Shown in pieces: positions 1-64,000 of a stretch of DNA of 64,000 nucleotides. The DNA is from an uncultured Gemmatimonadales bacterium (GTDB taxonomy: Bacteria; Gemmatimonadota; Gemmatimonadetes; Gemmatimonadales; Gemmatimonadaceae). The stretch's first letter is position 1. Each line of letters begins with the position of its first letter. The notes under the pieces are model-generated. The model was not told the DNA's origin, made no database searches, and was given only the letters and a program-made list of their open reading frames with translations. The stretch spans positions 320,001 to 384,000 of the forward strand of contig CAWBZV010000005.1 in assembly GCA_963793305.1 (NCBI GenBank). Reading direction: 5' to 3'. A program made the position numbers and the translations under genes.

Positions 1-75
1 GCGGGCGGTCTACGATCCCCTAACCCTCAGCGGTTAGCCGTTCGCCCGGCCCGCTGATTGATCGGAGTTAGCAGA

Positions 76-357
76 ATGCATTCCGATGACCGAAAGATCC
101 CCCCAGTGGAGCCAGAACACAACGGGCGCGATTCCGTTGCCGGCTCACCTGCCGATCCATTGCTCAAACCGCGCGATGCTGCGCGATACCTCGCGATGTC
201 GATTCGGCAACTCAGCGACCGGCCGGATATTCCGCGCGTAGACACCGCGCGCTCTGGCGCGAGACGGCGGCAAATCCGCTATCGCAAGAGTGACCTCGAC
301 CGCTTCATAGTGTCGCGTCAGATCGGCCAGATGACCTTTCCGTGGGGGGCCGACTAA
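76..357 (+). CDS. Excisionase-like helix-turn-helix protein (recombination directionality factor candidate)
   Basis: LLKPRDAARYLAMSIRQL...IRYRKSDLDRFI resembles HTH_17/Xis proteins; its TAA overlaps the integrase ATG; start uncertain (58 or 76). Confidence 0.7.
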   Translation: MHSDDRKIPPVEPEHNGRDSVAGSPADPLLKPRDAARYLAMSIRQLSDRPDIPRVDTARSGARRRQIRYRKSDLDRFIVSRQIGQMTFPWGAD

Positions 358-1442
358 TGTGGCGCCGTGGCCGACAATACTGGAGTTGGGTCTACACGAG
401 CGAGGGCCGCGTTCGGCGGTCCCTCGATACCGCGGACTCGACAACGGCGCGCGAAATCGAACGAATGCTGGGCACGCTCCGCGAGCGTCGCGAATGGCGA
501 TTGCTCAACGCGGCGGCGCGCGGTAGCCTCGGGGTGGGGAAGTTGCTCGACTTCTGGCGCCGCGAGGGCGACGGCATCGCGGAGCTGCGCGCGCAGCTCG
601 ACGACGTAAACCTGAACGACCATGTCGATGGCTGGCGCACGTGGGTTTGCGGTCACGCAGACGAGTCCACGGCCGACACGTACGTTCGGCAACTGCGCGC
701 CCTCATTCCCGACGACAAGCCGTTTTTGCGGTCCGCGTTCACGCGCGTGACAATCTTCACGGCCCTGTACGCGCTGGCGGGTAGTAACTCGACCAAGAAG
801 AGATACGCCGCCGCGTGGTCATCCTTCTCGCGGTACCTGGTCGAGCGGGAAGTGCTGGAGTCGAACCCGTTGCGTTTGATCACCGTGCCGAGCAACAACA
901 AGCCTCGCGAGATATGGCTTGATCTTCCCGACTCGACTCGTCTCGTCAAAGCGCAGCCGGCGCCGTTCCGCGCGATGGCCGCGTTGCGCGAGGGCGCGGG
1001 CGTCGAGATTTCGGCGGCACTTACGGTGCGGCGCCGAGACGTTGACGAGCGCGGTCACATTGTGCACGTCCACGGGACCAAGAACGCCCGCCGGGACCGG
1101 GCCGTGTTGGTCGACGATTGGGCATGGCCGATCTTCATGGAGGCTGTGCGGGGCAAGCTGCCGGATGCCCTGTTGTTCGACGGCGTGACGAGGTTCGTCG
1201 CGCTCAACGTCCATCGGGCGGCCGTGAAGGCGCTCGGCCTGCCCTCCGCGTATACCATGCACGACAGCCGGCACAGCTACGCCGTGCGGTGGATGAAGGC
1301 CGGGGCGAACCCCCAGGACATCGCCAACAACCTCGGTCACCGGGACGCGTCCCAGGTGATCAAGTGCTATGGGAAGTACCGGCACTCTCTGGACGATCTG
1401 CGCCGCGCCCGCGAGGCCCGGAAGGGAAGGGCATCGCGATGA
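357..1442 (+). CDS. Tyrosine recombinase / phage-type integrase
   Basis: N-terminal arm-binding-like RVRRSLDT; catalytic-domain motifs GTKN, HDSRH, LGH, YGKY; ends 90 nt from a tRNA 3' end. Confidence 0.9.
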   Translation: MWRRGRQYWSWVYTSEGRVRRSLDTADSTTAREIERMLGTLRERREWRLLNAAARGSLGVGKLLDFWRREGDGIAELRAQLDDVNLNDHVDGWRTWVCGHADESTADTYVRQLRALIPDDKPFLRSAFTRVTIFTALYALAGSNSTKKRYAAAWSSFSRYLVEREVLESNPLRLITVPSNNKPREIWLDLPDSTRLVKAQPAPFRAMAALREGAGVEISAALTVRRRDVDERGHIVHVHGTKNARRDRAVLVDDWAWPIFMEAVRGKLPDALLFDGVTRFVALNVHRAAVKALGLPSAYTMHDSRHSYAVRWMKAGANPQDIANNLGHRDASQVIKCYGKYRHSLDDLRRAREARKGRASR

Positions 1443-1531
1443 GCGCGGTCACGATTCTGGTCACAGCGCCCGCCGCTACCGCTTCGCCCGCGGCCGCTGA
1501 TGAGAGCGCAAATCGCGGTGCTGTACCGACA

Positions 1532-1613
1532 TGCTCGGAGCGGGACTCGAACCCGCACGTCTTTCGACACAGGATCCTAAGTCCTGCGCGTCTGCCAGTT
1601 TCGCCACCCGAGC
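1532..1613 (-). tRNA. tRNA-Leu(TAG), CCA not encoded
   Basis: Reverse strand GCTCGGG...CAGGA-CT-TAG-GA-TCCTG, long variable arm GTCGAAAGAC, T-arm GCGGG-TTCGAGT-CCCGC, acceptor closes TCCGAGC-A. Confidence 0.95.
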
Positions 1614-1660
1614 CAGATTGCCGCTTCGCAGCAATCTAGCTCGGTGGGCGAAATTGGCGA

Positions 1661-3203
1661 TCAGCCGCCGATCTTCAGGCTGACCACTCGCTTGCCGCAG
1701 GGTCCCTGCGGTTGCGGCGAGCAGACGAGGAGGGTGACGAAGTCCCCGGACTTGGTGCGCGAGAGCGCGTTCTGCAGCTCGGGCACCGTATGCACGTCGC
1801 GCTTGGGCTGCGGATACAGCACCTCGAGGATCACGTCACTCGGCTGCAGCTTGCCCCGAGCGGGACCGTTGGTGTTGACGTCGGTCACCTGCAATCCACG
1901 GTCGTCGCTGGTCAGCTGGTTCGCCTGCGCGAACTCCGCGCTCACGGGCTCGACGGTGATACCGAGCTTCTCGGTGCTCGCGCCCTCGGGCGGCTTCACG
2001 ACCGAGTCGGAGGCATCCGCGATCTGCTCCTCCGACGGCGCCTGCATGAGATGCACGGTGAACGTCTTCTTGTCACCGAACCGCATGACATCGAGCGTGA
2101 CCGTCTGCCCGGGCTCGTGCATCCGGATGATGCGCTGCAGGGTACTCACGCGATCGACCGGCTTCCCATCGGCGCCGACAATGATATCGCCGACTTCGAG
2201 CCCGGCTTTCTGCGCGGGGCTCGAGCCGTCGGACGGCTGGAAGCCGCCGACTTTCGCACCGCCGATCGACTTGAGGCCAGCCGCGCCTGCGTCCTCGGGA
2301 TCCACCGGCGCGATCGAGATGCCGATCACGGCGCGCCGCACCTTGCCATACTTGATGATCTCGTCCATGACGCCCTTGGCGAGCGTGATCGGAATCGCGA
2401 AGCCGTAGCCGGAGTAGTAGCCGGTCGGGCTGGCGATCGCGCTGTTGATGCCGATCACGTCACCGTGCCCGTCGACCAGCGGGCCGCCCGAGTTGCCGGG
2501 GTTGATCGCCGCGTCGGTCTGGAGGAAGTCGGAGACCGCGTACTTGGACGGCAGCAGGCCTTGCAGCTCGACACCACCGCGCCCTTTCGCGCTCAGGATT
2601 CCCGCGGTGACGGTCTCGCGGAGACCGAGCGGGTTGCCGATCGCCAGGACCCACTCGCCGACCTTGGCCGAGTAGTCATCGCCCAGGCTGACGGTCGGAA
2701 GATCCGTCGCGTCGATCTTGATCACGGCCACGTCGGTCGTGGGATCGCGGCCGATCACCTTGGCCTTGAACACGCGCTGGTCATCGAGCGTCACCGTCAC
2801 CCGGTCGGCGTCCGCGACGACGTGGTTGTTGGTGAGGATGTAGCCGTCGGCCGAGACTACGAAGCCCGAGCCGCTCGCTTCCCGAGGCTCGGGGCGCTGC
2901 GGGGCCGAACTGTTGGAAGAAATCTTCGAGGCCGGGAGGCACGCGGCCGCGCGTGCGCGGATCCGTGGGCCGTGCCTCGCTCGTCGTCGTGATCGACACC
3001 ACGGCCGGCGTCACGTGGGCGGCGATCGAAACGAAACTATTGCTGAAGTCCGCGACAGGACGGGTGTCCTGGACTGGTGGCTTCGAGGTGGTCTGCGCGA
3101 AGCTCTTGTGCGTGAGGTCGAGGGCGGAGGCGAGCAAAAGGCCGCCGAAGAATGCCCCGACGATCGCACCGCCGATTCGCGCCTTGGCGAACGCTGGTGA
3201 CAT
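1661..3203 (-). CDS. degP: Do/DegP/HtrA family periplasmic serine protease with two PDZ domains (+1 frameshift near 2900, probable sequencing error)
   Basis: Signal anchor in ORF 2781-3203; TNNHVV, TDVAVIKI, QTDAAINPGNSGGPL and PDZ domains in the second frame. Confidence 0.9.
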
Positions 3204-3233
3204 CGACTGTTCCGGTGCTAAGGGTTACTCAAA

Positions 3234-3260
3234 TCTACACTGCCCGGGACGATAAAGTTC
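3234..3260 (-). promoter_or_regulatory. Possible RpoE/ECF-type promoter of degP
   Basis: Minus strand GAACTT-N16-GTAGA upstream of degP; -35 matches the sigmaE consensus, -10 is weak. Confidence 0.3.
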
Positions 3261-3333
3261 GGGCACGGCTACTCATAAGACGCTCATCTAGCGCCTGTGG
3301 TTTACCACAAAAAGTGCACAAAGGCAGATATAC

Positions 3334-3456
3334 AAAGGGCCACCCGCGGCTAACGCCGCGAGGGCCCTGTGATCTGGCGATCGCCTTCCACGCCCGAGGG
3401 CTGCCGTGTCTGCACGAAGGGCCCGCGTGACTGACGCCACGAGAGCCCTTGTGATC
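3334..3456 (-). terminator. Two related REP-like/terminator hairpins downstream of dnaK
   Basis: 3334-3374 and 3417-3456 both read AAGGGC-stem-CT(A/G)ACG-stem-GCCCT(T)GTGATC. Confidence 0.55.
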
Positions 3457-3561
3457 CGCCGATCCAGCGCGTCGATCGTTCGTCCAGTTCAAGCCGGACG
3501 CTTGGTCGATGCAGCCGACGCCTCACGGAGCGTAAGCGACGTGAGGTCGTCGGCCAATTTC

Positions 3562-5511
<1,950 letters not shown>

Positions 5512-5556
5512 TGAGTCCCTCTGATGGTGACTGGTGTTGACGCCGAGAGAGGCATG

Positions 5557-5592
5557 GCAAGCCTAAGGCCCACATTCTCGGCCAAACTGGCA
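5557..5592 (-). promoter_or_regulatory. Putative sigma54 (-24/-12) promoter of dnaK with upstream TGCCA-N3-TGGC palindrome
   Basis: Minus strand GGGCCTTAGGCTTGC = GG-N10-GC; TGCCAGTTTGGC 9 nt further upstream. Confidence 0.45.
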
Positions 5593-5605
5593 GCACTGAG
5601 GCCGC

Positions 5606-6358
5606 ATGATCCCGCTTGGCGATGACGTTCCGACAGTCCGGACGCCGTATGCGACGTACGCAATCATCATCATCTGCTTTCTTGTCTGGATCTTCTACCA
5701 GGGCGCCGGACTCGACGCGGTCCGCCTGGCGACGACCGTTTGCAATACGGGGATGGTCCCCGGAGAACTGACCCACCTCGCTCCCATCGGACAATCCGTG
5801 CCGCTGGGTCCTAATCTGTCCTGCGCGGTCGATAACGACCCCATCAATATCCTGACGCCACTGATCTCAATGTTCCTGCACGGCGGTTGGGCGCACATCC
5901 TGGGGAACATGCTCTACCTGTTCGTCTTCGGCCGGGCGGTCGAGGACAGCATGGGCAGCGTCCGGTTCGCCTTTTTCTATATCATCTGCGGCCTGGTCGC
6001 CGCCGCCACCCACATCGCGTTCAACTCGGCTTCGCCAGTGCCGACGGTCGGCGCCTCTGGCGCGATCTCAGGCGTCATGGGTGCCTATCTCGTCATGTAC
6101 CCGACCGCCCGGGTTCGGATGTTCTTCATCATTTTCATCGTACGCTTCCCGGCGTGGCTGGTGCTCGTCTGGTGGTTCCTGACGCAGGCCGTGACCGGCC
6201 TGGAGCAACTGAACCAGATCAACGCCAACGCTGGGAACGGCGTCGCCGTGTGGGCTCACGTCGGCGGATTCATCTGCGGAGCGATCCTCGCCAAGTTCTT
6301 CGTAAATCCTTCGCATGTGCAGAGCCGGATGGATCGCGTCCGATTGCGCACTATATAG
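5606..6358 (+). CDS. Rhomboid family intramembrane serine protease
   Basis: SMFLHGGWAHILGNMLYL, VGASGAISG, VAVWAHVGGF. Confidence 0.95.
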   Translation: MIPLGDDVPTVRTPYATYAIIIICFLVWIFYQGAGLDAVRLATTVCNTGMVPGELTHLAPIGQSVPLGPNLSCAVDNDPINILTPLISMFLHGGWAHILGNMLYLFVFGRAVEDSMGSVRFAFFYIICGLVAAATHIAFNSASPVPTVGASGAISGVMGAYLVMYPTARVRMFFIIFIVRFPAWLVLVWWFLTQAVTGLEQLNQINANAGNGVAVWAHVGGFICGAILAKFFVNPSHVQSRMDRVRLRTI

Positions 6359-6367
6359 ATTCGACAA

Positions 6368-7096
6368 GTGCCGCGTGGCGTAGTCTACCGTGCCGAAGCT
6401 GGGCGACTCGGTGATTGGATCGACCATACGCTGCTCCGCGCCGATGCTACGGCAGCGGAGATAGACCGGCTGTGCTCGGAAGCGGTGACGCACCGGTTCG
6501 CGGCAGTCTGCGTGAATCCACAGTGGGTCGGCCGGTGCCGGGAAACACTTGGTCTACGGACCAACATCGCGGTGGCGACTGTCGTCGGATTTCCACTCGG
6601 CGCGTCGACCTCGACCGTCAAGGCCGCCGAGGCGGCCGCCGCGGTCGACCAGGGGGCCGCCGAGCTCGACATGGTCACCGCGCTAGGGGCGATCAAGGAC
6701 GGGGATTGGGAGTATGTCGAACGCGATATCCGGTCAGTTGTCGAAGCCGCCGATGGGGCGCTCGTGAAGGTCATCATCGAGTCGGCGACGCTGACGCCAA
6801 CCGAAATCTTCCGCTCGTGTCGCGTGGCGCGCGAAGCGGGCGCGAACTATGTGAAGACCAGCACCGGTATGCACCCCGCCGGCGGAGCAACTCCCGCGGC
6901 CGTCGCGCTGATGCGCCTGGCCGTCGGTGACGACCTCGGCGTCAAGGCGGCGGGCGGCATACGAGACTGCGCGGCAGCCTTCGCCCTCATCGAAAGCGGC
7001 GCAACCCGCATCGGCACCTCAGGCGGCGTTGCCCTGGCGGACTGCGTAGGCCCCGCTCCAAAACCTATCTGCGAGCTCTTTGGGAGATGGCAGTGA
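6368..7096 (+). CDS. deoC: Deoxyribose-phosphate aldolase
   Basis: IDHTLL, VVGFPLG, KVIIE, YVKTSTG, GVKAAGGIR, GATRIGTS. Confidence 0.95.
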   Translation: MPRGVVYRAEAGRLGDWIDHTLLRADATAAEIDRLCSEAVTHRFAAVCVNPQWVGRCRETLGLRTNIAVATVVGFPLGASTSTVKAAEAAAAVDQGAAELDMVTALGAIKDGDWEYVERDIRSVVEAADGALVKVIIESATLTPTEIFRSCRVAREAGANYVKTSTGMHPAGGATPAAVALMRLAVGDDLGVKAAGGIRDCAAAFALIESGATRIGTSGGVALADCVGPAPKPICELFGRWQ

Positions 7097-9267
7097 CCAT
7101 TACGGACACGATCGGACCCGGCACCACTCAGCCGGCACACTTTCTCAACCGCGAGCTCTCCTGGCTCGAGTTCAACGCCCGCGTTCTGCAGGAGGCGTTC
7201 GACGCGCGCAATCCACTCCTCGAGCGCGTCAAGTTCGTGGCGATTTTCAGCTCGAACCTGGATGAGTTCTATACCGTTCGCGTCGCCGGCCTCCGACGTC
7301 AAGTCGCCGCGGGCATCGCGCTGCCGTCGCCCGACGGACTCACGCCTTCGGAGCAACTCGCGGCGATCACTGTCCGCGTAAACGATCTGCTGGCGCAGCG
7401 CCGCAAGGTCCTCCACGAGCTGCTCCTGCCCGCGCTGGCCGAGCGCAGCGTCCGCCTGGTCGCCATGCCGGATCTGACGCCTCCCGAATGGCTGACCGTG
7501 GACGAGTTCTTCGAGTCCCAGGTGTTCCCGGTGCTGACGCCCCTCGCGGTCGACCCGGGTCACCCGTTCCCCTATATCTCGAATCTGTCCCTGTCGCTCG
7601 CCGTCGAAATACGCGACCCGGTGAGCAAGACCGACCATTTCGCGCGCGTGAAGGTCCCAAAGAGCCTCCCACGCTGGGTCCCGTTTGGACGCAACTACTG
7701 CTTCATCCCACTCGAGCAAGTCATTGGCACGAACCTCGGCGCCCTCTTCCCGGGAATGGAAATTCTCGGCTGGCACGCCTTTCGAGTCACCCGCTATACG
7801 GATCTGGAGTTGGCCAAAGTTGACGAGGCCGAAGACCTGCTCGAGATGATCGAGCAGCAGGTGTTCGAGCGCCGCTTCAGCGAAGTCGTGCGCCTCGAGG
7901 TCCAGCCGACGATGCCCGCGCATCTCCGCTCGCTGCTCCTCGAAGAACTGCGCGAAGAGACATTGGCCAACCTCCCGCCACTCACCGAGGCAGACGTTCA
8001 GGAGGCCGACCCGCTCCTCGACTTGGGCGACCTCATGTCGCTGCTACACATCGATCTCCCGGACCTCAAGGATCCACCGTTCACCGCCATCGTCCCACCG
8101 GAGTTCCGCGAAGTCGGGCACTCGCACCTGACGGTGTTCGACGCGATCCGCGAACGGGATGTGCTCGTGCACCATCCGTTCGAGTCGTTCCAAGCGTCCG
8201 TCGAGCAATTCTTGAAGGCCGCCGCCCAAGACCCGGCCGTGCAAGCGATCAAGATGACGCTCTACCGCACATCCGGCGACGCGTCCATCGTCCACGCGCT
8301 GACCGAAGCGGCCATGCTCGGCAAGCAAGTCGCCGTGCTCGTCGAGCTCCAAGCGCGCGGCGACGAGTCCAACAACATCTCCTGGGCGCGCACACTGGAA
8401 AATGCGGGCGTGCACGTGGCCTATGGTGTGCCGGGCCTCAAAACGCACGCCAAAACAACGTTGGTCGTTCGCCGCGACGCCGACGGCCTGCGCCGCTACG
8501 TGCACATCGGGACGGGGAATTACAACTCGTCGACGTCGAAACTCTATACCGATATCGGCCTGTTCACCTGCAGCCCGTCGATCGGCGCCGATGTCAGCGA
8601 TCTGTTCAACTCGCTGACAGGCTATTCGCGTCAACGCCTCTACCGCAAGCTGCTCGTCGCCCCGGCCAACATGCTCGGCCGATTCCTCGAGCTGATCGAA
8701 CGCGAGGCGCAACTCGCGCGCGATGGAAAGGGCGGAAAGATTGTCGCCAAGCTCAACGCGCTCGTGCATCCCGAAGTCATCGAGACGCTCTATCGCGCAT
8801 CGCAAGCCGGCGCCGAGATCGATTTGATCATCCGCGGTATCTGCTGCTTGAAGCCTGGCGTCGAGGGACTGAGCGAGCGTATTCGGGTCAGCAGCATCAT
8901 CGGACGATTCCTCGAGCACTCGCGCATCTGGAAGTTCGCCAACGCCGGCCAGCCCGAGTACTACATCGGCTCAGCCGACTGGATGCCACGCAACCTCGAG
9001 CGCCGGGTCGAATGCGTGACGCCGGTCGATGATGTCGCGCTGCACGCCCGACTCGACTCGGTGCTCGCCACGGACCTGGCGGACAATCGCCTCGCGTGGG
9101 ACCTCGCTGGGGACGGCTCATACCAGCAGCGCCAGCCGAACGGGCAGCCCGAGCGCGCCAGTCAGAAAATTTTGATCCGCGAGCCGTGGGGCCGCGTCGG
9201 CGACGACGGTGTGGCTCCGGCGCGCCCGAGCGGTGAGCGCTTGCGGCCGGAAGCTTCTGCCGGGTGA
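7087..9267 (+). CDS. ppk1: Polyphosphate kinase 1
   Basis: FLNRELSWLEFNARVL, HPFPYISNLSL, LKTHAK, GTGNYN, GRFLEHSRI, GSADWMPRNL. Confidence 0.98.
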   Translation: MAVTITDTIGPGTTQPAHFLNRELSWLEFNARVLQEAFDARNPLLERVKFVAIFSSNLDEFYTVRVAGLRRQVAAGIALPSPDGLTPSEQLAAITVRVNDLLAQRRKVLHELLLPALAERSVRLVAMPDLTPPEWLTVDEFFESQVFPVLTPLAVDPGHPFPYISNLSLSLAVEIRDPVSKTDHFARVKVPKSLPRWVPFGRNYCFIPLEQVIGTNLGALFPGMEILGWHAFRVTRYTDLELAKVDEAEDLLEMIEQQVFERRFSEVVRLEVQPTMPAHLRSLLLEELREETLANLPPLTEADVQEADPLLDLGDLMSLLHIDLPDLKDPPFTAIVPPEFREVGHSHLTVFDAIRERDVLVHHPFESFQASVEQFLKAAAQDPAVQAIKMTLYRTSGDASIVHALTEAAMLGKQVAVLVELQARGDESNNISWARTLENAGVHVAYGVPGLKTHAKTTLVVRRDADGLRRYVHIGTGNYNSSTSKLYTDIGLFTCSPSIGADVSDLFNSLTGYSRQRLYRKLLVAPANMLGRFLELIEREAQLARDGKGGKIVAKLNALVHPEVIETLYRASQAGAEIDLIIRGICCLKPGVEGLSERIRVSSIIGRFLEHSRIWKFANAGQPEYYIGSADWMPRNLERRVECVTPVDDVALHARLDSVLATDLADNRLAWDLAGDGSYQQRQPNGQPERASQKILIREPWGRVGDDGVAPARPSGERLRPEASAG

Positions 9268-9839
9268 CCCACGACGATGGACCGGGGTCTCCCCAGGTAG
9301 TGGCAAGCGACGCGGAAACAATAGCCCGTGTCGTGGCCGGTGACACCGAGGCATTCAGCATCCTCGTCGACCGTTACGGCAATCGGGCAGCTCGTTATGC
9401 CACGCGGATGCTCGGCGATCGCGCCGAGGCGGAGGAAGCCGTCCAGGACACTTTTGTGCGCGCCTATCGGGCGCTCAGCCGCTGTGCGGATCGCGACCGG
9501 TTCGGTCATTGGTTGTTCAGCATTCTGATCAACCGGTGCCGGACCGCCGGGGCGCGGTCGGGACGGCGTGCTCGCACATTTGTCCGCGACGAGACGGCGT
9601 TGGTGGCGGCGGCGGCGCCCGATGCGTTTGATGGAGTGGCCTGGCGTGAAGAGATTGCACACGCACTGGCTCGGCTCGAAATGAGTCAGCGCGAAGCGTT
9701 TTTGCTCAAGCACGTCGAACAGTTGAGTTACGACGAGATGGCGGCGATTACTGGGGCCGGAATATCGGCACTCAAAATGAGAGTCAAGAGAGCGACGGAT
9801 CAGCTACGTATGTTGCTGCATGAGGCATATAGTGCCTGA
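9264..9839 (+). CDS. ECF-type RNA polymerase sigma-70 factor
   Basis: Region 2 (AEEAVQDTFVRAY, WLFSILINRC) and region 4 (REAFLLKHVEQLSYDEMA, KMRVKRA); GTGA overlap with ppk1 stop. Confidence 0.92.
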   Translation: MTHDDGPGSPQVVASDAETIARVVAGDTEAFSILVDRYGNRAARYATRMLGDRAEAEEAVQDTFVRAYRALSRCADRDRFGHWLFSILINRCRTAGARSGRRARTFVRDETALVAAAAPDAFDGVAWREEIAHALARLEMSQREAFLLKHVEQLSYDEMAAITGAGISALKMRVKRATDQLRMLLHEAYSA

Positions 9840-10308
9840 CTGGATTGATCAACTCGGTGAAGAGCTGCGTGCGCCAGTCGAGCTGTCGTCGCTCACAACG
9901 GCTCGAATCATGGCGGCCGTGCGTGCCGATGCGGCGCGCCGCAAGCGGACGCGTATTTGGGTGGCGTCTGCCGCCGCGGCGGTCGTCGTGCTAGCGGCCG
10001 GCGGCATCGTGGCCGTGCAGATGAGAACGGAGCAGGGGACTGCTGTGCAGTTCGCGTTGCCGATACCTGCGGCGCACGAAGTCGTAATCGTCGGCGACTT
10101 CAACCACTGGGACACACACGCCACGCCGCTGCGTCGTACGACGAACGGCACATGGCAGACGACGGTCCGCCTCAAGCCCGGCGCCCACGTCTACTCGTTC
10201 GTCGTCGACGGCAACCGCTGGGTCCCAGATCCGGCCGCACCACTCGCGCCAGGCAGCGACTTCGGCGCCCCGAACTCGCTCGTCACCGTCACCCCGGGTG
10301 CGACATGA
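9820..10308 (+). CDS. Putative anti-sigma factor: short N-terminus, one TM helix, C-terminal CBM48/AMPK-type glycogen-binding (E-set) domain
   Basis: TM WVASAAAAVVVLAAGGIVAV; VVIVGDFNHW...W...LKPGAHVYSFVVDGNRWVPDP; overlaps sigma gene end. Confidence 0.8.
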   Translation: MRHIVPDWIDQLGEELRAPVELSSLTTARIMAAVRADAARRKRTRIWVASAAAAVVVLAAGGIVAVQMRTEQGTAVQFALPIPAAHEVVIVGDFNHWDTHATPLRRTTNGTWQTTVRLKPGAHVYSFVVDGNRWVPDPAAPLAPGSDFGAPNSLVTVTPGAT

Positions 10309-10387
10309 GATCGGCGAAGCCGATCTTGCTGTCAACAGACCAGTCGAGCGGCGCGAAAGCGCTGCGTCGACGCGCCGCGGAGCGGCG
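10305..10387 (+). repeat. Three-hairpin in-frame repeat, copy C
   Basis: AGATCGGC-GAA-GCCGATCT ... GACCAGTCGA-GCGGCGC-GAAA-GCGCTGC-GTCGACG-CGCCGC-GGA-GCGGCG. Confidence 0.85.
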
Positions 10388-11036
10388 GTACGCCGGCGCG
10401 GTCGTCCTCGGGCTCGCTGTCCTCACCGTTCGCTTGGACGCCCAAGCAAACGATGACCGCCTGCGCGGCCTGTTCGATTCGCCGACGTACGCCTCCTTGC
10501 ACGCCGTGCTCGACTCGGCGCGCGCCGCCGGACTACCAACCGAGCCCCTGATCGACAAGGCCTTGGAAGGCTCGGCGAAGCACGCCACCAGCGATCGCAT
10601 CGTCATCGTCGTTCGCGACCTGTCCGCCAGGCTGGCAGATACGCGCACCGCACTAGGCGGATATGGCACAACCGACGAGCTATCGGCCGGGACCGCCGCG
10701 CTGCGCGCGGGAATCGCACCGGCGACGCTTGCCGACTTACGCCGTTTGCGGCACAATGAACAGGTGACGATTCCTCTCGCTGTTGCCGCTGAGTTGGTCG
10801 CTCGTGGCGTCCGTCCGGATAGCGCCTCCGCCCAGGTCTTGCGCTTGGCCGCCGCCGGAGCGCCCGACGTCGAACTTGCCACCCTGCCTCGGTCCCTCGC
10901 CTCGCCCTCGGTTGTCTCCTCTCTCTACCCCGGCGGCCCCGGGTTTTTGGCCCCTACCACCGCGGTCAATGGAGGCAAGTCGAGCGGACCGGTTGAAGCC
11001 GGAAGGCCACCAAAACGGAGCCCACAACGCCCCTGA
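10305..11036 (+). CDS. Hypothetical exported protein with repeat-derived N-terminus
   Basis: ATGA overlap with upstream stop; signal-like AVVLGLAVLTVRLDAQ; LPTEPLIDKALEG motif. Confidence 0.75.
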   Translation: MRSAKPILLSTDQSSGAKALRRRAAERRYAGAVVLGLAVLTVRLDAQANDDRLRGLFDSPTYASLHAVLDSARAAGLPTEPLIDKALEGSAKHATSDRIVIVVRDLSARLADTRTALGGYGTTDELSAGTAALRAGIAPATLADLRRLRHNEQVTIPLAVAAELVARGVRPDSASAQVLRLAAAGAPDVELATLPRSLASPSVVSSLYPGGPGFLAPTTAVNGGKSSGPVEAGRPPKRSPQRP

Positions 11037-11046
11037 TTGACGCTCC

Positions 11047-12141
11047 GTGCGTTGGCCAATCGGTGTCGCCATAGCGGGTGTTCTCAGCGGCCTCCCATGT
11101 CGGGCGGCCGCGCAATTTCTAACGACCATCGACGCGAACGTCGCGAACGCGACGTACGATGGCTACCTGACATCCGCCGTATACACGGTCGCCCCATCGG
11201 CGGTGTTCGCCGTCGGTCCCATCAGGGCCGGCGCCGACGGGGCGTACTCGGAGTTCGAGTCCGGTCACGGAAGCGGCATCGTCGGAGTGAACGCCCTCGG
11301 CGGCACCAAAATCTATGGGCCTCTGTCTTGGGAGCTCGGGACAGAAGGTACCGCCCTCTGGTATCGGTCCAACCCACCAGTGGTGAGTGGCGACATCGCG
11401 CCGCGACTCCGCTTCGATCGCGGCCTATTCAAGGCCTGGGTCGGCGGCGCATTTGGCAGCAGCGACAACGATAGCCTCCACGGCTCGTTCGTCGATCGCT
11501 TCGATGCGGGCCTGTCATACGCGTTGCCGCACGTGACGCCGGTATTCACGATCGCAACCACGCACGCCGGCCACGCGCAGTATACCGACGTGGATGCCGC
11601 GATCCAGAGCGAGCTCGGACGATTCAGCTTGATTGCCACTGGCGGACATCGCGCTGGCACATTGCTCGGCGGGAGCGCGAGTTGGCTGAGCGCCGAGTTG
11701 CACGTCACGCTCACCAACAACCTCTCATTCGTCTTCGCGGGCGGCTCGTATCCTGTCGATCTCGTGCGTGGAACGCCCGGCGCCCGCTTCATCTCCGCGG
11801 GCGTCCGGCTGTCCCGACTGTTCGCGGTGCGCAAGCCGTCAATGGGGACCGTTCGGTACAGCAACGGCTCGAATGACGTCCTGACGGACGCGCGCACGTT
11901 GCGCTTCACCGCGCAGGCGAACGCCCACGTCGAGCTCATGGCGGATTTCACGAACTGGCAGCCGGTACCAATGACCGAAGTGCGGCCGGGCCTCTTTCAG
12001 GTGACGCTGCCGGAGGCCATTCGCTCCGGGTCGCACCGCGTGAACATCAGGGTCGACAATGGCGACTGGAGCGTGCCGAACGAGTTGCCGCCCGTCGTCG
12101 ACGATTTTGGTGGAAAGGCGGGCGCGCTGGTCGTGCCCTAG
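11047..12141 (+). CDS. Putative outer-membrane beta-barrel protein with C-terminal CBM48/glycogen-binding domain
   Basis: Signal peptide; alternating amphipathic beta-strand pattern; C-terminal VELMADFTNWQP...HRVNIRVDNGDWSVP...DDFGG. Confidence 0.7.
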   Translation: MRWPIGVAIAGVLSGLPCRAAAQFLTTIDANVANATYDGYLTSAVYTVAPSAVFAVGPIRAGADGAYSEFESGHGSGIVGVNALGGTKIYGPLSWELGTEGTALWYRSNPPVVSGDIAPRLRFDRGLFKAWVGGAFGSSDNDSLHGSFVDRFDAGLSYALPHVTPVFTIATTHAGHAQYTDVDAAIQSELGRFSLIATGGHRAGTLLGGSASWLSAELHVTLTNNLSFVFAGGSYPVDLVRGTPGARFISAGVRLSRLFAVRKPSMGTVRYSNGSNDVLTDARTLRFTAQANAHVELMADFTNWQPVPMTEVRPGLFQVTLPEAIRSGSHRVNIRVDNGDWSVPNELPPVVDDFGGKAGALVVP

Positions 12142-12159
12142 CTCGGCGCAGCCGGGCTA
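12139..12159. repeat. GNA-triloop hairpin at a convergent gene junction, containing both stop codons
   Basis: TAGCTCGGC-GCA-GCCGGGCTA; resembles hairpin 1 of the in-frame repeat. Confidence 0.55.
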
Positions 12160-13762
12160 TTCCGTGTCGTCCGCGTCGTCGTTCCCCGAGATGACGCTGC
12201 CATCCGGTCCGACGATCTCCACCCCGACGCCGGCGATACTCGCGAGGAGCGCCGATTTCCGGCTCGCGCCCCACAGCTCCAGCCGCAAATCCCCCGCGCC
12301 CGGCTTCGGCACCGCGGTCAGCCGCATCGCGCGCCCCAGCCATCGCACCTTCACCCGATCGACCGCGCCGACGTGTCCGCGATCGAACCCGTCCGCGATG
12401 CGGAGCAGGGCCGAGAGCCGTTTGATGCGTTTTCTGAGGCCAGGATCGAGCTGCCCATAATTCTGGTGCTTCTTCTTCGGCTGCGCGCCGCGGTGATATC
12501 GCGCGACGTTCGCGATGGCCACTTGCTCCTCAGGAGATAACCCGAGCAAATCCGCGTGCAGGATCAGGTGATACGAGTGCTTGTGGTGATTGTGATAGTT
12601 GATGTGATATCCGACATCATGGAGCAGCGCCGCATCCGCCAGGATATCGCGATCGCCCGGCGAACACCCGATGCGATCCCCGATCGCGTCGAACAGTTGC
12701 AGCGCAATGCGCTGCACTTGCCGCGAGTGCGGTTCTTCATAGTGGCTCCGCTCGGCGAACTCGCGCACCGATCGCTCGCGGGCCTCGCCAGGATCGGCCA
12801 CGGTCGGCGCCACTCGCGCGGTCTCCAATAGCAGTCCCTCGCGAATCCCATACGCCGACACGTTGACTTCACGAGCTTCAACGCGCGCGAGTACTTCGGC
12901 CGAGACGGCGAGTCCCGCGACGATGATGTCGGCGCGAGCGGCATTCAATCCCGGGTACGGTTCGCCGCTCCTCGACGCTCATGTCTTGCAGGATGTCGAG
13001 GATGTGCTCGAGCTCGACGCGGGGCACGCGTGTGGCATGCACCGTTCTCGCCGTCTGGACTCCCTGACGAGCGAGATAAATGCCGGCGAGGTTCGTGAAC
13101 GTCCCGCCGGACCCGATCACCTGAGCCCCGCGCCAATCTCTGACTGGCAGATGCTCCTTCAGCGCCTCGCGCACCTCTTTCCGTAGGTCGCGAACGCCCC
13201 GCCGCGCGGGAACGCCGACGAGGTGCTCCTCGGTGAGCCGTATGGCGCCGAACGGAAGCGAGATGAGCCGGTCGAGCAAGCCGTCAGCGGAGAGAGCCAA
13301 TTCGAGCGAGCCACCGCCAATGTCCATGACAACCGCGCGTCCGACGCCGAGATCGAAGTGGGCGAGCGCGCTACGAAACGTGAGCCGCGCTTCTTCTTCG
13401 CCGACCAGCGCGCGAACCCGAAGACCGGTTTCGGCGCGAACGAGGTCCAAGAAGGCGGGTCCGTTGACCGCATCGCGAACCGCGGAAGTAGCGACGGCCT
13501 CGACGCGGCGGGCGCCCAGTTGGGCCGCAAGCGTGGACATGCGGCCCAGCGCGTCGAGCGCGTCGCGCATGGCGGTCTCGCTCAGCTCACCGGACGCGGT
13601 GAGGCCGGCACCAAGCCTGGGAGCGGCCTTGAGTTCGTCGACGATCCGGATCGACCCATTCGTCGACACATCGGCGACGATCTGTCGGATCGAATTCGAC
13701 CCGATATCGATCGCCGCGATGCGGCGCGTCTGATCGTCGCGGCCGTTCCCGGATCGCTCCAC
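12157..13762 (-). CDS. ppx: Ppx/GppA exopolyphosphatase with C-terminal HD domain (+1 frameshift near 12950)
   Basis: AAIDIGSNSIR, ATSAVRDA, DIGGGSLE, GSGGT, RADII, GIREG, LLHDVG. Confidence 0.92.
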
Positions 13763-14490
13763 TAGGCCTGGTTCGAGCCCGCGCCAGCGAGGCGTTCGCG
13801 CTCGTACTCCTCATAGCGATGCTTGATCTGCTTGCCCTCGGCCAGAAAGACGGCGTCCTCTCCGATGTTCGTCGCCAGGTCGGCCACCCGCTCCAGGTTG
13901 CGCCCGACCAGCAGCAGCTCCAGCGACGGATTGATCGTCCGGGCGTCGGCCATCATGTGCGTGAGGAGGATGCGGAACAGCGAGTTCATGAGCGCATCGA
14001 CCTGATCGTCGGACTTACATACCTCGCGCCCCAACAAGCCGTCCGCGCGGATAAACGCGTCGAGCGCGTCGGAGAGCATCTGGCGCGACCGCCGGGCCAT
14101 GTCCTCGATCTCGGGCTCTGGCGTGATCGTCGAGTGCATCGCCACCAGGCGCAGCGAGCACTGGGCGATGTTGACGGCGTGATCGCCGACCCGTTCCAGG
14201 TCGCTGGAGATCTTGATCGCGCTCACGATGAACCGGAGGTCGCGGGCCATCGGCTGCTGGAGCGCCAGCAGCGAAACCGCCAGTTGCTCGATCTCGACCT
14301 CCAACACATCGAGCTCGCGGTCGCCCGCGATCACGGCATCGGCGCGGTCCTTGTCCTGCTTGAGCAACGCATCGACGGCCAGATCGACCAGGCCTTCCGC
14401 GCGTTCGGACATCGTCATGAGACGGTCCTTCAGCGTGTCCAGCTGCTCGTGGAAATGCCGGAATCCGGATTGCGCTTCAGGTAGGGTCAT
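13762..14490 (-). CDS. phoU: Phosphate signalling protein PhoU
   Basis: [42 protein letters not shown] at 14490 overlaps pstB stop. Confidence 0.95.
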
Positions 14491-15263
14491 CCGAATCTCC
14501 CGGTGATGTAGGCGTTCGTCCGCTCCTCGCGGGGCGACGTGAAGATCTGCGCGGTCGCGCCGACCTCGATGATCCGGCCCAGATAGAAGAACGCGGTGAA
14601 ATCGGACACCCGCGCGGCCTGTTGGAGGTTGTGGGTCACGATGACGATCGTCAACTCCCGTCTCAGCTCGTACAGCAACTCCTCGATCTTTTGCGTGGCG
14701 ATCGGGTCGAGCGCGCTCGCCGGCTCGTCGAGCAGCAAGACTTCCGGCTGGTTCGCCAACGTCCGGGCGACGCAGAGCCGCTGTTGCTGTCCCCCGGACA
14801 GTCCGAGGGCACTCTCCCGAAGCCGGTCTTTGACCTCGTCCCAGAGGGCGGCCTTTCGGAGCGCATTCTCGACCAGCGCGTCCAGCTCCTCGCGCGTGTT
14901 CGTGGCGTTGTTCAGCCGTGGGCCGTAGGCGATGTTGTCGTAGATCGACTTGGGAAACGGGTTCCAGCGCTGGAAGACCATTCCGACGCGCTGCCGGAGC
15001 GTCGTGACGTCCTGGGCCGCCGCGTAGATGTCGTCGCCGTCGAGCACCATCCCGCCGGTATGCCGCACGTGGGGAATGGTGTCGTTCATGCGATTGATCG
15101 ATCGCAGAAACGTCGACTTCCCGCAACCCGACGGACCAATGAGCGCCGTAATGGCCCGGGGCGGCATGTCGAGATCAATGTCATACAGCGCCTGTTTCTT
15201 CCCGTACCAGAAGCTGTACTTCTGGGCGGCGATATGACCCGTAGTAGGTGGCGCGGCGGTCAT
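14487..15263 (-). CDS. pstB: Phosphate ABC transporter ATP-binding protein PstB (copy 2)
   Basis: [37 protein letters not shown]. Confidence 0.95.
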
Positions 15264-16134
15264 CCGAATCGCCCGGTGATGTACGCCTCGGTGCGGTGAT
15301 CGGTCGGATTCGTGAACAATTTCCCCGTCGGCGGCATACTCGACCAGCTCGCCCGAGAGCATGAACGCCGTCTTGTCGGACACCCGGGCCGCCTGCTGCA
15401 TGTTGTGCGTGACGATGACGACCGTCATGTCGCCGCGCAGCTCATAGACCAGCTCCTCGACTTTCTGCGTGCTGATCGGGTCGAGCGACGCGGTCGGCTC
15501 GTCGAGGAGCAGGACGTCGGGCTCCGTGGCGAGCGCGCGGGCGATGCAGAGGCGCTGTTGCTGGCCGCCCGAGAGGCCCGTCGCGGGGTCCTTGAGGCGA
15601 TCTTTGACCTCGTCCCACAGCGCCGCGCGCTTGAGGGCTTTCTCGACAATCTCGTCGGTCTTGTGATGGCTGTGCTTCATCTTTTTGACGCGCAGCCCGG
15701 CCGAGACATTGTCCTTGATGGACATGGTGGGGAAGGGAGTCGGCCGCTGGAACACCATGCCGATCTTCTTCCGGACTTCGATGGGATTGACGCCCCGGCC
15801 GTAGATATCCTGGCCGTCGAGCGCCACCGCTCCCTTGACCCGACCGGTCGGCACCGTCTCGTGCATGCGATTGAGGCACCGGAGCAATGTCGACTTGCCG
15901 GAGCCCGACGCGCCGATGATCGCCGTCACCAGTTTTTCCTGGACGTTCATGGACACGCCGCGCACCGCCTCGGACGATCCGAAAGAACGCGGACAGCTGG
16001 TCCACCGCCAGCGCGGTCCGCCCCGCCTTCGCGGCGGCGTCGGCGGCCGCCGAAGACGGCCGGGGCGCGATGGCGGCAGCGGTGACCGAGGCTGCGGCCT
16101 TGGTCGCCGCTTCCCGATTCGCGGGGCTAGTCAC
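15260..16134 (-). CDS. pstB: Phosphate ABC transporter ATP-binding protein PstB (copy 1; +1 frameshifts near 15982 and 15330)
   Basis: [30 protein letters not shown]; corrected frame ends [13 protein letters not shown] overlapping copy 2 ATG. Confidence 0.88.
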
Positions 16135-17035
16135 CACCGGTGCCCGTGAACTGCCCGCGGGTAGCGTATCGGGCGATGAGGCTGATGACGAAGATGAGAA
16201 CGATGAGGACGAGGCCACCGGCCCAGGCTTGGGCGTGTTGGTCGTCGTAGGGACTTGTGCCATAATAGAAGATCTGCAAAGGAAGAGCGGCGATCGGCTG
16301 ATTGAGCGACGTCGAGAAGAACGAGTTGCCGAGCGCCGTGAACAACAGCGGAGCGGTTTCGCCGGCAATGCGGGCGATCGCGACCAGCGCCCCGGTGACG
16401 ATGCCGGCGCTTGCCGTGCGGAGCACGATCGTGAGCGACGTCCGCCAGCGGGCGTACCCGAGCGCCAGCGCCGCCTCGCGAAGCGAGACCGGAACAATGC
16501 TCACCATTTCCTCGGTCGTTCGCGCGACCATTGGGATCATCATGGCGCCGAGGGCCACGCCGCCGGCCCACGCCGAGAAATGGTGGACCGGTCGCACGAG
16601 GAACTGCCACGCGAAGATGCCCATGACGATCGACGGCAGTCCGTTGAGCACATCGGAGAGAAACCGGACGGTGTTGGCGAGCTTGGTGCCCCGATGCTCG
16701 GCCAGGTACAGCCCGGCGCCGATGCCGATCGGCAGCCCGAGAAGACTCGCCAGCGCGATCAGGATCAGCGTCCCGACGATCGCGTTCGCCATCCCGCCGC
16801 CCGGTTCACCCTCGGGCTTGGGCATGTTGGTGAAGAAATGCAATTGGATCGAGCTCGCGCCGTACTTGATCAGGTAGGCGGTGATCACGATCAGCGGAAT
16901 CGTCGCCAGGACCGCGGCGCCGATGATGAGACCCACCATCACGCCGTTCACGGCTTTGCGCCGTCTCAGCGACTGCACGGCCTTTGCCGTGAATTGCTTC
17001 TGGGCCGTACTGGGCCGAAGCTCGGGTTGTGTCAT
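16127..17035 (-). CDS. pstA: Phosphate ABC transporter permease PstA
   Basis: [40 protein letters not shown]. Confidence 0.95.
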
Positions 17036-18049
17036 CCCTTGCTCCCGGTCCGAGAGACTTCCCACACGAGCCAGCGCGCGATCGCGTTGACGATCACGGT
17101 GATCACGAACAGCACGAATCCGACGGCCATCAGCGCGGACAGATGCAGGTCGCCCGACGCCTCGCTGAATTCGTTGGCGATGAGCGACGCCATCGTATAC
17201 GCGGGCGCGAACAACGACGCCGAGATCTCCGCGCGGTTGCCGATGACCATCGTCACGGCCATCGTCTCCCCGAGGGCGCGGCCCAGAGCCCAAGATGACG
17301 CCGCCGATGATGCCCGACTTCGCGTAGGGCAGCAGCGCGCCTCGGATCATCTCCCATTTCGTGGCGCCGAGCGCCAGCGCCGCTTCGCGTTGCGACCGCG
17401 GCACGGCCAGCAGGACCTCGCGCGAGACCGACGCGATGTACGGCAGCACCATGATCGCCAGGATCATTCCGGCCGCCAGCATGCTGTAGCCGTAATTGGG
17501 CCCGCTGAAGAGCGGAATGACGCTCAGGTGCAGCGTATCGCGCAGGAACGGGATCAGCGCCGTCCTGAGCAGCGGGATGAGGACGAAGATCCCCCATACG
17601 CCGTAGACCACACTCGGAATCGCCGCCAGGAGATCAACGAAGAACGCCACGGGTTGTCGAAGCCACGGTGGCGCGAACTCCGAGAGAAATACCGATACAC
17701 CGATGGCGAGCGGGGTGGCGATCAGGAGAGCGATCGCGGACGAGACCAGGGTCCCGTAGATCGCTGGCGCGGCGCCGAATTTTCCGTTGACCGGGTCCCA
17801 CGAGCTGGACGTGAGGAAGGAGAGCCCGAAGCGGTGCAGCGCCGGCCAGCCGGCGATAAAGATCGAGACCGCAATGAGAACGAGGAGGACGGGAACACAC
17901 ACGGCGAAAACCCAGATGACGCCGGAGTAGATCCGATCGCCAAGCGCCGATCCTTCGATTCCCTCGAACCCGTCGCCGCCCGATGGTGTCGCTTGCGCGC
18001 CGCCGGTCGTAATCGGCACGGCCGGCGGCGTTGCTACCACGTCACTCAC
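17032..18049 (-). CDS. pstC: Phosphate ABC transporter permease PstC (+1 frameshift near 17288)
   Basis: [41 protein letters not shown] and TMASLIANEF in the shifted frame. Confidence 0.92.
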
Positions 18050-19140
18050 GTGCCACTCGCACCGACCTTGATGGAGTCGAGGCGGGCGACGAGGCGGGTG
18101 TCGAGTGATTGCGGCAGCGGCGCGTAGTCGAGCGGTGCCGCCTCCTTCTCCCCATCAGTCAGTGCCCAGCGCAGGAAGTCCACCAATTTCTTTCCCTTGG
18201 TCGGATCCACGAGGGTCTTGTCGATCAGCAGATACGTGAATGATGAGATTGGGTATGCCGTCGCGCCCGGGCCGTTGACGATCGATACGCGGTAGTCCGT
18301 GTTCGGCGGAAACTTGGCCGCTGCAGCGTCGGCCGCCGCCGTCACCGATTCCACCGACGGAGCAATGAACTGGCCGCTGGCATTCTTGATTGACGCGGCG
18401 GGTAGGTTGTTTTGCTTGGCGTATACGAGCTCGATATACCCGATCGCGCCCGGTGTCTGCTTGATCTGGCCCGCGACGCCCTCGTTGCCTTTGCCGCCAA
18501 TGCCAACGGGCCACTGAACCTCTTTCCCCTTGCCGGGTGCCTTGGCCCAATCGGCATTCACGGAGGAGAGGTAGTCCGTGAAGATATACGTCGTGCCGCT
18601 GCCGTCCGAGCGGTGCACGACGAGAATGTCGGTGCCGGGCAGCTTGACGCCGCTATTGAGCGCGGCGATCGTTTTGTCGTTCCACTTGGTGATTTTGCCC
18701 GAGAAGATCTGGGCTATCGCATCGCCAGTGAGCTGGAGCGGTTGCGTGACCTCGGGGACGTTGTAGGTCAGGACGACGGCGCCGAGCACAGTGGGAAAGT
18801 GGAAGACCGGGGTCTTGAGCTTTGACATCTCGTCGTCGCTCATCGGCGCGTCGGAGGCGCCGAAATCGACGGTCCCTTCGGTGAGTTGCCGGATGCCGCC
18901 GCCGGACCCGATCGACTGGTAGTTGATCTTCACACCGGACTTTGTCGCATAGTCGGCGAACCATTTCGAGTACAGCGGATACGGGAAGGTCGCGCCGGCG
19001 CCGGTCAGATCAGCACCGCTCGATGCGACGGCCCCGTTGGCGGCCGAGGTCGAATCTTTGGTGGCAGACGCGGATTTATCACCGCCGGCGCACGCCACAA
19101 CTGCCAAGGCGCCGAGAACCCAACAGCAACGCATGTACAT
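18046..19140 (-). CDS. pstS: Phosphate-binding protein PstS, lipoprotein form
   Basis: Lipobox-like VVAC; LTGAGATFPYPLY, YQSIGSGGG, HRSDGSGTT, YPISSFTY. Confidence 0.97.
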   Translation of the reverse strand: MYMRCCWVLGALAVVACAGGDKSASATKDSTSAANGAVASSGADLTGAGATFPYPLYSKWFADYATKSGVKINYQSIGSGGGIRQLTEGTVDFGASDAPMSDDEMSKLKTPVFHFPTVLGAVVLTYNVPEVTQPLQLTGDAIAQIFSGKITKWNDKTIAALNSGVKLPGTDILVVHRSDGSGTTYIFTDYLSSVNADWAKAPGKGKEVQWPVGIGGKGNEGVAGQIKQTPGAIGYIELVYAKQNNLPAASIKNASGQFIAPSVESVTAAADAAAAKFPPNTDYRVSIVNGPGATAYPISSFTYLLIDKTLVDPTKGKKLVDFLRWALTDGEKEAAPLDYAPLPQSLDTRLVARLDSIKVGASGT

Positions 19141-19163
19141 GTCGCTCCTCTAACGTGTGCCGC

Positions 19164-19229
19164 AAGTTAGACCGCGCTCCAGAGGGGTACGACAAACCGC
19201 CTTGTAACGCCCTGTAACGACAGGGTCAC
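19164..19229 (-). promoter_or_regulatory. Putative PHO-box-like repeats and -10 element upstream of pstS1
   Basis: Plus strand GTAAC (19204), GTAAC (19214), GTCAC (19225) at 10-11 bp period; minus strand TAACTT at 19164-19169. Confidence 0.5.
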
Positions 19230-19414
19230 GTGGGACCGGAACCTGTTGTCAGGCGCGAGCGTGACGGCAGGGGCACGTATTCCAATGCGGCCTCGTAACG
19301 TAACGATCATCGATTGTAAAATGCCCGCGTTCGCTATTGTGCCGGCTTCCGAAGACCTGTTGGTTGGGCGCTGGTTTCTCGTGTTGCATCCACTGATCAG
19401 AAGAGGAGTGCCCA

Positions 19415-20884
19415 ATGCATCGATCGAACGCACGCGCGCGAGTCCGCCGACGCGTGCGCCCGTCCTCGGTGGCCTGGCTGTTAGCAGTTACGCTCGCCGC
19501 GCCCATCTCCGCTCGGGCGCAGGACATGACCGATACCACGTTCAAGCTCCGGTATAAGGGCGTCACGATCACCCCGGTGGCGTTTTTCGCGGGTGAAGCC
19601 GTGTGGCGCGAACGGAATGAAACGGCTGATATCGGTTCAAACTTCAACGCGATCCCGTTCACGCACTCGACCAACGCCCAGTTGAGCGAGTTCCGTGGCT
19701 CGGGTCGCCAGTCCCGCATCGGCCTCGGCGTCGAAGGAAAGCCCAGCAGCGATCTCAAAGTCCAAGGCTACTGGGAGTCAGACTTCCTGACGGTCGGAAC
19801 CACCTCAAACTCCAACGAGAGCAACAGCTACGCGCTACGTGTTCGTCAGATCTGGGGTGGTGCGACGTACGACCACTCCTCGTTCTTCGCCGGCCAGATG
19901 TGGTCGCTCATGACCCCGATGAAGAACGGCGCCGCACCACGCGGTGAGGCAGTACCGCTTACGATCGACGCCCAGTATAACGTGGGCTTCAACTGGGCCC
20001 GCCAATGGGGCGTCCGGTTCGTTCAGGACTTCAACCATAAGGCCGCATTCGCCATCGGCGCCGAAGAGTCGCAGATGACGACCGGCGGCCACGGTATCCC
20101 GGCCGACGTGTTCATCGGCAACACGGGAGGCAGTCTGCTCAACTCGACCGCCACCTACTCGACCAATGTTGCCCCCAATGTCGTCGCAAAACTCTCTTTC
20201 GACCCAGGCCCGGTGCACATTGAGATCAAGGGCATCGGCCGCTTCTTCCGTGATCGCATCGTCGATACGACCGGGGCCGCGCCGCCGCCGGTCGGAAATA
20301 TCATTCGCGTCGCGGGCGGCGTCGGCGCCGGCATCTGGTTGCCCTTCATGTACGAGAAACGTGACGTCCTCGACGTCGGCGTCTCGGGTCTCTGGGGCAA
20401 CGGCATCGGCCGCTATGGCACGGGTGGTTTGGCCGACGCGACCACGCGCGCGGACGGCACGATCGTTCCGATCCGGAACGCGCAAGGCCTCGTCTCGATC
20501 GAGGCGCACCCGACGAAGAAGCTCGACATCTACTTGTACGGCGGCAGCGAGTACGAGTATCGCATGGTGACGTACACGGGCGCTGGCAAGGCCGTCGGTT
20601 ATGGCGCGCCGACCGCCGTCAACTCGGGCTGCGACAAAGAGTATCCGCCGGTGAGCACCACGTCCGTGGGCGTGCCAGGCGCTTTGTGCACGGGCGACAC
20701 GCGCGACCTGTGGGAAGGCACGGCTGGCTTCTGGTACAGCTTCTATCGCGGTGCGTACGGCCGCTTCACCTGGGGCCTCGAGTATCACTACGTGAGCAAG
20801 AACACGTGGGCCGGCGCGAACGGCATTCAGCCGCAGGCGATCGACCCCATGTTCTATACGTCGTTCCGCTACTACATCCCGTGA
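19415..20884 (+). CDS. Outer-membrane porin-like beta-barrel, divergent from pstS (possible phosphate channel)
   Basis: Signal peptide ending ARAQ; RQSRIG, YWESDF, LRVRQIW, C-terminal SFRYYIP. Confidence 0.75.
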   Translation: MHRSNARARVRRRVRPSSVAWLLAVTLAAPISARAQDMTDTTFKLRYKGVTITPVAFFAGEAVWRERNETADIGSNFNAIPFTHSTNAQLSEFRGSGRQSRIGLGVEGKPSSDLKVQGYWESDFLTVGTTSNSNESNSYALRVRQIWGGATYDHSSFFAGQMWSLMTPMKNGAAPRGEAVPLTIDAQYNVGFNWARQWGVRFVQDFNHKAAFAIGAEESQMTTGGHGIPADVFIGNTGGSLLNSTATYSTNVAPNVVAKLSFDPGPVHIEIKGIGRFFRDRIVDTTGAAPPPVGNIIRVAGGVGAGIWLPFMYEKRDVLDVGVSGLWGNGIGRYGTGGLADATTRADGTIVPIRNAQGLVSIEAHPTKKLDIYLYGGSEYEYRMVTYTGAGKAVGYGAPTAVNSGCDKEYPPVSTTSVGVPGALCTGDTRDLWEGTAGFWYSFYRGAYGRFTWGLEYHYVSKNTWAGANGIQPQAIDPMFYTSFRYYIP

Positions 20885-20906
20885 TCGCTGGCTCCGTAAT
20901 CGGCGC

Positions 20907-22424
20907 TCAGAAGGCGAATCGAGCGCCGATTACGGGAGCCGTGTTGTCTTTGTGGTAATAGGGCACGCCAGGACCGTGAGGAATGGCGATGGCCAGACCG
21001 CCGCTCACCTCGGACCACTCGATTCCGGCATACAGGTCGACACGCTTGGTCAAGCGATGATCGGCGTAGAATGACAGCTCGTTGAGAGTACCCGCGCAGG
21101 ACGCGCGGAAGCCGATGGTGGGGTCGGACGAGCAGGTCGACGGACCACGACGAAAGTCGTTCTGCAGCTGATTGTAGTAGGACAGCGTGAAGTCGGTCTT
21201 GCTGTCGTACGTATACTTCGCGCCCGTCCACCAGATATTCACGATCTTGGGCGAATCGAGATTGTTGTCTTCGACGCCGCTCAACAGATACCCGCCCTGG
21301 ACCGAGGCGCCAACGCCCAACGGGTTCGCGGGGTTGGTCTGCCAGATATACTCGTAGCCGCCGAAGATCTTGAATTGGGCCGACGCATATTTGGCGGCGA
21401 CCATCACGGCGGTGTTGTCGGTGATGATGCCGTACACGGTGTTGGCCGGGTCAATCAGATTGGTGCCGCCCGTGATGGGGTTGGTATTGATGCTGTTGGT
21501 CGTCGACTGATATGACCCCTTCACCGCCTGAGGCCCCAGCAAGGGATTGAGTATGCTGATCGCCTGGTTGTAGTGTTGCCAGACGACGTCGGCGGAGAAC
21601 CCACTGTACGTTCCACCGAGGTCGAATCCATACGCGGTGTTGTGCGGCTGTTCCGGCGTGCAGTTGCCCGCGGTCCAGTCTGTCGAGTCAGAGAAGCAAC
21701 CCCCAGTACCGTCGGCGAATTTGAACATCGCGCCGAAATGCACCGGACCATAGGCGAGCCGATATTTCAGGGCGTTGTCCCAGCGCGCATCCTGCGTGTC
21801 GCCGCCGCCGGCCATCGTGCCGTTATACCCGATGTATGAAAAGGCATAGCCGCCGCCGGCCGGATCGTACTGGAGCATCGCATCGGTACCCAGCGCGCGC
21901 TGACGACCAAACGTCAACGTGCCGAAATGCGTCGAGCCGATACCGCCGTAGAATTCGTCATTGAAGGTTTGACCCTCGCGCGAGCCGTCGATGGTAGCCG
22001 TATAGCTGCCCCGGGGAAGGCCGCCTTGGGTGGCCATGGTGGCTGGCGCACTGGCGAACTGGCCTGACTGCGGATTGATGCCGGTCGAAAGGTTGAACAC
22101 AGCGAACCAATCGTGCAGGAACTCTTCCCGGCCCCTCAAGCCCAGACCCGTCTGCTGCAGGTTGTTCGGTGCAATGAGCCATTGGGGGTGATTGCCGTTC
22201 CGGTTCACCAGTGCTTCGCCTTCATAGTTGTAGCCGTTCTCTGGTAAGCCGTGGCTGACCCAGCCCACACCGACGTCATACGCGCCGTACAGGGTGATGC
22301 CGTGCCAGGTCAGTGGACAATCGCTGGCGAAGAACTGCTGAACACTCTGGCAAGCTGCCGAGGCCTGCGCCTGCGCGCGAACACTACACAGGATGCCGAC
22401 CGCTACAACGACAATTTTCCTCAA
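20907..22424 (-). CDS. Gram-negative porin family protein
   Basis: TTG start after GGAGGG RBS; GITLYGAYDVG, GLRGREE, FGTLTFGRQ, C-terminal GARFAF. Confidence 0.85.
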   Translation of the reverse strand: MRKIVVVAVGILCSVRAQAQASAACQSVQQFFASDCPLTWHGITLYGAYDVGVGWVSHGLPENGYNYEGEALVNRNGNHPQWLIAPNNLQQTGLGLRGREEFLHDWFAVFNLSTGINPQSGQFASAPATMATQGGLPRGSYTATIDGSREGQTFNDEFYGGIGSTHFGTLTFGRQRALGTDAMLQYDPAGGGYAFSYIGYNGTMAGGGDTQDARWDNALKYRLAYGPVHFGAMFKFADGTGGCFSDSTDWTAGNCTPEQPHNTAYGFDLGGTYSGFSADVVWQHYNQAISILNPLLGPQAVKGSYQSTTNSINTNPITGGTNLIDPANTVYGIITDNTAVMVAAKYASAQFKIFGGYEYIWQTNPANPLGVGASVQGGYLLSGVEDNNLDSPKIVNIWWTGAKYTYDSKTDFTLSYYNQLQNDFRRGPSTCSSDPTIGFRASCAGTLNELSFYADHRLTKRVDLYAGIEWSEVSGGLAIAIPHGPGVPYYHKDNTAPVIGARFAF

Positions 22425-22461
22425 CGTTCCCTCCGAGGTGCCTTGTTGGGAACGTAAGGTA

Positions 22462-22848
22462 TTATCGTCGTGCTTTTCTCGCGACCATGATCTCGGTGGC
22501 CTTGATGACCGCCAGCGCCTCGACACCCTCTGATAGACCAAGTCTTTCGGCTGACGCTTTCGTGATGACCGCGACGACCTCTTGCGGTACGAGCGCGATC
22601 GCGACTTCGATCATGAGCCCGTCAGACCTGAGCGACCGTACACGCCCTCTCAGTTGATTGCGCGCGGAGAGGTCGATACCACCCGAGGCCTCGGCGGGAG
22701 CGGCGAAAATAGCGGCGCTCGGAAAGAGCCACCGACGACCGTGTCGCACCGTCGGCAGCTTGCCCTGCCGCGCCAAGAGTTGCACGCGCTTGATGTGCAT
22801 GTGCAGGAGATCTGCTACCTGGCGCGCCGTTAAGAGATCGTCAGCCAT
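22462..22848 (-). CDS. Excisionase-type HTH + TOBE domain protein (ModE-like oxyanion-responsive regulator)
   Basis: LLTARQVADLL...GRRWLF HTH; LSARNQLRGRV...AVITKASAERLGL...AVIKATEIMV TOBE/Mop motif. Confidence 0.88.
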   Translation of the reverse strand: MADDLLTARQVADLLHMHIKRVQLLARQGKLPTVRHGRRWLFPSAAIFAAPAEASGGIDLSARNQLRGRVRSLRSDGLMIEVAIALVPQEVVAVITKASAERLGLSEGVEALAVIKATEIMVARKARR

Positions 22849-22917
22849 GCCGCACAATAAAGGGTTATGTCCCCATGCCAAGCACTCGCATTCCGGGACC
22901 GGCCCGTGCGTCGTAGT

Positions 22918-23736
22918 ATGGGAAGCAACGTGACGCTCACGTTCTTCTCCATGTGCCTCGCCGCGGCCTCAATGGTCGCGGGTCTGGTCGGCGCCCTCAC
23001 GGGTCTCGGTGGCGGCGTGCTCCTCGTGCCCCTCCTCACGCTCGGCTTCGGGGTCAACGTCCGGTATGCGGCCGGTGCGTCGCTCGTCTCGGTGATCGCG
23101 ACATCATCCGGCGCCGCGGCCACCTATGTGCGCGACGGACTGACCAACATCCGCATTGGAATCTTACTGGAGGTCGCGACGACGCTCGGCGCCGTCGCCG
23201 GCGCGCTCGTCGCCGATCGACTGTCCGCCGGCGTCATCGCCGTGATCTTCGGCGTCGTCCTGCTCGGCTCCGCCGTACGCACGCTCGCGCCGGACGCCGA
23301 ACCCGAGCCCGGGTCGCCGAGTGATCCCCTCGCCGTTCGGCTCCGACTCCATCTCGAAGGCCACTATGCCGTGCAACGGGTCCCACTTGGCTTCGCGATG
23401 ATGGGGATCGCCGGCGTACTCTCGGGATTGCTCGGCATCGGCTCCGGTGCCTTCAAGGTACTGGCCCTGGATCGCGTCATGCGGTTGCCGTTCAAGGTGT
23501 CGACGACGACGAGCAACTTCATGATCGGCGTGACCGCCGCCGCCAGCGCCGGCATCTACCTGCGTCACGGCTACATCAATCCCCCGCTGGTGTGGCCGGT
23601 CATGATCGGTGTGCTGGCGGGGGCGCTCGTCGGGGCGCGCGTGCTGCGCAATGCCCAAGTCGTGGCATTGCGGCGGATCTTCACCGTCGTGATCGTCGTA
23701 CTCGGGATCGAAATGATCCTCAAGGGGGTGTCGTGA
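22918..23736 (+). CDS. Sulfite exporter TauE/SafE (TSUP) family membrane protein
   Basis: GALTGLGGGVLLVP, ASLVSVIATSSGAA, SGLLGIGSG, KVSTTTSNFMIGVTA. Confidence 0.92.
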   Translation: MGSNVTLTFFSMCLAAASMVAGLVGALTGLGGGVLLVPLLTLGFGVNVRYAAGASLVSVIATSSGAAATYVRDGLTNIRIGILLEVATTLGAVAGALVADRLSAGVIAVIFGVVLLGSAVRTLAPDAEPEPGSPSDPLAVRLRLHLEGHYAVQRVPLGFAMMGIAGVLSGLLGIGSGAFKVLALDRVMRLPFKVSTTTSNFMIGVTAAASAGIYLRHGYINPPLVWPVMIGVLAGALVGARVLRNAQVVALRRIFTVVIVVLGIEMILKGVS

Positions 23737-24044
23737 GCTCCCTCGAGCGCACGGTGAGCGTGGCCCTTCGGGGTGGTGTCCTGTTGGCCGCGGTCATCGC
23801 GGGCGTCGGCGGGGTCGCGTATCTCGCCGCCCACGGATCGGAACCCGCGTCGTTCGGCGCGCCGCCGGCACTCCGACCGGTCGGTACGAGCGAGCAGATC
23901 CTCGCCATCGGCGTGCTCGTGATGATCGCGACGCCGGTCCTCCGCGTCGCATTGCTCGTCATCGCGTTCGCGCGTCAGCGCGACGTAGTGTTCGCGGGAC
24001 TCAGCGCGTTCGTGCTCGCCGTGTTGTTGGTCAGCCTCGCGTGA
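23733..24044 (+). CDS. DUF1634-like small membrane protein (usual TSUP partner)
   Basis: GTGA overlap; LRGGVLLAA, GVLVMIATPVLRV. Confidence 0.8.
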   Translation: MSSLERTVSVALRGGVLLAAVIAGVGGVAYLAAHGSEPASFGAPPALRPVGTSEQILAIGVLVMIATPVLRVALLVIAFARQRDVVFAGLSAFVLAVLLVSLA

Positions 24045-24916
24045 GGACCGACACGAAGGCGCGCACCGCGGCCGACCGCTCGCTCCGCATCGTGATCCGA
24101 TGCAATGGCCGCGTGATCTTGAGGTCGGTCAGCTCGAGGACCACGAGCCGCCGTAGCGCGAGCATGTCCTCGATCGCGGCCCGAGACACGACCGAGAGGC
24201 CCACACCAGCGGCGACGATCCGCTTGATTGTCTCGACGCTGTCGGCGGCGAGCGTGCGCTGGGGAACGATGCCGCGCGATGCCAGCACATCCAGCACCGT
24301 CCGCCGCGTACCGGATCCCGGCTCCCGCAGCACGAACATCTCGTGTGCCAGTGCCAATGTGGCGATCGGCGCCTGCGGCGCGAGGGGGTGGGACGGGGCA
24401 CCGATCACGACCAACTCGTCCTGGCGCCACGGCACGATCCGGAGCCGCGGGTCGTCTGGAACGGGCGCCTCGGTCAGCCCGACGTTCGAGCTCGCGGTTG
24501 AGCAGGCCGGTGGCAACGTCCCGCGAGGGGGCGGTGTGGAGAGACACGTCCACCGCGGGATGTCGCGCGTGGAATGCCTGGACGTGCGGCGGTAAGAGGT
24601 ACGTGGCGATGGTCGGGCTGGCGCCGATCCGCAGCGCCCCGGCGCCGATCCCTCGAATCGCGGTGAGCGCCTCCTCGGCCGCCCGGGCCTCGGCGAGAAT
24701 CGTGCGCGCGTGGCCCAGCAGGACGAGCCCCGGTTCTGTCAGGTGCACACCGGCCGGTCCGCGCTCCACCAGGGCGACGCCTGCCTGGTGCTCCAGATCG
24801 CGCACGCTCTTGGACACCGCCGGCTGCGTCAAGCCGAGCTGCGCGGCGGCGCGCGTGAAGCTCCCCTGGTGGGCGACCGCGACGAAGACGCGGAGCAACC
24901 GAAAGCTGAGTGCCAT
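24031..24916 (-). CDS. LysR-family transcriptional regulator, CysL-like (+1 frameshift near 24486)
   Basis: GSFTRAAAQLGLTQPAVS HTH; IGASPTIATYLLP; LREPGSGTR. Confidence 0.88.
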
Positions 24917-24992
24917 AACGAAATGGAATGGCGAGGTAACGGGATTCGCAATTGTGGGCATCCGTTCCCGCCATATAAGCTCCTAAGACCCT

Positions 24993-27900
24993 ATGGTCCG
25001 CTTCGCGTTACGCCAGCCGTACACCGTCGCCGTCCTCTGCGGCGTGTTGATGCTCATGGCCGTGCTGTCGGGACAGCGCATGGCCGTCGACATCTTTCCG
25101 TTGATCGACATCCCGGTCGTGGCCGTCGTCTGGACGTACCCCGGAATGCTGCCGCAGGACATGGAGAGCCGGGTCGTGCTCCTGAGCGAGCGCGGCCTCT
25201 CCTCGACCGTCAACGGCATCTCGCGCATCGAGTCGCAGTCCGAGTACGGCGTGGGTCTGGAAAAGGTGTTCTTCCAGCCCGGCACCAACATCGCCACCGC
25301 CATTGCACAGATCGTCGCCTCGTCGCAGACCGCCATTAAGGCAATGCCACCCGGTATCACGCCGCCCTACGTCATCCAGTCGAACGCGTCGAACGTCCCC
25401 GTCGCGCAGCTGACGCTGTCGTCCGAGACGATGTCCGAGCAGAACATCGCGGACTACGGCCAGAATTTCATCCGACTCCGGCTCTTCACTATCCCCGGGC
25501 TGGCCACGCCGCAGCCGTACGGTGGCAAGATCCGGGAGATCACCGTCGAACGTCGACCCCAAGCTGCTCAATTCGGCTGGCCTGTCGGCCGCCGACGTGC
25601 TCGCGGCGCTGCAGCAGTCGAACATCATCCTGCCGGCGGGGACGGCGCGCATCGGAACGCGCGAGTACGACGTGGCAATGAACTCGTCGCCCTCCAGCGT
25701 CGCCGCGTTCAATGACATCCCGATCAAGGTCGTCAACGGCGCCCTCGTGCGCATCGGTGACGTGGCCCGGGTCCGCGACGGGTTCGCCGAGCAGACGAAC
25801 ATCGTGCGGGTCGACGGGAGGCGCGCCGCCTATTTGAGCATCTTGAAGAAAGCGGACGCCTCGACGTTGTTCGTCGTCGAAGGGACGAAGGCGATGATCC
25901 CGCAGATCAAGGCGGTCGCCCCGCACGGGCTGGAGATCCGGCTCGACTTCGACCAGTCACGGTTCGTCCGGGCCGCGATCAGCGGCGTCATTCGCGAGGC
26001 CGTCACGGCGGCCGTGCTCGTCGCGCTCATGATCCTGGCGTTTCTCGGCAGCTGGCGCAGTGTGGTCATCGCCTGCATCTCGATCCCGCTGGCGATGGCG
26101 ACGGCCGTGATCGGCCTCAACGCGACGGGCAATTCGTTCAATATCATGACGCTGGGAGGCCTTTCCCTGTCCATCGGGCTCCTGGTCGACAACGCCATCG
26201 TGACGATCGAGAACGTCCACCGGAATCGCGCGATGGGGAAGCCGCTGACCGTGGCGATCCTCGACGCGCTCCAGCAGATCGCGACCCCGGTCGTTGTGGC
26301 CACGCTGGCGATCTGCGTCGTCTTCTTCCCGGTCGTCCTGCTGCAAGGACCAGCGCGCTTCCTGTTCATTCCGATCGCGCTCGCGGTCGTGATCGCGATG
26401 CTCGCGTCCTACTTCTTGTCGCGGACGCTCGTGCCGACGCTGGCTCGCATGATGCTCGGTGCCGAGCCCGTGCACGATCCCGAGGGGATCGATACCGGCG
26501 ACGGGGTCGCCCATCCGCCGCCGGCGTCGGGCTTCTGGCATACGTTCAACAACGCGCGCGATCGACACTTCGCGCGATTTCAGCGGGCCTATGCCCGCGC
26601 CCTGACGGTGCTCATCCAGCACCGCTACTTCACGCTCGCGACGTTCGCCCTGGTACTGGTCGCCAGCTTGGGACTCGCTCCCGTCATTGGCCAGGATTTC
26701 TTTCCCGCGACCGACGCCGGCCTCATGAAGCTCCACTTTCGCGCGCCATCCGGTACGCGGATCGAGCACACGGAGCAACTCGTCGCGCAGGTCGAGCAGC
26801 GCATCCGGCACATCATCCCCCCGGCCGAGCTGGGCACGATCAACTCGACGATCGGCATTCCCGGCTCGCTCAACCTGGCGTTCGTGCCCACGAACAACGC
26901 CAGTGGCATGGACGCGGAAATCCTGATCGCGCTCAATCCCAATCACCACCCGACGGCCGGCTATGTCAACCAGATCCGCGCGGCGATCAGCGCGGAGTTT
27001 CCCGGGTCGACCGTGTACTTCCAGACCGCCGATATCGTCGGGCAAGTGCTGAACTTCGGACTCCCGGCGCCGATCGACGTCCAGATCCAGTATCCGGATC
27101 TCGGCCGCGCCTATGAAGTGGCGCGCACGCTGCGCGACCGGATGCGGGAGGTGCCCGGCGCGACCGACGTGACGATCAAACAAGTGCTCGACTATCCGAC
27201 GCTGTACCTCGACGTCGACCGCCAGCGGGCGGCGGAGCTCGGCATCACCCAGCGCGACGCGGCCAACAGCATGCTCATCTCACTCGCCTCGAGCGGTCTC
27301 GTGTCGCCCTCGTACTTCGTCAATCCGGCGAACCAGGTGAGCTACCTCGTGGCGGTCGAGGTCCCGCTGCCGCGCATGACGTCGACACAGGATGTGCTGA
27401 ACACGCCCATCACCGCGGCCGGACATTTCAAGGAGACGCTCCCACCTTGGGCCGTGACCAATCCGCAGCCCCAAGCCCCGGTGCAGACGCTCGACAATAT
27501 CGCGCACATGACCACGACGGCCGCGCCGGCGGAGATCGATCACTACACCGTCGCGCGCGTCCTCGACGTGCTGGCGAACGTCCAAGGGCGCGATCTGGGG
27601 ACCGTTGTCGCCGGTGTCGAGCGGCAGGTCGCCTCACTCGGTACACTGCCTCCCGGCATGCAGATCACGGTGCGTGGGCAGGGCAAGGTCATGAACGATG
27701 CGTTCAGCAATCTCGCGGTTGGATTTATCGTCGCCGTGCTCCTCGTGTTCGCGCTGATGGCCGTCTTGTTCCAGTCGTGGATCGACCCCTTGATCATCAT
27801 GGGCGCCGTGCCGGGCGCCGTGGTCGGCATTCTGTGGATGCTCGTCCTCACCCACACCACGATCAACATTCAGTCGCTGTTGGGCGCGATCATGGCCGTC

Positions 27901-28266
27901 GGTATCGCGGTCGCCAACTCCATCCTCGTCGTCAGCTTCGCCAACGATCAGCGCGTGGAGCGGAGCCTCGAGCCCGAGCAGGCCGCGATCGAGGCCGGTA
28001 AGACCCGCCTGCGTCCGGTGCTCATGACCGCCGGCGCGATGGTACTGGGTATGCTACCGATGGCGATCGGCGCCGGCGAGGGTGGCGAGCAGAACGCGCC
28101 GCTCGGCCGCGCCGTGATCGGCGGTCTCTGCATGGCGACCGTCGTCACGTTGCTCGTCGTCCCCGTCTTGTATACTGTACTCGCCCGGAAGCTCCCGGGA
28201 GCCTATCGCGTCGTGCGGCGGTTCGAGGCCGAATCCCAGGGACTGGAATATCATGAGTACCAGTAG
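24993..28266 (+). CDS. RND efflux permease, AcrB/CusA family (+1 frameshift near 25549)
   Basis: DIFPLIDIPVV, GLLVDNAIVTIEN, QDFFPATDAG, RLRPVLMT, GEQNAPLGRAVIGG. Confidence 0.92.
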
Positions 28267-29377
28267 GTTGTATTTGGGCGGGGCGCTCATCGTACTGGTG
28301 ACGCTTGGCGCGGTGGTGTTCTTGACCGCCGAGCACAAGAGTTCGCTGACCCACGAGACGACTGCCCGTGTCGCCAATGTCGATGCGGGACCCCGGGTCC
28401 AGGTGGTGGCGGCCGAGGCGGGCGGCGGAAACCGCGACCTGGTACTCACCGGCGAGTCACGGCCCTATTTCTCGGCCACGCTGTACTCCAAGGTCAGCGG
28501 TTATCTCACCACCGTGCGGGTTGATAAGGGGGACCGGGTCCACACCGGCAATGTGCTCGCAGTCGTCGAGTCGCCCGAGACCGACGAGTCGTATGCGTCC
28601 GCGCTTGCCGATGCCAAAAACAAACGCGAGATCGCCGACCGCGATGCCCAGCTTATTGCACGCAAGCTGATCGCGCCCGAAGAAGCCCAGACTGCGGAGG
28701 CGGACGCGGCCGAGGCCGAGGCCCACGCGCGCGCGCTGAGCACGCTCAAGGGTTACGAGGTCATCAAGGCGCCCTTTGACGGCGTGATCACCGCGCGCTA
28801 CGCGGACCCGGGCGCCCTCATGCAGAATGCGCAGACCTCGCAGACGAGCGCGCTGCCCGTCGTTGCCGTCGGCCAGATCGATTCGTTGCGGATTTTCATC
28901 TACGTCGACCAGGCCGATGCCGCGGATGTGCAGCGCGGCTCGCGGGTGACGATCGTGGATCCGTCGCATCCTGGCCCGCTGATCCATGCCCGTGTCACCC
29001 GGTACACCGGAGAGCTGGATCCCGCGACCCGCACGCTCCTCGCCGAGATCAACGTCCCCAACGCCAAGCACCAAGTCGTGGCGGGCAGCATCCTGCAGGT
29101 GACGCTGGAGGTGCACTCGGTGCCGTATGTCCGCGTGCCGGCCGAGGCGGTATTCGCGCGCGGCTTCAAGAACTTCGTCGCCACCGTCACACCGACCAAT
29201 CAGATCGCCTTCCGCGAGGTACATGTCGTCGACAACGACGGCCTGACCGTGCGCCTAGCCCCCGGCGATCTCAGTCCCGGCGACCGGGTCGCGCTCAACC
29301 TTGGCGACTCGGTCCCCGATAGTCAACGCGTGCAGCCGATCGGCGAACCCTCGCCAGCAAGCCGCGCCGGCACGTAG
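28253..29377 (+). CDS. RND periplasmic adaptor (membrane fusion protein)
   Basis: SKVSGYL..VRVDKGDRV and IKAPFDGVIT lipoyl half-motifs; LDPATRTL. Confidence 0.93.
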   Translation: MSTSRLYLGGALIVLVTLGAVVFLTAEHKSSLTHETTARVANVDAGPRVQVVAAEAGGGNRDLVLTGESRPYFSATLYSKVSGYLTTVRVDKGDRVHTGNVLAVVESPETDESYASALADAKNKREIADRDAQLIARKLIAPEEAQTAEADAAEAEAHARALSTLKGYEVIKAPFDGVITARYADPGALMQNAQTSQTSALPVVAVGQIDSLRIFIYVDQADAADVQRGSRVTIVDPSHPGPLIHARVTRYTGELDPATRTLLAEINVPNAKHQVVAGSILQVTLEVHSVPYVRVPAEAVFARGFKNFVATVTPTNQIAFREVHVVDNDGLTVRLAPGDLSPGDRVALNLGDSVPDSQRVQPIGEPSPASRAGT

Positions 29378-29383
29378 TCCCCT

Positions 29384-30784
29384 ATGCGACATCGATCGTC
29401 ACTCCGCGCCTTGGCCCTGGGTGCCTGCCTATGGCCCGTCCTCGCGCTCGGACAAGCGCCGCCGGCGCAGCCCGAGAGCTTGTTTCTCACCCTGGACAGC
29501 GCCGTGGCGATCGGCGTCAAAGGCGCGACCCCAGTGCTCCAGGCGCAGGATATCTCCCGCCTGTCGGGAACGCTCGTGCTCGAGCGGTACGCGCAGTTCC
29601 TGCCCGATCTCCGCACGGGCGGCCTGTTCGACCAGTACTCAGGCAACCTGCTCCTGAGCCAGCGCGACATCCATCCGACCGACACGCGGTTTCGCGAGCT
29701 CGGGTACCACGTGTCGTCGAGCCTCAACCTGTTCAATGGGTTCGCCAACGTCGCCGGCGTCAAAGCGGCGCTGGCGACGCGAACCGCGGCCGACCTGACG
29801 CTCACCCGCGCGCGACAGACGATCGCGCTCGATGTGACTCAAGCCTACCTCGGCGTCACCCTCGATCAGCAATTGGTGACGATCGCGCGGCAGAACCTCG
29901 CCGCGTCCCAACTGCGTGTGGTGCAGCTCCAGGAGCTGGTACGGGTCGGCAAACGCCCGCCCGCCGACCTCTATCGGCAGCAAGCGCAAGCCGCCGCCGA
30001 CCTGTCGGCGTTGGAGGATGCCATCAACCGCGTCCAAGCCGACGAAGTGGGGTTGTTGGAGCGCATCCGCCTGGACCCCCATTTGCCGGTCCAAATTGTC
30101 GAGCCATCACCCGACACCGCTGCACTCGGCCCGCGCTACACGAACGTCGACGCGCTGGTGCACGACGCGACCGCGCGTCGCGCCGACCTGTTGGCAGCCG
30201 ACGCGAACCTCACGGCGAGCCGGGAGGACATCACGCGTGAACGGAGCGGCTACCTGCCGCGCGTGGATCTGGGTGCCAGCGTCTTCAGCCTCGGGCGGTT
30301 CTTCGACTACGCGAACACGAACGGAACCTCACTCCTGACCGCGCCCCAGACGCCGCTCATAGACCAAGTCGGGCACAACACCACCGGCGAGCTGTGGCTC
30401 GGCCTCAACTGGTATGTGTTCGATCAGTTCCGGACCCGACTGGCCGTGGAGCAGGCCCGCGTCTCGTACGACGCCGCGCAGTACGCCGATCAAGACTTGC
30501 GTCTGGGAGTGGCCGGCGATGTGGTTCGCGCGCTCGCGGACTATCGGACCGCCGTCAATCAGTTCATCGCATCGCGCGCGGGACTCGATGCGGCCCAGCA
30601 GGCATACGATCTGGTCAACGGGAGGTTCGAGGTCGGATTCGCCAGCATCGTCGACGTGACGACCGCGCAAGCCGCGCTCGTGCAAGCCCAATCGCTCCGA
30701 GCCCAGGCGACCTTTAATGTGGCGCTTCGAAAGCGGGCCGTCGGATACGCGTTGGGACTCGATCCGACGGCGCCGCTCCCCTAA
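29384..30784 (+). CDS. TolC family outer membrane factor
   Basis: Signal peptide; SLNLFNGF, YLPRVDL, RFEVGFASIVDV duplicated OEP pattern. Confidence 0.92.
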   Translation: MRHRSSLRALALGACLWPVLALGQAPPAQPESLFLTLDSAVAIGVKGATPVLQAQDISRLSGTLVLERYAQFLPDLRTGGLFDQYSGNLLLSQRDIHPTDTRFRELGYHVSSSLNLFNGFANVAGVKAALATRTAADLTLTRARQTIALDVTQAYLGVTLDQQLVTIARQNLAASQLRVVQLQELVRVGKRPPADLYRQQAQAAADLSALEDAINRVQADEVGLLERIRLDPHLPVQIVEPSPDTAALGPRYTNVDALVHDATARRADLLAADANLTASREDITRERSGYLPRVDLGASVFSLGRFFDYANTNGTSLLTAPQTPLIDQVGHNTTGELWLGLNWYVFDQFRTRLAVEQARVSYDAAQYADQDLRLGVAGDVVRALADYRTAVNQFIASRAGLDAAQQAYDLVNGRFEVGFASIVDVTTAQAALVQAQSLRAQATFNVALRKRAVGYALGLDPTAPLP

Positions 30785-30793
30785 GGAATAGGG

Positions 30794-31813
30794 TTACTTC
30801 TGAGCAGTCTGTATCTGGCTCAGACGCTGGTCGAGCATGGCAACGATGCTCTCGGGCAGCGGAGCGTAGTCGAGCGCCGGCGCCTCTTTCTCGCCATCAT
30901 GAATGGCCCATTTCACGAAATCAATGAGCTTCTTGCCCTTCGTCGCATCGGCGAACGTCTTCGGGATGAGCAGGTACGTGAACGACGAGATCGGATACGC
31001 ATCCCCGCCCGGCGCATTCACGATCGACACGCGGAAATCTGTCGTCGAGGGCAGCTTCGCCGACGCGGCAGCGGCCGTCACCGCGGCGACCGACGGCTCG
31101 ATGAACTTGCCCGAGGCATTCTGCATTGACGCATAGGGCAGCTTGTTCTGGCGAGCATACACCAGCTCGACGTAGCCGATCGCGTACGGCGTCTGCTTAA
31201 CCTGGCCGGCGACGCCTTCGTTGCCCTTACCGCCGATACCCACTGGCCACTGAATTTCCTTGCCCTTGCCAGGCGCCTTGGCCCAATCGGCGCTCACAGC
31301 CGTCAGATAGTCGGTGAAGATATACGTCGTGCCGCTCCCGTCCGAGCGGTGCACGACCAGGATATCGTTGCCCGGCAGCTTGACGCCCGGGTTGAGCGCG
31401 GCGATCGGCGCGGCGTTCCACTTCACGATCGTGCCGAGGAAGATCTTCGCCAGGACATCGCCATTCAGCCGGAGCGCCTTGTCGACGCCGGGCAGGCTGT
31501 ACGTGATGACGACGGCGCCGAGCACGGTCGGAACGTGAAGCACAGGCGTCTTGAGCTTCGCCTGCTCGTCATCGCTCATCGGCGCATCAGACGCGCCGAA
31601 ATCGACCGTGCCCTCGGTCAGCTGGCGAATGCCGCCGCCGGAACCGATCGACTGATAGTTGATCTTGACGCCCGTCTTCGCCGCGTAGTCGGCGAACCAT
31701 TTCGAGTAAATGGGATACGGGAACGTCGCTCCCGCTCCCGTCAAATCGGCACCTTGCGCTGCCGCTACGCTTGCGGCCGCCGCGAAGAGAACGCCGGCTA
31801 GACGAATCGACAC
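30794..31813 (-). CDS. pstS: Phosphate-binding protein PstS, Sec-signal (non-lipoprotein) form
   Basis: Same PstS motifs as 18046-19140; signal peptide ending AAAQ with no Cys. Confidence 0.97.
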   Translation of the reverse strand: MSIRLAGVLFAAAASVAAAQGADLTGAGATFPYPIYSKWFADYAAKTGVKINYQSIGSGGGIRQLTEGTVDFGASDAPMSDDEQAKLKTPVLHVPTVLGAVVITYSLPGVDKALRLNGDVLAKIFLGTIVKWNAAPIAALNPGVKLPGNDILVVHRSDGSGTTYIFTDYLTAVSADWAKAPGKGKEIQWPVGIGGKGNEGVAGQVKQTPYAIGYVELVYARQNKLPYASMQNASGKFIEPSVAAVTAAAASAKLPSTTDFRVSIVNAPGGDAYPISSFTYLLIPKTFADATKGKKLIDFVKWAIHDGEKEAPALDYAPLPESIVAMLDQRLSQIQTAQK

Positions 31814-31840
31814 ATGTCTCTCCGTGAAAGAAGTGCCCGC

Positions 31841-31885
31841 AACTTAGGTGTGGCAGTCTCCGTCGCGGCGTAACGCGTCGGTCAC
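31841..31885 (-). promoter_or_regulatory. Putative PHO-box-like repeat and -10 element upstream of pstS2
   Basis: GTAAC (31870) and GTCAC (31881) 11 bp apart; minus strand TAAGTT at 31841-31846. Confidence 0.5.
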
Positions 31886-33252
31886 GCCGAGGGAAAGAAT
31901 GCTGATACCGTCGTCCCGCGGCCCGGTTGGCTCTCGGCCTTCACGGATCCGCCATGTGCCTCAACGAGATGCCTGACGATGGCCAGTCCCAGGCCCGTGC
32001 CGCCTTCGTCCCGCGAGCGCGCGCGGTCCGCGCGATAGAAGCGCTCGAAAATGCGCGGCAGGTGCTCGGCCGCAATCCCGATGCCCGTATCCTTGACGCC
32101 AACCCACACGCCATTCTCTTCGGGCTCGGTGAATACCGTGACGCGGCCGCTGAAGGTGTGGCGGATGGCGTTCTCCGCCAGGTTGCTCAACACTTGCCGG
32201 AGTGCGGTGGGATCTGCGTACGCCTCGGCCGCATCGTCATGTATCTCGATCTCGAGCGCAACGTTCTTCTCATCGGCAACACTTTTCGCTCGCGCCGTGG
32301 CATCAGCCGCCACCGACGCGACATCGACCATCTGCGGATTTGGCACCCATCCGCCGGACTCGATTCTGGACAAATCGAGGAGATCGTCCACAATGCGCTG
32401 CATCCGTCGCGTATTGGTGAGTATCGTCTCCGCAAACTGCCTCCGTTGCAGAGCGGGCAACGCATCATCGAGGAGCGTCTCGGCAAATCCGCCGACGGAC
32501 GTGAGAGGCGTCTTCAGCTCGTGTGAGACGTTCGCGACAAAATCTCTCCGTATCGTCTCGAGTCGTCGCGTGGGCGTGAGATCGAGCAACGCCAATACCG
32601 CGCCCCCCCGCGCAAGCGGCCGCGCAGAGAGTGATAAGTTGCGCCCGTCGATAAACGTCTCGATCGACTCGGTCACCGTCCCGGCCAGTGCAGCGGCAAC
32701 GGCTTCTCGTAAGACACGCTCTCTCGGGAGCCGATCGAGCGTGAATGGGACGGGATCTCGCACGCGCAATAATCGTTTCCCGATCGCGTTGATGCGCACC
32801 ACGCGCTGCCGCGCATCGATCGCCATGACGCCCTCGTTGAGCGAATCCAGAAGGGCCGTGAGCAGCGATTCTTCTTCTTCGAGCGCCGAGAGTCGGCCGG
32901 AGAGCTGCTCGGCCAGCCGATGGATAGCGATAGCGAGATCGCCGACTTCGCCGGGGGCGCCGAGCGCCGGTCGTCGTGTGAGATCACCGGCGGCCAACGC
33001 GCGCGCCACATCGCGCAACTCGATGACCGGCCTCGTCACCGCCCGCGCGAAGAGAAAGGCGATGGCCGCGGCAATGGCGAGGGCAAAGAACCCGATGACG
33101 TAGACGTCGTCTCGCGCTTCGCGAACGAGGGCTTGGGTCGTGGCGTCAGCGATCCGCGCGTTGAGGCGGTACTCGATGACGCCGACCACGCACGCCACCA
33201 GGACGCTGACGATAATCAGCGATCCTAGCAGCAGACGTTGAGTTAGCCGCAA
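31882..33252 (-). CDS. phoR: PhoR-like sensor histidine kinase (HAMP-PAS-HisKA-HATPase)
   Basis: [44 protein letters not shown]; between phoB and pstS. Confidence 0.88.
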
Positions 33253-33268
33253 AGGTAGCCGTTAAAGG

Positions 33269-33985
33269 CTATGCCGTGCGTGTGTGCCCCGCCTTGAGCC
33301 GGTACCCAAAGCCGCGAACAGTCTCGATGAGATCGCCGGCGGCGCCGAGCTTGGTGCGCAGGCGTTGGATGTGCATGTCGACGGTGCGCGTTTGGATGTC
33401 CGGGGCGGCGTCCCACACGGTCTCGAGCAAATGACCCCGCGCCTGCACACGACCGCGACGCTCCGCCAGCGTCAACAGGAGCTTGAACTCCGTCGGCGTC
33501 AGGTCGATGTCGGTGCCTTCGACGCTCACGCGATGCGCCGCGCGGTCGATGTGAATCGGTCCGATGGCGAGGACATCGTTCGTCCCGCCGCCGGCCGCGC
33601 CAACCCGTCGCAGGATCGCGCCGACGCGCAGCACGAGCTCCTGTGGGCTGAACGGCTTCGTGAGGTAGTCATCCGCGCCGAGCGACAGTCCGCGAATACG
33701 ATCCGGCTCATCCTTGCGTGCGGTGAGCATCAGAATCGCGACTTCGCGAGTGCCATCGTCACCGCGGAGCTGCTCCATCACGTCGAAGCCGGAGAGCCCG
33801 GGCAGCATGAGATCCAGCACCACCAGTGCCGGACGTTCTTGGCGGGCGAGTCCCAACGCATCGTACCCGTTGGCCGCCGTGGAAACACGATATCCCGATT
33901 TCGCCAAGTGGTAGGCGACCAGTGCCACGATATCCGGTTCGTCATCGACGACCAGGACTCGTTCGCTGCTAGGCGGCGCGATCAT
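33269..33985 (-). CDS. phoB: PhoB-like OmpR-family response regulator
   Basis: VLVVDDE, LDLMLP, GADDYLTKPF, LTPTEFKLL, RTVDMHIQRLR, TVRGFGY. Confidence 0.88.
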   Translation of the reverse strand: MIAPPSSERVLVVDDEPDIVALVAYHLAKSGYRVSTAANGYDALGLARQERPALVVLDLMLPGLSGFDVMEQLRGDDGTREVAILMLTARKDEPDRIRGLSLGADDYLTKPFSPQELVLRVGAILRRVGAAGGGTNDVLAIGPIHIDRAAHRVSVEGTDIDLTPTEFKLLLTLAERRGRVQARGHLLETVWDAAPDIQTRTVDMHIQRLRTKLGAAGDLIETVRGFGYRLKAGHTRTA

Positions 33986-34148
33986 ACTCTCCGAACCGTT
34001 CGGTGACCTGTGGCGAAGCGCCCGTAACACATCGAGGAGCTTGTCGTTCTGGGGACCGAAAGGACAGTTGCAGGGCAGTCACAATCGTGTACCGGAGGAA
34101 AGCTTGCCCGTGCTGGCTCGACCGTCAACTGCGGCGCTAGGTTTTGTG

Positions 34149-34364
34149 ATGGTGTCACTCCGCGCGTACGTCAACGGGGCCGCCGTTATAGTGCCGCCTG
34201 GTGGAACGGCGCTGGACGCCGTTCGCGCGGCTGATCCGTCAGCGGCTGATGCGGTCGAGCGACAGGAGCTGGTCATTACTGACAGCCGGGGTCTGCCCAC
34301 CGATCCCAAGACCCCCGCTGCGATGGGGTCGATCTTTCGGCTCATTCCCGCCCGGCCGCGCTAA
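34149..34364 (+). CDS. Small hypothetical protein, possibly beta-grasp fold
   Basis: VNGAAVIVPPGGTALDAV; abuts add start. Confidence 0.6.
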   Translation: MVSLRAYVNGAAVIVPPGGTALDAVRAADPSAADAVERQELVITDSRGLPTDPKTPAAMGSIFRLIPARPR

Positions 34365-35387
34365 GTGGTCACACGGGACTGGCTCCGCCGACTGCCGAAG
34401 GCCGAGCTCCACTGTCATTTGGATGGCTCCCTGCGTCCATCAACGCTGTTGGAGCTCGCGCGCGAACATGGCGTGCCGATTCCGGCCGGCGATGCCGAAG
34501 GCGTCAGGCGCTACATGCGAGTAGCGAACGCGCACAATCTCGAGGAATATCTCGCCCGTTTCGCGACGACTGTCGCAGTCCTCCAACACGCCTCATCGCT
34601 CGAGCGCGCCGCGTATGAGCTGGTCGAGGATGCGGCCCGCGATGGCGTACGCTACATCGAAGTCCGGAACGCGCCGATCCTCAACACGCGCGCCGGTCTA
34701 TCGCTTGTCGAAGTCGTCGAGGCGATGATCCGCGGTCTCCAGCGCGGCGAGCAAGTCCACGGCGTCATCGCGCGAGCGATCATTATCGCGCTCCGCCACA
34801 TGCCGCCGTCGACCTCGATGGAGATCGCCGAGCTCGCATCGGCATTTCTCGGCAACGGCGTCGTGGCGTTCGATCTCGCCGGCGCCGAGGCCGGGTACCC
34901 CGCGGCCGACCACGCCGCGGCGTTCCTCTATGCGCGTGAACGTGACCTGGCGTGCACCTGCCACGCGGGCGAAGGCGACGGCCCGCTTTCCGTACGCCAA
35001 GCCGTCCATCGCTGCGGCGCGCACCGGATAGGCCACGCCACTCGGCTGATCGAGGATCCGTCGCTGACGGAGTTCGTGAACGACCGTCGCATCCCGCTCG
35101 AGATCTGTCTCACCAGCAATGTCCAGACTCGCGTGGCCAGCACGTACGCCGAGCATCCGCTGCGGCGCTACGTCGACCTGGGGCTCAGCGTCGTGCTCAA
35201 CACGGACAATCGCCTGATGAGCGATACGACCCTCACCGACGAGTACGAGCACGCGGCGACCGAGGTCGGTCTCACGCCCGACGAACTGTCGGCGATCGCG
35301 CTCAACGGGTTCGAGTCCGCCTTCCTCCCGTGGGCCGAGCGACAGGCGCTCGTCGCGCGTATGCGCGCCGAGATCGCCGCACTATGA
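34365..35387 (+). CDS. add: Adenosine deaminase
   Basis: LPKAELHCHLDGS, FDLAGAE, TCHAGE, RIGH, CLTSN, NTDN. Confidence 0.96.
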   Translation: MVTRDWLRRLPKAELHCHLDGSLRPSTLLELAREHGVPIPAGDAEGVRRYMRVANAHNLEEYLARFATTVAVLQHASSLERAAYELVEDAARDGVRYIEVRNAPILNTRAGLSLVEVVEAMIRGLQRGEQVHGVIARAIIIALRHMPPSTSMEIAELASAFLGNGVVAFDLAGAEAGYPAADHAAAFLYARERDLACTCHAGEGDGPLSVRQAVHRCGAHRIGHATRLIEDPSLTEFVNDRRIPLEICLTSNVQTRVASTYAEHPLRRYVDLGLSVVLNTDNRLMSDTTLTDEYEHAATEVGLTPDELSAIALNGFESAFLPWAERQALVARMRAEIAAL

Positions 35388-35464
35388 GCTCGGCGGAGCC
35401 GAGCTCTGGCCAACCGACCAGTCGAGCAGCGCTTGCGCTGCGTCGACGCGCGGCGGAGCCGCGC
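35384..35464 (+). repeat. Three-hairpin in-frame repeat, copy A
   Basis: GAGCTCGGC-GGA-GCCGAGCTC ... GACCAGTCGA-GCAGCGC-TT-GCGCTGC-GTCGAC-GCGCGGC-GGA-GCCGCGC. Confidence 0.9.
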
Positions 35465-36241
35465 GATAGCATCACGCGCGCCGCCGCGGCGATACGCTCC
35501 TGCTGTGACGCGACCGCTCCATCGATCGGCATCATCCTCGGCTCCGGACTCGGCGGCCTCGTCTCGCACATCGAACACGCCAAGCGCGTCTCGTTCTCCG
35601 AGCTGCCCGGCCTCCCGGTGCCCGCGACGCCCGGTCACGCCGGTGCATTCGTGTACGGCATGCTCTGCGACCGCGAAATCGTCGCCGTCGCGGGGCGGCT
35701 GCATCTCTACGAGGGTGTCGACGCCTCGGCGGTCGGCATTCCCATTCGCATCCTGGCCGCCCTCGGTGTCCGCATACTCGTACTGTCGAATGCGGCTGGC
35801 GGGATCCGTCCCGATCTCACCCCCGGCACGCTGATGCTGCTCACCGACCATATCGACCTCACAGGCCGCCCACCATTGGTAGGCAGATCCGCGCCCACAT
35901 ATGACGTTGCGCTAGCCGGAGCAATGCGCGGTGCCGCGTCAGCGGCCCGCGTCATGCTATCAGAGGGAGTGTATGCCGCGATGCTCGGCCCGTCCTATGA
36001 GACTGCCGCTGAGATTCGCATGCTGTCAGCGCTCGGTGCCGATGCGGTGGGGATGTCGACAGTCCCAGAAGCGATCGTCGCGGCCTCGCTGGGCCTCCGC
36101 GTAGCCGCAATCAGCTGCATTACAAACCACGCCACGGGCACGAGTGCCGAGACGCTCAGTCACGCCGAGGTGCTGGCGGTGACGTCCCGGGTGGCGCCAC
36201 AGTTCGAGCGCGTTATTCGCCGTTTCGTAGCGCGGCTATGA
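35384..36241 (+). CDS. Purine-nucleoside phosphorylase (trimeric PNP/XapA family) with repeat-derived N-terminus
   Basis: IILGSGLGG, GHAG, GRLHLYEG, NAAGG, GPSYET, VGMSTVPE. Confidence 0.93.
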   Translation: MSSAEPSSGQPTSRAALALRRRAAEPRDSITRAAAAIRSCCDATAPSIGIILGSGLGGLVSHIEHAKRVSFSELPGLPVPATPGHAGAFVYGMLCDREIVAVAGRLHLYEGVDASAVGIPIRILAALGVRILVLSNAAGGIRPDLTPGTLMLLTDHIDLTGRPPLVGRSAPTYDVALAGAMRGAASAARVMLSEGVYAAMLGPSYETAAEIRMLSALGADAVGMSTVPEAIVAASLGLRVAAISCITNHATGTSAETLSHAEVLAVTSRVAPQFERVIRRFVARL

Positions 36242-36942
36242 ACTCGTGCACGAAGTCGCCGGCCTTTTCGACCGCCGTATCGAGCGACTCGCCGAGCGCC
36301 AGGTTCGCGGCGATGCCCGCCGAGAGCCGGCACCCGGTGCCGTGCGTCTTCACCCGGATGCGCGTTCTCCGAAACCGCCGGACGCCATTCTCGTCGCACA
36401 GGACGTCATCGACGACGTCGCCATCGAGATGCCCCCCTTTGACGAGCACCGCCCGCGCCCCTCGCGCAACGAGCTCGCGCGCCATCGCCTCGGCGTCCCG
36501 CACCGGCGAGCCGAGAAGCGCGGCGGCCTCGCCCAGGTTCGGCGTCACGAGATCCGCCAGCGGCACGAGGCATTTGAGGATGAGGGGGGTCAGGTCGCCG
36601 TGGGCCAACGCATGCCCCGTCCCCGCCACGGTCACCGGATCGAGCACATACGGCCGCAGCCGCCGCTCGGCGATGGCCTCCGCGACCGTCGCGACGATCG
36701 CCGCATTCGCCAGCATCCCGCTCTTTACCGCGTCCACGCGATCGACGGCATTCGATCTGCGCCCGAACGAGCACGGGATCAACCGCCGACCAGGCGATGA
36801 CACCTCCGTCGTTCTGCGCCGTAATAGCGGTAATGGCCGTCGCCCCGCGCACCCGGAACCGGGCGAACGTTGCGAGGTCTGCCTGAATGCCCGCCCCCGC
36901 GCTAGAATCCGATCCGGCGATAGTCAGAACTAGTGAATTCAT
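36213..36942 (-). CDS. thiD: Hydroxymethylpyrimidine/phosphomethylpyrimidine kinase (+1 frameshift near 36751)
   Basis: LTIAGSDSSAGAGIQADL, VKSGML, TPNLGEA, VKGGH, THGTGC. Confidence 0.92.
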
Positions 36943-36948
36943 AACGCA

Positions 36949-37698
36949 TTGAAAATATTAAGCTTAGCTCGCGACATGCGCCGCCGAAAGGCGCGCGAGC
37001 GAACCGGCCGGTTCGTAGCCGAAGGCGTACGAACGGTCGAAGAGCTTCTCCGATCGCCGATCCGGATCAGGGGGGCGCTCGTCTCCCCGTCGCTCGAGCG
37101 GGCGCCAAAGGGCCCCGCGTTGCGCGCCGCGCTGGTCGAGCGCGGCGTCGAGGTGGCCGAAGTCGACGAGCGCGAGTTCGCGAGTGCGGCCGAGACGGAT
37201 TCGCCGCAGGGCATTCTCGCGGTCGCCGATATCCCGGAGCGGTCGCTCGATGACACGATGCTCCCACCCGTCGCGCGCATTCTCGTGCTCGACGGCATCC
37301 AAGATCCGGGGAACGTCGGGACCATCGTGCGCACCGCCGCCGCACTCGGCGTGAGCGCCACGGTTGCGCTTCCCGGAACCGTTGACCTCTGGAACGCGAA
37401 GGTCGTCCGTAGCGCAATGGGGGCCCTGTTCACGCACCAAGCGCTCGCGGTTGCCTGGGAGGCGCTCGAGGCATATCTGACCCGCCACGATGTGCCACTC
37501 TGGTCCGCCGACGCCGGTGGGACGCCTCTCTCGTCGTCCGTCCCCGGTCGCGTTGCCCTCGCGGTCGGAAATGAGGGCGGGGGGGTAAGCGATTGTGTTC
37601 GCCAGCGAAGCGAGCGTTTGATTTCAATTCCCATTGAGAAAGTCGATTCACTCAATGTTGCTGTAGCCACCGGAATTCTCTTGTACTCTTTGCGATGA
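36949..37698 (+). CDS. TrmH/SpoU family RNA methyltransferase
   Basis: IQDPGNVGTIVRT, KVVRSAMGA, VGNEGGG, DSLNVAVA. Confidence 0.93.
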   Translation: MKILSLARDMRRRKARERTGRFVAEGVRTVEELLRSPIRIRGALVSPSLERAPKGPALRAALVERGVEVAEVDEREFASAAETDSPQGILAVADIPERSLDDTMLPPVARILVLDGIQDPGNVGTIVRTAAALGVSATVALPGTVDLWNAKVVRSAMGALFTHQALAVAWEALEAYLTRHDVPLWSADAGGTPLSSSVPGRVALAVGNEGGGVSDCVRQRSERLISIPIEKVDSLNVAVATGILLYSLR

Positions 37699-38534
37699 TC
37701 CCTCCGGCACTGTTGCTGACGTTCGTATTCCTGACCGGGGCCGCGGTCGGCTCGTTCTTGAACGTGTGCATATCGCGCTGGCCGCTCAACCTGTCGGTCG
37801 TCCGCCCGCGCTCCCGCTGTCCTCGCTGCGAGCGCTCGATCACGTGGTACGAGAACGTGCCGATCGTGAGTTGGCTCGTGCTGCGCGGCAAGTGTCGTGG
37901 ATGCCGGCTGCCGATCTCGATCCAGTACCCGGCCGTGGAGCTCGGGATCGCGCTCCTGTGGGTCGCGGCCTTCGCGGCGTTTTCGTCCGATTGGTTCCTT
38001 GCGCTCCGCGTCGCGGTATTTACGACGGTGCTCGTCGGCATCGCGGTGACGGACCTCAAGCACTATCTGATCCCCGACGGATTCACGGTCTTCGGTCTCC
38101 TGTGGCTGTTCACGACGTCGCTGGCGGCCGCGATGATGGGCGACCCTGGCGTGTTCGCGTCCCCGTACGATTCGCTGATCGGCGCCTGCGTGGGCGCCGG
38201 CGCGATCTCGATTATTGGATGGTTGGGGGAAGTGGCGTTGGGGAAAGAGGCGATGGGATTCGGCGATGTCACGCTCATGGCGGTCGTCGGCGCCGCGCTG
38301 GGACCGCCGCGCACCTTGCTCACGATTTTCGTCGGCGCCGCCGTCGGCGCGCTGGTCTTCGTCGTGTTCGTGGCGCCGATCGTCTGGCTGCGACGGCGTC
38401 GCGCCGGGGCCGGCGGTGCCGCGGAATTGCCGCTCGTGCCGTTCGGCGTTTTCCTTGCGCCGGCCGCGCTCTTCACGTTGCTTAAAGGTGATGCCGCTAT
38501 CGCGTGGTATCTGTCACGCCTCGGGCTCCGCTGA
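37695..38534 (+). CDS. pilD: Type IV prepilin peptidase (A24)
   Basis: GSFLNVCI, RSRCPRC, GKCRGC, MGFGDV, PFGVFL. Confidence 0.93.
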   Translation: MIPPALLLTFVFLTGAAVGSFLNVCISRWPLNLSVVRPRSRCPRCERSITWYENVPIVSWLVLRGKCRGCRLPISIQYPAVELGIALLWVAAFAAFSSDWFLALRVAVFTTVLVGIAVTDLKHYLIPDGFTVFGLLWLFTTSLAAAMMGDPGVFASPYDSLIGACVGAGAISIIGWLGEVALGKEAMGFGDVTLMAVVGAALGPPRTLLTIFVGAAVGALVFVVFVAPIVWLRRRRAGAGGAAELPLVPFGVFLAPAALFTLLKGDAAIAWYLSRLGLR

Positions 38535-38542
38535 GTGATTAA

Positions 38543-38638
38543 CGCCGCTCCGCGGCGCGTCGATGCACCGCTACGCGCTGCTCGACTGGTCGGTTCTCCT
38601 CCGGGGGGCCAACCCCAACTACGCCCCCCGGACCCCCC
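38543..38638 (-). repeat. Intergenic inverted member of the hairpin repeat family (copy D) joined to a G/C-tract hairpin module
   Basis: Minus strand GGGGGGTCCGGGGGGC...GCCCCCCGG-AGGAGAACC-GACCAGTCGA-GCAGCGC-GTA-GCGGTGC-ATCGACG-CGCCGC-GGA-GCGGCG. Confidence 0.85.
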
Positions 38639-38655
38639 AAGGCCTTAGATTCCAC

Positions 38656-39723
38656 GTGATCAATACCATTCTTGACCGCTTCACGCGCGACCTCACGGCC
38701 GACGCTCGCGCGGGACGGCTGGAGCCGATCCGCTGCCGCGCGGCCGAGACGTCGCGGCTGATCGACATTCTGCTGCGATACGAGAAGAACAATGCGGCGC
38801 TCGTAGGCCCCGCCGGCGTCGGCAAGACCGCGATCGTCGAAGGCTTGGTCGAGCGGATCGCCGCCGGCGACGTCCCGGTCTCGCTCCGCGGCGTCCGCGT
38901 GCTCGCGCTCGATCATGTGGCCCTCCTCGGCGGCACGATGTACCGCGGCCAGTACGAGGAGCGCGTGAACGCGATCGTCGATGGCGTCACCGCGGCCGGT
39001 GACGTGATCCTGTTCGTCGATGAGCTGCACAATCTCATTGGCCAGGGCACGGCGATGGGCGCGGCGATGGACGCCGGCAACATGCTCAAGCCCGCGCTCG
39101 TGCGGGGGGCGTTCCGCGTCATCGGCGCGACGACGATCACCGAGTATACGCGGTGGATCTGCGGGGATCCGGCGCTCGAGCGCCGGTTCCAGAAGATCGA
39201 CGTGCGCGAGCTGAATACCGAGGAGACGCTCGACATTCTCCGCGCGCGGGTCGACCGGTTGGAGCGCCACCACAACGTCGTGATCGCGGACGACGCCGTG
39301 CTCGCGGCGGTCCAGCTCACGGATCAGTACATCATCGATAGACCCCGGCCCGACCGGGCTATCGATGCACTCGATGAGGCCTGCGCGCACGCGCACGCCG
39401 TCGCCGAGTATTCACCGGCGACGCTCGCCATGATCGAACGCAAGCGGGCGACGCCCACTCCCGAGCCCACGCCCGCACCAAATAGAGAAGGTCTGGACCT
39501 GCTGGATCGCTTAGGCGCAGAGCTCGAGTACGTCTTTGGTGGCACAAACGCCGACGCTCCCGTCGAGATGCGTGGAGGGGATCGCACAGTTCCGAGACCC
39601 ACCGCTGAGCTCAACGCCGAGCTGAGACTGCGCCTCACCGAAGATGGCATTGTCGTCCGAGGCGTCGACATTGCCCGAGCCGTAGCGGTGGCGACCAATC
39701 AACGCGTTGTGTGGCCCGCATGA
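38656..39723 (+). CDS. Truncated ClpA/B/C-like AAA+ ATPase (NBD1 only)
   Basis: KNNAALVGPAGVGKTAIVEGL, YRGQYEER, LFVDELH, GATT, DPALERRFQ, PDRAIDALDEA; no N-domain or NBD2. Confidence 0.88.
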   Translation: MINTILDRFTRDLTADARAGRLEPIRCRAAETSRLIDILLRYEKNNAALVGPAGVGKTAIVEGLVERIAAGDVPVSLRGVRVLALDHVALLGGTMYRGQYEERVNAIVDGVTAAGDVILFVDELHNLIGQGTAMGAAMDAGNMLKPALVRGAFRVIGATTITEYTRWICGDPALERRFQKIDVRELNTEETLDILRARVDRLERHHNVVIADDAVLAAVQLTDQYIIDRPRPDRAIDALDEACAHAHAVAEYSPATLAMIERKRATPTPEPTPAPNREGLDLLDRLGAELEYVFGGTNADAPVEMRGGDRTVPRPTAELNAELRLRLTEDGIVVRGVDIARAVAVATNQRVVWPA

Positions 39724-40979
39724 TCACGCGCCTCCTGATCGCCGTTGTCGTGCTAGCCCTGGCCGCTGTGACCTGGCGAGCCGCGGCGCACGCGCACGAG
39801 ACCGCGGGGCACTCCGATCTCACCGCGCGAGTTGCCGCCACGGTCCCAAAAGTGGAGCGCGCCGTAGGCCTCCCGTTCAAAAGCCCACCGAAAGTCGAGG
39901 TTCGCTCAAAGGATCAGGTGCGAGCCTTTCTGGAGCGGCAATTCGACGATCCGCGCCAGGCCCGCGAGCTCGCCGGCACGGCCGCCGCGTTCAAGCTCCT
40001 CGGGCTGATCCCTGACTCGCTCGACCTCCGCAAGGAGTCCGAGAACCTGCTGACCGAGCAGATCGCCGGATTCTACGACCCGAAGACGAAGGTCCTGTAC
40101 GTGATCGCGGGCGAGACCGACGAGATGCTCGATCAAGTCGTGCCGCACGAGCTGGTCCACGCGCTGCAGGACCAGTACGTCAATCTCGACTCGATCGAGA
40201 ACGCCGAGGGCGATGACGACCGGTTGCTGGCCGCCCAGGCGGTCTTCGAGGGCCAGGCCGTCTACGAGCAGCTCATCATGACCGGCGGTCCGGGTATCGT
40301 CGCGCGGCTCGATGATATGTGGGACAAGCTGCGCGAGACGATTCGCGACAACCGCTCCACCATGCCGGAGTTCGCGAAAGCGCCGCCGATCATTCAGGAA
40401 GTCACGATCTTCCCGTACTTGAGTGGCCTCGAGTTCATCAAGCGGTACGAGGATCACTATCCCAAGAAGGTGCCCTACGCGGACCTCCCGACGTTGACGC
40501 AGCAGGTCCTGAGCGAGACCGCCTTTTTCGGGCAGCCCCGCGCGACGCCGTTGCGGGTCACATTGCCCAAGCCTTCCACGGGCACCGTGCGCTACGAGAA
40601 TACCCTCGGCGAATTCCAGACCCGCGTCTATCTCAACGAGCAGCTCAACGACCAAAACGCCGCGGTGCGCGGCGCGGCCGGTTGGGCCGGCGATCGCTAT
40701 CAGGTGCTCGATGTGCCGGGCGGTACGGCCATGATTTGGGCGTCTATCTGGGACAACCCCGTCGACGCCGCGCAGTTCGTCGATTTGCTGTCTCAGACAG
40801 CGACCGCCCGGTTTGGTGCCGCGAAGTCACACGGGACATGGACGCGCGGCACGAGAACGGTGACCATTACGCCGATCGAGATCCACGGTCGTCCGGGCGC
40901 GCTCTATGTCGATACCCCCCGCCCGGTCGGACACGCGTTGGTCGACACGACGGCGCTCGCCGCGGTGCCCGAGAAATGA
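39720..40979 (+). CDS. Exported protein with HExxH zinc-metallopeptidase-like motif
   Basis: Signal peptide; IAGFYDP, HELVHALQDQ, EGQA, FPY..G, AAGWAGD. Confidence 0.75.
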   Translation: MITRLLIAVVVLALAAVTWRAAAHAHETAGHSDLTARVAATVPKVERAVGLPFKSPPKVEVRSKDQVRAFLERQFDDPRQARELAGTAAAFKLLGLIPDSLDLRKESENLLTEQIAGFYDPKTKVLYVIAGETDEMLDQVVPHELVHALQDQYVNLDSIENAEGDDDRLLAAQAVFEGQAVYEQLIMTGGPGIVARLDDMWDKLRETIRDNRSTMPEFAKAPPIIQEVTIFPYLSGLEFIKRYEDHYPKKVPYADLPTLTQQVLSETAFFGQPRATPLRVTLPKPSTGTVRYENTLGEFQTRVYLNEQLNDQNAAVRGAAGWAGDRYQVLDVPGGTAMIWASIWDNPVDAAQFVDLLSQTATARFGAAKSHGTWTRGTRTVTITPIEIHGRPGALYVDTPRPVGHALVDTTALAAVPEK

Positions 40980-41359
40980 CGCAGCTCCAGCCGCTCCATA
41001 TCGCCGCCACGTTCACGTTCGCCAATGGCGAGGTCATAGAGGGCATCGTGCTCGCGAGCTTCGACACTCCGCCGGATCCCCAATCGGGCATCGCGCCGGG
41101 GAAAAGCATCAACAAGCCGATCTCACTGAGAAAGCCAATCGACGAGTCGTCCGAGAAGCTCAGCGCGGCGATGAAGCAGGGGCAGCGACTCCGCACCGTC
41201 GTGATCACGGCGGATCGCTTGCAGTATACGCTGACCGGGGTCTTCGTCCGCGAGATCACCCAACGCCCGGGCCGGACCGAAGAAGTCGCCATCGAGTGTG
41301 AGCTGATCAAGCAGCAGCATCTCCTCGGCGTCCCGACGCGAGTGCTGAAGCCGTTCTAG
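40976..41359 (+). CDS. Hcp-like (T6SS tube-type) small protein
   Basis: PISLRKPIDESSEKLSAAMKQGQRL..V...YTLTGVFV....EEVAI pattern resembles Hcp; ATGA-coupled to upstream gene. Confidence 0.55.
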   Translation: MTQLQPLHIAATFTFANGEVIEGIVLASFDTPPDPQSGIAPGKSINKPISLRKPIDESSEKLSAAMKQGQRLRTVVITADRLQYTLTGVFVREITQRPGRTEEVAIECELIKQQHLLGVPTRVLKPF

Positions 41360-42917
41360 AGCCCAGCCAGTCCGAGCAGGTGTGTGAGCCCGAACAGGGC
41401 GACGGCGATCAGGCCACCGAGCACGTAGCCGGTGCGAACAATCAGCCGCAGCTCACGATCAATGACGCCGCGGATCAGCTGCTCCAATCGGTCCTGATCG
41501 AAGTTGAGCACCTTGCGCTCGACCATCTCCTGCACGTGCAGTCGCTCGACGACGGCGGGAATCTGCGACTCGATCCAATTCCAGATCGCTGGCGACATGA
41601 TCCCCGCAAACCGCGCCGCCGCATCCGCGGGCAACCATCGCCCGAGCTTCCCAATCGGCCGCTCCAGTAGCCTGTTCACGGCCTGCTGCGCCGCATTGTG
41701 GATGATGTCAGACGCACGCGGCGAGGCCGCGGCGCGCACGACCCACTCGGCGATCATTTCGTCATTGACGAGGCCGAGGAGCTCCCCCCACGTCCGAGCC
41801 TGCACGCGCTCCAAGAGCCGCGTGACGCCATTGACCAGAAAGCGGCGGGTCCCCTCGGCGCGGAGCACGCGCAGGAGGTAATCACCAACCGCCCGCTCGA
41901 GCGCCGCCGCGCGCTCGCTGCCGGCGCCTCCGACGACGGCGGCCGCGGGTTGGTGCAGAAACCGCGTAATCGCCTCCTCGACCGATCGCGCGATTTCGTC
42001 CCGCACCGTCGGGTCATCGAGCAGCGTCGCCAGCTGCTCGACCCCATCGCGCTCGAGCGAGTCGATGACCTTGTCGAACGTCCGCTCGGTGACGATGAGC
42101 CGCGCGATGACCCGTTCGTGAAACTGCAGATCGCTCACGAACCGCTGAAACAGCTCATGGAGCGCCGTCCGGATGCGCTCCCGCGCGGCCGGATGCTGCA
42201 GCATCGTGCCCACGCCCGACACAGCCATTGGGAGATACGCGGCGACCGCCCCTTCGACGGTTCGCACGACCGCCGGCGGGACGCGCTCCATCACGGGCGC
42301 GTCCGATGCCAGCAATGTCCCCAGATGCTGCGCCAGCTGCCCGCGCACGAGCGCGTCGAGATCGGGCGACGCCGCGAACTCCTCGGCCCACACCGCCGTG
42401 CGTTCCGCGAGCTCGGCGCGCCGCTCGTCGGTCAACAGCTGGCTGACCGGCCGCTGGTCCAACTCGGCCCGCGCCCGCTCGATAAAGCGCCGCACTTGGC
42501 CGGCAAACGCCGGACTCGCGACATGGCCGGCAATGCGGTCAGCGATAGCGTCCGCCGCCTCGCTGAGCGTCGCTTCGACGTTGGGCCGGGACGATTCCGA
42601 GAGCATGTCGCGCAACGGCCCGCGCTCGGTCTCGAGCAAATCGTTCAGGAAGGCCGTCAGCCGCTCATCGAGTGCGTCTTGTAATCCCGACCGCTTGATC
42701 TCCTCGAGGAGATCGTGCGGGGTCAGCAAGCGTTCGCCAACGGTCTTGCCGACGCTTTTCGCCAGGCGCACTTGATTTTTGGGGATCGCGCCCTGAAACC
42801 CCAGAATCTTTCGTCGCGGCCGGAAGAGCATCCAGACCGCGACGGTGTCCGAGAACCCGCCCGCGATAGTCCCGATCGCGACCTGGACCGCGAACTGCAG
42901 CCAGGCATTCTGCGCCA

Positions 42918-42918
<1 letters not shown>
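41356..42918 (-). CDS. DUF445 family membrane protein
   Basis: N-terminal AVWMLFRP..GAIPK; C-terminal RELRLIVRTGYVLGGLI. Confidence 0.85.
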
Positions 42919-45377
<2,459 letters not shown>

Positions 45378-45413
45378 TGTCTCAAATCCTAACGGCGAAT
45401 ACGTTTAACGGCT

Positions 45414-46745
45414 ATGTTCGATGAGCTGAGCGAGAAACTCGAGGCCACTTTTGCCAAGCTCCGGGGCAAGGGCGTCCTCACCGAAGCCGATATCAAAGAT
45501 GGGATGCGCGAGGTCCGGCGCGTCCTGCTAGAGGCCGACGTCAACTTCGCGCTTACTCGGGAGTTTCTGGAGCGGGTCGAGAAGAAGGCCACTGGGGTCA
45601 CGGCCCTCAAAACGGTCTCCCCGGCCCAGCAACTCGTCAAGATAGTCCATGATGAACTGACGACTATGCTGGGAGAACGGCGCGAGGGCCTCCGGCTTTC
45701 GTCCGTTCCGCCGACCATCGTCCTCATGGTCGGCCTGCAAGGCTCTGGCAAAACTACGACCGCGGCCAAGCTCGCGCGCAAGCTCAAGGCGGAGGGCCGC
45801 GCCACCCGTCTGGTCGCCGCCGACGTATATCGTCCCGCCGCAATTGATCAACTCGAAACTCTCGGCCAGCAGATCGACGTTCCGGTCCACGCTGATCGGA
45901 CCACGCGCGACGTCGTGAAGATCGCCAAGCATGGCATCGAGGAGGCCAAGAAGGCGCGCGATAAGGTCGTCATCGTCGATACCGCTGGCCGCCTGCAGAT
46001 CGACGCCGACATGATGGATGAGCTGAAAAGGCTGAAGGACGCCGTCCGCCCCGACGAAATTCTGCTCGTCGCCGACGGGATGACCGGTCAGGACGCGGTT
46101 CGCATCGCCCAGGGATTCGACGGTGCGCTCGGCGTCACCGGTATCGTGCTCACCAAGATGGACGGCGATGCCCGCGGTGGCGCCGCGCTCTCCATCTACG
46201 GCGTCGTCAAGAAGCCGATCAAGTACATCGGCGTCGGCGAGAAAGCCGATGCGCTTGAGGACTTTTATCCCGAGCGAATGGCCAGTCGCATCCTCCAGAT
46301 GGGGGACGTGCTGACGCTGGTGGAGAAGGCGCAAGGAGCGTTTGATGAGGCCGAGGCGAAGAAGCTGGAGAGGAAGGTCCGGAAAGAAGGCATGGATCTC
46401 CAGGACTTCCTGACCGCCATGCGCCAGATCCAAAAGCTCGGACCTTTGGAGGGCATCCTCAAGATGCTGCCAGGGGTCAACACCAAGATGCTGCGCCAGG
46501 CGAACGTCGACCCGAAGCGCATGAAGCACCTCGAGGCCATCGTCCTTTCCATGACCGCCGAGGAGCGGCGCAATCCCACGATCTTGAACGGCTCTCGCCG
46601 GGCTCGCGTCGCAAAGGGTGCAGGGCGGCCTATCACCGAGGTCAACCGGCTCCTGGAGCAGTTCCGGGATATGCAGAAAATGATGAAAAAAGTCGGGCAA
46701 ATGGGTGGCGGCCGCATCCCGCCCGGCCTGTTCGGCACGCGCTAG
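45414..46745 (+). CDS. ffh: Signal recognition particle protein
   Basis: GLQGSGKTT, DTAGRL, TKMDGDARGG, M-domain SMTAEER/SRRARVAKG. Confidence 0.98.
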   Translation: MFDELSEKLEATFAKLRGKGVLTEADIKDGMREVRRVLLEADVNFALTREFLERVEKKATGVTALKTVSPAQQLVKIVHDELTTMLGERREGLRLSSVPPTIVLMVGLQGSGKTTTAAKLARKLKAEGRATRLVAADVYRPAAIDQLETLGQQIDVPVHADRTTRDVVKIAKHGIEEAKKARDKVVIVDTAGRLQIDADMMDELKRLKDAVRPDEILLVADGMTGQDAVRIAQGFDGALGVTGIVLTKMDGDARGGAALSIYGVVKKPIKYIGVGEKADALEDFYPERMASRILQMGDVLTLVEKAQGAFDEAEAKKLERKVRKEGMDLQDFLTAMRQIQKLGPLEGILKMLPGVNTKMLRQANVDPKRMKHLEAIVLSMTAEERRNPTILNGSRRARVAKGAGRPITEVNRLLEQFRDMQKMMKKVGQMGGGRIPPGLFGTR

Positions 46746-46935
46746 GAAGGGCTGCCGAGCTGGCGCCCGGCGCCCGATTATTTGAGCTCCGGGCCTCCGG
46801 CCCGGAGATGTCCCCAGGTGCCACGGTGTCGCTCCGCTCCTTAAGTTTGTAGGTCTGTACGACCGGGTGCGCCACGGATCCGCCGTGGTCGCGAGGAGCC
46901 CGGGGTTCCATAGTTGAGAAACAGGGAGCATTAGC

Positions 46936-47238
46936 ATGGTTCGCATTCGTCTCCGCCGAATCGGGCGGAAAAACGCCCCGGTCTACCGTATCGTGATCGC
47001 CGACAGCCAAAGCCCACGCGATGGCCGTTTCATCGAGATCATCGGCCAATACGCCCCACGCCAGGAAAATTCGCTGCAGGTGGATGCCGCCCGCGCGAAT
47101 CACTGGCTGGACGTCGGCGCCCAGCCGAGCGACACCGTGCGTTCGTTGCTCCGCCGCGCCGGCGTGCTCAAGGCGCGTCACGAAGTCCGACTCGGAAAAA
47201 CGCGGCAGGCCTCGGCCGTGCCGTTGTCCGAGGGGTAA
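46936..47238 (+). CDS. rpsP: 30S ribosomal protein S16
   Basis: [34 protein letters not shown]. Confidence 0.98.
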
Positions 47239-47747
47239 TGCCGCCCCAGCCCGAGCATGTGGTCGTCGGGCGAGTCCGCAAAGCACACGGAGTCCGAGGC
47301 GAGGTCGTCGTCGAAGCGCTGACCGACGACCCCGCCACTGTGTTCGCCACCGGCCGCCGCCTGCTGACTGAATCCCACGGCGACCTGCACATCCGCCGTT
47401 CGACGCCATTCAAGGGCGGGTGGATTCTCCGCCTCACCGAGATCACGTCGCGCACTGAGGCGGAGCTCTGGCGCGACCGGTATGTGCTCGCGCCAACGTC
47501 CGAGCTCAAGCCGCTGGCCGAGAACGAGATCTACTATCACGATCTCGTCGGCCTCCACGTGCAGCTCGTGGGCGGCGAACCCGTCGGTCGCGTCGAGGCG
47601 CTATTCGAGGTCCCGCAGGGTCTCATGCTCGACGTGCGCACCGAGCGCGGCACCGTGATGGTGCCCTATCGCCCGGAGGTCGTCACGTCCGTGGATATCG
47701 CGCAGGGGACCATCGTGATCGACCCGCCAGCGGGACTCCTCGACTGA
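47238..47747 (+). CDS. rimM: Ribosome maturation factor RimM
   Basis: VGRVRKAHGVRGEV, YYHDLVG, MVPY; conserved synteny. Confidence 0.95.
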   Translation: MPPQPEHVVVGRVRKAHGVRGEVVVEALTDDPATVFATGRRLLTESHGDLHIRRSTPFKGGWILRLTEITSRTEAELWRDRYVLAPTSELKPLAENEIYYHDLVGLHVQLVGGEPVGRVEALFEVPQGLMLDVRTERGTVMVPYRPEVVTSVDIAQGTIVIDPPAGLLD

Positions 47748-48421
47748 TGCTCACGATCACCGTCGTGACGATCTTCCCGGAGTTCTTCACGACCCCGCTC
47801 GCCTTGAGCATCCCGTCGCGCGCCGCCGCCGCGGGCGCCGTCGCGTATCGCGTCATCGATTTGCGTGACTACACGCACGATCGCCACCGCAGTGTCGACG
47901 ATTACGCCTACGGTGGCGGTGCGGGGATGGTGATGCGCCCCGAGCCGTTCTTCGAAGCAGTGGATGCGCTCCAGTCCCAACCGCCCATCGTGCTGCTGTC
48001 AGCGCGTGGCGCACCATTCACGCAGTCGGACGCAGCCCGCTACGCGAGCGGCTCCGAGCTGACGCTGCTGTGCGGTCACTACAAGGACGTTGACCAACGC
48101 GTCGCCGACCACCTCGCGACCGAGGAACGCTCGCTCGGCGATTTCGTGTTGAGCGGCGGCGAGCCGGCCGCGCTCGTCGTGATCGACGCCATCGTACGCC
48201 TGCTCCCGGGCGCGATGTCCGACCCGGAGAGCGCCCGCACGGACTCCCATTACAACGGTCCAATGATCAGTGCCCCGAGTTACACCCGCCCGCCCGAGTA
48301 TCGCGGCTATAAGGTGCCCGACGTGCTGCTTTCGGGAGACCACCGACGAATCGCCGAGTGGCGCGCCGCCCAGAGCGCTCGTCTGACGGGCACGCGCTCT
48401 GGCGTAAACGATCGTGAATAG
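47747..48421 (+). CDS. trmD: tRNA (guanine37-N1)-methyltransferase
   Basis: TIFPE, VDDYAYGGGAGMVM, SLGDFVLSGGE, YTRP, LLSGDH. Confidence 0.97.
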   Translation: MLTITVVTIFPEFFTTPLALSIPSRAAAAGAVAYRVIDLRDYTHDRHRSVDDYAYGGGAGMVMRPEPFFEAVDALQSQPPIVLLSARGAPFTQSDAARYASGSELTLLCGHYKDVDQRVADHLATEERSLGDFVLSGGEPAALVVIDAIVRLLPGAMSDPESARTDSHYNGPMISAPSYTRPPEYRGYKVPDVLLSGDHRRIAEWRAAQSARLTGTRSGVNDRE

Positions 48422-48437
48422 CTAAGTTAGAGGTCTT

Positions 48438-48815
48438 ATGCACGAATTCAGCGAAACTCAAAAGGAATGGCTGCGGCAAGATCTCCCGGCATTTCGCGCC
48501 GGCGATACTTTGCGCGTCAACGTCCGCGTACGTGAAGGCGATAAGGAGCGGTTGCAAGCGTTCGAGGGTGTCTGCATTGCGCGCCGTGGCAATGGTATCA
48601 GCGCCACGTTCACCGTGCGCAAGATCTCGAACGGAGTCGGCGTCGAGCGCATCTTCCCGCTGCACAGCCCCATGATCGCGGAGATCACGGTAGTTCGCCG
48701 CGGTCGCGTCCGCCGCGCGAAGCTGTACTATCTGCGCCATCTCACCGGTAAGGCCACGCGCATCCGCGAGAAGAAGGTCAAGGTCGCGGTGCCAACGACG
48801 ACGACCGCGGAGTAA
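48438..48815 (+). CDS. rplS: 50S ribosomal protein L19
   Basis: [33 protein letters not shown]. Confidence 0.98.
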
Positions 48816-48824
48816 TCCGACAGC

Positions 48825-49499
48825 ATGGGGCGGCGCTGGAGCCCCATTGAGCGCGAACTGCGGCAGGAGTACGGGCCGTTGCTCGCGGGAGTCGACGAGG
48901 TTGGACGGGGCCCTCTCGCGGGTCCCGTTGTCGCTTGTGCCGCCGTGATGCCCGCTGACAAGGCCGCCATTCGCGGGGTCAACGACTCGAAGCAGCTCAC
49001 GCGCGCCGATCGCGAGCGCTTCGCGGGCCGCATTCGCGACCAAGCCGTCGGTCTCGCCCTTGGCGCCGCGTCCGTCCGCGAGATCGAGCGTGTGAACATC
49101 TACCACGCGACGGTGCTCGCGATGCGCCGCGCGCTGACGCGGCTCGCTGCTACCGGCGTCACGCCGAACTACGTCGTCGTCGACGGCAAACCAGTGCGTT
49201 CACTCGGCATCCCTCACCGCGCCGTCGTCCACGGAGACGCGCGCTGTTACAGCGTTGCCTGCGCATCGATCATCGCCAAGGTGACGCGCGATGCCCTCAT
49301 GCGCCGCCTCGCCGCGCGTCATCCCTGCTACGGCTGGGACCGAAACGTCGGATACGGCACGCGGTTTCACTGGACCAGCCTCAAGGAGCACGGGCTCTCC
49401 CTGCATCATCGGCGGGCGTTCTGCGAGGATGATCAGCTGGAGCTGGAGCTCACGCTCGAGGTGATCACCGACGACGTCGCCGAGGCACTCGTCGAATGA
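48825..49499 (+). CDS. rnhB: Ribonuclease HII
   Basis: AGVDEVGRGPLAGPV, DSKQL, VDG, ASIIAKVTRD, GYGT. Confidence 0.96.
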   Translation: MGRRWSPIERELRQEYGPLLAGVDEVGRGPLAGPVVACAAVMPADKAAIRGVNDSKQLTRADRERFAGRIRDQAVGLALGAASVREIERVNIYHATVLAMRRALTRLAATGVTPNYVVVDGKPVRSLGIPHRAVVHGDARCYSVACASIIAKVTRDALMRRLAARHPCYGWDRNVGYGTRFHWTSLKEHGLSLHHRRAFCEDDQLELELTLEVITDDVAEALVE

Positions 49500-49576
49500 G
49501 CGAGACGGAGTCGAGCTCTGGTGAACAGACCAGTCGAGCAGCGCTTGCGCTGCATCGACGCGCGGCGGAGCCGCGC
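49496..49576 (+). repeat. Three-hairpin in-frame repeat, copy B
   Basis: 73/81 nt identical to 35384-35464 by manual alignment. Confidence 0.9.
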
Positions 49577-50377
49577 TCGATATTTCGCGATGATGTATTG
49601 AAAGGCCAAGTCGCGCTGATCACCGGTGGCGCGACGGGTATTGGCTTTGGGATCGCCGAGATACTGGTCGACCTCGGCGCCCGCGTCGTACTGGCGAGCC
49701 GCAAACCGGAGCGTCTCACCTCCGCGGTCGACCGCCTCGGCCCAAACGCGAGCGCCGAACAGCTCGACGTTCGCGATGCGGAGGCGGTGAAGGCCGTCGT
49801 GAGCCGCGTAGCGGCCACGCACGGCCGAATCGATCTCCTGGTCAACAACGCCGCTGGCAATTTCTACGCACCATCAGAGTCCTTGAGCCCGAACGCCTGG
49901 CGCTCCGTCGTCGAGATCGATCTCTTCGGCACGTTTTTCTGCTCGCAGGCCGTCGCGCCAATCATGCGCGCCGCCGGCGGCGGTCGCATCGTAAATATCT
50001 CGATGACGCTGCACTACCGCGGCTGGCCGCAAATGGCGCATGCCACTGCTGCCAAGGCAGGAGTGGACGCGCTGACGCGGACGCTGGCCGTGGAATGGGC
50101 GCCCGCGAAGATACGGGTGAATGCGATAGCGCCCGGGCCCATCCCGACCGAGGGCGTGCGCAAAGCGTTCACGCAGCCCGCTGGCGGGCCGGCCGTCGAG
50201 ACCGTGATGGATGAGCACGCCCGCCGCAATATCCCCCTCGGCCGCTGGGGCACACCGGCCGATATCGGCAACATGGTCGCGTACTTGGCGTCACCGGCCG
50301 GCGATTGGATCACCGGCTCGATTCTTGTTGTCGATGGTGGCGAGTGGCTATCCAAGCCAGAAGCCAAGCCCATCTAA
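49496..50377 (+). CDS. SDR oxidoreductase (2,4-dienoyl-CoA reductase-like) with repeat-derived N-terminus
   Basis: ITGGATGIG, LVNNAAGNF, AAKAGV, NAIAPGPI, VDGG. Confidence 0.92.
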   Translation: MSETESSSGEQTSRAALALHRRAAEPRSIFRDDVLKGQVALITGGATGIGFGIAEILVDLGARVVLASRKPERLTSAVDRLGPNASAEQLDVRDAEAVKAVVSRVAATHGRIDLLVNNAAGNFYAPSESLSPNAWRSVVEIDLFGTFFCSQAVAPIMRAAGGGRIVNISMTLHYRGWPQMAHATAAKAGVDALTRTLAVEWAPAKIRVNAIAPGPIPTEGVRKAFTQPAGGPAVETVMDEHARRNIPLGRWGTPADIGNMVAYLASPAGDWITGSILVVDGGEWLSKPEAKPI

Positions 50378-50471
50378 CTGTGATGTGGGTCACAAAGTTA
50401 CGCGGGTTGACACGCCGGTACATTTCTCGCATCAAAAATCAGAAAGAACTCACTCTGGGGGGAGTGCGCAT

Positions 50472-51119
50472 ATGGGAATGTCGTCCAAGAAGGTTGCTGC
50501 GATCGCGTTAGTCGTGCCCGTTCTCGGTGCGTGCGTGCATCCGGGACAGTACAAAAAGGATCTCGCCGAAACGCGGTCCGAGATCGCGCAGGAGAAGAGC
50601 GAGCGCATGTCAGCCGACAGCGCGCTCAAGGGTGATATCGCGTCCGTCCAGGGCGACGTGACGAGTCTCCGTGGTGATCTGGCGAACCTGCGCCAGGAGT
50701 ACGGCGCGAAGATCAGCGCCCTCGAATCCGGCATGCAGTTCGACATGCCCGTGAACTTCGCGTTCGATGACGCAACCGTTCGCGATCAGGACAAGGCCGC
50801 GCTCGACCGGTTCGCCGCGGTTGTGCAGAAGTACTACGGTGGCTCGAAGGTCACGATCGAAGGGTTCGCTGATCCGGCCGGCTCGCAGCATTACAACCTG
50901 GCGCTCTCGCAGCGTCGTGCCGATGCCGTTCGCGACTATCTATCGTCCAAGGGCATCGATCTCTCGATCATCAAGACGGTCGGCTACGGCAAGACCCGTT
51001 TGGTGAACCCGGGCGCCCAGCGTGACGATACGGGTGCTGAGGAGAACCGCCGCGTCACGTTCGTCATTGAGACGAAGGGGCAGGCGACGGACACCAAGAC
51101 GACCGCCAGCATCAACTAA
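50472..51119 (+). CDS. OmpA/Pal-domain lipoprotein
   Basis: Lipobox LGAC; coiled coil; IEGFAD, YNLALSQRRADAV, GYG, ENRRV. Confidence 0.92.
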   Translation: MGMSSKKVAAIALVVPVLGACVHPGQYKKDLAETRSEIAQEKSERMSADSALKGDIASVQGDVTSLRGDLANLRQEYGAKISALESGMQFDMPVNFAFDDATVRDQDKAALDRFAAVVQKYYGGSKVTIEGFADPAGSQHYNLALSQRRADAVRDYLSSKGIDLSIIKTVGYGKTRLVNPGAQRDDTGAEENRRVTFVIETKGQATDTKTTASIN

Positions 51120-52327
51120 GGCTGGCGATCACTTCCTGCGCGGCGCGCCGCCCACTGGCGAGCGCGCCGTGCACGGTGCCTGACCGACCAGTACTGTCGG
51201 TCGCTTCACCCGCAAAGAACAACGTCTTTTCTCGAGGCCGCGCGAATCGTTGCGCGGCCTCGAGTCCATCGAGCTCGCCGTAGCTGTACGCGCCCCGCGC
51301 GAACGGATCGGTCGCCCAATCGTGCGACCAATGCCCGATCACGAGTCCCTCGATCTCGGCTCGCGGTCTCCCGAGATGCCGCGCAAGACTCTCCAGCGCG
51401 CGGTCGGCCACATCGCACCCCACGAGTGCATCAGCCGGAGGCCCGCCAGTCCACCCGGTCAAGAGCGGCACCCACAACGGATGCGCGCTCCACCACACGG
51501 GAAACACGGCGGTCTTCCCAAACAGAAACGACATCGCCGGCTCCCAGAATATCTCCTTGAACCGAAACACCACGCGCACCGCGTGCCCACTCGCCAGGCC
51601 CGTTATCGGCTGGAGCCCAGGCTCGAACACAACGCCGCCCGCGAGCAGCACGCCGAGTGGCACGGTGCACACGACCGCGCGACCAGTGATCTCTCTATCT
51701 GCCGCGCGCACGGCGACATGGTCCTTCCGCCATGTGATGCGCTCGACGATCGTCGATAACTGAATGGAGTCACGCGGCAGCCGGCTCGCGAGATACCGGG
51801 GTACGGCATCGTAACCGTTCACGAACCGAAACTGGCGATCCGAGTGATCCGCGGCCGATGCGGCTTCACTCGCGGCCAGCCATCGTTCGCCGACACGCGT
51901 GGGCTCCGCGGCGTCATACCCCTGCACATACCCGGTCGCCGCCGCGCGCTCGTCGGCCGTCAGGTTGAGCGAGTCTAAGAACGCCGCGAACGTCCGGTCA
52001 GGCGTCCGATTCGCATCGAGAGAGTGCAGCACCTTGCCGAGGCTCTCGAAGAACGAGCCGTCGCGATCGGAGAACGTCCACTTGCTCGCCGACCATCTCC
52101 GCGAGCAGGAGTCCGGCAGCCGACGCGATCTCCAACGTCGGCTGCACCATCCCATGGACGAACTCGGCGCCGAGCTCGATCGGCGCCTCGAATCCCGGCT
52201 CGTGATGCGTGTGCACGCGCCCACCGATCCGGTCGCGCGCTTCCAGCACCAGCGTTTCGACGCCGGCGTCGGCGAGCATCGCGGCAGCCGCGAGCCCGGC
52301 CACGCCGGCGCCGATCACAATGACCAT
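51112..52327 (-). CDS. Flavin monoamine oxidase family protein (+1 frameshift near 52083)
   Basis: IGAGVAGLAAA, EARDRIGGR, ELGAEFVHG, WATDPFARGAYS, FAGEAT, GTVHGA. Confidence 0.9.
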
Positions 52328-52336
52328 GCTCGAAAG

Positions 52337-53812
52337 TTACTTCCGCCGCTGCGCGCTCCCCACCAGACGTTCGAAGCTGCGGGCCACGTAGGGGTTTGCC
52401 CCCAGGAACCCGAGCGCGACCGCTCCCGGCTCCCGCCCGTACACCATTGGCGCGCCCGCCAAGTAGAAGCTCGTGGGGGCCACGCGCGTCAGGAACGCTT
52501 CGGTGCCCGGTCCGGTCGCGAAGAAGTTCGAGATGAGACCGAGTGCATCACCCGCAACCGCCGTCGGCTCGTCTTCTGCTTCTTCCTCCTCCGCGTCGGG
52601 AGCGAGTGACATCTCGTCTACGACCACGCTCACGGCGACTTCGTGCTCGATCGGTTCGTGGTGCTCGTGATGTTCATGATGTTCATGATGTTCATGATGC
52701 TGATGCTCGTCGTGCCAACCGTGCTCCTCGGGCGCACTCGCCCACACCTCGGGCTCAGGCTCGGGCGCGGGTGCCGGTGGCGGTGGCTCGATGACCGGCT
52801 CGGCCGCAACCGGAGTCTCAGCATGCGCAACCTCAACGTCGACAGAACCGCCACAGAGCGCCGCGGCAAACCCATCCTCGTCGTTGCCGCCCAGCAGGAT
52901 GCCGATCGACAATCCCGCCTCGGGCGCGCCGGGAATGACCGCCCCGACGATCTCGTTGGCAACGTCCTGGTCCGCCTTGCCACCGACCGCTCCAGCACTC
53001 CCGCTGGCCGCGAGGCCGACGATGGCGCCGGCGTTGACGAGCGCGTCGCGGCACGTCACGCGCGCGTCGTTCTCCGTCTCATCGTCGCCGGCGCCAGACC
53101 GCCAGCCCGCGCCCAGCGCCGCGATGCCGGAACCGAGCTCGGCGCCGCGCGACAGGATGCCACCGTTGCCGTTCTTAATGGCGAGCCCCGCCATCTGATG
53201 CTGCGACAAGATGGTGAACGTGGTGGTAGCGACGTTGTAGAAGAGCGTGAACCCGAGGTCTCCGCCGGTGACCCGCGGCGGCCCGTACGCGGTCCACGCG
53301 CCGAGTCCGACTTTATAGAGCGCCGTATGCCCGTGAAACGCCGCCGAGTGCATCAGGGTGAGATACAGCGACTCCACGCCGTCGATCGTGCGGCTGAACG
53401 CGATGTGCGACAGCATCGTCCGAAAGAGCGCGGCGTGCAGATCGGGGTGCGACGCCACGATCTGTCCGAGCGCCGCCGCGAGCGCGCTCCGATACTCGGC
53501 GACCGTGCCGGCGCTGTGCAGGCGCTGCAGCCGCGCCCACCCGATCGGCGCGGGATAGAACCACATGATGCGCCGCGAGAACTGCACGACGCCACTCGGC
53601 GTGTTGAACTCGTACGACGGCCGCACCGACTCGCGCGATGCCGCCGCGGTCGTTGCGTCGCGCGCCGCTCGCACGGCCGTCAACACTTCGCGTTTCGCAG
53701 GGGCGGGTAAAGTATCTTCTCGGACCAGCCGCTCGACTTCGGCCAACAAGCTCGACACCCGCTCCTGCGCGTGTTGCATGACGGCGTTCTCCGTTATTGG
53801 GGACGCCGACAA
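52337..53812 (-). CDS. Hypothetical protein with Gly/Ala-rich hydrophobic segment and His/Glu-rich tract
   Basis: Long ORF between same-strand genes; no recognisable family; start uncertain (53812 or 53779). Confidence 0.7.
   Translation of the reverse strand: MSASPITENAVMQHAQERVSSLLAEVERLVREDTLPAPAKREVLTAVRAARDATTAAASRESVRPSYEFNTPSGVVQFSRRIMWFYPAPIGWARLQRLHSAGTVAEYRSALAAALGQIVASHPDLHAALFRTMLSHIAFSRTIDGVESLYLTLMHSAAFHGHTALYKVGLGAWTAYGPPRVTGGDLGFTLFYNVATTTFTILSQHQMAGLAIKNGNGGILSRGAELGSGIAALGAGWRSGAGDDETENDARVTCRDALVNAGAIVGLAASGSAGAVGGKADQDVANEIVGAVIPGAPEAGLSIGILLGGNDEDGFAAALCGGSVDVEVAHAETPVAAEPVIEPPPPAPAPEPEPEVWASAPEEHGWHDEHQHHEHHEHHEHHEHHEPIEHEVAVSVVVDEMSLAPDAEEEEAEDEPTAVAGDALGLISNFFATGPGTEAFLTRVAPTSFYLAGAPMVYGREPGAVALGFLGANPYVARSFERLVGSAQRRK
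52655..52712. repeat. 9-nt tandem repeat encoding (HEH)n
   Basis: TGATGTTCA repeated 3-4 times; peptide HDEHQHHEHHEHHEHHEHHEP. Confidence 0.85.
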
Positions 53813-53832
53813 GAGTAACGATCAGGGATCGG

Positions 53833-56580
53833 TTACGCGGTCACGACGCGGTCACGCAACATCACACGATTGATGAGCGTATCGAGGACGTCGGCTTCGA
53901 GCGGTTTCGCGAACACGTACCCTTGCGCGAGGTCGCAACCGAACGCGAGGAGCTCGTCGCGCTGTTGGACGGTCTCGACACCTTCCGCGACGGTGCGGAG
54001 GTGCAACATGTCGCCGAGCGCGATGATCGTTCGCGCCAATGCGGCATCCGTTCCGCCACGGCCGACGCCGTCGATGAACGTCTTGTCGAGCTTCAAGATG
54101 TCGATCGGGAATCGTTGGAGATACGACAGCGACGAGTACCCCGTGCCGAAGTCGTCGATCGCCAACCGGACGCCGATCGCTTTGAGCGCCCGCAACTTGC
54201 GGAGCGTCGACTCGGTGTCCTGCATGATCACGCTCTCCGTGATTTCCAGCACAAGGCGCTCGGGCGCGAGACCGGAATCCTCGAGCGCGGCCATGACGTC
54301 GTCGGCCAGTCCCGGATACTGCAGCTGGCGTCCCGAGATATTCACACTAATCGACAGCGGCTCGGATCCGTCGGCGGACGGCACGAACCGCGCCCCGCGC
54401 CGACACGCTTCGCGTAGCACCCATCGCCCGATCGGGACAATCAATCCCGACTCCTCGGCCAACCCAATGAATTCCAACGGCATCACCTGGCCGCGCTCGC
54501 TGTGATTCCACCGAATCAATGCCTCGACGCCAACGCAACGCGTCGTCGTCAGCTCGACAATCGGTTGATACACGAGCCGGAACTCCTCGCGCTCCACCGC
54601 CCGTCGTAAATCGGCCTCGAGCTCCAGCCGATCCAACAGCGCCGCATGCATTTCGGGCGCAAACACCGCGTGCAATGCGCCGCCGCGTGCTTTGGCGCGA
54701 TACATGGCCACGTCGGCATTGCGGAGCAGCTCATCGGCCCTCGACGCCGAGCCCCCGCGCGCGATACCAATGCTCGCCGACGCAATCACATCCTTTCCGT
54801 CGAGCTGCACCGGCGCCCGCATGGCTGCCTCGACCCGCTCCACAACCGCCAATGCCTCGGCGTCATCATGCACGGCTTCGAGCAGTATCGCGAACTCATC
54901 GCCACCGAGTCGCGCCACTGTATCGTGCCCGCGCGTGGCAGACATGAGCCGTCCCGCGACCGCGCACAGCAGTCGATCGCCGGCCGCATGCCCGAGGCCG
55001 TCGTTGATGGCCTTGAAGTTGTCGAGGTCCAAGAAGAGCACCGCGACCCCGGACGCATGCCGCTCGGTACGCGTGAGCGCATGCTCGACTCGATCGCGGA
55101 ACAGGGCGCGGTTGGCGAGCCCCGTGAGTGCGTCGTGGAAGGCTTGGTGCGTGAGCTGCGCTTCGAGGCGCTTGCGTTCCGACACGTCGCGGAAAGCGAT
55201 CACCGCGCCGACGACCGCGCCGTTCTCGCGGATCGGCGTACTCTCGTAGGCGACGTAGAACGTCGTGCCATCCATGCGCCGGAAGGAGTCGTCGTCGACC
55301 CGGTGCACGTTCCCGTCGCGCAGCGCGGTCTCGATCGGGCAGTGACCGCCGCTGTGCCGCGCGGTGCCATCGGTCGGATGCACGATGGGGTGGAGCGCCT
55401 GATCGAGCAGCGCCGGGGGCTCGTAGCCGAGCATGCGCGCCGCGGCGCGGTTGCAGAACATGGCGCGGCCGCGGAGGTCGAGCCCGACGATGCCTTCGCC
55501 GACCGAGTCGAGAATCAGCTCGTTGGCGCGGGCGAGGTGGGCGATGCGGGCCGCGGCGCGACGACGCTTCGAGGCGTCGATCACCGTCGCGATGATGATG
55601 ACGGCGAGCACGCTGATCGCGCCAATGACCAGCGCGGCTTCCGTCCGGAATCGCGCGACGGCGCCCGCGATGGCTTCGTCCTCGTCGATCGCGCGTACGA
55701 CCGCCCAGCCGGCGCCCGGCACGTGCGTCGTGGCGGCGACGATCCGGCCTCCGCGGATATCGGTGAAGCGTCCGGCGGTATCGATGCCGTGCGCCGCGAG
55801 AATCCAGAGGAGCGGTGCCTCGCTCCGGCGCACGGCCAGCCCGAACGGCTCCGATGGCGGATAGGCCGAGGGGCTCAACACGCGATAGACCATCGTGTCC
55901 GATGGATCGCGGGCGATCAGCTTGGTGCGCGCCGTGGCGGTGCCGCCGGTCTCGCGCATCACGTACGGAAAGAGCGCCGAGCCCGGGCTGATCGCGACGA
56001 CGGTCGACCACGCGGTACCGGCGACGGGCATGATGAGCGACAGGCGCGCATTCCCGGACGGCAGCAACTCCGGGCCGACAATGCGCTCGCGGCGCGCCTT
56101 CGGCATATCGGTCGCTGAGCGTCGCTCGGCGTCTGTCAACGTATCGGATCCGTCGGCGGCCGCGACCACGCGACCGACGTCATCGACGGCCCACACGGAT
56201 TGATAGCTGTGGCGTCGCCGGAGCGTTGTCAGCGCCCACACGAGCGCGCTATGCGCCGCGGTCTTGGCGACCGCGCGATCCGGCGCTCGTACGGCCGCTC
56301 CTTCGAGCTCGGCGTACGCGGCGACATACCCCGATGCTTCGCGCGCGTCGATCCGCCGTTCGTCCAGCCACGCGTCGATGACCGACGACGTGAGCTCGGC
56401 GTTCGCGGTGAGTTGTTGCTGCCACTGCGCGAGGGCGAGGGCGCGAAGATGGGTGAAGCGGGCCCGCGCGATGGCGTTGCCGCCGGCGAGTACCACGACG
56501 AATCCCACGGCAGCCAGGAAGGCCCAGAGGGGGCGGCGGGACGCGCGAGGGGAAAGGGCCGGAATGCGATCGAGCGCCAT
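53833..56580 (-). CDS. Membrane-bound sensor PAS-GGDEF-EAL c-di-GMP enzyme
   Basis: Two TM segments flanking a periplasmic domain; PAS; HDALTGLANR, RLGGDEF, VEALIRW, IDDFGTGYSSL. Confidence 0.95.
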   Translation of the reverse strand: MALDRIPALSPRASRRPLWAFLAAVGFVVVLAGGNAIARARFTHLRALALAQWQQQLTANAELTSSVIDAWLDERRIDAREASGYVAAYAELEGAAVRAPDRAVAKTAAHSALVWALTTLRRRHSYQSVWAVDDVGRVVAAADGSDTLTDAERRSATDMPKARRERIVGPELLPSGNARLSLIMPVAGTAWSTVVAISPGSALFPYVMRETGGTATARTKLIARDPSDTMVYRVLSPSAYPPSEPFGLAVRRSEAPLLWILAAHGIDTAGRFTDIRGGRIVAATTHVPGAGWAVVRAIDEDEAIAGAVARFRTEAALVIGAISVLAVIIIATVIDASKRRRAAARIAHLARANELILDSVGEGIVGLDLRGRAMFCNRAAARMLGYEPPALLDQALHPIVHPTDGTARHSGGHCPIETALRDGNVHRVDDDSFRRMDGTTFYVAYESTPIRENGAVVGAVIAFRDVSERKRLEAQLTHQAFHDALTGLANRALFRDRVEHALTRTERHASGVAVLFLDLDNFKAINDGLGHAAGDRLLCAVAGRLMSATRGHDTVARLGGDEFAILLEAVHDDAEALAVVERVEAAMRAPVQLDGKDVIASASIGIARGGSASRADELLRNADVAMYRAKARGGALHAVFAPEMHAALLDRLELEADLRRAVEREEFRLVYQPIVELTTTRCVGVEALIRWNHSERGQVMPLEFIGLAEESGLIVPIGRWVLREACRRGARFVPSADGSEPLSISVNISGRQLQYPGLADDVMAALEDSGLAPERLVLEITESVIMQDTESTLRKLRALKAIGVRLAIDDFGTGYSSLSYLQRFPIDILKLDKTFIDGVGRGGTDAALARTIIALGDMLHLRTVAEGVETVQQRDELLAFGCDLAQGYVFAKPLEADVLDTLINRVMLRDRVVTA

Positions 56581-56657
56581 GCTTCCCTGGTGGAGGACCC
56601 GTGCGCGTAACCTGTGCTGCCGTAAGACGATCTGGCGTCGACTGACGCCACGAGCCG

Positions 56658-58049
56658 TTACGAGCCCGAAGGCTTGGCGAAGCGGTCGGACGTCGCTGGG
56701 CTGGTCACTGGCCCGGTCGCCGGGCCGTCCGTGCGTTGGATCCGCGGGATCGAGCCCGGGCCAAGCGGCTTTGCGACCGTCGACTCGCCTGACGACGATG
56801 GAGGCGTCGACACCGGGGTCGGCTGCGCGACGGGCGCCGACGCCGTGTCTGGCTTATCCTCTGGTGAGGCAACGGTTTGCGTGTCTTCTTGCGCCTGCGT
56901 TGATGGCGTCGTGTCGGCCGCCGAGCCATGAGACGCCACCGCGGTCGTGTCGGCTGCGGTAGTCGCCACGGTCCGCTTGGATTTGGACCCGCCGCGACCC
57001 ATGAGCATCACCGCGATCAACAGTACGGCGGCGACCGCTACCCCGATGCCAGCTGCCCGCGCAGGGTACCGCTGCCAGTACGGCCGAAAATCATCGCCCG
57101 TCGGCGCCGCCCTGCGAGAGCTCTTTGGTTCGAGCGTTCGCAACTCGACGAACGGATCGTATCCAGGCACGGACCGTCGAGGCGCCTGATCCACCAGTAC
57201 CGGCTCCTCCTCAGGTTCCGGCTCTGGCTCCGGTTCCGGCTTTTCTTCCACCACGGGTGCCGGCTTCGCCACCACGGGCGCTGGCTTCGGCGCGACGGGT
57301 GCTGCCGGCTTCGGTGCGACGGGTGCTGGCGGCTTCGGTGCGACGGGTGCCAGTGGCTTCGCCGCGACGGGCTCTGGCTTCGGCGGAGGCTCATTCTCAA
57401 TCGGTGCCCGGTCGAGAACCGGCCGCTCGATCTGCTCCGTTGAGACACGCTTCGGCGCCGCCTTCGTGGGGAAATCCCCGAAAGCCGCATCGAGCACGCT
57501 GTCGATCTCGGCGGGGGTCTCCGCCGAGGGTCGTCGCGGAGGCTCGGCTGGCGCCTGGACCGGCGGCGGTACGGGCGGCTGGACCGGCGGCTGCACCTGC
57601 GCCTGGATCTGTGGAGCGACTTCCGCCTCGACGACCTCTCGGAGGTCTTCCCAGAGCGCAGTATCCGCCGTGCCAATCGTCGCGGTGCTTGGCTCAGCGT
57701 CGGCCGGTTGGGCGAGCGACTCCAAGACGGGCGCTCTCGCGCGCTCGAGCTCCTCCGGCGAAGGATCACGCCCGTAGAGGTAGGCTTCGAGCACGGCGGG
57801 AAACGCGACGATCTGCCCCGTCTCGTAGATCCGCGCGTGCCAGTCGTCGTTCACGCGCGCGTCGGTCGCATCGCGCAGCGCCGCGTAATAGTCGAGATAG
57901 TCGCCGTACGCGTCCGCGCCGAACTCGTAGAGGACGCTCCAGCCATTGACGCGCAGCTGTCCGCTCTTCCGCGCGGACACATTGCCCGCCGGCAGCTTCA
58001 GCGCCCACGGCGCGAATTCTCGCTCGAACGCCTCGATCGCCCTTTTCAT
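56658..58049 (-). CDS. Hypothetical membrane protein (globular N-domain, Pro-rich linker, one TM, S/T/P tail)
   Basis: ORF with TM AAGIGVAVAAVLLIAVMLM and PVAPKP repeats. Confidence 0.75.
   Translation of the reverse strand: MKRAIEAFEREFAPWALKLPAGNVSARKSGQLRVNGWSVLYEFGADAYGDYLDYYAALRDATDARVNDDWHARIYETGQIVAFPAVLEAYLYGRDPSPEELERARAPVLESLAQPADAEPSTATIGTADTALWEDLREVVEAEVAPQIQAQVQPPVQPPVPPPVQAPAEPPRRPSAETPAEIDSVLDAAFGDFPTKAAPKRVSTEQIERPVLDRAPIENEPPPKPEPVAAKPLAPVAPKPPAPVAPKPAAPVAPKPAPVVAKPAPVVEEKPEPEPEPEPEEEPVLVDQAPRRSVPGYDPFVELRTLEPKSSRRAAPTGDDFRPYWQRYPARAAGIGVAVAAVLLIAVMLMGRGGSKSKRTVATTAADTTAVASHGSAADTTPSTQAQEDTQTVASPEDKPDTASAPVAQPTPVSTPPSSSGESTVAKPLGPGSIPRIQRTDGPATGPVTSPATSDRFAKPSGS
57255..57385. 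repeat. ~24-nt coding tandem repeat (APVAPKP units)
   Basis: GGCTTCGG(T/C)GCGACGGGTGC units repeated about 5 times. Confidence 0.8.
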
Positions 58050-58089
58050 CCTTACGGGAGAGACGATCGAGATGTAGCTTCCGCTACAC

Positions 58090-58379
<290 letters not shown>

Positions 58380-58385
<6 letters not shown>

Positions 58386-58487
58386 TGCTCCGCTTCGCTC
58401 CGCATGACCGCATTTGCCGCAAACTACCGCGGCAAATGCCATCGGTTCTCCTCCGGGGGGAACCACAACTGCCCCCCCGGACCCCCC
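58380..58487 (-). repeat. Hairpin cluster after tRNA-Lys, including a G/C-tract module nearly identical to 38590-38638
   Basis: TCGGTTCTCCTCCGGGGGG..AACC.CAACT..CCCCCCGGACCCCCC shared; hairpins GCATTTGCCGC/GCGGCAAATGC and GGTCATGC/GCATGACC. Confidence 0.8.
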
Positions 58488-58558
58488 GACCACGCGTCGA
58501 TCGACAGTCTCGGGGTCCGCTTGCAACCGATAGGACGGCGCAGCCGTCCATCGCCGAG

Positions 58559-58973
58559 TTAGGGCTTCGTGGCCGGGATCGAGTCTTCTGGTAGATCGCG
58601 GAACGCGATGATATTCTCGAGCAACGACCACTCGAGCAACCCGGTCTCGGGCGACCCGATACGGAATGGCTGCGAGTACACCGGCCGCTCGAGGGCCCGC
58701 TCCGCGACCAGCCGATATTCTTGGCTGAGCGTGATCGGCGTGAAGGTGAATGTCTTCACCTCGGTCCCGGGCACAGTCCCGAGCATCTCGGCGAGTGCCC
58801 CCGCCGCCCTGCACGACGAATACCGTGATCTCGGTCGGGACCGCGAGATTATTCGTGATCTCGACGCCGACCGGATGTGGCCTGTCGTCTTCATTACCTT
58901 TCTTCTGAGTCGACGCGCAGCCCAGCGCCGTCAGCATGATTCCCGCGATCGCCGCCCGCCAAATTGTTCGCAT
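58559..58973 (-). CDS. Small hypothetical lipoprotein (+1 frameshift near 58795)
   Basis: MRTIWRAAIAGIMLTALGC lipobox; continues in second frame MLGTVPGTEVKTFTF. Confidence 0.6.
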
Positions 58974-59009
58974 GTCTCGAATCTGTTTGTTCTTCGCTCC
59001 GGACGCCAG

Positions 59010-59813
59010 ATGACGCGTATGGACCAGACCGCCACCGCCGCGTACCCGCCGGAGACCGTTGAAGGTTGGTATACACTGCATCAGTTGTTTCGGATCGACA
59101 TGGCCGCTATGCGCGCCCGCCGCGCGGCCGAACGCTCGGCCCACGCGCTGTCCGAGCTCGCCGCGCCGCCGGACGGCGGGGGATGGAGCGTGCTCGTCGA
59201 TGTCACGGGCTCCGCGGCGGACCTCATGCTCGTGCACTTCCGGCCAACACTCGGCGCCCTGCGCGCCGTGCAGCGTCGTCTCGCGTGCGATCCACTCTTC
59301 GACCATTTGTCGCTGGTCTACTCGTTCCTGAGCGTGACCGAAGCCGGCTTGTACGCGCTCTCGGCCAAGGCCGCGGCCGAATCCGGCGCCGACTATCGCG
59401 AGGGGATACAGCCACGCGTGGCGCTGGAGCGGGAGAGCCCGCACGTCCAGCGGCGGCTCTACCCCGAGCTCCCGGCCGACATGCCGGTCGTGTGCTTCTA
59501 TCCGATGTCGAAGAAGCGTCACCCCGGCGAGAACTGGTACGAGCTCTCGTTGGATGAGCGGAGCCGGCTGATGCAGGCGCACGGCGCGACCGGCCGCCGC
59601 TATGCCGGGCGCGTGCAGCAGATCATCACGGGGGCGATCGGCCTGGACGCGTGGGAGTGGGGCGTGACGCTGTTCGCGCGCGACGCGCTCGACATTAAGA
59701 GACTCGTGACCGACATGCGGTTCGACGAGGTCAGCGCGCGGTATGCGGAGTTCGGCCCGTTCTATGTGGGCGAACGCGTGACCCCGGACGCGTGGCTGGC
59801 GACGCTGCCCTAG
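59010..59813 (+). CDS. chdC: Coproheme decarboxylase ChdC/HemQ (chlorite dismutase-like family)
   Basis: ETVEGWYTLH, CFYPMSKKR..ENWY, M..HG..GR, GLDAWEWGVTLF, MRFDEVSARYAEFGPF. Confidence 0.85.
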   Translation: MTRMDQTATAAYPPETVEGWYTLHQLFRIDMAAMRARRAAERSAHALSELAAPPDGGGWSVLVDVTGSAADLMLVHFRPTLGALRAVQRRLACDPLFDHLSLVYSFLSVTEAGLYALSAKAAAESGADYREGIQPRVALERESPHVQRRLYPELPADMPVVCFYPMSKKRHPGENWYELSLDERSRLMQAHGATGRRYAGRVQQIITGAIGLDAWEWGVTLFARDALDIKRLVTDMRFDEVSARYAEFGPFYVGERVTPDAWLATLP

Positions 59814-59875
59814 CCACTCTGTGACATAAAGCACTTGACGGCTCGCGTCCCCGGGTGCATTGTAGTCTCACCTTT

Positions 59876-61309
59876 ATGAGACAAAGTACTCTTCAAGGCG
59901 AACTCTACGCCTCGGCCGCGGCGGCCGCGATCCTCGGCACGGCGATCTGCTACGATGCGCGCCCCGGCCTCAACTGGTCCCTCTGGACCCTCCTCGTCGC
60001 GACCGAGCTCGCGATCTTCGCCCGCGCACGCCTGGGCGCCAACCGCGCCGCCTTCAACGTGACGATCGCGCTGGCGGTGATCCTCGGAGCCGGGGCGGCC
60101 GTCACGACCAACCCGGCCTCGATCGCGCTGATCCTCATCACGGTCGCCACCCTCCTCGGTACCGCCGCCCGCCTCGCCGCGGGCACGCCGGCCCCGCTCC
60201 TCGGCGTTCGCGAGCTGGTCCGGATGCCACTCCGCGCAACGCTCGATGCGATCCGCGAGAGCTACGCCCGCGTCGAATCGACCGCCCGGGTGATGTTCTC
60301 GGACGCCGGCGCCCACGTCACCCGAGGCGTCGTCATTGCCATTCCCGTCGTCGTGGTCTTCGCCGCGCTGCTCGCGGGCGCCGATCCGACGCTCTCATCC
60401 TGGTTGCATGCCCTCTCGAAGCTCTTGAGCGACTGGTCGTGGTTCCCGCGTTTCGTGTTCTTCTGCGTCCTCGCCGCGCTGTCCCTCGGATCGTTCGGTC
60501 TCGCCGCGGGCGGCCTGATCACCGCCTCGCCCCCGGCCAGCACGTCCGGCGCGCGGTTCGTGCTCGGAGATACTGAACGCCGGATCGTCGTCGGCGCCGT
60601 CGATGCCTTGTTCGCGCTCTTCCTCGTGCTCGTCGCGTTCGTCAGCCCACCACAGGGGCAGTCATACACATTGTACGTGCACAACGGCTTCTCCCAGCTC
60701 ACGATCGTGGCGACGCTCTCAGTGATACTGGTCGCGGTGCTGCACAACGGCCGGCCGCGTAGAGGGACAGCGTGGGGCACGCTCGCGCTCCTCGCCGAAT
60801 GCGAGCTCCTCGTCGCCTCGGCGCTCCACCGCATTGCCGTCTACCAGCGCGACTACGGCTACACGGCGCTCCGCATGTGGGTGACCGCGTACATGCTGCT
60901 CGTGGCCGCGCTGCTCGTCCTCGTGGCCTACGAGGTCGCGCGCCCGGTGCTCGTCGACGCGCGCCGGTTCGTTCGCCGCGGCGCCGTGCTGAGCGTCGCC
61001 GCGCTCACCGTCATGGTCTACGGCAATCCCGACGCGTGGGTCGCGACGCTCGAGCTGCACCGGTACCAGACCACCGGCAAGGCCGATGTCTCGTACCTCT
61101 CCGAGCTGTCGGCCGACGCCGTGCCCTCTCTCTTGAGAATCGCCGCCGCCCTTCCACCGGGATGCGCTGACCGCCTTCGTCTCATACGACACGCAGTGAT
61201 CACACGGCCCATCGCATGGTATGAATGGACCGTACGAGGATCACGCGCAACCCGAGCGCTCGAGGGGTACCACACAGAGACCGCGGATTGCCAGGTGCAG
61301 CCATGGTGA
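59876..61309 (+). CDS. DUF4153/DUF4173-like multi-pass membrane protein
   Basis: FAALLAGADP, YVHNGFSQL, RIAVYQRDYGYTALR, YLSELSADAVP. Confidence 0.8.
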   Translation: MRQSTLQGELYASAAAAAILGTAICYDARPGLNWSLWTLLVATELAIFARARLGANRAAFNVTIALAVILGAGAAVTTNPASIALILITVATLLGTAARLAAGTPAPLLGVRELVRMPLRATLDAIRESYARVESTARVMFSDAGAHVTRGVVIAIPVVVVFAALLAGADPTLSSWLHALSKLLSDWSWFPRFVFFCVLAALSLGSFGLAAGGLITASPPASTSGARFVLGDTERRIVVGAVDALFALFLVLVAFVSPPQGQSYTLYVHNGFSQLTIVATLSVILVAVLHNGRPRRGTAWGTLALLAECELLVASALHRIAVYQRDYGYTALRMWVTAYMLLVAALLVLVAYEVARPVLVDARRFVRRGAVLSVAALTVMVYGNPDAWVATLELHRYQTTGKADVSYLSELSADAVPSLLRIAAALPPGCADRLRLIRHAVITRPIAWYEWTVRGSRATRALEGYHTETADCQVQPW

Positions 61310-61406
61310 AATATCAGACACTCGTGCTGCGCCTGGCGTTACGTCGCATTGCCAAACTCGAAGGCGCACCACGCAATGGCCTCCACCTCGTGCCACCCAC
61401 GCCGCG

Positions 61407-61850
61407 TCACGTGCGGCTCGTGCCGGCGAGCGGAGCGAGATCGGGTTCGATCCACCTGCTGCGCGCGTCCAATGACATCAAGCACTCGCGCGAGTAGTAC
61501 GCGTATGGCAGCTGCCGGTCCTCGCACTCGTCGACCACCCGGTTGACCAGCGCGGCCAGCGCCTCGGACACGCCCGCCCGGCACACCGCCCCCGAAACGA
61601 GCCACACGTAGAATCGCGTCAGCGTCTCGTGATACCCACTCGTCGGGGTCGTGACGATGCCATGCGCGGCGTTGTACGACTGTATCGCGTCCCGCACGTG
61701 GTCGAGCGCCGCCTCCGGTCCGTACCAGAGCACATACCACGCGGCCACGGTCAGGTGCATGCGATGCGTCCACTCCCCGCGCGGCAACTCGTGGGACTCG
61801 AACGCCGCGATCAGGTCGTGCACCGCGTCGGTAGTTGGATACGCGCTCAT
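61407..61850 (-). CDS. Conserved-looking hypothetical protein
   Basis: WTHRMHL, YHETLT, YYS, ARSRWIEPDL; ATG overlaps Lrp stop. Confidence 0.7.
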   Translation of the reverse strand: MSAYPTTDAVHDLIAAFESHELPRGEWTHRMHLTVAAWYVLWYGPEAALDHVRDAIQSYNAAHGIVTTPTSGYHETLTRFYVWLVSGAVCRAGVSEALAALVNRVVDECEDRQLPYAYYSRECLMSLDARSRWIEPDLAPLAGTSRT

Positions 61851-62317
61851 GCCGCGACCACGTCGGTATCCGGGAGCGGCACGATCACCGACTCTTTGAG
61901 CGTGCGCAGGACGACCGTCGTCCGCGTGCGCACGATGCCCGGCACGGCTTTGAGCTCGTCGGTGAGCAAATGATCGAGATCGGCGGTGCCCGCGCACCGC
62001 ACTTTCAGGAGATAGTCGTAATCGCCGGCGACGTGATGACACTCCTGAATCGCCGTCAGCCGCGCGACGCGCCGCAAGAACGCCGCCCGATTGCCGGGCC
62101 GCTCGAGCGTCACCGACACGAACGCGGTGAGCCCCGCGCCGACCGCTTCGGGATCGACCAGCGCCGCGTATCCGCGAATCACGCCATCGGCCTCCAGCCG
62201 ACGCACGCGGTCGGCCGCGGCGGGCCCCGTCATGCCGAGCGCGACACCGAGCGTCGCCCAACTCTCACGGCCCGCGATCTGGAGTCGCTCGACGGCCTTG
62301 ATATCGATAGTATCCAC
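61847..62317 (-). CDS. Lrp/AsnC family transcriptional regulator
   Basis: DRVRRLEADGVIRGY, ECHHVAGDYDYLLKV. Confidence 0.93.
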   Translation of the reverse strand: MDTIDIKAVERLQIAGRESWATLGVALGMTGPAAADRVRRLEADGVIRGYAALVDPEAVGAGLTAFVSVTLERPGNRAAFLRRVARLTAIQECHHVAGDYDYLLKVRCAGTADLDHLLTDELKAVPGIVRTRTTVVLRTLKESVIVPLPDTDVVAA

Positions 62318-62369
62318 GCTGATATACTAATTATTAGTTAGTAAACAACGCAAGTACCTGGCGAATCAA

Positions 62370-62415
62370 ATTAGCAATAAATCAACCTATCAATTCATAG
62401 GCACATTCGATTTGC
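62370..62415. promoter_or_regulatory. Putative LysR operator in AT-rich divergent intergenic region
   Basis: CTAT-N6-ATAG-N7-CGAT half-site array resembling LysR/OxyR-type boxes. Confidence 0.35.
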
Positions 62416-62468
62416 CCTCGCTCGGGTTTCGTACCGACAATTCGCCTATCAACAACCGAGACGCCAGT

Positions 62469-63443
62469 GTGACGACAACGACGAATGGGAACGGCACGCT
62501 CCTGATCAGACAATTCCAGTATCTCGTTGCCCTCGCACGAGAACGTCACTTCGCGCGCGCCGCCGCGGCCTGTCACGTGACGCAGCCGACGTTGTCGAGC
62601 GGCATCAAACAACTCGAAGAAAGTCTTGGCGTGCTCGTCGTCGAGCGCGGCCAGCGCTTCCGCGGACTCACGCCGGAAGGCGAGCGCGTGCTGGCGTGGG
62701 CCCGCCGCATCACCGCCGACGTCCAGTCCTTGCGGCAAGATGTCGACGCGACCCGCGGCGAGCTCTCCGGCCGGCTCCGGGTCGGCGTCGTGCCGTCGGC
62801 GCTGCCGATGATCGCCATGCTCACCGCGCCGTTCGCCGAACGGTATCCAGGCACCAGCATCACGGTCACATCCCTCACGTCACGCGCCCTGGAGCGCGCG
62901 CTCGAGGAGTTCGAGATCGACGCTGGCGTCACGTACCTCGAGGATGAGCCGCTGGGCCGCGTCGAGGTCGTGCCGCTCTATCACGAGCGCTACGTGCTCG
63001 TCACGCCCACGCGGTCGTCGATCGGCGCCCGGGCGCGCGAGACCGTGACCTGGCACGAGGCCGCGTCGCTGCCCCTCTGTCTGCTCACGACCGACATGCG
63101 GCACCGGCGCATTATCGACGGCCACTTTCGCGAAGCGGGCGTCACCCCCGCGCCGCGCGTCGAGGCGGACTCGATGGAGGCCGTCTGCGCGCACGTGCGC
63201 CACGGCCTGCTCTCCGGTGTGCTCCCGCAGGCCGCGCTCACGATCTTGGGCGATACGCCGGGCCCGACGTTGCGCGTGATTCCGCTGACCGAGCCCGCGG
63301 CCTCACACGCCGTCGGGCTCGTGACGCTCGACCGCGATCCGCCGACGCCGATCGCCGCGGCGTTCCGTCAGATCGCGCGGGAAATGGATATCGAGGCCGT
63401 CCTCGATCCGTCGGCGCGCACCGCGACGCTCAAGATAGGATGA
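62469..63443 (+). CDS. LysR family transcriptional regulator (OxyR/CynR-like)
   Basis: YLVALARERHFARAAAACHVTQPTLS HTH; GRLRVGVVP; start uncertain. Confidence 0.92.
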   Translation: MTTTTNGNGTLLIRQFQYLVALARERHFARAAAACHVTQPTLSSGIKQLEESLGVLVVERGQRFRGLTPEGERVLAWARRITADVQSLRQDVDATRGELSGRLRVGVVPSALPMIAMLTAPFAERYPGTSITVTSLTSRALERALEEFEIDAGVTYLEDEPLGRVEVVPLYHERYVLVTPTRSSIGARARETVTWHEAASLPLCLLTTDMRHRRIIDGHFREAGVTPAPRVEADSMEAVCAHVRHGLLSGVLPQAALTILGDTPGPTLRVIPLTEPAASHAVGLVTLDRDPPTPIAAAFRQIAREMDIEAVLDPSARTATLKIG

Positions 63444-64000
63444 TGCTGAGGCAGGTGGCCGCCGCCTCGGCCTTCTCGAACTCCGAGATGTCGACCGCGA
63501 TCGGCTGAAATCCGGCGCACACGAGACGCTCCCGTGTGCGCGGCGCGCTGGCGGGCACGACGAGCGCGTGACCCACGATCACCGCGTTGGCGCCGAACGC
63601 CTCATCGGGATCGACGGTGATCACGCGCAGCCCGTCGAAGAGCGCCGTTGGGACCCACTCGGGGTTGATCAACACCGCATGGGGCCCGATCGCCGTGCAC
63701 GCGCTTTTCAAATGCAAGCACTTGGTGAGCGGCACGCCGATCACGCGATAGCCGGCGGGTCCGAGCATCTTCGTCAACTGCTCGACGGCGGCAGCGTTGG
63801 TTCGTGCGGTCTGCCCGACGTACAGGGTCGTTCCAGCCCGCATGACGTCCCCGCCGTCGAGCGTCGCCGGTTCGCCGAGCGCCTGCACGGTTCTGTACCG
63901 CCGCAGCACCGGTGCCATAGCCGCGGTTTCGCGCCGCCGCGACTCCGCCCCCATCATCGACACGATCGCGACCGAGTCGAGCACGATCGCCGTATCCTCG
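63430..64000 (-). CDS. Dimethylarginine dimethylaminohydrolase / amidinotransferase family (5' end outside window)
   Basis: EDTAIV, LDGGDV, LHLKS, ISEFEKAEAAATCLS. Confidence 0.9.
   Translation of the reverse strand, partial: EDTAIVLDSVAIVSMMGAESRRRETAAMAPVLRRYRTVQALGEPATLDGGDVMRAGTTLYVGQTARTNAAAVEQLTKMLGPAGYRVIGVPLTKCLHLKSACTAIGPHAVLINPEWVPTALFDGLRVITVDPDEAFGANAVIVGHALVVPASAPRTRERLVCAGFQPIAVDISEFEKAEAAATCLSIILS

What the first reader, a model, noticed from the sequence alone, without database searches (positions are those of the whole stretch)
35384..35464. Structured ~81-nt repeat inserted in-frame at the ATGA start of three unrelated genes
Seen: copies at 10305 (exported protein), 35384 (PNP) and 49496 (SDR) all begin at an ATG overlapping the upstream TGA and add 27-28 codons (e.g. 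MSSAEPSSGQPTSRAALALRRRAAEPR). Copies A and B match at 73/81 nt. All fold as three hairpins: H1 (C-GNA-G loop), core GACCAGTCGA-stem-loop-stem-RTCGACGCG, and H3 (C-GGA-G loop). Stems covary: GAGCTCGGC/GCCGAGCTC vs AGATCGGC/GCCGATCT, and GCGGC/GCCGC vs GCCGC/GCGGC. In the SDR the native-looking SIFRDDVL start resumes right after the element, and in both the SDR and PNP no obvious alternative start precedes the native-looking N-terminus. Inference: a small mobile or structured element, analogous to Rickettsia palindromic elements, that targets or survives at translationally coupled junctions and remodels protein N-termini. It could also tune coupling or mRNA processing; GGA loops resemble CsrA/RsmA or SD-like sites.
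Basis: partly seen in the sequence, partly recalled or inferred. Interest (0 to 1): 0.82.

Follow-up and report, generated by a model that had tools for sequence, protein, structure and literature searches.

The report
Small hairpin repeat inserted in genes
A 75-base, three-hairpin mobile repeat has recently spread to about a hundred places in this soil bacterium's genome, including in-frame inside and at the starts of ordinary genes, much as the palindromic elements of Rickettsia do.

Summary
The three window copies (10307-10387, 35386-35463, 49498-49575) belong to a family of about 100 copies in this Gemmatimonadaceae genome. Matches were found in four of five same-genus genomes and in 0 of 60 other genera of the family. 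Three hairpins with G-N-A triloops are supported by covariation: 15 of 27 pairs have compensatory changes and 0 of 500 shuffles reach the observed values.

It is mobile DNA. Of 21 copies compared with relatives, 19 are absent from them, and a metagenome contig carries the empty PNP site. The typical insert is 75 nt (25 codons), usually just 3' of a pre-existing xAG and mostly without duplication.

In the three window genes the insert follows ATGAG at a stop/start overlap, and no usable start lies downstream, so the element must be translated. Other copies lie in frame inside PolA, SMC, a zinc alcohol dehydrogenase and transketolase.

No mobilising enzyme was found: no Y1 HUH transposase, TnpB or reverse transcriptase. 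No Rfam family matches and no CsrA gene is present.

Verdict: a new RPE-like element family. Targeting of junctions is unproven.

The parts
35386..35463 (+). Element copy at the add/PNP junction. H1 is 35386-35406; its first three bases (GAG) belong to the target side. The conserved single-stranded linker (..CCAACCGACCA) is 35407-35420. H2, with a bulged base, is 35421-35447. H3 is 35449-35463. The inserted DNA is about 35389-35463 (75 nt).
   Evidence: Model R1 scores it 97.1 bits. The empty site is seen in G001 and in a contig of run X3 that joins 35387 to 35464 with one C between.
35384..36241 (+). Purine nucleoside phosphorylase ORF. Its only in-frame ATG/GTG/TTG upstream of the conserved core is the ATG at 35384, which overlaps the TGA of the adenosine deaminase gene. 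Residues about 3-27 are encoded by the element.
   Evidence: PF01048, residues 48-283. One search finds no start within 150 nt after the element. Core dN/dS is 0.09 between the two genomes that carry the insert. AF2 pLDDT is 41-63 for residues 1-30 and above 90 for most of the core.
34365..35387 (+). Upstream adenosine deaminase-like ORF. Its TGA stop (35385-35387) overlaps the PNP start codon.
   Evidence: The junction is xTGA in all five same-genus relatives.
10307..10387 (+). Element copy at the start of an exported-looking protein (ORF 10305-11036), just after the ATGA overlap with the upstream ORF 9820-10308.
   Evidence: R1 scores it 86.6 bits. G001 has the empty site CGACATGATGAAGTACGCC, which encodes MMKYAGAVVLALAV. 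The next in-frame start lies 46 nt past the element, inside the hydrophobic segment.
49498..49575 (+). Element copy at the start of a short-chain dehydrogenase (ORF 49496-50377), just after an ATGA overlap.
   Evidence: R1 scores it 83.3 bits. Empty sites are ATGAG^CTCGATATTTCGC in G004 and ATGAGCACGATATTT in G001, and the site is also empty in G005. Pfam hits PF13561/PF00106 begin at residue 38.
38543..38631 (-). Fourth copy, of the variant subfamily whose first hairpin is CCGGGGGGC..GCCCCCCGG preceded by a G-run. It is a 125-nt insert at a GTGA stop/start overlap of two plus-strand genes, with an 8-nt imperfect duplication (TTGATCAC / TTAATCAC) that leaves both genes whole.
   Evidence: R1 scores it 72.6 bits. 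It is present at the same place in G001 and absent in G004.

Best explanation
The feature is one copy of a genus-restricted family of small non-autonomous mobile DNA elements. Each is about 75 nt and folds into three GC-rich hairpins with G-N-A triloops. The two end hairpins are nearly the same palindrome, C[T/G]CGGC-GNA-GCCG[A/C]G.

Shown: the element has been inserting recently in this lineage. It usually lands immediately 3' of a pre-existing xAG (mostly GAG), so the target GAG pairs with an element-internal CTC and lengthens the first hairpin. Most insertions carry no target duplication.

The consensus has no stop codon in any sense frame (read by hand), and the common length is 25 codons. 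Copies that land in or at the ends of genes can therefore be read through.

Inferred: selection keeps only the harmless ones. These are intergenic copies, copies just past stop codons, copies in loops or linkers of proteins, and copies right after a start codon. The three window copies are of the last kind. They inserted after ATGAG at a stop/start overlap, kept the ATG, and are translated as a roughly 25-residue, probably flexible N-terminal tail.

Also inferred: initiation there depends on the ribosome that terminates at the overlapping TGA, which would melt the first hairpin.

Not known: the enzyme or route that moves the element.
For: Family size and structure.

Mobility. 21 G000 copies were compared with same-genus genomes. 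19 are absent from every relative compared, and 2 are shared with one relative only. A metagenome contig carries the empty PNP allele.

Insert size. The net insert is 75 nt in PNP, SDR, the exported protein, PolA, C3:913309 and C9:73402 (hand counts from the alignments), and in C2:600090 (from the match coordinates).

Target. 11 of 17 reconstructed junctions of the main subfamily have xAG (7 GAG, 1 AAG, 3 TAG) directly 5' of the insert in the empty allele.

Translation.
- No in-frame ATG/GTG/TTG lies between the element and the conserved PNP core in G000 or in G004 (read).
- The next start in the exported protein would remove its hydrophobic segment.
- 13 of 100 copies lie in uninterrupted frames with coding signal on both sides. 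These include PolA, SMC, Zn-ADH and transketolase, whose relatives lack the insert.
- PolA, SMC and L17 are single-copy in the assembly.
- Lengths are divisible by 3 in 9 of 10 such copies with resolved ends, against 16 of 42 others.
- The PNP core has dN/dS 0.09 between the two insert-bearing genomes.
- All three sense frames are used about equally (13, 12 and 9, counted by eye). The peptide itself is therefore not the selected product.
Against: No RNA or protein data exist for this organism: no RNA run was listed. Translation is therefore inferred from sequence logic only.

No transposase, TnpB or reverse transcriptase was found, and no element-like ends flank the one partial IS110 gene. 'Mobile' rests on presence/absence polymorphism alone.

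The junctions are not uniform.
- Four carry duplications of 3-4, 8, about 12 and 16 nt.
- Two show 7-8 nt of identity between the target and the element's 3' end.
- Four have a few target bases replaced.
A single precise transposase does not predict this spread.

The PNP copy is present in G000 and G004 but absent from G001, although G001 and G004 are the closest pair at this locus (dS 0.35, against 0.54 and 0.69). A single ancestral insertion is therefore not the simplest history.

My gene calls are home-made, and the context counts that depend on them are rough.
Confidence: 0.8

Rival explanations
1. It is a REP/REPIN or an IS200/IS605-derived miniature element. On this view a Y1 HUH transposase moves it as single-stranded DNA, recognising the end hairpins and inserting 3' of a short target without duplication.
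For: Both ends carry sub-terminal hairpins. The stems close G-N-A triloops; from recall, these are very stable in DNA. The DNA fold gives exactly the three hairpins. Insertion follows xAG with no duplication in most junctions. The outer three base pairs of H1 form between target and element and covary across copies: GAG/CTC, GCG/CGC, ACG/CGT, TCG/CGA, GGG/CCC, GAA/TTC.
Against: PF01797 (Y1_Tnp) finds nothing in G000 or in any of the five other genus genomes, one of which is a single contig. The same search rings in 6 of 14 control genomes. TnpB is absent from all six as well. The empty alleles for the GCG/CGC and TCG/CGA copies do not contain the expected target triplet. Four junctions have duplications. 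There is no strand bias relative to GC skew (45 against 55). That measure also shows no gene bias here, so it is weak evidence.
Confidence: 0.1
2. It is mainly a functional RNA or cis-regulatory structure, such as a coupling or processing signal or a protein-binding GGA hairpin. On this view it is kept at gene junctions for that function, not as selfish DNA.
For: Structure is conserved with compensatory changes. The linker CCAACCGACC and the H3 GGA loop are invariant or nearly so. Copies that overlap called genes are mostly co-oriented with them: 45 against 9 for the main subfamily. At the PNP locus, G000 and G004 differ by a paired C-G to T-A change at the base of H3.
Against: Copies lie inside coding sequences of unrelated genes, in both orientations and in all three frames. 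19 of 21 copies compared are lineage-specific insertions. No Rfam family matches, even at E up to 10. No CsrA gene is present in the genus. Intergenic copies show no orientation preference: 18 against 16.
Confidence: 0.06
3. The copies at gene starts are not translated. The true starts lie downstream at non-canonical codons, or the genes are inactive.
For: ATC/ATT/CTG codons exist downstream. PNP has a 41%-identical paralogue at C14. The N-terminal 30 residues have low model confidence.
Against: The PNP core is under strong purifying selection (dN/dS 0.08-0.09). The frame through the element is kept in both G000 and G004 despite a 3-nt difference at the 3' junction. Relatives start exactly at the overlapping xTG. 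Interior copies in single-copy PolA and SMC cannot be skipped.
Confidence: 0.04

Closest known systems
Rickettsia palindromic elements (RPEs; Ogata et al. 2000, as described in the MITE review PMC10969869, passages read)
   Same: Short palindromic dispersed repeats with no recognised transposase. They insert in frame into unrelated protein-coding genes and add a peptide that the protein tolerates. Copy number differs between close species.
   Different: The host is a free-living Gemmatimonadaceae lineage, not Rickettsia. The element is about 75 nt rather than about 100-150. It has three hairpins with G-N-A triloops and a conserved unpaired linker. All three frames are used, so there is no single conserved peptide. 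An xAG insertion point is evident. Sequence relatedness to RPEs was not tested, because no RPE sequence was on hand.
REP / REPIN elements with RAYT transposases
   Same: GC-rich hairpin repeats in about a hundred copies, restricted to a narrow lineage, with compensatory changes in the stems.
   Different: No RAYT or Y1 gene is present in any of six genus genomes. The element is three hairpins long, is not arranged as inverted doublets, and is not confined to extragenic DNA.
IS200/IS605-derived miniature elements (palindrome-associated transposable elements; recalled)
   Same: Hairpins at both ends. Insertion next to a short specific sequence without duplication in most cases. Possible base pairing between the target and an internal element sequence.
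   Different: No TnpA or TnpB is present. Some junctions carry duplications or micro-identities. The target triplet is not seen in the empty alleles of copies with non-GAG outer stems.
Mycobacterial interspersed repetitive units (MIRUs; existence and size from review PMC3184786, passages read; their overlap with flanking stop and start codons is recalled, not seen in a call)
   Same: 40-100 bp repeats that sit between genes of operons. The window copies likewise sit at stop/start overlaps of co-directional genes.
   Different: MIRUs are tandem-repeat units and are not described as three-hairpin structures. Here only two tandem pairs were seen among 100 copies, and many copies are inside genes.
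Short 90- and 150-bp repeat classes counted in Gemmatirosa and other Gemmatimonadota chromosomes (mBio 2024, PMC11237797, passages read)
   Same: Same phylum. Short repeats reach hundreds of copies in some strains and are nearly absent in others.
   Different: In the passages read, that paper counts repeats by length only and gives no structure, target or coding context. Model R1 found nothing in one genome from each of 60 other genera of the family, so those repeats are probably other families.

Membership tests
Rickettsia palindromic elements (as a kind: in-frame palindromic selfish DNA) | Dispersed short palindromic repeat inserted in frame within ORFs of unrelated proteins | tested here: met
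   13 of 100 copies run through open coding frames. Empty sites in relatives were verified for PolA, SMC, ADH, transketolase, C3:913309 and C9:73402.
Rickettsia palindromic elements (as a sequence family) | Sequence homology to RPE-1 to RPE-10 and occurrence in Rickettsia | not tested
   No RPE sequence was available from a tool. The host is Gemmatimonadaceae by the record titles of the nearest PolA loci, so family membership is not claimed.
REP/REPIN-RAYT | A RAYT (Y1 HUH transposase) gene in the genome | tested here: not met
   PF01797 gives 0 matches in G000 (92% complete) and 0 of 6 in the genus. Controls ring in 6 of 14 genomes.
REP/REPIN-RAYT | Single 20-40 nt imperfect palindrome, extragenic, often in inverted pairs | tested here: not met
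   The unit is 75 nt with three hairpins. Copies lie inside genes. Only two tandem direct pairs were seen.
IS200/IS605-derived miniature element | TnpA (Y1) and/or TnpB encoded in the genome, with matching ends | tested here: not met
   PF01797 and PF07282 give 0 of 6 genus genomes.
IS200/IS605-derived miniature element | Insertion 3' of a fixed short target without duplication; sub-terminal hairpins | tested here: inconclusive
   Hairpins are present at both ends. xAG precedes the insert in 11 of 17 junctions. Of 18 junctions (17 of the main subfamily plus the variant copy in the window), 4 carry duplications of 3-16 nt, and 2 show 7-8 nt identity to the element's 3' end.
Classical MITE | Terminal inverted repeats, target duplication of fixed length, a parent insertion sequence | tested here: not met
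   There is no fixed duplication (0, 3-4, 8, about 12 or 16 nt). No multicopy insertion sequence appears in a self-comparison of the assembly. One partial IS110 gene has no element-like flanks.
Any Rfam RNA family | Match at or near a family's gathering score | tested here: not met
   In the window only a tRNA passes gathering. Around the element, the best hit at E up to 10 scores 17.6 bits against a cut-off of 70.
CsrA/RsmA-binding hairpins | A CsrA protein in the organism | tested here: not met
   PF02599 gives 0 of 6 genus genomes. Controls ring in 3 of 14.
Retron msDNA-derived repeat | A reverse transcriptase gene in element-rich genomes | tested here: not met
   PF00078 gives no match in G000, G001 or G004, and matches only in G003.

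The most novel reading that the evidence does not exclude
The element may not be moved by a conventional transposase. On this reading its insertion is guided by short base pairing between the target and the element. The pairing would be either the target xAG/GAG with the internal CTC, which completes hairpin 1, or 7-8 nt identities with the 3' end.

The agent would be either an unknown hairpin-binding recombinase with a re-settable 3-bp guide, or host repair/replication capture of a stable hairpin DNA. The outer stem triplets covary among copies (GAG/CTC, GCG/CGC, ACG/CGT, TCG/CGA, GGG/CCC, GAA/TTC). That pattern would then be a record of guide changes.

A corollary is that stop/start overlaps of the form NTGAG are real hot spots. 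The PNP site would then have been hit independently in two lineages.
Probability: 0.15. Interest if true: 0.8.

Novelty: new member of a known kind. Interest (0 to 1): 0.55.

Why it matters
In-frame 'selfish' palindromic DNA in protein genes has been described mainly in Rickettsia, an obligate intracellular parasite with a decaying genome. Here the same behaviour is seen in a free-living Gemmatimonadaceae lineage of about 5.7 Mb from environmental metagenomes.

The insertions are young enough that nearly every one has an intact empty site in a sister species, and at least one is still polymorphic in nature. This gives a clean natural experiment on three questions: where 25 extra residues are tolerated in PolA, SMC, transketolase, L17 and N-termini; how start-codon context survives a strong hairpin; and how such elements choose sites.

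For annotation, it warns that gene starts and odd 25-residue inserts in this group are real features, not errors. The absence of every usual mobilising enzyme leaves an open and approachable question.

Tried and rejected
- Pattern search with fixed spacing. It found only one copy because loop lengths vary, so I replaced it with nhmmer and a covariance model.
- Fuzzy search for split or autonomous elements, meaning a left end and a right end separated by a gene. The output was dominated by chance hits, and no gene-carrying element emerged.
- Self-megablast for multicopy insertion sequences. It returned only strain-variant duplicate contigs and paralogous genes. The 1.7-kb repeat C3:400254 / C14:30922 is a PQQ-dependent dehydrogenase, not a transposase.
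- Mobilising enzymes. Y1 HUH, reverse transcriptase and TnpB were absent from G000. IS110 has one partial gene in G000 and none in G001 or G004, which do carry elements. Model R1 finds nothing above 10.4 bits in the four best IS110 loci.
- CsrA: absent.
- RNA evidence: no RNA holder was listed for the PNP stretch.
- PDB comparison of PolA. The insert falls in a stretch not aligned to solved polymerases, so it says nothing about tolerance. Family orthologues show that this loop varies in length.
- Protein search with the N-terminal 40 residues of PNP: 157 candidates, none at E <= 0.001. The region is short and of low complexity, so this is not informative.
- Earlier findings of this scan: nothing on record.
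- Replication-strand bias by local GC skew: 45 against 55. Genes show no bias by the same measure, so the test has no power here.
- Rough enrichment estimate for NTGAG junctions. There are 142 such junctions against 38,166 non-genic GAG sites. That predicts about 0.3 of 73 copies, and at least 3 are observed. The null model is too crude to separate targeting from survival.
Full report
**1. What is there**

Each starts at an ATG whose last two bases, plus the next base, form the TGA of the upstream gene.

They are members of a large family. A profile built from 74 seed copies finds 105 hits in the window's own genome at E <= 1e-3. That genome is G000: 5.72 Mb, 26 contigs, 65% G+C, 92% complete. 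A covariance model finds 104. In the window the model finds four copies. They are the three reported ones (86.6, 97.1 and 83.3 bits) and an unreported one on the minus strand at 38543-38631 (72.6 bits).

Of the 100 copies with a recognisable linker and third hairpin, 73 have a variable first hairpin of the type GAGCTCGGC-GNA-GCCGAGCTC. The other 27 carry a different, highly conserved first hairpin, CCGGGGGGC...GCCCCCCGG, preceded by a run of G.

The record titles of the nearest DNA polymerase I loci place the organism in the Gemmatimonadaceae.

**2. Structure**

An alignment of 40 copies of the main subfamily has three parts:
- an invariant or nearly invariant unpaired linker, CCAACCGACCA;
- a long central hairpin with one bulged base;
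- two end hairpins that are almost the same palindrome, each closing a G-N-A triloop.

For the structure I wrote down (27 pairs), 93.5% of cells are standard pairs. That compares with 24-49% when the 3' partners are slid by one to three columns. 15 pairs show changes on both sides (65 cells), and 0 of 500 shuffles reach any of the five observed measures. Related copies can inflate such figures, but the slid controls keep relatedness and fall far short.

The DNA minimum-free-energy fold of the PNP copy is exactly the three hairpins (z = -3.86). The RNA fold keeps H1 and H2 (z = -3.06).

No Rfam family matches. This holds at gathering scores over the whole window and at E up to 10 around the element, where the best hit scores 17.6 bits against a cut-off of 70.

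**3. It is mobile DNA that moved recently**

The model finds 104 matches in G000, 51 in G003, 34 in G001, 15 in G004 (67% complete), 13 in G005 and none in G002. It finds none in one genome from each of 60 other genera of the family. At most 77-150 candidates were scored per genome, so these are not exact copy numbers.

I compared 21 G000 copies with the same-genus genomes. 19 are missing from every relative that holds the locus. The flanks there are joined as an intact 'empty site', often identically in two to four species.

Two copies are shared with exactly one relative:
- the PNP copy, shared with G004 but not G001;
- the variant copy at 38.5 kb, shared with G001 but not G004.

These two lie 3 kb apart and contradict each other as phylogenetic markers. 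At the PNP gene, G001 and G004 are the closest pair (dS 0.35, against 0.54 and 0.69 to G000). Recombination between lineages, or a second hit at the PNP site, is therefore needed.

Contigs of a public metagenome run (X3) include one of 501 nt that joins 35387 to 35464 with a single C between. That is the empty allele ATGA-C-CGATAGC. Runs X1 and X2 carry the filled form. X1 may be the source of this assembly, and X3 is from the same study.

**4. Insertion sites**

These are hand counts from the printed alignments. The net gain is 75 nt in:
- PNP, SDR, the exported protein, PolA, C3:913309 and C9:73402;
- C2:600090, from the match coordinates.
It is 78 nt in C4:110072 and C5:1346084.

In 11 of 17 reconstructed junctions of the main subfamily, the empty allele has xAG directly 5' of the insertion point. 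Seven are GAG, one is AAG and three are TAG. Examples:
- SDR: ATGAG^CTCGAT
- ADH: GCGAG^CTGACG
- PolA: CCGAG^TTGGTC
- transketolase: AAGAG^TCCAGC
- C2:600090: CTGGAG^CCCG
.

In these cases the inserted DNA begins CTCGGC and ends GC[C/G]GCG, and nothing is duplicated. The target GAG then pairs with an element-internal CTC and becomes the outer three pairs of hairpin 1.

Across 59 copies with a resolved first hairpin, the triplet before the inner arm is GAG in 19. The triplet and the three bases after the inner arm are fully complementary in 20 and complementary at two of three positions in another 20. The combinations seen include GCG/CGC, ACG/CGT, TCG/CGA, GGG/CCC and GAA/TTC.

This could mean a guide that pairs with the target. 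However, the empty alleles of the GCG/CGC and TCG/CGA copies do not contain those triplets. In those copies the whole stem came in with the element. I therefore treat 'guide' as an unproven reading.

The junctions are not uniform.
- Four carry duplications: 3-4 nt at C3:627142; 8 nt at the variant copy in the window; about 12 nt around a tandem pair; 16 nt at C3:435650.
- In all four, the duplicated stretch contains a stop codon or a stop/start overlap, so both neighbouring genes stay whole.
- Two junctions show 7-8 nt of identity between the target and the element's 3' end (C4:110072 and C5:1346084).
- Four have one to six target bases replaced.

**5. Where copies sit, and whether they are translated**

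With a home-made gene caller (4,666 genes), the 100 copies fall as follows:

| Context | Copies |
|---|---|
| Intergenic | 34 |
| Partly overlapping a gene end | 24 |
| Same-strand ORF, 5' end | 15 |
| Same-strand ORF, 3' end | 10 |
| Same-strand ORF, interior | 9 |
| Antisense within ORFs | 8 |

A stricter test asks for coding signal in one unbroken frame on both sides. It finds 13 of 100, 10 sense and 3 antisense.

The hosts include DNA polymerase I, SMC, a zinc alcohol dehydrogenase, a MazG-like protein, an arginase-family protein, an ArsR-SRPBCC fusion and, antisense, transketolase. Ribosomal protein L17 has a C-terminal extension that runs through a copy. PolA, SMC and L17 are single-copy in the assembly.

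By hand reading, the consensus has no stop codon in any of the three sense frames. All three frames occur in host proteins at similar frequency. Counted by eye, the motifs ..QPTSRAA....PTDQSS.. and ..NRPVEQ.. appear about 13, 12 and 9 times.

Lengths are multiples of three in 9 of the 10 through-coding copies with resolved ends. The tenth measures 76 by my boundaries but is a net 75 by its empty site. Among the other copies the figure is 16 of 42. That is what read-through under selection predicts, and not what removal from the RNA predicts.

For the three window copies:
- **PNP.** Relatives start at a GTG or ATG that overlaps the upstream TGA; G001 reads GTGACCGACGCCATC = MTDAITR. In G000 no ATG/GTG/TTG lies in frame for 150 nt after the element. 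In G004 none lies between the element and the GSGLG motif (read). The frame is kept in both despite a 3-nt difference at the 3' junction. The core has dN/dS 0.09 between them.
- **SDR.** Relatives read ATGAGCTCGATATTTCGC (MSSIFR), and G000 has exactly 75 nt more after ATGAG.
- **Exported protein.** G001 reads MMKYAGAVVLALAV. In G000 the next start would cut into the hydrophobic segment.

An AlphaFold2 model of the G000 PNP, built with 21 orthologues, gives pLDDT 41-63 for residues 1-30 and above 90 for most of the core. This is consistent with a flexible tail.

That a terminating ribosome opens hairpin 1 to allow re-initiation is my inference.

**6. Targeting or survival?**

The genome has 533 NTGA overlaps by my gene calls, and 142 are followed by G. 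Non-genic GAG sites number 38,166. On that crude null, about 0.3 of 73 main-subfamily copies should sit at NTGAG overlaps. At least three do, all in this window. C3:435650 and the variant copy sit at overlaps too.

This suggests enrichment. But the null ignores how harmful most other insertions are. An xAG target also explains by itself why copies sit right after TAG, or one base after TGA.

Copies that overlap called genes are co-oriented 45 to 9 in the main subfamily. Intergenic copies are not (18 to 16). By hand reading, the antisense consensus is also free of stops. The bias is therefore not explained by stop codons, and I cannot explain it.

**7. What moves it?**

Not found. The searches gave:
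- Y1 HUH transposase: 0 of 6 genus genomes, including a single-contig one. Controls ring in 6 of 14.
- TnpB: 0 of 6.
- Reverse transcriptase: only in G003.
- IS110 family: one partial gene in G000, and none in G001 or G004, which do carry elements. No element-like sequence lies near the four best IS110 loci.
- Multicopy insertion sequences: none in a self-comparison of the assembly.

The assembly is 92% complete, so a missing gene cannot be excluded.

**8. Comparison with what is known**

In behaviour this is closest to the Rickettsia palindromic elements. A recent review describes them as integrating in frame into many unrelated ORFs (PMC10969869, passages read). It also recalls MIRUs at operon junctions (PMC3184786, passages read; the codon-overlap detail is from recall).

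It fails the defining tests for REP/RAYT, IS200/IS605 derivatives and classical MITEs, and matches no Rfam family.

A paper on Gemmatimonadota chromosomes counts short 90- and 150-bp repeats in some strains, without structural or coding analysis in the passages I read (PMC11237797). Two full-text searches returned no description of this element:
- Gemmatimonadetes + 'miniature inverted-repeat': one paper, with an unrelated title, which I did not open;
- Gemmatimonas + 'repetitive element': four papers, of which I opened only PMC11237797.

I could not see supplements that might list repeat sequences.

**9. Verdict**

This is a new, genus-restricted family of RPE-like mobile hairpin elements. 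The CsrA and RAYT suggestions are refuted. Junction targeting remains open.

Claims resting on the unpublished genome G012: none beyond its inclusion in the tallies.

Noticed in passing
window 38543-38631 (-), flanks 38520-38680: A fourth element copy of a variant subfamily (27 of 100 genomic copies). Its first hairpin is replaced by GGGGGG-TCCGGGGGGC..GCCCCCCGGA. It is a 125-nt insert at a GTGA stop/start overlap, with an imperfect 8-nt duplication and 17 nt of unexplained extra sequence next to the downstream start.
   Followed up: partly
window 35384-35464 versus 38543-38631: The PNP copy is in G000 and G004 but not G001. The variant copy, 3 kb away, is in G000 and G001 but not G004. At the PNP gene, G001 and G004 are the closest pair. 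This implies recombination between lineages or repeated insertion at one site.
   Followed up: partly
G000 C3:435650-435729 (locus L177/L234): This copy is flanked by a 16-nt direct repeat, GCTCGTCGCATGACGA. Its first hairpin is therefore identical to the native sequence of an ATGA junction, which is itself hairpin-like in the empty alleles of G001, G004 and G005. No insertion model I considered explains this cleanly.
   Followed up: partly
G000 contigs C1, C7, C8, C13, C15-C17, C21-C24: Small contigs duplicate stretches of the large contigs at 95-99.7% identity. The assembly therefore mixes close strains. A few element copies, such as C21:7242 and C6:1477, are the same locus counted twice.
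   Followed up: no
G000 C3:400156-401965 versus C14:30915-32696: A PQQ-dependent dehydrogenase is present twice at 98% DNA identity. The C3 copy is split into two ORFs where the C14 copy is one 593-residue ORF. This suggests a frameshift or a strain variant.
   Followed up: no
locus L135 (PolA of a Gemmatimonadaceae MAG, 72% identical): At the same PolA loop where G000 carries the element, this relative has a much longer low-complexity insert. The loop seems to be a general acceptor of extra sequence.
   Followed up: no
G000 C3:622502-622566 (locus L250 10003-10067): A 63-nt truncated copy that lacks the third hairpin. It is inserted right after a TAG stop and is absent from G001 and G004. Shortened forms therefore also insert, or the end was lost at once.
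   Followed up: partly
window 9264-11036: The exported-protein gene that carries the first copy is the third gene of a run of overlapping ORFs: an ECF sigma factor-like ORF, then an ORF with an N-terminal anti-sigma-like part and a C-terminal carbohydrate-binding-like part, then the exported protein. This reading comes from the translations alone and was not checked against Pfam.
   Followed up: no
window 1532-1613 (-): A tRNA gene, the only Rfam match in the window at gathering score.
   Followed up: no
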